The position numbers and the translations under genes are program-made. This document shows positions 1 through 36,736 of a stretch of 36,736 nt of DNA, piece by piece. The first letter of the stretch is position 1, and each line of letters starts with the position of its first letter. The notes beneath the pieces are model-generated. The model was not told the DNA's origin. It searched no databases and saw only the letters and a list, made by a program, of their open reading frames with translations. The DNA is from Nostoc sp. DedSLP01 (GTDB taxonomy: Bacteria; Cyanobacteriota; Cyanobacteriia; Cyanobacteriales; Nostocaceae): assembly GCA_034530875.2 (NCBI GenBank), contig JAVRCJ020000028.1:1-36736 (forward strand). The letters run 5' to 3'.

Positions 1-133
1 TTAGAAAGGGGAGGGTTAGGGTGGGGTAATTCGAGGACTGGTAGCGATTCGATAACTTGTGTGTACACCGTAGCCTTGGCAAGGGGAGGGGTTGGGGGTA
101 GGGTAAAATGCTTGTGGGATAAGTGAATACACG

Positions 134-164
134 TGTAGAGACGTTGCAATGCAACGTCTCTACA
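134..164. repeat. REP-like perfect palindrome (small dispersed repeat)
   Basis: TGTAGAGACGTTGCA-A-TGCAACGTCTCTACA: 15-bp perfect arms with GTAG...CTAC ends typical of cyanobacterial REP-like repeats. Confidence 0.85.
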
Positions 165-190
165 AAAATTTTGATATCATGCACAATCGG

Positions 191-215
191 TTTCATACAA
201 AAAATCAGCAACGCC
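191..215. mobile_element. Right end of a GGCGTTGCTGA-family MITE (partial)
   Basis: TTTCATAC...TCAGCAACGCC (205-215) has the same terminal inverted repeat as the element at 1855-2011. Confidence 0.6.
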
Positions 216-269
216 AATTATGTAGTGAAGATATGCTTTTATTAAATCAACCCTAAATCGGTAAAAAAC

Positions 270-1757
270 GTGAATCTCCCATTAATTACTCGCGCTCAAG
301 AGCATAATGAGAAAATAGCGATTTCTACAACTAAAGAAGTATTTACTTATCGAGATTTACTCTACACTTCTAGTCAAATCGCTACCACTCTTCTTGAGAA
401 TGCAGATGATTTACACGAACAACGAGTTGCTTTTCTCATCCCGCCTGGGTTTGAGTATGTAGCGACTCAATGGGGGATTTGGCGTGCTGGTGGAATAGCG
501 GTTCCTTTGTGTGTTTCCCACCCAAAACCAGAATTAGAGTATGTAATTACGAATTCCGGGGCATCGATTATTATTGCCCATCCTAATTTTGAGGATATAC
601 TGCGATCGCTTGCAAAAACACATAATTTGCGATTTCTCCTCACCTCAGAAATACTATCTTCTAATATTGCTAACCTCCCAGAGATAGATATCACCAGACG
701 CGCTTTAATTCTCTACACTAGCGGTACGACTGGTAAACCGAAGGGTGTCGTTACAACCCATGCAAACATTCAAGCCCAAGTCACTAGCTTGATTGATGCT
801 TGGGAATGGAAGTCAAGCGATCGCATTTTACATATACTTCCTTTGCATCATATTCATGGAATTGTGAATATCCTCACTTGTGCTTTATGGGCAGGTGCAG
901 AGTGCCATATATTAAGCAAATTTGATGCCGAAGTTGTCTGGAACCGAATTGCTGACGGTGACTTAACTTTATTTATGGCAGTACCGACAATATATGTAAA
1001 GCTAATTGCAGCTTGGGAAAATGCCGACAGGGAATTTCAGCAAAACATGTCAGCAGGTTGTCAGAAAATGCGTCTGATGGTTTCTGGTTCAGCAGCCTTA
1101 CCAGTTCGAGTTTTAGAAAAATGGCAAACTATCAGCGGACATTTTCTCTTAGAACGTTACGGGATGACAGAAATTGGCATGGCGCTATCGAATTCTTTAC
1201 ACGGGGAACGCTTACCAGGATATGTGGGAAAGCCTTTGCCTCAAGTGGAAGTGAGATTACTCGATGAGAACGCAGAGTTAGTTTCACTAGGAACGCCAGG
1301 AGAAATCCAAGTCAAAGGCGCGACAGTGTTTCGAGAATATTGGCAAAACCCCCAAGCAACCGCTAAAGCTTTTCAAAATGGTTGGTTCCGTACTGGAGAT
1401 TTGGCAGTAGTTGAGAATGATAACTACCGCATTCTGGGACGGATGAGTGTAGATATCATCAAAACCGGAGGATATAAAGTTTCCGCTTTGGAAATTGAAG
1501 AAGTGCTAAGAACCCATCCAGATATTCAAGAATGTGCGGTGGTTGGGGTTGCAGATATGGAGTGGGGAGAGAGGGTTTGTGCTGCATTAGTATTGCAGCG
1601 ATCGCAAACTTTGACGTTAGAATCTCTTAGAAGTTGGGCAAAAGAACGATTAGCTGTCTATAAAGTACCAACTCAAATTATGCTAGTTGCAGAATTACCG
1701 CGCAACGCTATGGGTAAAGTGACTAAGCCGGCAGTAGTTGAGCTATTTCAGGCATAG
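270..1757 (+). CDS. Acyl-CoA synthetase (AMP-forming), malonyl-CoA synthetase MatB/ACSF3-like
   Basis: 495 aa; AMP-binding motif YTSGTTGKPKG, ERYGMTE, WFRTGD, C-terminal PRNAMGKV; GTG start. Confidence 0.9.
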   Translation: MNLPLITRAQEHNEKIAISTTKEVFTYRDLLYTSSQIATTLLENADDLHEQRVAFLIPPGFEYVATQWGIWRAGGIAVPLCVSHPKPELEYVITNSGASIIIAHPNFEDILRSLAKTHNLRFLLTSEILSSNIANLPEIDITRRALILYTSGTTGKPKGVVTTHANIQAQVTSLIDAWEWKSSDRILHILPLHHIHGIVNILTCALWAGAECHILSKFDAEVVWNRIADGDLTLFMAVPTIYVKLIAAWENADREFQQNMSAGCQKMRLMVSGSAALPVRVLEKWQTISGHFLLERYGMTEIGMALSNSLHGERLPGYVGKPLPQVEVRLLDENAELVSLGTPGEIQVKGATVFREYWQNPQATAKAFQNGWFRTGDLAVVENDNYRILGRMSVDIIKTGGYKVSALEIEEVLRTHPDIQECAVVGVADMEWGERVCAALVLQRSQTLTLESLRSWAKERLAVYKVPTQIMLVAELPRNAMGKVTKPAVVELFQA

Positions 1758-1854
1758 CGTTTAGCGGTATTGCTGATTGATGGGATGATTTTTTCACGCA
1801 CAGACGCAGAGGCGCAAAGAGGATAAAGAGTTTTGGATTTCAAAATATAAATTT

Positions 1855-2011
1855 GGCGTTGCTGAATCGAGGTATGAAAGTTAAAAATTCCATCTTTCAA
1901 ACTCTTACTCTCTGTGGCTCTGCGCGACGCCACTTGCTACAAGTCGGGGAACCCGCCCAACGCAGTGGCTCCTCTGCGTGAAACAAATTCATACTTTCAC
2001 TCAGCAACGCC
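1855..2011. mobile_element. MITE, 157 bp, with 11-bp TIRs and an 8-bp target-site duplication
   Basis: Ends GGCGTTGCTGA / TCAGCAACGCC; ATAAATTT directly repeated at 1847-1854 and 2012-2019; no transposase. Confidence 0.9.
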
Positions 2012-2055
2012 ATAAATTTCATCCCCCAATTATGCAATTGTTTTTCCTTGATTTA

Positions 2056-2736
2056 TCAATTACCTATGAATGATTCTTCACGCATAGTTGATATTGATAG
2101 TCGAGGACGCAAGCAAAGATAGGCAAGAGAACCGAGCAAAGGAAGAAACACCACTGTTAAAAATACCTGGGCATTAGGGAAACGGCGACGAGCCATATCA
2201 TCACCAACAACAGTAGGAAATAATAGATAAAATAGGCAAAATGCCAAGCTCATACCATTGATAAAGCGATCGCTCTGGAATTGCCGTACATAGTCTGCCC
2301 AATCACCGAAGGCAAAACCATAGACAAGCAAGACAATTGTGCTGAAAGTCAAAACTATAGCGTAAAAACGAGAATCCAGCAGATTCAAAAAAGTATCCTT
2401 TTGCCCAGAAAATTGTTGATTGGGTTGACGTAAAGCCAGATATGGCAACAGGCCAAGTACCCCTGAACCTACTGATGCGATAGCAAAAGGCCAAAACCGA
2501 ATCGATTGCATTCTGCCATCAAAGAACAATACACTACTATAAATTAATAGCCAAATACCCACTAGAGAAAATAAAGAAAGGATAATTGGATTAATATTAG
2601 CCCACTGAAGAGTCAATATATTTTTCAACAGAGTTAGCGTTTCATCTAAATGTAGCGGCGGTGCTAAGAATAAAATATAAGCGATAAATCCAGCCCACAG
2701 TAACCACAATACAAGTTTAAAATTCATCATCTTCAT
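2056..2736 (-). CDS. Multi-pass membrane protein (DUF2834-like)
   Basis: 226 aa with about six hydrophobic segments; LLPYLALR and DDMARR motifs resemble a cyanobacterial/plant membrane family. Start ambiguous (MKMM). Confidence 0.7.
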   Translation of the reverse strand: MKMMNFKLVLWLLWAGFIAYILFLAPPLHLDETLTLLKNILTLQWANINPIILSLFSLVGIWLLIYSSVLFFDGRMQSIRFWPFAIASVGSGVLGLLPYLALRQPNQQFSGQKDTFLNLLDSRFYAIVLTFSTIVLLVYGFAFGDWADYVRQFQSDRFINGMSLAFCLFYLLFPTVVGDDMARRRFPNAQVFLTVVFLPLLGSLAYLCLRPRLSISTMREESFIGN

Positions 2737-3021
2737 TTGGTTGCATAAAATTATTGCTCAGACACAACTAACTTGAGTATTTAGTGTCTGTAGGCTGATG
2801 CTAGAAGGTATCTCTGGCATCCTGGATATAACTAATTGATAGTTAAATCCTGGCTGAATTGTAAATGATGAATCCTCTACTCGTTGTCGCTCAATGGGTA
2901 GAGCTTGCAGAGTTGAAAAAGGTAATTTTACGAATCGCATTTCAAAGCGATCGCTCTCTACATCCCATAATCTAATACACTTCAGATAAAATTTTTTCCC
3001 TGTCCCTTGCCGTCTAAATGA

Positions 3022-3116
3022 TATAGCGGTTCCCAATCAAATGAGGTACAGTAATTTCCAGGGGTGCAAAGCTTTGCATCCCTACCTTGTACTTCACTAG
3101 AACGGGAAATGCTATA
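3022..3116. mobile_element. MITE-like element with internal REP-like hairpin
   Basis: Imperfect TIRs TATAGCGGTTCCC...TGAGGTACA / TGTACTTCA...GGGAAATGCTATA; internal palindrome GGGGTGCAAAGCTTTGCATCCC(TAC) at about 3061-3085. Confidence 0.7.
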
Positions 3117-3402
3117 GAAACCACAGGTTTTCAAAATCAGTATTTGGCAGATATCGACCAATTAAGCCTAGCTTTTGCCTTATACGCTTTGTGACAAACG
3201 CGCTTGGCAATTACGTGGTTTGGTAAATGATGTAGCAAACCAGCGCATAAGCTCCAAATAACAGCTTATGTCGCGGTTTAATCAATTTATCCGCGAATTT
3301 AAGATTTATTGGCTCTAAATAGGCTAAAAGCCAGATTAGGAGACATATTAAAACAAAGGTATAATTTTTATTTGTAAGAGTAATATGCAGTAGTAAAAGT
3401 GA

Positions 3403-3612
3403 ATGGTCAATAAAAAATGGGCTGTTAAACGACTAACAGTAAATCTCACTAAGACAGAAACAGAAAAACTAGAAAAATATTGCGCGCAAACAGGAAGACC
3501 TGCTACTGATGTGATTCGGGAATTGCTGCGTTCTTTAGAAGTTGACAATACAAAAGTATCTGAAAATTTGCCATCTTCTGAAGTTTCAGAATTAGCGAGT
3601 TTGCAGCAATAA
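3403..3612 (+). CDS. CopG/ribbon-helix-helix family small DNA-binding protein
   Basis: 69 aa; KRLTVNL strand followed by ETEKLEKYCAQTGRPATDVIRELLRSL helix-helix pattern. Confidence 0.8.
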   Translation: MVNKKWAVKRLTVNLTKTETEKLEKYCAQTGRPATDVIRELLRSLEVDNTKVSENLPSSEVSELASLQQ

Positions 3613-3918
3613 ATCAATACAAATGTGCTGGAGGTTCGGTTTTTCGATCGCGCTTTTAATAAAGAGTCTCCCAACTGTATCGATCGCTCGATCTGCACCT
3701 ATTCCTCCAGTAATTCCCAGGTTAACCTAAATTCGGTCTTCATCCGTTAGCAAGAGCATTAGTAAAGTCAATAAGCGACTTGATAAATACATGAACGAGC
3801 AACAATGAAAAATGCTTGCGCAATGGTAGCTATTCTTGCTACAGCCTTACCATCTTTACAATAGACAATGTTGATTAGACAGAGCGATCGCTACCTTTGC
3901 CAAAGATATCGCACAAGT

Positions 3919-6645
3919 CTAGCGAATCTTATTAAAACTAAAAGGTTTTGGTCTTGCAATTGCATAACCTTGAGCATAATTTACTCCGAGATTTTGAATT
4001 ACTTCAAAGACAGCTTTATTTTCTACAAACTCAGCAATAGTTTGCAGTCCCATCACTTGACCAATTTTATTGATAGCGTCTACCATTGCTAGGCTAACTG
4101 GTTCTTCTACAATATGTTTGACAAAACTGCCATCGATTTTTAGATAATCTACTGGTAGATTTTTGAGATAGCCAAACGAAGACATACCACTACCAAAATC
4201 ATCTAAGGCAAAACAGCAGCCAAATTCCTTGAGGGAGCGAATAAATCCAGCAGCTTTACCCAAGTTTTTGATAGCGACAGTTTCAGTAATTTCAAAGCAG
4301 ATTGCTGTCGGCGGTATTTGGTAGAGATTAAATTGCTCGCAGATAAAATCAATGAATCGGTCGTCATTGATACTAGCGCCAGAAAGATTAATTGTATATA
4401 AACTGCCGCGACTATTTTGAAGCGATCGCCAATTTCCGTATTGCGCGAGATTTGTAAAAAATGTCTGGATTACCCAGCGATCGATAGTTTGCATGAGATT
4501 GTAACGTTCAGCCGCTGGAATAAATGCCATTGGCGACACCACGTTACCAGTTTCATCTATCAGGCGCAGGAGAACTTCGTAATGCTCTGTTAAAGAATAA
4601 GTCGGGGACACGGGAACAATAGATTGATAGTAAAGTCGGAAACGATTATCTTCCAGCGCTTGAGTAATTCTTCGTACCCATTGCATTTCGCCATGTTGCT
4701 TTACTAGTTCAAAATCGTTAGCTTGGTAAATATGTATGCGATTAGAGCCTTGATTTTTCGCAACATAGCAAGCTGCGTCGGCAGCGCTTAAGGCAGTATT
4801 CATATTATCAATAGCTGCGTTGATAGCAACTAAGCCGATGCTGATGCTGAGATTAAAAATTTTCTCTTGCTCCCATACAAAACGAAACTGTTCTAGTGCT
4901 TCACGTAATTGATTAGCAATTAATAGCGCTGCTTCCAGAGAACAATCATTGAGTATAATGCCAAATTCATCTCCGCCTAAACGTGCAAGAGTGTCATAAG
5001 AACGTACATAAGTTTGAAACAAATTAGCTACTTGGCACAATAATCGATCGCCAGCAACATGACCGCAGGTATCATTAATAATTTTGAACTGGTCTAAATC
5101 TAAATAACACAATGCGTGCTGTTCTTTGCCTAGCTGAGCGCTAGTTACAGCTTGCATTAAACGATTTTCAAATTCGCGTCTGTTAACCAGTCCAGTCAAG
5201 GCATCGTGGCTAGCTTGCCAGGATAATAAACGTGTCAGATTGCGGTTTTGGGTAACATCGCGAAATACTAGGACTACACCAATAATTTGGCCGTCCCGAG
5301 TACGAATCGGCGCCGCAGAGTCTTCAATGGAAAACTCTGTACCGTTGCGAGTAATTAGCACAGTGTGGTTAGCTAAACCGACAGTCGCATCAGAATGCAG
5401 AACTTTTTCTACTGGGTTTTCTATACTTTGCCGACTAATCTCATTAATAATTTTAAAAACTTCTGTTAACGGCAATCCTAATGCCTCGTTTAGACTCCAG
5501 CCAGTAAGGGCTTCTGCAACTGGGTTAAGATATTGAATTGAGCCGTATGCATCAGTTGTAATTACTCCATCTCCAATAGATTGCAATGTTACTAAAGCCA
5601 GTTCTTTTTCTTGAAAAAGAGCCTGTTCTACGGATCTACGCTCAGCAATCTCTTGTTGTAATCGTTCCAGAGTTGTTAACAATTCCTTTGTGCGTGAGGA
5701 TACTCTCTGTTCTAGTTCTTCATTTGCTTTTTTGAGCGCTGTTTGCGCTTGCCGACGCTGGCGATCGCTAGCGTTCAGGGAACGTGCATTGCACCAAATT
5801 AGTATGGCAAAAACAATAACATTCAAAATGCTTAAGGCAGAAAGCCCGAATTCAGCAGTATAAATCTGCATTCGGTAACCAGATAAAATTAGCCAGCACA
5901 TAACTGGCGGAAACACTATCGCCGCAGGTAATAAAAACCTGGCCGCGATTCCACCTGCATTTTGACTAGTGATTACGGCCATCAAGCCACGGTTTGGAGA
6001 GGCAAACAAAATGCCATTGGCTAGCAACAACAATGAAACTGCTGTATGTAGCGCAATTGATGTTAAGGAGCCAAATCTATACAAAAGTGCATTACCATAC
6101 ACATACCCCAAAAGCCCCATTCCAGCAATGAAAAATGCGAATATTGCACATAGCTGGGCTAGTAAATATTGAGGAGCAGCCAGATTCAACAGCAGCAAGC
6201 TTAATCCAAATAATACAAAAACAAACGCTGTATGGACTGCCATACGACCAGGAGCCGCATCACCTACTGGATCGACCTTGGCTTGAAAAAAGATTTGGTC
6301 AATGCCAAGGTCTATGTTGAAGGTATACTGAATTAATGTTAACAAACCAATTAGCAAAACAAAAAAGGCACAAGCTTGAGCAGCGTGACGTTTGACACCA
6401 ATCATCCCTTGCCAATGCCACAACCATAAAGATGTTCCTGCCAAAATCAAACAGATAGCTGTGTTAGCTTTCATAGCTACCCATCCTGGCAAAATACTTT
6501 TGAAAACTGTAATATCTTCGATCCAGCCAACAATCACAGCACAGCCAACAAAGGCTACTGCAATACCAGCCTTTTGAGAAAAAGACTGGAGTAAAGCCTT
6601 TAGTGCGAGATACTGATACCGAGATTCGACATCATGAGTAGCCAT
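3919..6645 (-). CDS. Membrane-anchored diguanylate cyclase/phosphodiesterase (multi-TM, coiled coil, PAS, GGDEF, EAL)
   Basis: About 8 TM segments; PAS (SIGDGVITTD...NPVAEALTGW); HDALTGLVNR; RSYD I-site before GGDEF; EVLLRL, DDFGSG and KIDGSFV EAL motifs. Confidence 0.95.
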   Translation of the reverse strand: MATHDVESRYQYLALKALLQSFSQKAGIAVAFVGCAVIVGWIEDITVFKSILPGWVAMKANTAICLILAGTSLWLWHWQGMIGVKRHAAQACAFFVLLIGLLTLIQYTFNIDLGIDQIFFQAKVDPVGDAAPGRMAVHTAFVFVLFGLSLLLLNLAAPQYLLAQLCAIFAFFIAGMGLLGYVYGNALLYRFGSLTSIALHTAVSLLLLANGILFASPNRGLMAVITSQNAGGIAARFLLPAAIVFPPVMCWLILSGYRMQIYTAEFGLSALSILNVIVFAILIWCNARSLNASDRQRRQAQTALKKANEELEQRVSSRTKELLTTLERLQQEIAERRSVEQALFQEKELALVTLQSIGDGVITTDAYGSIQYLNPVAEALTGWSLNEALGLPLTEVFKIINEISRQSIENPVEKVLHSDATVGLANHTVLITRNGTEFSIEDSAAPIRTRDGQIIGVVLVFRDVTQNRNLTRLLSWQASHDALTGLVNRREFENRLMQAVTSAQLGKEQHALCYLDLDQFKIINDTCGHVAGDRLLCQVANLFQTYVRSYDTLARLGGDEFGIILNDCSLEAALLIANQLREALEQFRFVWEQEKIFNLSISIGLVAINAAIDNMNTALSAADAACYVAKNQGSNRIHIYQANDFELVKQHGEMQWVRRITQALEDNRFRLYYQSIVPVSPTYSLTEHYEVLLRLIDETGNVVSPMAFIPAAERYNLMQTIDRWVIQTFFTNLAQYGNWRSLQNSRGSLYTINLSGASINDDRFIDFICEQFNLYQIPPTAICFEITETVAIKNLGKAAGFIRSLKEFGCCFALDDFGSGMSSFGYLKNLPVDYLKIDGSFVKHIVEEPVSLAMVDAINKIGQVMGLQTIAEFVENKAVFEVIQNLGVNYAQGYAIARPKPFSFNKIR

Positions 6646-6827
6646 AGCTTTATTGAAAAAATAACCGGCAAGCCCATATTATGCTATTTGCTGTTTAGCA
6701 TGAAATTTAAGGTAGATGCAAGTAATTTGAGTTCGACCTGAGAAAGAGTTTGTTAAACACCACAGATGGAATTTTATGCGTATAGGTAAATAATAGCGAT
6801 CGCTAAGTTATATACTTGCAAAAGAAT

Positions 6828-7202
6828 ATGTCTAAAGCCTATGCACAGTTTGTACTTGGTTCTTCACCATCTACTGAATGTGCTGCTGTGTTTGCAGCTT
6901 CGATCGCGAAAAATGAAAATCTTGATTACTTTCTCAATTCACAAGGTCAGGTGCAAAGTTCTCAAGACTTATTATAATTTATGAAAAATCATGAAGAAGG
7001 CTTTCCTAGTGCTGTGATTGCTGCTATAGAGGTGTTTGTAAGTTTGAAGCTGGCAAATACTGGCCTAGACAAGATTGAAAAAATTTCTTTGGAATATGCA
7101 GTCATACAAAAGCAATTTGAAGAAGAATTCTTCAATAACTTCATATCCTCTGTGTATCGCTATTGCCAATATACAACGTGGCTCTTCGTTGAAATCTTTT
7201 AG
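6828..7202 (+). pseudogene. Possible interrupted hypothetical gene
   Basis: ATG 6828 opens 49 codons (MSKAYAQFVLGSS...QDLL), TAA at 6975, then the same frame continues into the 73-aa ORF 6981-7202. Confidence 0.35.
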
Positions 7203-7259
7203 GGTAAGACTTTAAGCATATTGCCTGCTATCACAGCTTTGCCAATTTTTCACCAAAGT

Positions 7260-7394
7260 AATAAGTAAGTCGATGTGAAAAAATCAAACTATACTAAGAA
7301 ATGTTAATTTAACTAAAACCCTCTTTCCTTCTGCCTTCTGCCTCCTGCCTCCTGCCTTATTTTGAGAATAAATATTCACCACGATCTACTTATT
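7260..7394. mobile_element. MITE-like element containing CTGCCT(T/C) heptamer repeats
   Basis: Imperfect TIRs AATAAGTAAGTCG / CGATCTACTTATT; four heptamer units at about 7331-7358. Confidence 0.6.
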
Positions 7395-7461
7395 GGAACT
7401 ATTTTTATTGTAAAAAATTTAAGATTAATAATTTTTCTTTAATAAATCTTTAATTTTTTGC

Positions 7462-7571
7462 TTAAGTGTTTTAACTGTCTTAATTGTCCTCAAATTTGGA
7501 TTTAAATATCTCCTTAACTGTCTTAACTGTCTTAAGTGTCTTTTTATTCTTCATTCTTCGCTTTAAATGTC
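7462..7571 (+). promoter_or_regulatory. Array of 9-bp direct repeats TTAAnTGTC upstream of geoA (candidate operator)
   Basis: Triplet at 7462/7471/7480, triplet at 7514/7523/7532, and single variants at 7502 and 7563. The repeats are certain; the regulatory role is inference. Confidence 0.5.
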
Positions 7572-7677
7572 TGCTTAAGTTTCTGATTCTATCTCTTGCT
7601 TTTTTTCTGTAAGTATGAAAAAGTTTGATTGTGCAAACAACGCAGCAAAAATATTAGAGAGTATCTAAATATGAAAT

Positions 7678-7728
7678 ATGCAATCCTTTGAATTACAGGA
7701 TTTTGATATGGCATGGCAAGGTCAATAA
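7678..7728 (+). pseudogene. 16-codon ORF resembling the GeoA N-terminus (relic or leader peptide)
   Basis: MQSFELQDFDMAWQGQ* aligns without gaps to Geo[17 protein letters not shown] (Q-x-FEL-xx-F-xxx-W). Confidence 0.55.
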
Positions 7729-7810
7729 CTATGTAGTGGTGGCGGAACATTTCTTCAAAAGTAATTTGTACAAAAATGCCAATTTAACACAACTTAAATC
7801 AAGACAATGA

Positions 7811-10195
<2,385 letters not shown>

Positions 10196-10265
10196 CTCAA
10201 TCTGAGTCGGTCGTCAGGTGAAACTTGATTTTTTTTCTAGTAACTAAAAAGTAGAGGATTGAATT

Positions 10266-11675
10266 GTGACTTATTCTAGCGATCGCAATATCGATGCAGA
10301 AAATCAGCAGCCCCACTTAACCTTAAGTACAGCAGCGGCGCGTAATTTGGCGACAACGGCCAAATCTGCACCGCAGACCCAGGAAATTACATCCCGGTGG
10401 TTATTAAAGTTGTTGCCTTTTGTACAAACTAAAGGTGGCACTTTTCGAGTCAACCGTCGCTTGAGTTATACCGTAGGTGATGGGCGAGTCAGTTTCACCA
10501 ATACTGGAGCAGCAGTACAGGTAATTCCTCAAGAACTAACTGAATTGCCCTTACTGCGCGGATTTAGCGAAGTTGATGTCTTGACAGGCTTAGCAAACCA
10601 GTTTCAGCAGCAAGAGTACGCCCCAGACGATGTAATCGTTGAGATTGGTCAGCCCGCCGATCGCATAATTCTAATTGCTCGTGGTAAGGTGAACAAAATT
10701 GGTGTTGGCAAGTATGGCGAAGAGATCGTCTACGATGTGCTAGCTGACGGCGACCATTTCGGCGATGAAACTGTGGCCCAGTCCGAGGACACCTGGCAGT
10801 ACACCCTCAAAGCAATTACCAGAACCATAGTTTTGTCATTGCCCCAACAAGCGTTTGAGAGGCTCGTCGGTCAGTCCGAGGCACTGCGAACTCATGTCGA
10901 ACAGTTCCGCACTCGTCTGAGTCAGCCACAGACTCCCGAAGGTGAAGCCGCCATTCAACTAGCAGCCAATCATCCCCAAGAGACTCCCTTAGCAGGAACT
11001 TTCGCTGATTACGAACTTGCACCCCGCGAATACGAATTGAGCATCGCTCAAACGGTGTTGCGAGTCAGTACTCGCGTTGCTGACCTGTACAACGAACCGT
11101 ACAACCAGACAGAAGAACAACTGCGACTAACTATCGAGTCATTACGGGAACGTCAGGAATACGAATTACTCAACAACCGCGAATTCGGATTGCTGCACAA
11201 CGCCGACTTGAAACAACGCATTTATAGCCGCACTGGGGCACCCACACCAGACGACCTCGACGAACTGCTGACCACAGTATGGAAAGAGCCGTCATTCTTC
11301 TTAGCTCACCCCCGCACCATTGCAGCCATAGGCCGCGAAGCCAACCGCCAAGGCGTTTATCCACAAAGTATAGATATCAACGGCAATCAAGTTACAGCTT
11401 GGCGCGGCGTACCTATCTTTCCTTCCAATAAGATTCCCATCACCAATAACCGCACCAGTTCTGTGCTTTTGCTGCGCACAGGTTTGGAAAAACAAGGCGT
11501 CATCGGCTTACATCAAACTGGTATCCCCGATGAGTACCAACCAAGTTTGTCTGTGCGCTTCATGGGTATCGATGAAAAGGCGATTATTTCTTACTTGGTT
11601 ACTGCCTACTACTCAGCAGCCGTCCTGATTCCTGACGCGCTCGGCATCCTTGAAGATGTGGAAATCGGGCGCTAA
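10266..11675 (+). CDS. cnb1: Family 2B encapsulin shell protein with cNMP-binding-type insertion (copy 1)
   Basis: 469 aa; [29 protein letters not shown]-arm, central cNMP-type domain (GDHFGD), [42 protein letters not shown] start with AGAGGA RBS. Confidence 0.92.
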
Positions 11676-11682
11676 GTGATTG

Positions 11683-11806
11683 AATTTTAGATTTTGGATT
11701 TTGGATTTTGGATTGAAAAATTCAAAATTCAAAATTTCAACACGTTTGTGATTTATACTCGCTCCCCGACGAGCAAGCTACGTGGAACAAATCTAAAATC
11801 CAAAAT
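11683..11806. repeat. Heptamer (GATTTTG/CAAAATC) tandem repeats in inverted arrangement with an internal small dispersed repeat
   Basis: (GATTTTG)n at about 11690-11714, AATCTAAAATCCAAAAT at about 11790-11806, and TACTCGC...AGCAAGCTA at 11756-11780, related to 24428-24455. Confidence 0.75.
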
Positions 11807-11827
11807 TGTTAGCTAGAGGATGAGGTA

Positions 11828-13237
11828 ATGACGGATTTTATTGAATCGAACAGTTCAGTTGAGGGCGGACAACCTCAACTGAGTTTGAGTAAAGATGCAG
11901 CGCGCAATTTGTCCAAAACAACTAAATCTGCACCGCAGACGCAGGAAATTACACCGCGGTGGTTGTTGAAGATGTTGCCGTGGGTGCAGACTAAGGCTGG
12001 CACTTATCGGTTGAATCGGCGGTTGACCTATACTGTGGGTGATGGGCGAATTAGTTTCACTAATACCGGAGCCGACGTCCAGGTAATTCCGGAGAAACTG
12101 ACTGAGTTACCATTGCTGCGAGGGTTTAACGATGTTGGTCTACTGAGCGCACTGGCAGGTAGGTTTGTTCAGCGGGAGTTTGCGCCTGGTGAGATTATAG
12201 TCCAGGCAGGTCAACTAGCTAATGAATTTGTGGCGATCGCGCATGGCAAGGTTAACAAGATTGGTGTTGGCAAGTATGACGAGCAGCCTTTGTTGGATGT
12301 GCTAGCTGACGGCGATTATTTTGGCGAACAGATATTAGTTGAGCCAGAAACCAGCAATTGGAAGTTTACAGTCACAGCTGTTACCCAATGCACAATATTG
12401 GCACTACCACAACAGGCATTTCGAGAACTGCTCAATCAGTCCAGTGCTTTGCAGGCTCAAGTTGAGCAGTTTCGGACTCGCGCCCAACAACCACAAAACA
12501 AATACGGAGAAGCTTTAATAGCCTTATCCTGCGCTCATCCTACAGAGACGACGTTACCAACAACATTTGTTGATTACGAACTCTCACCCCGCGAATATCA
12601 ATTGAGCATTGCTCAGACTGTGTTACGGGTGAGTACTAGAGTTGCGGATCTGTACAACGAACCGTATAACCAAACAGAAGAACAACTGCGACTGACTATC
12701 GAGGCATTGCGGGAACGTCAAGAATACGAGTTGATCAACAACCGCGAATTTGGGTTGCTGCACAATGCGGATTTCAAACAGCGCATTTATAGCCGTAGCG
12801 GCCCCCCTACTCCCGATGACCTTGACGAACTGGTTACCCGCCGGCGGAAATCGAAGTTCTTCTTGGCTCACCCGCGTACTATTGCAGCTTTCGGTCGAGA
12901 GTGCAACCGTCGGGGCATTTATCCACCAACCATTGATGTTGATGGCACTAAGATAATTACGTGGCGCAATGTACCGATTTTTCCCTCTAACAAAATCCCG
13001 ATTACTAAGAATCAGACTAGTTCTATCTTGATACTCCGCACTGGTGAAGATGACCAAGGTGTGATTGGTTTACATCAAACTGGTATCCCTGATGAATACC
13101 AACCGGGTCTGTCTGTCCGATTCATGGGTATCAACGAAAAGGCTATCATCTCCTACCTTGTGACAGCTTATTACTCTGCTGCGGTTCTTGTCCCTGATGC
13201 ACTCGGCATTCTCGAGGATGTTGAGATTGGGCGCTGA
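11828..13237 (+). CDS. cnb2: Family 2B encapsulin shell protein with cNMP-binding-type insertion (copy 2)
   Basis: 469-aa paralog of 10266-11675 with the same motifs and the same C-terminus [21 protein letters not shown]. Confidence 0.92.
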
Positions 13238-13271
13238 GCCGAATATTACTTACTTAAGACGAAACCCGATC

Positions 13272-13495
13272 GGGGTAGGGGGTAGGGTGTAGGGTGTGGG
13301 GTGTAGGAAAAAAATCAAGAAAAGTAAATATGAGTGCGAACATAAGTAATACCGACGTTGCTCAGTGAAAATATGAACTTGTTTCACGCAGAGAGTAAGA
13401 GTTTGAGAGATAGAATTTTTGACTTTCATACCTTAAAACAAGGGGTTTCTTTCTAAGGAGGCGCTTATTTCCCTACACCCCACACCCTACACCCT
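13272..13495. repeat. Inverted GGGTGTA-type heptamer repeat pair enclosing a deleted MITE copy
   Basis: Perfect 24-bp inverted repeat 13284-13307 / 13472-13495; 13354-13433 is the reverse complement of the 1855-2011 MITE lacking its middle and one TIR. Confidence 0.8.
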
Positions 13496-13555
13496 TTTTC
13501 ATGCATGGTTGTGAAAATTGTTTGATTGAGACTGCTTTATATACGAGAGTTTTAT

Positions 13556-14476
13556 ATGCCAAAATCAATGTTGCAAACTACTACAGACACTAGCTTTAAT
13601 TTAAAAGCTTATTTATCAGAACGGCAGGCTTTAGTTGAAGCAGAACTCGATCGCTCAATTACTGTGGCTTATCCAGAAATTCTCTACGAGTCTATGCGGT
13701 ATTCTCTATTAGCTGGAGGAAAACGCTTACGCCCAATTCTGTGTTTAGCAAGTTGCGAACTCTGTGGTGGCACATTAGAGATGGCAATGCCTACTGCCTG
13801 CGCTTTAGAAATGTGTCATACCTTTTCTCTGATGCATGATGATTTGCCTGCTATGGATAACGATGATTATCGGCGAGGTAGGCTAACTAACCATAAAGTT
13901 TATGGTGAAAATATTGCAATTTTAGCTGGCGATGCACTTTTAGCTTACGCCTTTGAGTTTTTAATCGTGCAAACAAAACAAGTTCCGGCAGAGCACCTGT
14001 TGCAAGTCGTTGTTAAGTTAAGCCACACTATGGCAGCAACAGGTTTAGTCGGCGGTCAAGTTGCTGATTTGCAATCTGAGGGTTTACAGAATATCGATCT
14101 CAAAACCCTCGACTTTATTCATACTCATAAAACTGGAGCTTTGTTAGAAACCTCAGTTCTCTCAGGGGCGATGTTAACAGGAGCGAGTGATTCTGTTTTA
14201 CAAAGACTTTCTGTTTATGCTCGTCACATTGGTCTAGCTTTTCAAATTGTAGATGATGTGCTTGATATTACTGGAACTCAAGAAGAACTAGGTAAAACTC
14301 CGGGTAAAGACCAAAAAGCACAGAAAGTAACTTACCCCAGTTTATGGGGTATTGAAGAATCAAAACGCAAAAGTCAAGAATTAGTTGACCTAGCCAAAGG
14401 TGAAGTTGCTGGTTTTGGAGATAAGGCACAACCTCTAATGGCGATCGCAGATTATATCGTTGCAAGAACGCATTAA
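13556..14476 (+). CDS. Short-chain trans-prenyltransferase, CrtE paralog, probable farnesyl diphosphate synthase
   Basis: [50 protein letters not shown]; Phe at -5 from the first Asp-rich motif. ATG 13556 preferred over TTG 13526. Confidence 0.9.
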
Positions 14477-14545
14477 TCCTTGATTTGCCATCTATGAAGT
14501 TTGAGAATCGAATGGCACTAAGAAAAGATGAAATCTCGTCAGGGC

Positions 14546-14655
14546 AGGGTGTAGGGGGTAGGGTGTAGGGTGTAGTGTTTAAGACAATTTAATTTGGATT
14601 GCGCCAAAAAGTTCAACATCTTCTTAATTCCCCACACCCTACACCCCACACCCTA
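14546..14655. repeat. Inverted GGGTGTA/TACACCC heptamer repeat pair between convergent genes
   Basis: G-rich arm 14546-14575, C-rich arm 14630-14655. Confidence 0.75.
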
Positions 14656-14711
14656 TAAGCCAACCATATCAAGGGTTTGCGCTTAACTAGTGGCATTCGT
14701 TTGAGAATCAG

Positions 14712-16979
14712 CTATCCTTTTACCTCATCCTTTGGAGGATTCGGCGGACACCAAAACAGGTTTTTACTAGAAACGCCAAGGGATTCTAAAATTTCTCGCA
14801 TTACCTGGGTGCAGTACATCCAGTGTCCTAAATCGTCATACATGCGATCGGGATTAAACTCTACGTTGTAATGCAGTACATTGGGAAGACCTAAAAATTC
14901 ATCGCTAGATTGGGGAGAAAGCAGCAGCAGGTGAAATGGCTTTTCCTGGCATTGTTTTTTTAGCTTATCGACCAAATCCATTGCACCATTACGATCTGCT
15001 ATACCTGTACGGACAAAAAGTGCTTTGTCGCAATTTTGCAATGTGTACCAAAACCTTTGGGAGCGTGCGCTGTAGCGAACCCGCATCCGTTCGTAGACGG
15101 GAGACATATCGTTTACAGGATCGTCTGTGTCTTCGACTTCATGGGCAAAGGATAAACCCGTCCATTTACTATGGTAGATTCTGCACGCATCGGCATTGTA
15201 ATGCAGAAAAGCAGGGTTCCACATATCATAAAAACGATTTTCGATGATATCTGCGATGTCTGCAATCTTGGTAGTGCGCGTTAAATCAAAGGGGAATGCC
15301 GGGCCGTCGTACTCCATTTTATACAGCATCATCCTGACGGCACAGCGATCGCCCAGTGGCAAAATCGCAATTCGGCTGATATCCGATAATTTACATTTAT
15401 ATTCAAACAGTATCGCTGACTTGGGTAGTGCTTTCACTCTACTTTCCAGCCCCTTGTTGCCAATCATCATGGTACGGAAGGGGATATCGGGATGCAGTGA
15501 ATCTTCATAAACACCCGATGGTAAGGCTTTGAGTGCTTGGCGGATCTCTGGCCACATGGGATGAATGTTGTATTCGTTGTCTGATTCGTTAATTACCCAG
15601 AGGTGGCGTTCGTCGGCTTGTAAAATGCCCAGATGTCCGTCATAAAATAAAAGGTTTGAGTTGCTGGGCGAAAAAAGATTGAAGGCGGCAGTGTATTCTA
15701 AATCTGCACCAGGGGGAATGTCCATTGTGGTGGCGATCGCCCCATTATCTTGGACAGTAAAGAAGGGGAGTATCCCTGGCTGTGCAGACTTGGCAATGTA
15801 GATACCAGGGGTCAATCCTGCCGTGTTTTGTAGTGCTGTTTGGAGTTCTTGCCAATAGGGAGCAATGGTGTAGGTATATTTCGATGGATTGACGATGCGC
15901 AAACGCTTTTCATCGATACAGGCAGAGACATAAAAACCTGTATAGTCAAGATAGACGGTAACTTGATTTGGCTGCTGGAAGCGTTGTTTTTCTTTTGTCA
16001 ATTCGGTTTTGGCGATCGCAAATAAATTCAAATCGATGCACTCATACATTAGACGATGCCCGACGGTGTTGGGATGAGCCGGATCGAAAGATATGCCATC
16101 TTTCCAGCGTCCCTGACCGTTATCTAATGCTGCCAACCAATCAAATATAGTCACGCCCCAATTTAGCATCCGGTTATGCGTGTCTTTCAACAGCCAGTAA
16201 TGTTCCGGCGAATAATCATTGTGAGGATAGACTCCGCCGAGAATTGGACGTGCGCCCAGATCCCGCGTCATTTTCACCAGCTGTTGTAAACCACTTTCAA
16301 ATCGCCGTTGAACTGCGCGGCGTTCGTGGGGGAGACAGTAGGCTAACCCTTCGTTACCTAGAGACAGGGCAATAATTACAATATCTGGTTTTTCTGGGAT
16401 GACGACTGAGGCAAATCGATTGATTGTTCTGGTGACATTCGCCCCAGCTTCAGACACATTTACAACTTGATGTCCGTATTTTTCCTGCAAAGCTTGTCCT
16501 AATAGCCAAGCCCAACCTCTGAAGAGCCAAGCTTTATGGCCGAAAGCAACGGAACTGCCAAGAACTACGATTTTTAGTTTCTCGGAATCTTCGTTTGCAG
16601 GTATTTTGGCAGGTTCTTGAGCAAAATATCCAAAGGGATAAGGCTGCAAATAACCGAATGCGCCATCATCCACAATAATTGTTTTCGAGCGATTTTCAGG
16701 GTCAATTGGTATCCATCGGTTAAAACCGAAAGCTTCCCAGCGCGCGCTGCCGTCAGAGTCTATACGCACATACTTATATTCAATTTTCTCGCCATTACTA
16801 GACTCTAAAAATGGCGCAAAGTTGATTTCTTTATCTGTCCACCATAAAGGATAGCGATCGGGACTTGTACGCAGAGGAACATATTTTTTGATATCCCACA
16901 GTCCCAACTCGGTAGTAGAACCTACAATACCTATGGATTCACCAGTTTGGGTATGTGCGCCGATCTGGAATCGATACAT
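14712..16979 (-). CDS. CBM20 - SGNH/GDSL hydrolase - DUF1796 (putative papain-like peptidase) fusion protein
   Basis: N-terminal GESIGIVGSTTELGLWD..YPLWW..EYKYV (CBM20); LGSSVAFG, LGNE, DPAHPN (SGNH blocks); C-terminal LGDRC..PFD..FVR (DUF1796-like). Confidence 0.8.
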   Translation of the reverse strand: MYRFQIGAHTQTGESIGIVGSTTELGLWDIKKYVPLRTSPDRYPLWWTDKEINFAPFLESSNGEKIEYKYVRIDSDGSARWEAFGFNRWIPIDPENRSKTIIVDDGAFGYLQPYPFGYFAQEPAKIPANEDSEKLKIVVLGSSVAFGHKAWLFRGWAWLLGQALQEKYGHQVVNVSEAGANVTRTINRFASVVIPEKPDIVIIALSLGNEGLAYCLPHERRAVQRRFESGLQQLVKMTRDLGARPILGGVYPHNDYSPEHYWLLKDTHNRMLNWGVTIFDWLAALDNGQGRWKDGISFDPAHPNTVGHRLMYECIDLNLFAIAKTELTKEKQRFQQPNQVTVYLDYTGFYVSACIDEKRLRIVNPSKYTYTIAPYWQELQTALQNTAGLTPGIYIAKSAQPGILPFFTVQDNGAIATTMDIPPGADLEYTAAFNLFSPSNSNLLFYDGHLGILQADERHLWVINESDNEYNIHPMWPEIRQALKALPSGVYEDSLHPDIPFRTMMIGNKGLESRVKALPKSAILFEYKCKLSDISRIAILPLGDRCAVRMMLYKMEYDGPAFPFDLTRTTKIADIADIIENRFYDMWNPAFLHYNADACRIYHSKWTGLSFAHEVEDTDDPVNDMSPVYERMRVRYSARSQRFWYTLQNCDKALFVRTGIADRNGAMDLVDKLKKQCQEKPFHLLLLSPQSSDEFLGLPNVLHYNVEFNPDRMYDDLGHWMYCTQVMREILESLGVSSKNLFWCPPNPPKDEVKG

Positions 16980-17271
16980 AAGTTTTTCCCTGTGTTAAAT
17001 ATTACCAGACCAGAGCCGAAAACTTAATCCTGAAAGTCATTTTGACAATATCATATATAAATCTTAAGAGCAATTGTGAATTTCAAAATTCAGGTCGCTA
17101 TATTTTCCTAGATATTCTTGTTTAATTAAAAGTAAAGCTATATTTAATGAAAGGTAAAATCTGGCGATCGCCTGACAGTAGATTTCAAATTATTCAAGTA
17201 CGCTCAATAGAGCGAAAATTTCTAGAATTACAGAAGTTTTCGCTCTAGTGAAATTCACAACATTTTTTGAA

Positions 17272-17838
17272 TTATGGTACTAACCGCCATTTCTGATCTG
17301 TGGGGAAACCATTGATGCTAAGTCCAGTTAGTTCGCAATCCCACAATTGCAATGATGAACCGTTAAGTGTGGCAGGATCTCCAGCGACATCAAGGCATTT
17401 ATTGGATAATAAATTTGTGATATATCCCCCAGCAATCAATCCCCATCTTTGATCTGTGCGGATACCATTGATTGTCAATGCAGCTAGTTCGCAATCCCAC
17501 AGTTGCAATGATGAACCGTTAGCTGTGGCAGGATCTCCAACTACATCAAGGCATTTGTTAGATAATACATTTTTGAGAAATCCTCCAGCAGTGAATTCCC
17601 ACTTCTGATCTGTGGGCGCACCGTCACCGCTAAATCCAGACTCTTCACAATCCCACAGTTGCACTCGCGAAGCGTTATTTATGCCAGGACTTCCAGATAC
17701 ATCAAGGCATCTGTTGGATAATTCGTTTTTTATAAAAAATCCGCCGATCGCTATTTGTGCTTTTACAGAAGTCTGCCAAATACCTTCAATAATAAGCAAA
17801 CCAAGCGAAAATCCCAGGATATGCCATTTAATTTTCAT
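17272..17838 (-). CDS. Secreted ricin-B-type (beta-trefoil) lectin domain protein
   Basis: Signal peptide ending VKA-Q; three repeats of N..SN(K/R)CLDV.G.P...QLWDCE...DQ(K/R)W. Confidence 0.9.
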   Translation of the reverse strand: MKIKWHILGFSLGLLIIEGIWQTSVKAQIAIGGFFIKNELSNRCLDVSGSPGINNASRVQLWDCEESGFSGDGAPTDQKWEFTAGGFLKNVLSNKCLDVVGDPATANGSSLQLWDCELAALTINGIRTDQRWGLIAGGYITNLLSNKCLDVAGDPATLNGSSLQLWDCELTGLSINGFPTDQKWRLVP

Positions 17839-18711
17839 TTATTTATCTCCTTTTCAGGATAGAGCAAAAAGCAGTTAAAAAATTAAAAAACAAATTTTTT
17901 GCTGTAATTTATAACTTTTTACAGAATTTCAGCTTTAAGTAGATTGATTTGAATAAATCCAAATTTATAAGCAAGTGTAAAGTTATAGGTTATTTATCTA
18001 GTCTTGTAGCACTATACTTTACCTAAGTTTATGTATTTGATTTGAATTTTGCCAATATACTTATTATTCTATAAATATATAAAAAGGCTTGAAAAAGTAA
18101 AATCTATTGATAAAATTCTTAGAAAATCTTCAATGTATTTTATAGTGCTTGGAATAACACTCTCCTACCACTAACACAGTGCTTTACAATCCATAATAAA
18201 AATCGTCTAATTTACTTTTTGCAAGAAAAATTTAGCAATTCAAAATAAATAATGCAATGATTTATATGAATAATTTAAAAACAAAAACTAGTAGTAATAC
18301 TGTTACCGCCAGCACAATATTTAACCAGAATTTTTGACAAAATCTCAAAAAGCGATCGCGTTTTCATACCAGTAGCGATCGCATCCTGAATTGCTGAAAA
18401 GGCTTGCTCCCGTTCCTTGTCCATCCAAAAAACTCTGCATCATTTTACATTGCAATTTGATGTATAGTTAGGCATACGAAATTCAACCTACATTTATTTT
18501 TATCCTCCCAAGATGATAGAGGCCGGTGATGGAGGCACTCACTTCCGTTATAGATGGAAGCAACAAGTTAAATACTCTTGCCTTGTGCTTGCTACCTTCT
18601 TTCTTGAAAAAGGGTTAAGGCGGGATAAATCAAAGATTGTCTCATGCTTTCCGGAAATTAGGAGGTAATGTCAGAAAAACTAAATAAAATGACTCACTGA
18701 GTAACCAGGTT

Positions 18712-20460
18712 ATGATCCACCACATCATTGGTAAATTGTTACAAGGGCGTTACCAAATTGTCCAAAGCCTTGGTGCAGGGGTGTTTGGGCAAACATACAT
18801 TGCCCTGGATGTAGATTACCCAGATAATCCTAAATGCGTAGTTAAACTGATAAAAGCTAGCAGTTTTGAGTCCAACTACTTGGACACGCTGAGATTATTG
18901 TTTTTAACTGAAACTGAAACTCTCAAGCTTCTAGGAAGCCATCCGCAAATTCCTGAATTTATCGCCTGCTTTGAAGAAAACAAGCGATTTTATTTAGTAC
19001 AAGAGTATATTGAAGGACATGCGCTGACTGCGGAATTGCCCATAATTCAAAATTGGGGCTGTTTGTGGAGTGAAAGCGAAGTTGTAGAATTTTTATTAGA
19101 TGTCTTAGGTATTCTGGAATTTATTCATTCTCAAGGCGTTATCCATTGCGATATTAAACCAGAAAATTTAATTAGACGGGCTAGCGATAATAAGCTGGTT
19201 TTAATTGATTTTGGTTCAATCCAATCTATTAATTTTGGTATAGGTGCAGAATTACCTATTCATAAAATTCCTGTGACTTCATTGGGATACATACCACCAG
19301 AACAATTTATTGGCGAAACACAGCCTAATAGCGATATTTATGCTTTGGGAATGATTGCTATTCAGGCATTAACTGGGCTAGAACCACTACAATTAAAGGT
19401 AGATCCTTATACTAATGAGATTATTTGGCGTTCTTCAAGTACCCCAGTTAATGATTATTTAGCTGCTGTTCTGAGTCAGATGATCCGCTACAATTATCAA
19501 GACCGTTTTCAGTCTGCAACTGAAGTTCTGCGGGTTCTCCAACAAATGAAATGGGAAACTCAGTCATCAGAAATATCAACAGTAGATGATGATTTTTTGG
19601 CAGAACCTACGAGTGAAGATGCTACTTATGAGAATTCTACCTCTTTAAAATTATCGCCGTTATGGACAGGGATGAAAGTAGGGCTAGCAGCAAATTCTTT
19701 GTTAATGGGGTTTGGTGTATATTCTTTAATTAATAATTCACCTGCTTACTCAGAAACAGAAACTTTATCGCAAGCAAAAAAAGAATATCAAGCAGGAGAT
19801 TTAGAAGAAGCGATCGCATTAGTTAAATCAATTCCTTCCCAGAGCAATATTTATCCAGAAGCTCAAGCTACAATCGAAGAATGGCAACAACAATGGCAAG
19901 TAGCTGCACAACAATACCAAATAGCTTTAACAGCTTATCATGAAAGTAGATGGTCAGATGTAATTGATGCGGCTCGTCTAACTCCAAATATTTTATATTG
20001 GCAATCTAAAACAGATAAATTAATCGAACAAGCATACATTAAGATTCAAGCACAAACTGAAGATTTATTAGCAAAAGCTTACGATAGCGCCAGTATTAAA
20101 GATTTCTCAGCAGCATTACGATATTTGCGTCAAATTCCTAAAGAAAGTTCTGCTGGTGCTATAGTTCAAGATAAATTGGCTGAGTACAATCGCAAACGGC
20201 AAATCAGAGCAGCTTATTTTTTAAATAAAGCTTACTATCAAGCATCTATTGGTGAGTTCGATCGGGCTGTAAAGTTACTCAAAAATATTCCCAATGATAC
20301 TTTAGTTTACTCTGAAGCTCAAATTAAATTAAATGAGTATACTCGAAAGCAACGCTTCATAGCTCAAAATAGTCAGCTAGCTTCTGTAAAAAGAGAATCA
20401 TCTCGGAAGATTAGATATTTCAAGATAGAAAATCAGTTGCAAGAGTTGAATATTCAATAA
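18712..20460 (+). CDS. Ser/Thr protein kinase (non-RD) with TM-like segment and helical-repeat C-terminus
   Basis: LGAGVFG, CVVK, HCDIKPEN, DFG, PPEQ, SDIYALG; hydrophobic segment around aa 320-340; repeated IP(S/K/N) helical units. Confidence 0.92.
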   Translation: MIHHIIGKLLQGRYQIVQSLGAGVFGQTYIALDVDYPDNPKCVVKLIKASSFESNYLDTLRLLFLTETETLKLLGSHPQIPEFIACFEENKRFYLVQEYIEGHALTAELPIIQNWGCLWSESEVVEFLLDVLGILEFIHSQGVIHCDIKPENLIRRASDNKLVLIDFGSIQSINFGIGAELPIHKIPVTSLGYIPPEQFIGETQPNSDIYALGMIAIQALTGLEPLQLKVDPYTNEIIWRSSSTPVNDYLAAVLSQMIRYNYQDRFQSATEVLRVLQQMKWETQSSEISTVDDDFLAEPTSEDATYENSTSLKLSPLWTGMKVGLAANSLLMGFGVYSLINNSPAYSETETLSQAKKEYQAGDLEEAIALVKSIPSQSNIYPEAQATIEEWQQQWQVAAQQYQIALTAYHESRWSDVIDAARLTPNILYWQSKTDKLIEQAYIKIQAQTEDLLAKAYDSASIKDFSAALRYLRQIPKESSAGAIVQDKLAEYNRKRQIRAAYFLNKAYYQASIGEFDRAVKLLKNIPNDTLVYSEAQIKLNEYTRKQRFIAQNSQLASVKRESSRKIRYFKIENQLQELNIQ

Positions 20461-20578
20461 GTTGGAGTAATTTAATCTATCATTTTTATCTCACGCACGA
20501 GGCAAGAGAGCCGCAGAGAAGGAAGCATTTTGAATTGCAGAAAGTGCTTCCCTCTGTCTTAGACTCAGTGTTAAACGC

Positions 20579-22729
20579 TCAATTTTGTGGGTTTGTTTGT
20601 GGTGGATTGGTGGAATTAGGAAGTGGGATAAGTGGTACAGTTACAGGCTTTGATTTTTCGCTTTGCAGTTGAATTTGAGCTTGGTCGCGGGCGTTTATTG
20701 CTTGATGATAATTAGGCTTATATTTTATTGCTCGATTGTAAGCAACGATCGCATCTTGATAGCGTTGCAAATTTAAGAGAGCATTGCCTTTACTATACCA
20801 GCTTTCGTAATGGTCTGGTTTGTAGCGAACTGCTCGATCGTAAGATGCGATCGCGTCTTCGTATTTTTGCAAGTTAAATTGTGAATTTCCCAAGTTATAC
20901 CAAAGCCGATAATCGTTTCTCTTCAGATTTGCAGCTTTATTATAAGATTCTATTGCCGCGTCATAGCGTTGAGTTTGATGTTGCGACCAGGCTAAATTAT
21001 ACCATGCTTGATAGTTACTAGGATTGTATTTAATTACTTGATTAAAAGATTCAATTGCTTCGGGGTAACGTTGTAAATTCATGAGTATGTTACCTCTAGA
21101 CAACCAAGCTTGATAAAAATCTGGTTTGTATTGTACCGCTTTATCGTAAGCTGTAAATGCGTCTTTATAGCGTTGTAAATTGACTAGAGCATTTCCCAAG
21201 TTATACCAAGCTGACACGTACTCTGGTTTCAATTCCACAACCTTTTGATAAGCAGCGATCGCATCATCATATCGTTTTAAATTTTGTAAAGCTAATCCTT
21301 TTTTATACCAAGCTTCAAAATCATCTGATTTCAATGCGATCGCTTTTTCATAAGATTCAATTGCTTGGTCGTATTGCCCTAAATTTCTGAAAGCTTCTCC
21401 TTTAGCATTCCAGACTTGGGAATTGTCGCTTTTTAATTCTAAGGCTTTGTTAAAAGAAGCGATCGCTTCTTGATATCGTTGTAATTTTCCCAATACAAAA
21501 CCTCTGCCAATCCAAGCTTCTAAATAATCTGGTTGGATTTGAATTGCTTTATCATACGCTGCTAAAGAGTCTTTGTATTTTTTTAATTCATAAAGCGTTT
21601 TCCCTTGACCATTCCATCCTTGCGCATAATCTGGTCTAATATTAACTGCTTTTTCATATACTGCTAATGCTTCTTGATAGCGTTGCAAATCAAAAAGCGT
21701 ATTTCCTTGTTTAGATAATTCTATAGCATTATTAGAATTAACGTGATTTAAAATCAATATTGATGCTATTCCTGTGACACCAAACAAAAGTATTGCTAAT
21801 AGAAACTTACTTAAGAAACCTTTTTTCGGTTGAGCATTTATTATCTTATTTGGTGGTGAAATATTTGGTGGTGAAATCGGAGTCAATGCTATTGTTTGAG
21901 GCAGGGGTTGTGTTAACTCTTGCAGTGCTTTTAATGCCAGCGTTGCCGAAGAATAGCGTTCTCGAAAATCATAGCGCACCATTCTATCTAAAAATTCGAC
22001 AAATTCTGATGTAACTGTGGTTTTATTTTGCCAAATAATTTCATTAGTCTCAGCATCTTTGACTAATTCTTCTGGAGATAATCCTGTGAGAGCTTGAATA
22101 GCGATTATACCTGTAGCATAGATATCACTGCTTAATTTTGGCGTACCATGAGCTTGTTCGCTAGGAATATATCCCGGTGTCCCGATCGCAACAGTACATT
22201 GAGTTGTACCTTGGGGAGTAATAACTTGGGTAGCAATTTGTTTAACTGCGCCAAAATCAATTAAGATTAACTTGCCATCAGCATCACGTCTCTTGATATT
22301 TCGGGGATTGACATCGCGGTGAATTACATTCTGTTGATGGACAAATTCTAGGATTGTCAAAATTTCCTGTAAAAATGAAATCACCTGGTCTTGATTCCAG
22401 GTTTTCCCCGGCGTTAATTCTTCGCTCAAATCGTGACCTGCGATTAATTCCTGTACGAGATAAAACTCGGCCTTTTCTTCAAAATAAGCTAAAAGTTGGG
22501 GAATGCGATCGTGAGTTCCTAATTTATACAAAACTTGAGCTTCTGTATCAAATAAACGCCTAGCCGTCTCCAAAGTTACTGGGTCATTTGCTTGAGGCTT
22601 GAGTTTCTTAACCACACATTGAGGCGAACCAGGTAATTGAGTATCATAAGCAACAAAAGTTTCACCAAAACCCCCACCTCCCAAGTTACTAATAATTTGG
22701 TATCTTCCAACAAGTGTGTTTCCCAGCAT
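20579..22729 (-). CDS. Ser/Thr protein kinase with TM helix and about 10 TPR repeats
   Basis: LGGGGFG, CVVKKL, HRDVNPRN, DFG, GTPGY; 34-aa TPRs (AWYNLGNALVNLQRY...). Start set to ATG 22729 (MLGNTLVGRY) because the upstream extension runs into repeat DNA. Confidence 0.93.
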   Translation of the reverse strand: MLGNTLVGRYQIISNLGGGGFGETFVAYDTQLPGSPQCVVKKLKPQANDPVTLETARRLFDTEAQVLYKLGTHDRIPQLLAYFEEKAEFYLVQELIAGHDLSEELTPGKTWNQDQVISFLQEILTILEFVHQQNVIHRDVNPRNIKRRDADGKLILIDFGAVKQIATQVITPQGTTQCTVAIGTPGYIPSEQAHGTPKLSSDIYATGIIAIQALTGLSPEELVKDAETNEIIWQNKTTVTSEFVEFLDRMVRYDFRERYSSATLALKALQELTQPLPQTIALTPISPPNISPPNKIINAQPKKGFLSKFLLAILLFGVTGIASILILNHVNSNNAIELSKQGNTLFDLQRYQEALAVYEKAVNIRPDYAQGWNGQGKTLYELKKYKDSLAAYDKAIQIQPDYLEAWIGRGFVLGKLQRYQEAIASFNKALELKSDNSQVWNAKGEAFRNLGQYDQAIESYEKAIALKSDDFEAWYKKGLALQNLKRYDDAIAAYQKVVELKPEYVSAWYNLGNALVNLQRYKDAFTAYDKAVQYKPDFYQAWLSRGNILMNLQRYPEAIESFNQVIKYNPSNYQAWYNLAWSQHQTQRYDAAIESYNKAANLKRNDYRLWYNLGNSQFNLQKYEDAIASYDRAVRYKPDHYESWYSKGNALLNLQRYQDAIVAYNRAIKYKPNYHQAINARDQAQIQLQSEKSKPVTVPLIPLPNSTNPPQTNPQN

Positions 22730-22785
22730 CTCGTTTGCCCAGTGTAATTGCGATGCGATCTGATTTTGATTCTGCCACAGGTTAA

Positions 22786-22900
22786 GGGGGAGTGTGGGGA
22801 GATGGGGAGGCAAGGGAAGTGTGGGAGGTGTGGGAGGTGTGGGAGGAATAACCGATGCCCAATGCCCAATGACTAATGACTAATGACTAATAACTAATGA
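22786..22900. repeat. GTGTGGGAG nonamer repeats plus CCAATGC/CTAATGA heptamer tandem repeats
   Basis: Directly visible in the spacer between the divergent kinase and rhomboid genes. Confidence 0.8.
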
Positions 22901-22907
22901 CAAATCC

Positions 22908-23615
22908 ATGATTCCTATTAGTGATAATATTCGCTGTTGGCAGAAACCGATAATTAATTACTGGTTAATTGGCATTAATATTGCTGTATTTTTATGGGAA
23001 CTGAAACTAGAGTTTAGCGATGAATTGGGGTACTTTATTCATAGTTGGGGTCTAGTTCCAGCACAGATTAGTGGCGCAATTACAAATGCTATATTTTTGA
23101 ATTTTGCGGCTTGGATAGTTGTATTTTGGCGTATATTTTCGCTAATTTTTAGCATATTTTTGCATGGAAGTTTTAGCCAGATATTGGGAAATATGCTATT
23201 TTTATGGGTCTTTGGTAAGACTGTAGAAAATATTCTCGGACATAAGCGCTATTTAGGATTGTACTTAGCCGCTGGTGCGATCGCTGGAGTGGTACAAGTT
23301 ATGGCGCAACCAAGTTTGACGATACCATTGATTGGAGCTAATGGAGCGATCGCAGCTGTTTTAGGAGCCTACATCTTTAAGTTCCCTCAAGCCAAAATTT
23401 ACTCAGTTTTGCCATTAATAATTGTGTATATTCCTCTGGAAGTACCAGCCTTTTTTTATATATTTTGGTGGTTTTTACAACAGCTATTTTATGGTATAGG
23501 TAGTCTCAATATTCCTACTTCTGGTGTTAATCAATCTGGCGTTATTTACTCTGGACAAATTGTAGGATTATTGATTGGTGCAGGTTTCATGAGATTTAGA
23601 ACCTCTGTCAGGTAA
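22908..23615 (+). CDS. Rhomboid-family membrane protein, catalytic residues substituted
   Basis: MIPISD start, WR motif, FLHG...GNMLFLWVFG..VE..LGH; GANG instead of GASG, GQIVG instead of AHIGG. Confidence 0.88.
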   Translation: MIPISDNIRCWQKPIINYWLIGINIAVFLWELKLEFSDELGYFIHSWGLVPAQISGAITNAIFLNFAAWIVVFWRIFSLIFSIFLHGSFSQILGNMLFLWVFGKTVENILGHKRYLGLYLAAGAIAGVVQVMAQPSLTIPLIGANGAIAAVLGAYIFKFPQAKIYSVLPLIIVYIPLEVPAFFYIFWWFLQQLFYGIGSLNIPTSGVNQSGVIYSGQIVGLLIGAGFMRFRTSVR

Positions 23616-23730
23616 AAAGAAGCACTATATCCAAAAAAGCGGTGCTAAAACTTCGCCCTTGGCGTTGTTGCGTCAACCATAAATCTAAGCCACCACTATA
23701 ACTTGATGCGCTCATTCTCCACTGGTTCCA

Positions 23731-23760
23731 TTCTGAATTCTGAATTCTGAATTCTGAATT
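23731..23760. repeat. TTCTGAA heptamer tandem repeat
   Basis: Four consecutive TTCTGAA units. Confidence 0.85.
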
Positions 23761-23893
23761 CTTTTTTTTGTGCCTTTTGACAGATTGTATTTTTTAGCTT
23801 AAAAACTCATACTCATCAAACTAGGGGATGGCTAATCTTTAGGTCGGTATTGTTTAGTTATAAGCCGTGTGGAAGATGTTAAATTTTAATATC

Positions 23894-24427
23894 ATGCATG
23901 GGGAAAAAGTTCAAGCCGAAAGTTTTGAAGAACAGTCGAATCCAGCTTTCACTGTAAACTTACCCCTTTTCATCGCAAACGGACAAATCGGGTATGAGGA
24001 GAATGAATCTTTATTTTCTGAGCCTGATACCCCATTCCCCGCAAACACTCAAGTTTTGGTAGTGGATGATGAACCAGATATCCGCGATCTAGTAACGTTT
24101 ATTTTGCAAGACTACGGTGTAGAAGTAACTGCCGTTGCATCAGCACAAGAAGCATTACAAGCGCTGTCTGACTCAATACCGGATGTTTTAATCAGCGATA
24201 TTGGAATGCCCAAGACTGATGGTTATATGCTGATGCGTGAAGTGAGAAACCGATCGCCTCAAGAAGGAGGAAGCGTACCAGCGATCGCTCTGACCGCTTA
24301 TGCTGGGGAAATCAATCAGCAGCAAGCACTAGCAGCAGGATTTCAAATGCATATTCCCAAACCAATAGATCCAGATGAATTAGTAGAGGCGATCGTTGGT
24401 TTGATGAGAGCAATTCATAATTCGTAA
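23894..24427 (+). CDS. Stand-alone response regulator receiver protein
   Basis: VLVVDDE, DVLISDIGMPKTDG, IALTA, HIPKP; start uncertain (23867/23876/23894). Confidence 0.85.
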   Translation: MHGEKVQAESFEEQSNPAFTVNLPLFIANGQIGYEENESLFSEPDTPFPANTQVLVVDDEPDIRDLVTFILQDYGVEVTAVASAQEALQALSDSIPDVLISDIGMPKTDGYMLMREVRNRSPQEGGSVPAIALTAYAGEINQQQALAAGFQMHIPKPIDPDELVEAIVGLMRAIHNS

Positions 24428-24544
24428 TACTCGCCAAGGCGTAACAAGCAAGCTAGGCAATTAAGAAATTCAGATTGTATCGCAACAGACAAGGTGGTTA
24501 GGACATTCACAGATGAGACAACTTATATACAACAAGACTTTTCA

Positions 24545-24573
24545 CCCAGTCCCCAGTCACCAGTCCCCAGTCC
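24545..24573. repeat. STRR1-type CCCCAGT heptamer repeat
   Basis: CCCAGTCCCCAGTCACCAGTCCCCAGTCCC. Confidence 0.85.
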
Positions 24574-24681
24574 CTTGCTATATTTAGCTTTTAAGCTTTG
24601 CATCTGTTGCCGAATTTTGGAGAATTGGTAAAATTTTTAATTCTGTTTGATATCGATTCTCAGTTGAATAAGGTAGACGGC

Positions 24682-24707
24682 TAGGGGCGCACAACTTTGC
24701 GCCCCTA
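24682..24707. repeat. REP-like hairpin
   Basis: TAGGGGCGCA-CAACTT-TGCGCCCCTA, related to the hairpin at about 3061-3085. Confidence 0.75.
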
Positions 24708-24793
24708 CTAATATCTGTGTTGATGTGTAATAATTTTTACTCTACCTTACCTATGCGCTAACATAAATACACAAAAGACAAAAATTCGTTGGT

Positions 24794-25255
24794 TTAGCTT
24801 AGATAAGCAGACCTAGCTAACCAATAAACGGTTATACCCAAAGCTGACCCGGCTATTACTTGAACTGGTGTATGTCCAAGTAATTCCTTAAGACGGTCTT
24901 GGCTAAAGTCTGGTTTTTCATCAAATAATTCATCAATCATTTGATTGAGGATGCGAGCTTGTTTGCCAGCTGCTTGGCGAACTCCAGCTGCATCGTACAT
25001 GACGATGATGGCAAAAACCATTGCTACCGCAAAATCAGGAGATGCCCAACCAAGTTTTTCCCCGACACCAGCAGCTAGAGCGGTAACTAAAGCTGAATGG
25101 GCACTGGGCATACCTCCAGTTGTTACTAAAACACGCACATTTAGCTTGCGATTTTTGACTACCTCGATTACAAGCTTTAATGCTTGAGCAATTAAACAAG
25201 CTACCAGAGCAACTAGCAGCACCCGGTTGTCTAAAATGTTGCCTATGTCCTGCAT
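24794..25255 (-). CDS. Divergent PAP2 family protein (DUF212)
   Basis: GGMPSAHSA, YDAAGVR, LKELLGHTP; typical position downstream of crtE. Confidence 0.93.
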   Translation of the reverse strand: MQDIGNILDNRVLLVALVACLIAQALKLVIEVVKNRKLNVRVLVTTGGMPSAHSALVTALAAGVGEKLGWASPDFAVAMVFAIIVMYDAAGVRQAAGKQARILNQMIDELFDEKPDFSQDRLKELLGHTPVQVIAGSALGITVYWLARSAYLS

Positions 25256-25401
25256 GGTATTGTGGTTAGGTTAGTAATATGAGCAGCAGTGGTTGGTTGA
25301 GGAAACATTTAGATTCAACCCAAAATCCAAAATCTACCTAGTAAGTTAAAAATAGACAAAAAGTTTATGCTACGAGCATTTGCGCCTTTTGCCTTTTTAT
25401 A

Positions 25402-26331
25402 CTAATTATTGCGACTGACAATAAAATGAGCGATCGCTTGGAGTGGTTTGGCTTTCTCTCCAAATGGTTCTAATTCCGCGCAAGCTGCGACAATTAGCTC
25501 TTGGGCTTTTGCACGAGATTCTTCAAGTCCCCAAAGGCTGGGAAATGTAACTTTCTTAGCTTTTTGGTCTTTGCCAGCAGTTTTACCTAATTGTTCCTGG
25601 GTAGCAGTGATATCCAAAATATCATCTACGATTTGAAACGCTAACCCAATATTTTGAGCATAACGCGTTAGTCTTTGCACATCTTCAGATGATGCCCCAG
25701 CGACGATCCCGCCACAAACTACGCAAGCTTCCAAAAGGGCAGCTGTTTTGTGTTCGTGGATGAAATTTAGCGTTTCTAAAGAAACATCTGATTTACCTTC
25801 ACACTGTAAATCTACAACTTGGCCGCCGACTAAACCAGCTGCTCCCAAAGCCCGACCCAGACGGACAACTACTTGCAATACTCGATCTCTGGTTACACTT
25901 TCAGGAGTTTCAAGGGCAACATGTTCAAAAGCCAGAGCTAACAAGCCATCACCAGCTAAAATCGCTACATCTTCGCCATAAACTTTATGATTTGTCAGCT
26001 TTCCGCGACGATAATCGTCATTATCCATTGACGGCAGGTCGTCATGAATCAAGGACATTGTGTGGATCATCTCCACTGCACAAGCCGTCGGCATAGCCAT
26101 TTCGATGGTGCCACCGATCATCTCACAAGTAGCAAGGCAGAGAATGGGGCGTACACGCTTACCTCCAGCTAATAACGAGTAGCGCATCGACTCATAAATT
26201 GTTTCTGGATAAACGACGGTAATAGCCCGATCCAAAGCAGTATCGCAAAGCTTTTGCCGTTCTTTGAGATAGGCTGCTAGGTTGAATTCAGTTTCCTCTG
26301 GTTTCTTTTGAACGTTATCAGTTGCTACCAT
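25402..26331 (-). CDS. crtE: Geranylgeranyl diphosphate synthase
   Basis: [30 protein letters not shown]; conserved folD-crtE-DUF212 order. Confidence 0.95.
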
Positions 26332-26412
26332 TCTTAAATTCCTGACATTTTGAGATTTTTGTCTTATACGTCACAATTTTAAGGTGCTGTGGGACTCGAA
26401 AAATGAGAAGTT

Positions 26413-26548
26413 GGGGAAGAAGATGGGGAGATGGGAAGATGGGGGAGTGTGGGGAGTGTGGGGGGAAAGATTTCTTCCCCATCCTCCCACACCTCCCACA
26501 CCTTCCTGCTTTTCCCTCCTCCCACACCTCCCAATGCCCCAATTCCCC
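26413..26548. repeat. G/C-rich dispersed repeat with AAAGATTTCTTCCCC core (copy 1)
   Basis: Purine-rich arm, core at 26466-26480, CCTCCCACA nonamer arm. Confidence 0.8.
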
Positions 26549-26566
26549 TTGTCTGTCCATCATTTC

Positions 26567-27445
26567 TCACTTTTTTACTGTCCTGGAATAGCTAGCAAAT
26601 GTATTTTGCAACAATAGAGCAACAGTCATCGGCCCAACACCACCGGGAACTGGGGTGATAAAACCCGCTACGGCAGCAGTTGATTCCAAATGAACATCGC
26701 CAACTAGCCGATTGTTGCCACTGGGATCGGTGACGCGATTCATTCCCACATCTACCACAACAGCGCCCGGTTTTACCATGTCAGCAGAAATCAGTCCGGG
26801 ACGACCTGCTGCTGCAATTAGAATATCAGCATTCTGAGCGATCGCTTTGAGATCGTGCGATCGCGAATGAGCAATGGTGACTGTTGCATCAGCTTCTAGC
26901 AGCATCAACGCCATTGGCTTACCTACTAAAATACTGCGTCCCACCACTACAGCCTGTTTTCCCTGCAACGGAATTTTATATTCTGCTAAAAGCCGCATCA
27001 CGCCAGCAGGGGTACAGCTACGCAAACCAGTTTCTCCCCGTACTAGTCGCCCCAAGTTCACTGGGTGCAGTCCATCAGCATCTTTATCGGGATCGATTTG
27101 ATGTAGCAAACCAACAGCATCCAAGTGGTTAGGCAACGGTAGCTGCACGAGAATGCCATCTACCCGTTCGTCGTGGTTGAGTGTATGAATCACCTCTTCC
27201 AATTCCCCTTGGGTAGTTTCAGCAGGAAAATGTTTGCCAAAAGAGGCTATACCAACTTTCGCGCAGGCTTTTTCTTTATTGCGTACATAAGCAGCTGATG
27301 CCGGGTTATCCCCAACCATCAGCACTGCTAAACCAGGCGGCCGTCCAACTTTTGGTTGTAATTCACTAATGGCAACAGAAAGTTCTTGCTGAATTTTTGC
27401 AGCTAAAGCTTTCCCATCAAGGAGTTTGGCAGTTTGTGTTTTCAT
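26567..27445 (-). CDS. folD: Bifunctional methylenetetrahydrofolate dehydrogenase/cyclohydrolase
   Basis: [45 protein letters not shown]. Confidence 0.97.
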
Positions 27446-27935
27446 AAAAATTTCCAGCTATATTTCGTCTTTTGTTGCAAGTTTTATTCAGGAAGGGAAT
27501 AGGGAGTGGGGAGATGGGGAGGTAGGGAGATGAGGGATAGAAGCCGCGTGCTGATACCGAGTTGCGTTCAAAAATATTAGTTTAGGCATGGGAAGCAGGG
27601 GGTAAATACTACATTTGATTGCAACTTGGTATGAGTAGAGGAAAATAATTATAACTATAATTTTGTATAAATTAAGATTCGTGAATGAGTCTTTGATACT
27701 CACGAACAAGCATTAAAACTTTACTCTTTTTGCTTCCTAAGCCCAACTTCTCGTTCCTGGAGCTTTTTTGCAATTTGACTCTTACTCCTTGACTTTTTAC
27801 TATTATTATGTTGCTGTTTGATGTCGTAGCGTTTTTCTTACAGTAAATCCAGAATCTTCATTTTCTCAGATCTACAGCGTCATCTGAAGAATAAAACAGC
27901 GAACTAGCCGCGATCGCAATCAGGGATATAGAGAA

Positions 27936-28035
27936 GTGTGGGGAGAGAAGGGAGATGAGGAGATGGGGAAGTGTGGGGAGAAAGATTTCTTCCCCATCCC
28001 CCCCACACCTCCCACACCTCCCACACCTCCCACAC
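27936..28035. repeat. G/C-rich dispersed repeat with AAAGATTTCTTCCCC core (copy 2)
   Basis: Core at 27981-27995 followed by CCTCCCACA units. Confidence 0.8.
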
Positions 28036-28116
28036 TCACCGTTTGCCCCATGCCCAATTCAGAACAAAGTACGATAGATAGGAACTGACTCGGCTGGAGT
28101 GGCGACAAAATAAGCA

Positions 28117-28566
28117 GTGAAGCAAAAATTTGCTCAATCGGTGGCTTTCATGCAACAAACGAGAAATTTGTCCCTTGCCTTCTTGTACGGGCGCAGTATT
28201 GTCCTCTACCGTGTAGGGTTGGCTTTTTTTTTAGCAGCAGGACTTTATAGTTGTGGTAATTTACCTTCCTCTGGCTTGAGTGGGACTAGCTTAAAATTTG
28301 GCACTAATGTCACCCCAATTGGCGATATTAAACTCAAACAAAAGAATCAAGCCACAGTTTACATCCAAGGAAAGGTAGAAAAGCAAGCTCCTTTGATGAA
28401 GCAGTGGGCTTATGAAGTAAATGACACAACTGGCAAAATTTGGGTTGTTACGAATCAAAAAAGTTTGGGAGAGGGATCGCAAGTAGTGTTTAAGGGTAAA
28501 GTTCGCTACCGAAGTATCCCTGTAGGTGGCAAAGAACTTGGAGAAATTTATTTGGAAGAAGAATAA
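28117..28566 (+). CDS. Hypothetical lipoprotein with OB-fold-like domain
   Basis: Hydrophobic stretch ending LYSC (lipobox-like); VYIQGKV...DTTGKIWV OB-fold pattern; true start may be downstream (e.g. ATG 28150). Confidence 0.7.
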   Translation: MKQKFAQSVAFMQQTRNLSLAFLYGRSIVLYRVGLAFFLAAGLYSCGNLPSSGLSGTSLKFGTNVTPIGDIKLKQKNQATVYIQGKVEKQAPLMKQWAYEVNDTTGKIWVVTNQKSLGEGSQVVFKGKVRYRSIPVGGKELGEIYLEEE

Positions 28567-28589
28567 TTTTGCTATTAAACAAGAACATT

Positions 28590-29021
28590 ATGAGCAATGA
28601 ACTAATACATGTAGCGATCGCTATTCTCTACCAAAAAGACAAATTTCTCATGCAACTACGGGACAACATCCCTAATATTCGTTATCCCGGTCGCTGGGCG
28701 CTATTTGGCGGTCATATCGAACCTGGGGAAACACCGGATGTTGCCGTCAAAAGAGAAATTTTAGAAGAAATCGGCTATAATTTACCTTCCTTTGTTGAAT
28801 TTGGCTGTTATACTCACCAAAAAGTCGCCCGTCATGTTTTTCATGCACCACTCTTAGTAGATTTAAATCAATTGGTTTTGAATGAAGGCTGGGATATGGG
28901 ATTATTGACTCCAGAAGATATTCGCCAAGGTCAATGTTATTCAAAAAATGCTGGCGAAGTGCGACCTTTAGGAGACATACATCAGCGAATTATGTTGGAT
29001 TTTATCGAGAAGAATCAATAA
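28590..29021 (+). CDS. Nudix hydrolase
   Basis: Nudix box GGHIEPGETPDVAVKREILEEIG; ATG 28590 preferred over TTG 28569. Confidence 0.92.
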   Translation: MSNELIHVAIAILYQKDKFLMQLRDNIPNIRYPGRWALFGGHIEPGETPDVAVKREILEEIGYNLPSFVEFGCYTHQKVARHVFHAPLLVDLNQLVLNEGWDMGLLTPEDIRQGQCYSKNAGEVRPLGDIHQRIMLDFIEKNQ

Positions 29022-29045
29022 GATTGGGCATGGGGTAAACGGTAA

Positions 29046-29115
29046 GTGTGGGAGGTGTGGGAAGTGTGGGAGGATGGGGAAGAAATCTTTCCCCCTCACT
29101 CTCCACACTCCCCAC
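29046..29115. repeat. G/C-rich dispersed repeat, inverted orientation (copy 3)
   Basis: GTGTGGGAGGATGGGGAAGAAATCTTT is the exact reverse complement of 26466-26492. Confidence 0.8.
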
Positions 29116-29165
29116 TTGCTAATAGCCAAAATCAAGTTAAAACTCTTGTGGAGTAGTTACAACTA

Positions 29166-30269
29166 ATGCAATCAGCAAACAAACTGCCACGATGGTTAAG
29201 CATAGGATTGGCATTTCCAATTATTATTCTCAACGGCTGGCTGTTGCTCCAGGTCGTGCAGTATTTTCAACCTTTGGTGAACATTATTGCGGCCGCTATC
29301 TTACTGGCTTTTGTCTTGGACTATCCAATTCAATTTCTGCAAACACAAGGTGTAAAGCGTAATTTGGCGATCGGGGGAGTGTTACTTTTAACTGTGGTGG
29401 TCATAGTCGGTCTAGGCATCACTTTAGTGCCGCTGATTATCCAACAGCTCAACGAATTAGCTAATATTTTGCCTAGTTGGATTGATTCTGGTACCGAACA
29501 ACTGCAAGCTTTTCAGGATTGGGCGTTAAGTCAACAGCACTTACCTATTAATTTAAGTGCTTTAGTTAGCGAAATTTTAGAAAGATTATCTAATCAACTC
29601 CAGTCTTTTACAGGAAGAATTCTCGGTTTTGCTGTTGATACCATCGGTATTGTACTTAACGTCTTGCTGACGGTGGTGCTGACTATCTATCTAATATTGA
29701 ACGGCGAACGTCTGTGGGATGGAATTTATCAATGGTTTCCCACTAATATTGGCTCAAAAGTGCGGCAATTCTTGCGAGAGGATTTTCACAATTACTTTAT
29801 CGGTCAAGCTACATTGGGTGCTGTTTTGGGGGCGACAGTTACGCTAGCATTTTGGATTTTGCAAGTTCCTTTAGCGCTACTTTTTGGTATTGGTATTGGG
29901 TTGTTTTCTCTATTTCCCTTTGGTACGGGAATAGGTATCTCTATAGTTAGTCTTTTGGTAGCCTTGCAAAATTTCTGGCTAGGAGTGGAAGTTTTAGGCG
30001 TAGCCGTTGCGATCGACCAAATAAATTCTAATATTATTGCACCCCGAATTCTCGGCAATTTAACTGGATTAAATCCTGTATGGGTCGTGATTTCTTTGCT
30101 GCTGGGGGCTAAATTAGGAGGCGTGCTGGGTTTGTTAATTGCAATTCCCTTTGCCAGTTTTATCAAGGATGCGGCAGATAGTTGGCGGGCTGGCGAGTTT
30201 AATAAAATTGATGATATTGAGTTAGAACCTGCAAAAGTCCCAAGTGAAAAAGCAGGAACTTATAGCTAA
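29166..30269 (+). CDS. AI-2E (PerM/UPF0118) family transporter
   Basis: 367 aa, multi-TM; PRILGNLTGLNPVWVVISLLLGAKLGGVLGLLIAIP signature. Confidence 0.92.
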   Translation: MQSANKLPRWLSIGLAFPIIILNGWLLLQVVQYFQPLVNIIAAAILLAFVLDYPIQFLQTQGVKRNLAIGGVLLLTVVVIVGLGITLVPLIIQQLNELANILPSWIDSGTEQLQAFQDWALSQQHLPINLSALVSEILERLSNQLQSFTGRILGFAVDTIGIVLNVLLTVVLTIYLILNGERLWDGIYQWFPTNIGSKVRQFLREDFHNYFIGQATLGAVLGATVTLAFWILQVPLALLFGIGIGLFSLFPFGTGIGISIVSLLVALQNFWLGVEVLGVAVAIDQINSNIIAPRILGNLTGLNPVWVVISLLLGAKLGGVLGLLIAIPFASFIKDAADSWRAGEFNKIDDIELEPAKVPSEKAGTYS

Positions 30270-30274
30270 AAATC

Positions 30275-31753
30275 TTACGGCTGGTTTTCATTAACAAGCG
30301 AGTTCTGTTCGATTGGAATTTTAATAATGAACTCAGTTCCTTGACCAAACAGCGACATACATTCTAGTTGACCGTTATGCTTTTCTACAATAATTTGATA
30401 GCTAATAGATAACCCTAATCCAGTTCCTTTGCCAACAGGTTTAGTGGTGAAAAATGGATCGAATAATCGCTCTTGTAAATGTTCTGGAATTCCTAAACCA
30501 TTATCGACAATCCTAATAATTACATGTTTATCCTTACTGAGTTCGGTATAAATCCGAATCTGAGGAGTTATTGGACATTGCGGGTGTAAAAGGGATGGAG
30601 TCAAATTCTCTCCCCGATCTCCTTCACTTTCTATGCGTTCTTCTAAGGCATCAATAGCATTCGCTAAAATATTCATAAATACCTGATTGAGTAGTCCAGG
30701 GTAGCACTCGACTAAAGGAAGATTTCCATATTCTTGAATCAGGGTTATACTTTTGCCGATTTTAGGATTGTTAAGGCGACTTTGTAAAATTAATAAAGTA
30801 CTATCAATACCTTCGTGAATATCAACTAATTTTTTTTCAGATTCATCAAGGCGAGAAAAATTTCGCAAAGAAAGAATAATTTCTTCAATTCGCTTTGTGC
30901 CAATCTTCATAGAACTAAGAAGACGTGGAAGATCGGTAGTTAAAAAATCAAGTTCGATTTGAGCGATCGCATTTCTAATTTCCGTTGCTGGTTCGGGATA
31001 ACATTCTTGGTACAATCTAATTAAACTGAGCAAATCTTGACTATACTCGATGGCATGGACAAGATTGCCAGCAATAAAGTTGACTGGATTGTTAATTTCG
31101 TGTGCAATTCCAGCTACAAGCTGTCCTAAGGCAGCCATTTTTTCGTTCTGAATTAATCTGCTATAGTTTTGTTTCAGATCCCGAAACCCTGCTTTGGCAA
31201 TTCTTGATTGTTCTTCTACGTGCTGTAATTGAACCAGAGTTAAGACATGAATTTGAGAATAGCCTAAAAGTAATTGATGGAAATCAAGCAATTTATATTT
31301 TCCAGATTTACTTTTAACTAAAATTGGCTCGTAAGCAATTTCGTGTGACCGCTGCAAAGTAAGTTGAGTGGCTTTGACAATGGAAATATCCTCAGATAAC
31401 TCTAATATTTCTTGTTGGAAAAATTTATAAAGAATTTTAATAGGTCTGAGAGAAAATAGTGACAAACTATAGGGATGGCTCATCTGCTCAAAGAATTTTC
31501 GCCGTGAAATCATCCCTACATATTGTCGATCTTTCTGAAGAATAATTCCCGGAAGTAAAGGCTCTTGTTTGAAAAGCTTAACTAAATCATTGCCTGGGCA
31601 GTCTATTTCAACATAAACCTGCCAACAGGGTAATTCTTGCAAAGTTGACTCTAATCGCAAGTTAAGCTGATTAGTCTGTGTTATACCGCCTGTAGCCATC
31701 ATACTCTCAATACTGAACCTTTGAGGCAATATTTCTGGTAACATCCTAGACAA
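30275..31753 (-). CDS. Soluble sensor histidine kinase with CBS-like N-terminal domain
   Basis: H-box AGIAHEINNP, N-box NQVFMNILANAIDA, DNGLG, FDPFFTTK, GKGTGLGL; N-terminal VGMISRRKF CBS-like motif. Confidence 0.92.
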   Translation of the reverse strand: MSRMLPEILPQRFSIESMMATGGITQTNQLNLRLESTLQELPCWQVYVEIDCPGNDLVKLFKQEPLLPGIILQKDRQYVGMISRRKFFEQMSHPYSLSLFSLRPIKILYKFFQQEILELSEDISIVKATQLTLQRSHEIAYEPILVKSKSGKYKLLDFHQLLLGYSQIHVLTLVQLQHVEEQSRIAKAGFRDLKQNYSRLIQNEKMAALGQLVAGIAHEINNPVNFIAGNLVHAIEYSQDLLSLIRLYQECYPEPATEIRNAIAQIELDFLTTDLPRLLSSMKIGTKRIEEIILSLRNFSRLDESEKKLVDIHEGIDSTLLILQSRLNNPKIGKSITLIQEYGNLPLVECYPGLLNQVFMNILANAIDALEERIESEGDRGENLTPSLLHPQCPITPQIRIYTELSKDKHVIIRIVDNGLGIPEHLQERLFDPFFTTKPVGKGTGLGLSISYQIIVEKHNGQLECMSLFGQGTEFIIKIPIEQNSLVNENQP

Positions 31754-32161
31754 CCATTTTGCTAAGTTTAAACTTAATCAATTGTTACAAACTTATTTTT
31801 CCCAATTATATTGGCATAATCCGCAGGATTATACAAAATAATCAAGATACTATGTGGAAATTACTGTATATTAATGTAATATTTTTTACAAAAAATACTA
31901 ATTATGTTTGTAGCATGGTTAAAAAAGGTTTGCGATCGCTTTTTACGTATAACTTCGAGTAAACAAGACAAGGAAATAAAAATGAAGTACGAGCGATTTA
32001 CACTTCATCGTTCTATTTTTCTAACTTAATTAATCAACACCTATAGATGTTTTCAAATGAGGTTAACTTGTAGGTCAAGATAAAGTCGAGGTTAATTTAA
32101 CATTAACTAAATTTTAAGAACAGATTATATTAAAGATAATTACGAAAAATAAAAATTTTTT

Positions 32162-32191
32162 ATTAACTTTTTTATAACTCAATCTTTACTT
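32162..32191 (+). promoter_or_regulatory. Putative Pho box (SphR/PhoB site)
   Basis: ATTAACTT-ttt-TATAACTC-aat-CTTTACTT: three 8-mers with 11-bp period resembling YTTAAYYW, ending 67 bp before phoD. Confidence 0.5.
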
Positions 32192-32258
32192 ATTTCCATA
32201 GAAGGATATGGTAAACACTTATTCTGTAATGTTGTCTTAGGCTTGTTATTTATTTAAT

Positions 32259-33839
32259 ATGGTAAATCGTCGCCAATTTTTACTGCACTCAGCTGTCACA
32301 ACAGGCGGAATTATCGCTACAAATTTGGTATCAAAATCGCAAGTTTTTGCCAAAGCACCTGCAATTATTACTTCTAAAAAAATGCGTCCTGGCATACCTT
32401 ATGGCGTAGCTACCGGAGATATATCCAACGATAGCATTGTGATTTGGAGTAAGAGCGATCGCCCCGCCAAAATGATCGTAGAATATTCTACAAATGAATC
32501 TTTTAAAAATGTACGGCGAGTTGTGGGGCCAAATGCTTTAAAAGATAATGACTTTACAGCACGACTTTGTTTGAGGAATTTACCATCAGATCGACAAATA
32601 TTTTATCGGGTAATTTTCCAAGACTTAGATTATAGAAATACTTACAGTTTACCCGCCAATGGTACTTTCCGGACTCCTCCAAAGTATGGGCGAGATATAT
32701 TCTTTGTTTGGGGTGGCGACACCGCCGGTCAAGGATGGGGAATTAATCCTGATTTTGGGGGAATGAAAATTTATGAAACTATGCGCCAAATGAATCCCGA
32801 CTTTTTCATTCATTCGGGTGACAATATTTATGCAGATGGGCCAATTCAAGCAACCGTTACCTTAGATGACGGTACAATTTGGAAAAATATTACTACACCA
32901 GAAAAATCTAAAGTTGCAGAAACTCTGACAGAATTTCGTGGCAATTATATCTACAATTTGCTTGATGAAAACATTAGACGTTTCAACGCTCAAGTGCCCA
33001 TCTTAGCACAGTGGGACGACCACGAAACAAGGAACAACTGGTATCCTGGGCAAATTATTCTCAATGATGACCGTTATACAGTTAAGGATGTTAACTTGCT
33101 AGCCCAAAGAGGAAGGCAAGCATTTTTAGAATACATGCCTATTGGGTATGAAACAAATAATACAGATCGAACTGAAATTTATCGCTCCTTCAACTATGGG
33201 TCATTATTAGACATTTTCATGCTGGATGAACGCACATACCGAGGGCCAAATACTCCCAATAATCAGTTAGTACCCAGTGAAGAAACAAAATTTTTGGGCA
33301 GCAAACAAATACAATGGTTAAAAAGGCAATTACTAAAATCAAAAGCAACGTGGAAAGTAATTGCTAGTGATATGCCTCTAGGATTAATAGTTAGAGACGG
33401 TAGCACAGATTTTGAAGCTTGGGCTAACGGAGATGGGCCAGCTTTAGGAAGAGAACTAGAACTGGCAGATTTACTACGATTTATCAAACACAAAAATATT
33501 CAGAATGTTGTTTGGTTAACTGCTGATGTACATTATGCAGCAGCCCACTATTACAACCCTGCAAAAGCACAATTTACTGACTTTAAACCTTTTTGGGAAT
33601 TCGTTGCTGGGCCTTTGAATTCTGGTACATTTGGCCCTAATCAATTAGAAAATACTTTTGGCCCAGAATTGAAATTCCAAAGCATTCCTCCAGGTACAAA
33701 AGCAAATCGACCACCAAGTGAAGGTTTGCAATTTTTTGGAGGAGTTAAGATTAATGCAAATACAAAAGTGATGACAGTAACACTGCATAACTTAGCAGGG
33801 AAAACTATTTACAAAGTAGATTTGCCCCCAGAAAGATAA
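32259..33839 (+). CDS. phoD: PhoD-family alkaline phosphatase, Tat-exported
   Basis: NRRQFL twin-arginine signal; GVATGD, HSGDNIYAD, WDDHE, LDERTYR, TADVH. Confidence 0.95.
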   Translation: MVNRRQFLLHSAVTTGGIIATNLVSKSQVFAKAPAIITSKKMRPGIPYGVATGDISNDSIVIWSKSDRPAKMIVEYSTNESFKNVRRVVGPNALKDNDFTARLCLRNLPSDRQIFYRVIFQDLDYRNTYSLPANGTFRTPPKYGRDIFFVWGGDTAGQGWGINPDFGGMKIYETMRQMNPDFFIHSGDNIYADGPIQATVTLDDGTIWKNITTPEKSKVAETLTEFRGNYIYNLLDENIRRFNAQVPILAQWDDHETRNNWYPGQIILNDDRYTVKDVNLLAQRGRQAFLEYMPIGYETNNTDRTEIYRSFNYGSLLDIFMLDERTYRGPNTPNNQLVPSEETKFLGSKQIQWLKRQLLKSKATWKVIASDMPLGLIVRDGSTDFEAWANGDGPALGRELELADLLRFIKHKNIQNVVWLTADVHYAAAHYYNPAKAQFTDFKPFWEFVAGPLNSGTFGPNQLENTFGPELKFQSIPPGTKANRPPSEGLQFFGGVKINANTKVMTVTLHNLAGKTIYKVDLPPER

Positions 33840-33875
33840 GTTGCTGTAGCAATCCTAATTTATTCGCGATCGCCA

Positions 33876-33908
33876 AGATCCCCGATTTCTCAAAGAAATC
33901 GGGGATCT
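33876..33908. repeat. Perfect 15-bp-stem hairpin, dispersed repeat or possible terminator
   Basis: AGATCCCCGATTTCT-CAA-AGAAATCGGGGATCT, 36 bp after the phoD stop and next to a HIP1 site; no clear U-tract. Confidence 0.7.
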
Positions 33909-34175
33909 AAACACCGAGGGGACTTACACAGTAAATCTCAGTAGATTACAAAGTTCTCTGTTTAGGCTGGGTGTGGCTTTTCCGCAGATCGTACCATTGG
34001 CGAATACGCCCACGATATTTGGCATCTTCAGCCCGTAAAAGTTAATTTAACTGATAGTTAAGAACAAAAAGCAGGTGTGAAAGTCAAATAACCACAACGA
34101 TCTGGCATACTTACGTAAGTTGATAAATGTTAGATAGTTGGGCGCAGATCGTAATTTCCTGCATCAAATATTTGA

Positions 34176-35858
<1,683 letters not shown>

Positions 35859-36089
35859 TGAGTTAAAAATTACGATTGAGCAACACGCGATCGCTGTCTT
35901 TAAATATGCGTCCAACTTAATCAACGATCGACAGGCGATTACTGTCATTAGAACTATTTTTTACAAAGAAGTTGAGAGGCAGCAGATTGGGGGCGATCGC
36001 TTGACTTTCAAGACAGCCGCTACAGCCTACTATCAGAAAATCTTTTTTGAATTTTGCATTCTGAATTCAAAAAATGGTCATAGTCAGAG

Positions 36090-36736
36090 TTATTTGTTCT
36101 CTGTGTGTACTGACTGCCAAGCAAGGCGATGTTTCCAGTGTGATGTAAAATTAAGTTGAATTGCTTGATTGAAATCCTCCAAAGCTGCTAAATAAAGTTT
36201 CTCTTTTAGCTTTACTCCACTTTGGTTGTTCAAGTTTTTAGAACATTGTGGATTCCATACATATTTTTGACAAGTTTGGTAAGCAATTTCTACATCACTG
36301 CCATTTTCAGGATTTTGAAAGACTGGATGATAATTTAGCCTGTTGCAGCAAACTGGCAACCACTCTTGCCACCCACAATGCCACAAGCGCACTGTTCCAT
36401 CAAGGCTACCACTGGCAATCAGTTTACCATCAGGGCTAAAAGCTGCGGAATTTACCCAGTAGTCATGCCCGCGCCAAGGTTGACCGATGGCGTTGCCTTC
36501 AATATCCCACAACCGCACTGTAGAATCATTGCTGGCACTAACAACCCAATTGCCATCAGGACTAAAGGCGACAGAATTCACTTCTTTTTCATGCCCGCGC
36601 CAAGGTTGAGTGATGGCGTTGCCTTCAATATCCCACAACCGCACTGTAGAATCATTGCTGGCACTAACAACCCAATTTCCATCAGGACTAAAGGCGACAG
36701 AATTCACTTCTTTTTCATGCCCGCGCCAAGGTTGAC
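36090..36736 (-). CDS. C-terminal part of a WD40-repeat protein (runs off the window edge)
   Basis: 42-aa repeats GHEKEVNSVAFSPDGNWVVSASNDSTVRLWD; near-identical 126-bp DNA units; frame open to the window end. Confidence 0.9.
   Translation of the reverse strand, partial: QPWRGHEKEVNSVAFSPDGNWVVSASNDSTVRLWDIEGNAITQPWRGHEKEVNSVAFSPDGNWVVSASNDSTVRLWDIEGNAIGQPWRGHDYWVNSAAFSPDGKLIASGSLDGTVRLWHCGWQEWLPVCCNRLNYHPVFQNPENGSDVEIAYQTCQKYVWNPQCSKNLNNQSGVKLKEKLYLAALEDFNQAIQLNFTSHWKHRLAWQSVHTENK

Follow-up and report, generated by a model that had tools for sequence, protein, structure and literature searches.

A predicted farnesyl diphosphate synthase of an accessory CrtE lineage beside the encapsulin-type geosmin cluster of a Nostoc

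Results

Gene organization of the geosmin locus

The window analysed here is a 36,736-nt stretch of a Nostoc sp. DedSLP01 contig (JAVRCJ020000028.1). On its + strand it carries, in this order, geoA, two family 2B encapsulin genes and a gene for a CrtE-family prenyl diphosphate synthase that we call Phe-type after the residue at its chain-length site. The housekeeping crtE lies 11 kb away on the opposite strand. The features are as follows.

7838..10195, + strand: geoA, two-domain geosmin synthase, 785 aa, consumer of FPP and predicted encapsulin cargo (NF041168, 1222 bits, cut-off 1200; two PF19086 domains)
8891..8914, + strand: GeoA cargo-loading peptide 1, residue 352, inter-domain linker (motif search)
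10133..10156, + strand: GeoA cargo-loading peptide 2, residue 766, C-terminus (motif search)
10266..11675, + strand: family 2B encapsulin shell protein 1, a "cnb" gene (NF041163, 746 bits, cut-off 400)
11828..13237, + strand: family 2B encapsulin shell protein 2 (NF041163, 759 bits)
13275..13499, + strand: intergenic hairpin with heptamer repeat arms, then five T (tandem array 13275–13307; fold z = −4.9, 0/100 shuffles)
13556..14476, + strand: Phe-type CrtE-family short-chain prenyl diphosphate synthase, 306 aa, predicted FPP synthase
13823..13825, + strand: Phe90 codon TTT, chain-length site, equivalent to Met87 of PCC 7002 CrtE
13838..13858, + strand: first Asp-rich motif, intact, with the type II two-residue insertion
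14252..14266, + strand: second Asp-rich motif, intact
24794..25255, − strand: DUF212/PAP2 gene (PF02681) downstream of crtE, marks the housekeeping locus
25402..26331, − strand: housekeeping crtE, GGPP synthase, 309 aa, Met92 at 26056–26058, comparison gene
26567..27445, − strand: folD, upstream of crtE, marks the housekeeping locus

The substrate of GeoA is FPP (PMC13739066). The loading motif found twice in the window's GeoA is the one that loads GeoA into a family 2B shell in M. xanthus, where FPP enters the loaded shell freely (PMC13739066). The two genes that follow geoA were called regulators in older papers, under the name "cnb" (PMC7251104); both score as family 2B encapsulin shells, a point that the initial annotation had omitted from its description of the cluster.

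The Phe-type gene is on the same strand as geoA and the shell genes, and its position is conserved. The 318-nt gap that separates it from the second shell gene (encB) holds the stable hairpin and T run, which may be a terminator, a processing site or an inert repeat. A promoter and terminator scan gave no excess over shuffled sequences and no + strand terminator call in this gap. Four RNA runs (share 0.12–0.13; one study, contigs only) are those of a relative and cover geoA and the shell genes, with only short conserved pieces of the Phe-type gene. GC3 is 0.28 for the Phe-type gene versus 0.46–0.50 for geoA and the encapsulin genes, which points to a separate history or expression regime.

Other features of the surroundings were recorded. 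Heptamer repeat arms of the same family occur on both sides of the Phe-type gene (13275–13499 and 14542–14655). The geosmin cluster itself (7838–13237) looks mosaic, geoA and the shells being closest to different groups of relatives: in one group geoA is ~90% identical and the shells only 66–70%, in another the shells are 86–89% identical and geoA ~77%. Further downstream on the − strand, 14712–16979 encodes a 755-aa protein in which CBM20, GDSL-lipase and DUF1796 domains are combined, and 17272–17838 a small secreted-looking beta-trefoil lectin built of 156-nt tandem repeats. Elsewhere in the same genome are two more single-domain class I terpene synthases (G000:C38:8014–8988 and G000:C67:2414–3379), one of which adjoins a P450; both are possible users of FPP.

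The Phe-type protein has a CrtE scaffold with an aromatic chain-length residue

The reading frame at 13556–14476 is open throughout and contains the motif HTFSLMHDD. Asp95 is the first Asp of the Asp-rich motif, which places Phe90 at position −5. The housekeeping enzyme reads HTMSLIHDD. Both motifs and the position of the Phe codon had been reported in the initial annotation together with an end-to-end alignment of the two proteins, and all of this was reproduced: BLASTP gives 196 identical residues in 297 (66%), and the two segments quoted at the time are correct. The surroundings that accompany Met-type crtE across relatives, folD on one side and DUF212 on the other, are those of the gene at 25402–26331 and not of the Phe-type gene. 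The genome has three PF00348 genes in all; the third encodes a long-chain synthase, 34% identical.

The Phe-type protein shows the hallmarks of a PF00348 trans-isoprenyl diphosphate synthase, with two Asp-rich motifs, the IPP-binding Lys/Arg residues and an all-helical fold. It retains Ser91 and Val165, contains a CX3C motif, and belongs to a clade in which the catalytic Lys, Arg and Asp residues are conserved. In the predicted structure (pLDDT 90) only residues 1–11 are of low confidence or disordered, and the top structural match of this model is a cyanobacterial CrtE (TM 0.89).

At the chain-length site, Phe is present in 27/27 distinct sequences of the Phe-type clade and Met in 59/59 housekeeping-type sequences examined, so the Phe is not a chance substitution. 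Its codon is TTT across the whole clade, two base changes from ATG. The protein consequently departs from the CrtE chain-length motif (M/A)SX2H-DD at position −5 and carries the type II FPP synthase motif (F/Y)X3H-DDX3(hydrophobic)D, whose signature is given as (F/Y)X3H-DD in Table 1 of PMC9796789. Ser at −4 and Val two residues before GQ are the same as in CrtE in all 27 sequences; the C10-type changes described in PMC7261888 are thus absent.

Profile searches assign the protein to CrtE. Against the NCBIfam CrtE equivalog NF045685 it scores 517 bits (cut-off 460; housekeeping CrtE, 550 bits), and against PRK10581 (IspA) 223 bits, cut-off 321. Public names of its relatives include "geranylgeranyl diphosphate synthase CrtE", "polyprenyl synthetase" and "farnesyl diphosphate synthase", the last being non-discriminating because CrtE itself also passes the FPPsyn model. 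It had been foreseen that automated pipelines would call the gene a second crtE; the scores and names agree, and point to a systematic mis-annotation of Phe-type genes as crtE.

The Phe-type gene groups with accessory CrtE copies

In a tree of 124 rows, for which identical proteins were merged and the long-chain enzyme was left out, the 27 distinct Phe-type proteins form one clade (SH-aLRT 99). This clade is nested in a 44-row accessory clade (98), most of whose genes have dxs, ispG, ispH, ispE or dxr as neighbours; the genome's own crtE falls apart from it among 23 Nostocales housekeeping sequences (98). A separate 44-row tree gives the same groupings (bootstrap 100, 99 and 100) and places the Phe-type protein within the cyanobacterial clade (100/98).

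The initial annotation had proposed that the gene arose by duplication of crtE. AU tests, on topologies chosen after the trees had been seen, reject this origin in the sense of a copy of the genome's own crtE, both with the two genes of this genome as sisters (p-AU 3.1e-5) and with the Phe clade joined to the Nostocales housekeeping crtE (6.7e-5); a clade of Phe-type, accessory and Nostocales housekeeping sequences is weakly rejected (0.03). The distance of 11 kb between the two genes is no evidence of parentage. The comparison with both CrtE and IspA that had been suggested places the Phe-type protein inside cyanobacterial CrtE in the best trees, which exclude its joining with IspA; a tree in which the Phe clade groups with five IspA-like rows from outside the cyanobacteria, which are long branches, is not rejected (p = 0.12). 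Identities are 67–72% to accessory copies, 63–72% to Met-type cyanobacterial enzymes and 44–51% to the IspA-like outgroups, and the gap between accessory and IspA-like values favours a CrtE origin.

Judged by its sequence, then, the Phe-type gene is a member of an older accessory CrtE lineage of secondary-metabolite clusters, one that includes the hapalindole GPP synthase P2. P2-type proteins in the accessory clade include that of Fischerella sp. PCC 9431 (L097), where the trp-P2-ispH layout is that of a hapalindole-type cluster. Two other accessory copies (L035:9256–10317 in G021 and L074:8640–9665 in G224) have Ala as their chain-length residue, a substitution that led to C25 in PCC 7002 CrtE (PMC7261888). 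Each adjoins a Pyr4-like transmembrane terpene cyclase (PF25129) and duplicated MEP genes, making these candidate sesterterpenoid clusters.

Phe-type genes co-occur with geoA

The range of Phe-type genes described here is that of the genomes sampled: 24 of other families, 61 relatives, 351 of the family and 91 of family f26. In the 351-genome sample, where related genomes are non-independent, 37 genomes yielded 39 matches at E ≤ 1e-136, a threshold that could miss divergent copies; the motifs of these carry Phe in 21 cases, Met in 16 and Ala in two. geoA was matched in 92 of the 351 genomes (these include three matches of only ~50% identity and a few broken or partial genes). The Phe-type gene is present in 20 of these 92 versus 1 of the 259 genomes that lack geoA. 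Put the other way, in the survey that the initial annotation had suggested, geoA is found in 20/21 Phe-type genomes, and in 19/21 the Phe-type gene lies beside an encapsulin gene. In one genome (G102) the Phe-type gene is present without geoA, and a different class I terpene synthase is encoded; in another (G240) geoA is on a separate contig. At the same threshold 72 of the 92 geoA genomes (about 78%) have no Phe-type match, including the one with the closest cluster (L167), and the Phe-type gene is therefore not needed to keep geoA.

Among the 61 relatives, 28 have a full-length geoA and five, our genome included, the Phe-type gene, each time directly 3′ of the second shell gene. In the clade as a whole, 25/27 distinct sequences lie 53–440 nt 3′ of an encapsulin gene. 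Named records with the four-gene layout are Tolypothrix tenuis PCC 7101 (L087), Amazonocrinis (L088), Desmonostoc (L106) and several Nostoc. The 24 single genomes of other families have one CrtE-like match each. In f26, 88/91 genomes have one such match, one has two and two have none, and the Phe-type motif is absent from the 10 best matches and the extra copy.

That extra copy, L246:4906–5964 (G786), is an independent crtE-like ORF directly after geoA and two encapsulin genes; it has Lys at −5 and Asn for Asp in the first motif, groups as sister of a housekeeping crtE and is probably a decaying hitch-hiker. Also in f26, at L237 (G544) and in Microcoleus (L122, L132 and L137), the housekeeping folD-crtE-DUF212 genes are neighbours of the geosmin cluster. 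The six genes share a strand in G544, whose sole CrtE has unusual Phe/Ser changes right before the chain-length site. At L240 (G653) geoA is separated from its encapsulin gene by a reversed insert that resembles a 2-MIB set (shell, methyltransferase-like ORF, cyclase, shell). The double-encapsulin loci L214, L215 and L216 encode a two-domain terpene cyclase only about 45–50% identical to GeoA, possibly with a different product.

Selection on the Phe-type gene and its history in the cluster

Phe-type genes are under purifying selection, with a median dN/dS of 0.13 over 348 of 351 pairs (housekeeping, 0.10). The window's gene gives 0.10–0.14 against all 26 other clade members, and a pseudogene is rejected. 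In the 21 loci with all four genes complete, Phe-type genes diverge in step with geoA, encA and encB (correlation of distances, Mantel rho 0.71, 0.75 and 0.79). When mapped on a second-shell-protein tree of 71 rows, the Phe-type gene occurs in all three main branches and needs, as a raw count, at least 13 changes of state.

Of 60 geoA loci that were fetched, four have the Phe-type gene and one (L178) a 5′ remnant. The other 55 show no trace, several of them ending near a contig edge and one (L170) belonging to a genome with a Phe-type gene on another contig. The remnant (L178/L242) is at exactly the same site and encodes 58 aa, 78% identical to the window's Phe-type protein and 67% to CrtE. 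The closest cluster (L167), 96–98% identical, has no Phe-type gene. Early gain followed by many losses fits these patterns best, and re-acquisition by recombination may have contributed.

Discussion

By analogy with characterized CrtE variants, FPP is probably the main product of the Phe-type enzyme. In PCC 7002 CrtE the change M87Y turns a GGPP synthase into an FPP synthase, M87A leads mainly to C25 (GFPP), Ser88Phe gives FPP and GPP, and Val161Met gives FPP and GGPP (PMC7261888). We consider it likely that the gene encodes a dedicated, dispensable FPP synthase derived from the accessory CrtE family. The supply of FPP to GeoA, which the initial annotation had predicted alongside a duplication of crtE, is well supported as a prediction by the mutagenesis precedent at the same residue, by a Phe that never varies within the clade, by purifying selection and by the strong linkage with geoA. 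The direct observations behind it are the sequence, the intact motifs, the clade, selection, gene order and one remnant; the product, a location outside the shell, co-expression and an effect on geosmin output are what we infer.

The enzyme would act as an active trans-prenyl diphosphate synthase that joins DMAPP with two IPP and then lets FPP go. With Phe90 in place of the Met of CrtE, the chain pocket would be closed at its floor one isoprene unit sooner, stopping elongation at C15. The enzyme would be located in the cytosol, outside the shell, and provide GeoA with an optional supply of precursor; GeoA would be loaded in a two-component encapsulin shell and receive FPP through the shell pores. 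Historically, the gene probably has a single origin in the accessory CrtE lineage of Nostocales secondary-metabolite clusters, with early entry into the geoA-encapsulin-encapsulin cluster and repeated loss.

Position −5 is not the sole determinant of chain length. The hapalindole P2 enzymes (AmbP2/WelP2) are reported to be GPP synthases (PMC4236562) and have Met at this position, so other residues must contribute, and two CrtEs with an identical chain-length motif differ in product range (PMC9796789). Moreover, the published FPP-making mutant carries Tyr, whereas the Phe-type enzyme carries Phe. A shorter or mixed product (GPP, or GPP with FPP), as in the P2 relatives, is unlikely and keeps its small share mainly because P2 has Met at −5 and because four diagnostic positions (Leu43, Ala127, Leu177 and Pro249) are common to the Phe clade and five P2-type sequences; on such a shared background the added Phe could shorten the chain further. 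A clade of Phe-type and P2 sequences is also not rejected by the AU test (p-AU 0.31). However, the P2-specific Ala at 165 and Leu at 100 are missing from the Phe clade, and Met93, which the window's protein has in common with P2-type sequences, occurs in only 2/27 Phe-type sequences. The gene is linked to GeoA, a user of FPP (PMC13739066), and 2-MIB genes are absent from the locus. That the enzyme still makes GGPP, or a relaxed C10–C20 mix, and merely adds CrtE dose near a terpene cluster would agree with its score above the CrtE equivalog cut-off, with the Met-type accessory copies in many terpenoid clusters and with the geoA genes that adjoin a housekeeping crtE in another family (L237, L122). 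We regard this as very unlikely, given that the nearest enzyme to have been tested no longer reaches C20 once position −5 is aromatic (PMC7261888) and that the two-base change to Phe is fixed throughout the clade.

The least probable reading, to which we attach very little weight, is that the protein acts mainly by pairing with housekeeping CrtE in a heterodimer and so changing the product of the latter, or is itself a second encapsulin cargo. Plant small subunits alter the product of their partner enzyme in this way. The CX3C motif would fit such a role, heterodimers have been proposed as possible for cyanobacterial CrtE (PMC9796789), and the 2021 supplement of PMC8346489 tabulates the double-encapsulin operons of T. 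tenuis PCC 7101 and, among the Nostoc rows listed, Nostoc sp. NIES-2111 under the cargo type "Polyprenyl Transferase / Terpene Cyclase", uninterpreted. Against this, every catalytic motif is intact, the GeoA-type loading motif occurs in 0/27 Phe-type sequences, the short low-confidence stretch is unlike the 50–100-residue disordered N-terminus typical of cargo prenyltransferases, and NF041169 gives 254 bits versus a cut-off of 450. Encapsulation of the Phe-type protein is not supported, and a cytosolic FPP synthase is the reading we prefer.

The co-location is thus already in print as table rows, of which the T. tenuis entry would be the L087 protein, and the main text of PMC8346489 treats such enzymes as diverse putative cargo. 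In the available text of PMC13739066 and PMC8346489 the cyanobacterial gene is given neither a chain length nor an origin, and the passages of PMC12271159 and PMC13625510 have nothing on it. Our literature search, with most subscription papers outside its reach, found no paper that assigns a product or an origin to the Phe-type gene. The premise that cyanobacteria have no separate FPP synthase needs qualifying, as an FPP synthase of T. elongatus (Ohto 1999) is cited in PMC7261888. The Discussion of PMC9796789 poses C15 precursor supply in single-CrtE cyanobacteria as a question. For some geosmin producers the Phe clade would be a natural answer, and one that can be tested. Short-chain precursor pools limit sesquiterpene engineering (PMC7261888), and the gene would be a native part for such work. 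Near-identical geosmin clusters with and without it (the window versus L167) make its effect on geosmin yield, which bears on drinking-water odour, directly testable. The chemistry is a known one-residue switch in a known enzyme class, which limits the surprise.

More tentatively, a mobile Nostocales accessory CrtE family might have been retuned repeatedly: to C10 in P2 (assayed), C15 in the Phe clade with geosmin, C20 in Met copies of dxs-ispG-ispH clusters and C25 in Ala copies beside Pyr4-like cyclases. The Phe-type gene would then be a native cyanobacterial FPP synthase that raises geosmin output and marks high producers. We hold this joint reading to be possible, though doubtful as a whole.

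Among known systems, cyanobacterial CrtE is the best match in both sequence and structure (PCC 7002, 6SXL/6SXN; PCC 6803, 7MXZ/7MY0/7MY1; PCC 7942, 7MY6/7MY7). The fold, the dimer-type helices, the type II insertion in the first Asp-rich motif and CX3C are common to both, whereas the Phe-type protein differs in Phe for Met at −5, its accessory clade, its site in a geosmin cluster and a predicted C15 instead of C20 product. It resembles the engineered M87Y enzyme of PCC 7002 in having an aromatic residue at the same site of a CrtE scaffold, the mutant making FPP (PMC7261888), but it represents a natural, selected clade with about a third of the other residues changed. With bacterial type II IspA it has in common the aromatic −5 residue, the (F/Y)X3H-DD motif and, as predicted, the reaction; its identity to IspA-like outgroups is low, and since it is nested in cyanobacterial CrtE in the best trees, the aromatic residue appears to have been regained. 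AmbP2, WelP2 and HpiP2 (PMC4236562) belong to the same Nostocales accessory CrtE family and are likewise dedicated precursor enzymes inside a terpenoid cluster, but have Met at −5, a C10 product and dxs/dxr/ispG/ispH as neighbours. The family 2B prenyltransferase operons of PMC8346489 are actinobacterial in 888/900 cases and encode long disordered N-termini, unlike the Phe-type protein. The cluster itself follows the M. xanthus GeoA system with its two-component family 2B encapsulin (PMC13739066), with the same gene order of geoA and two encapsulin genes and two loading peptides in GeoA.
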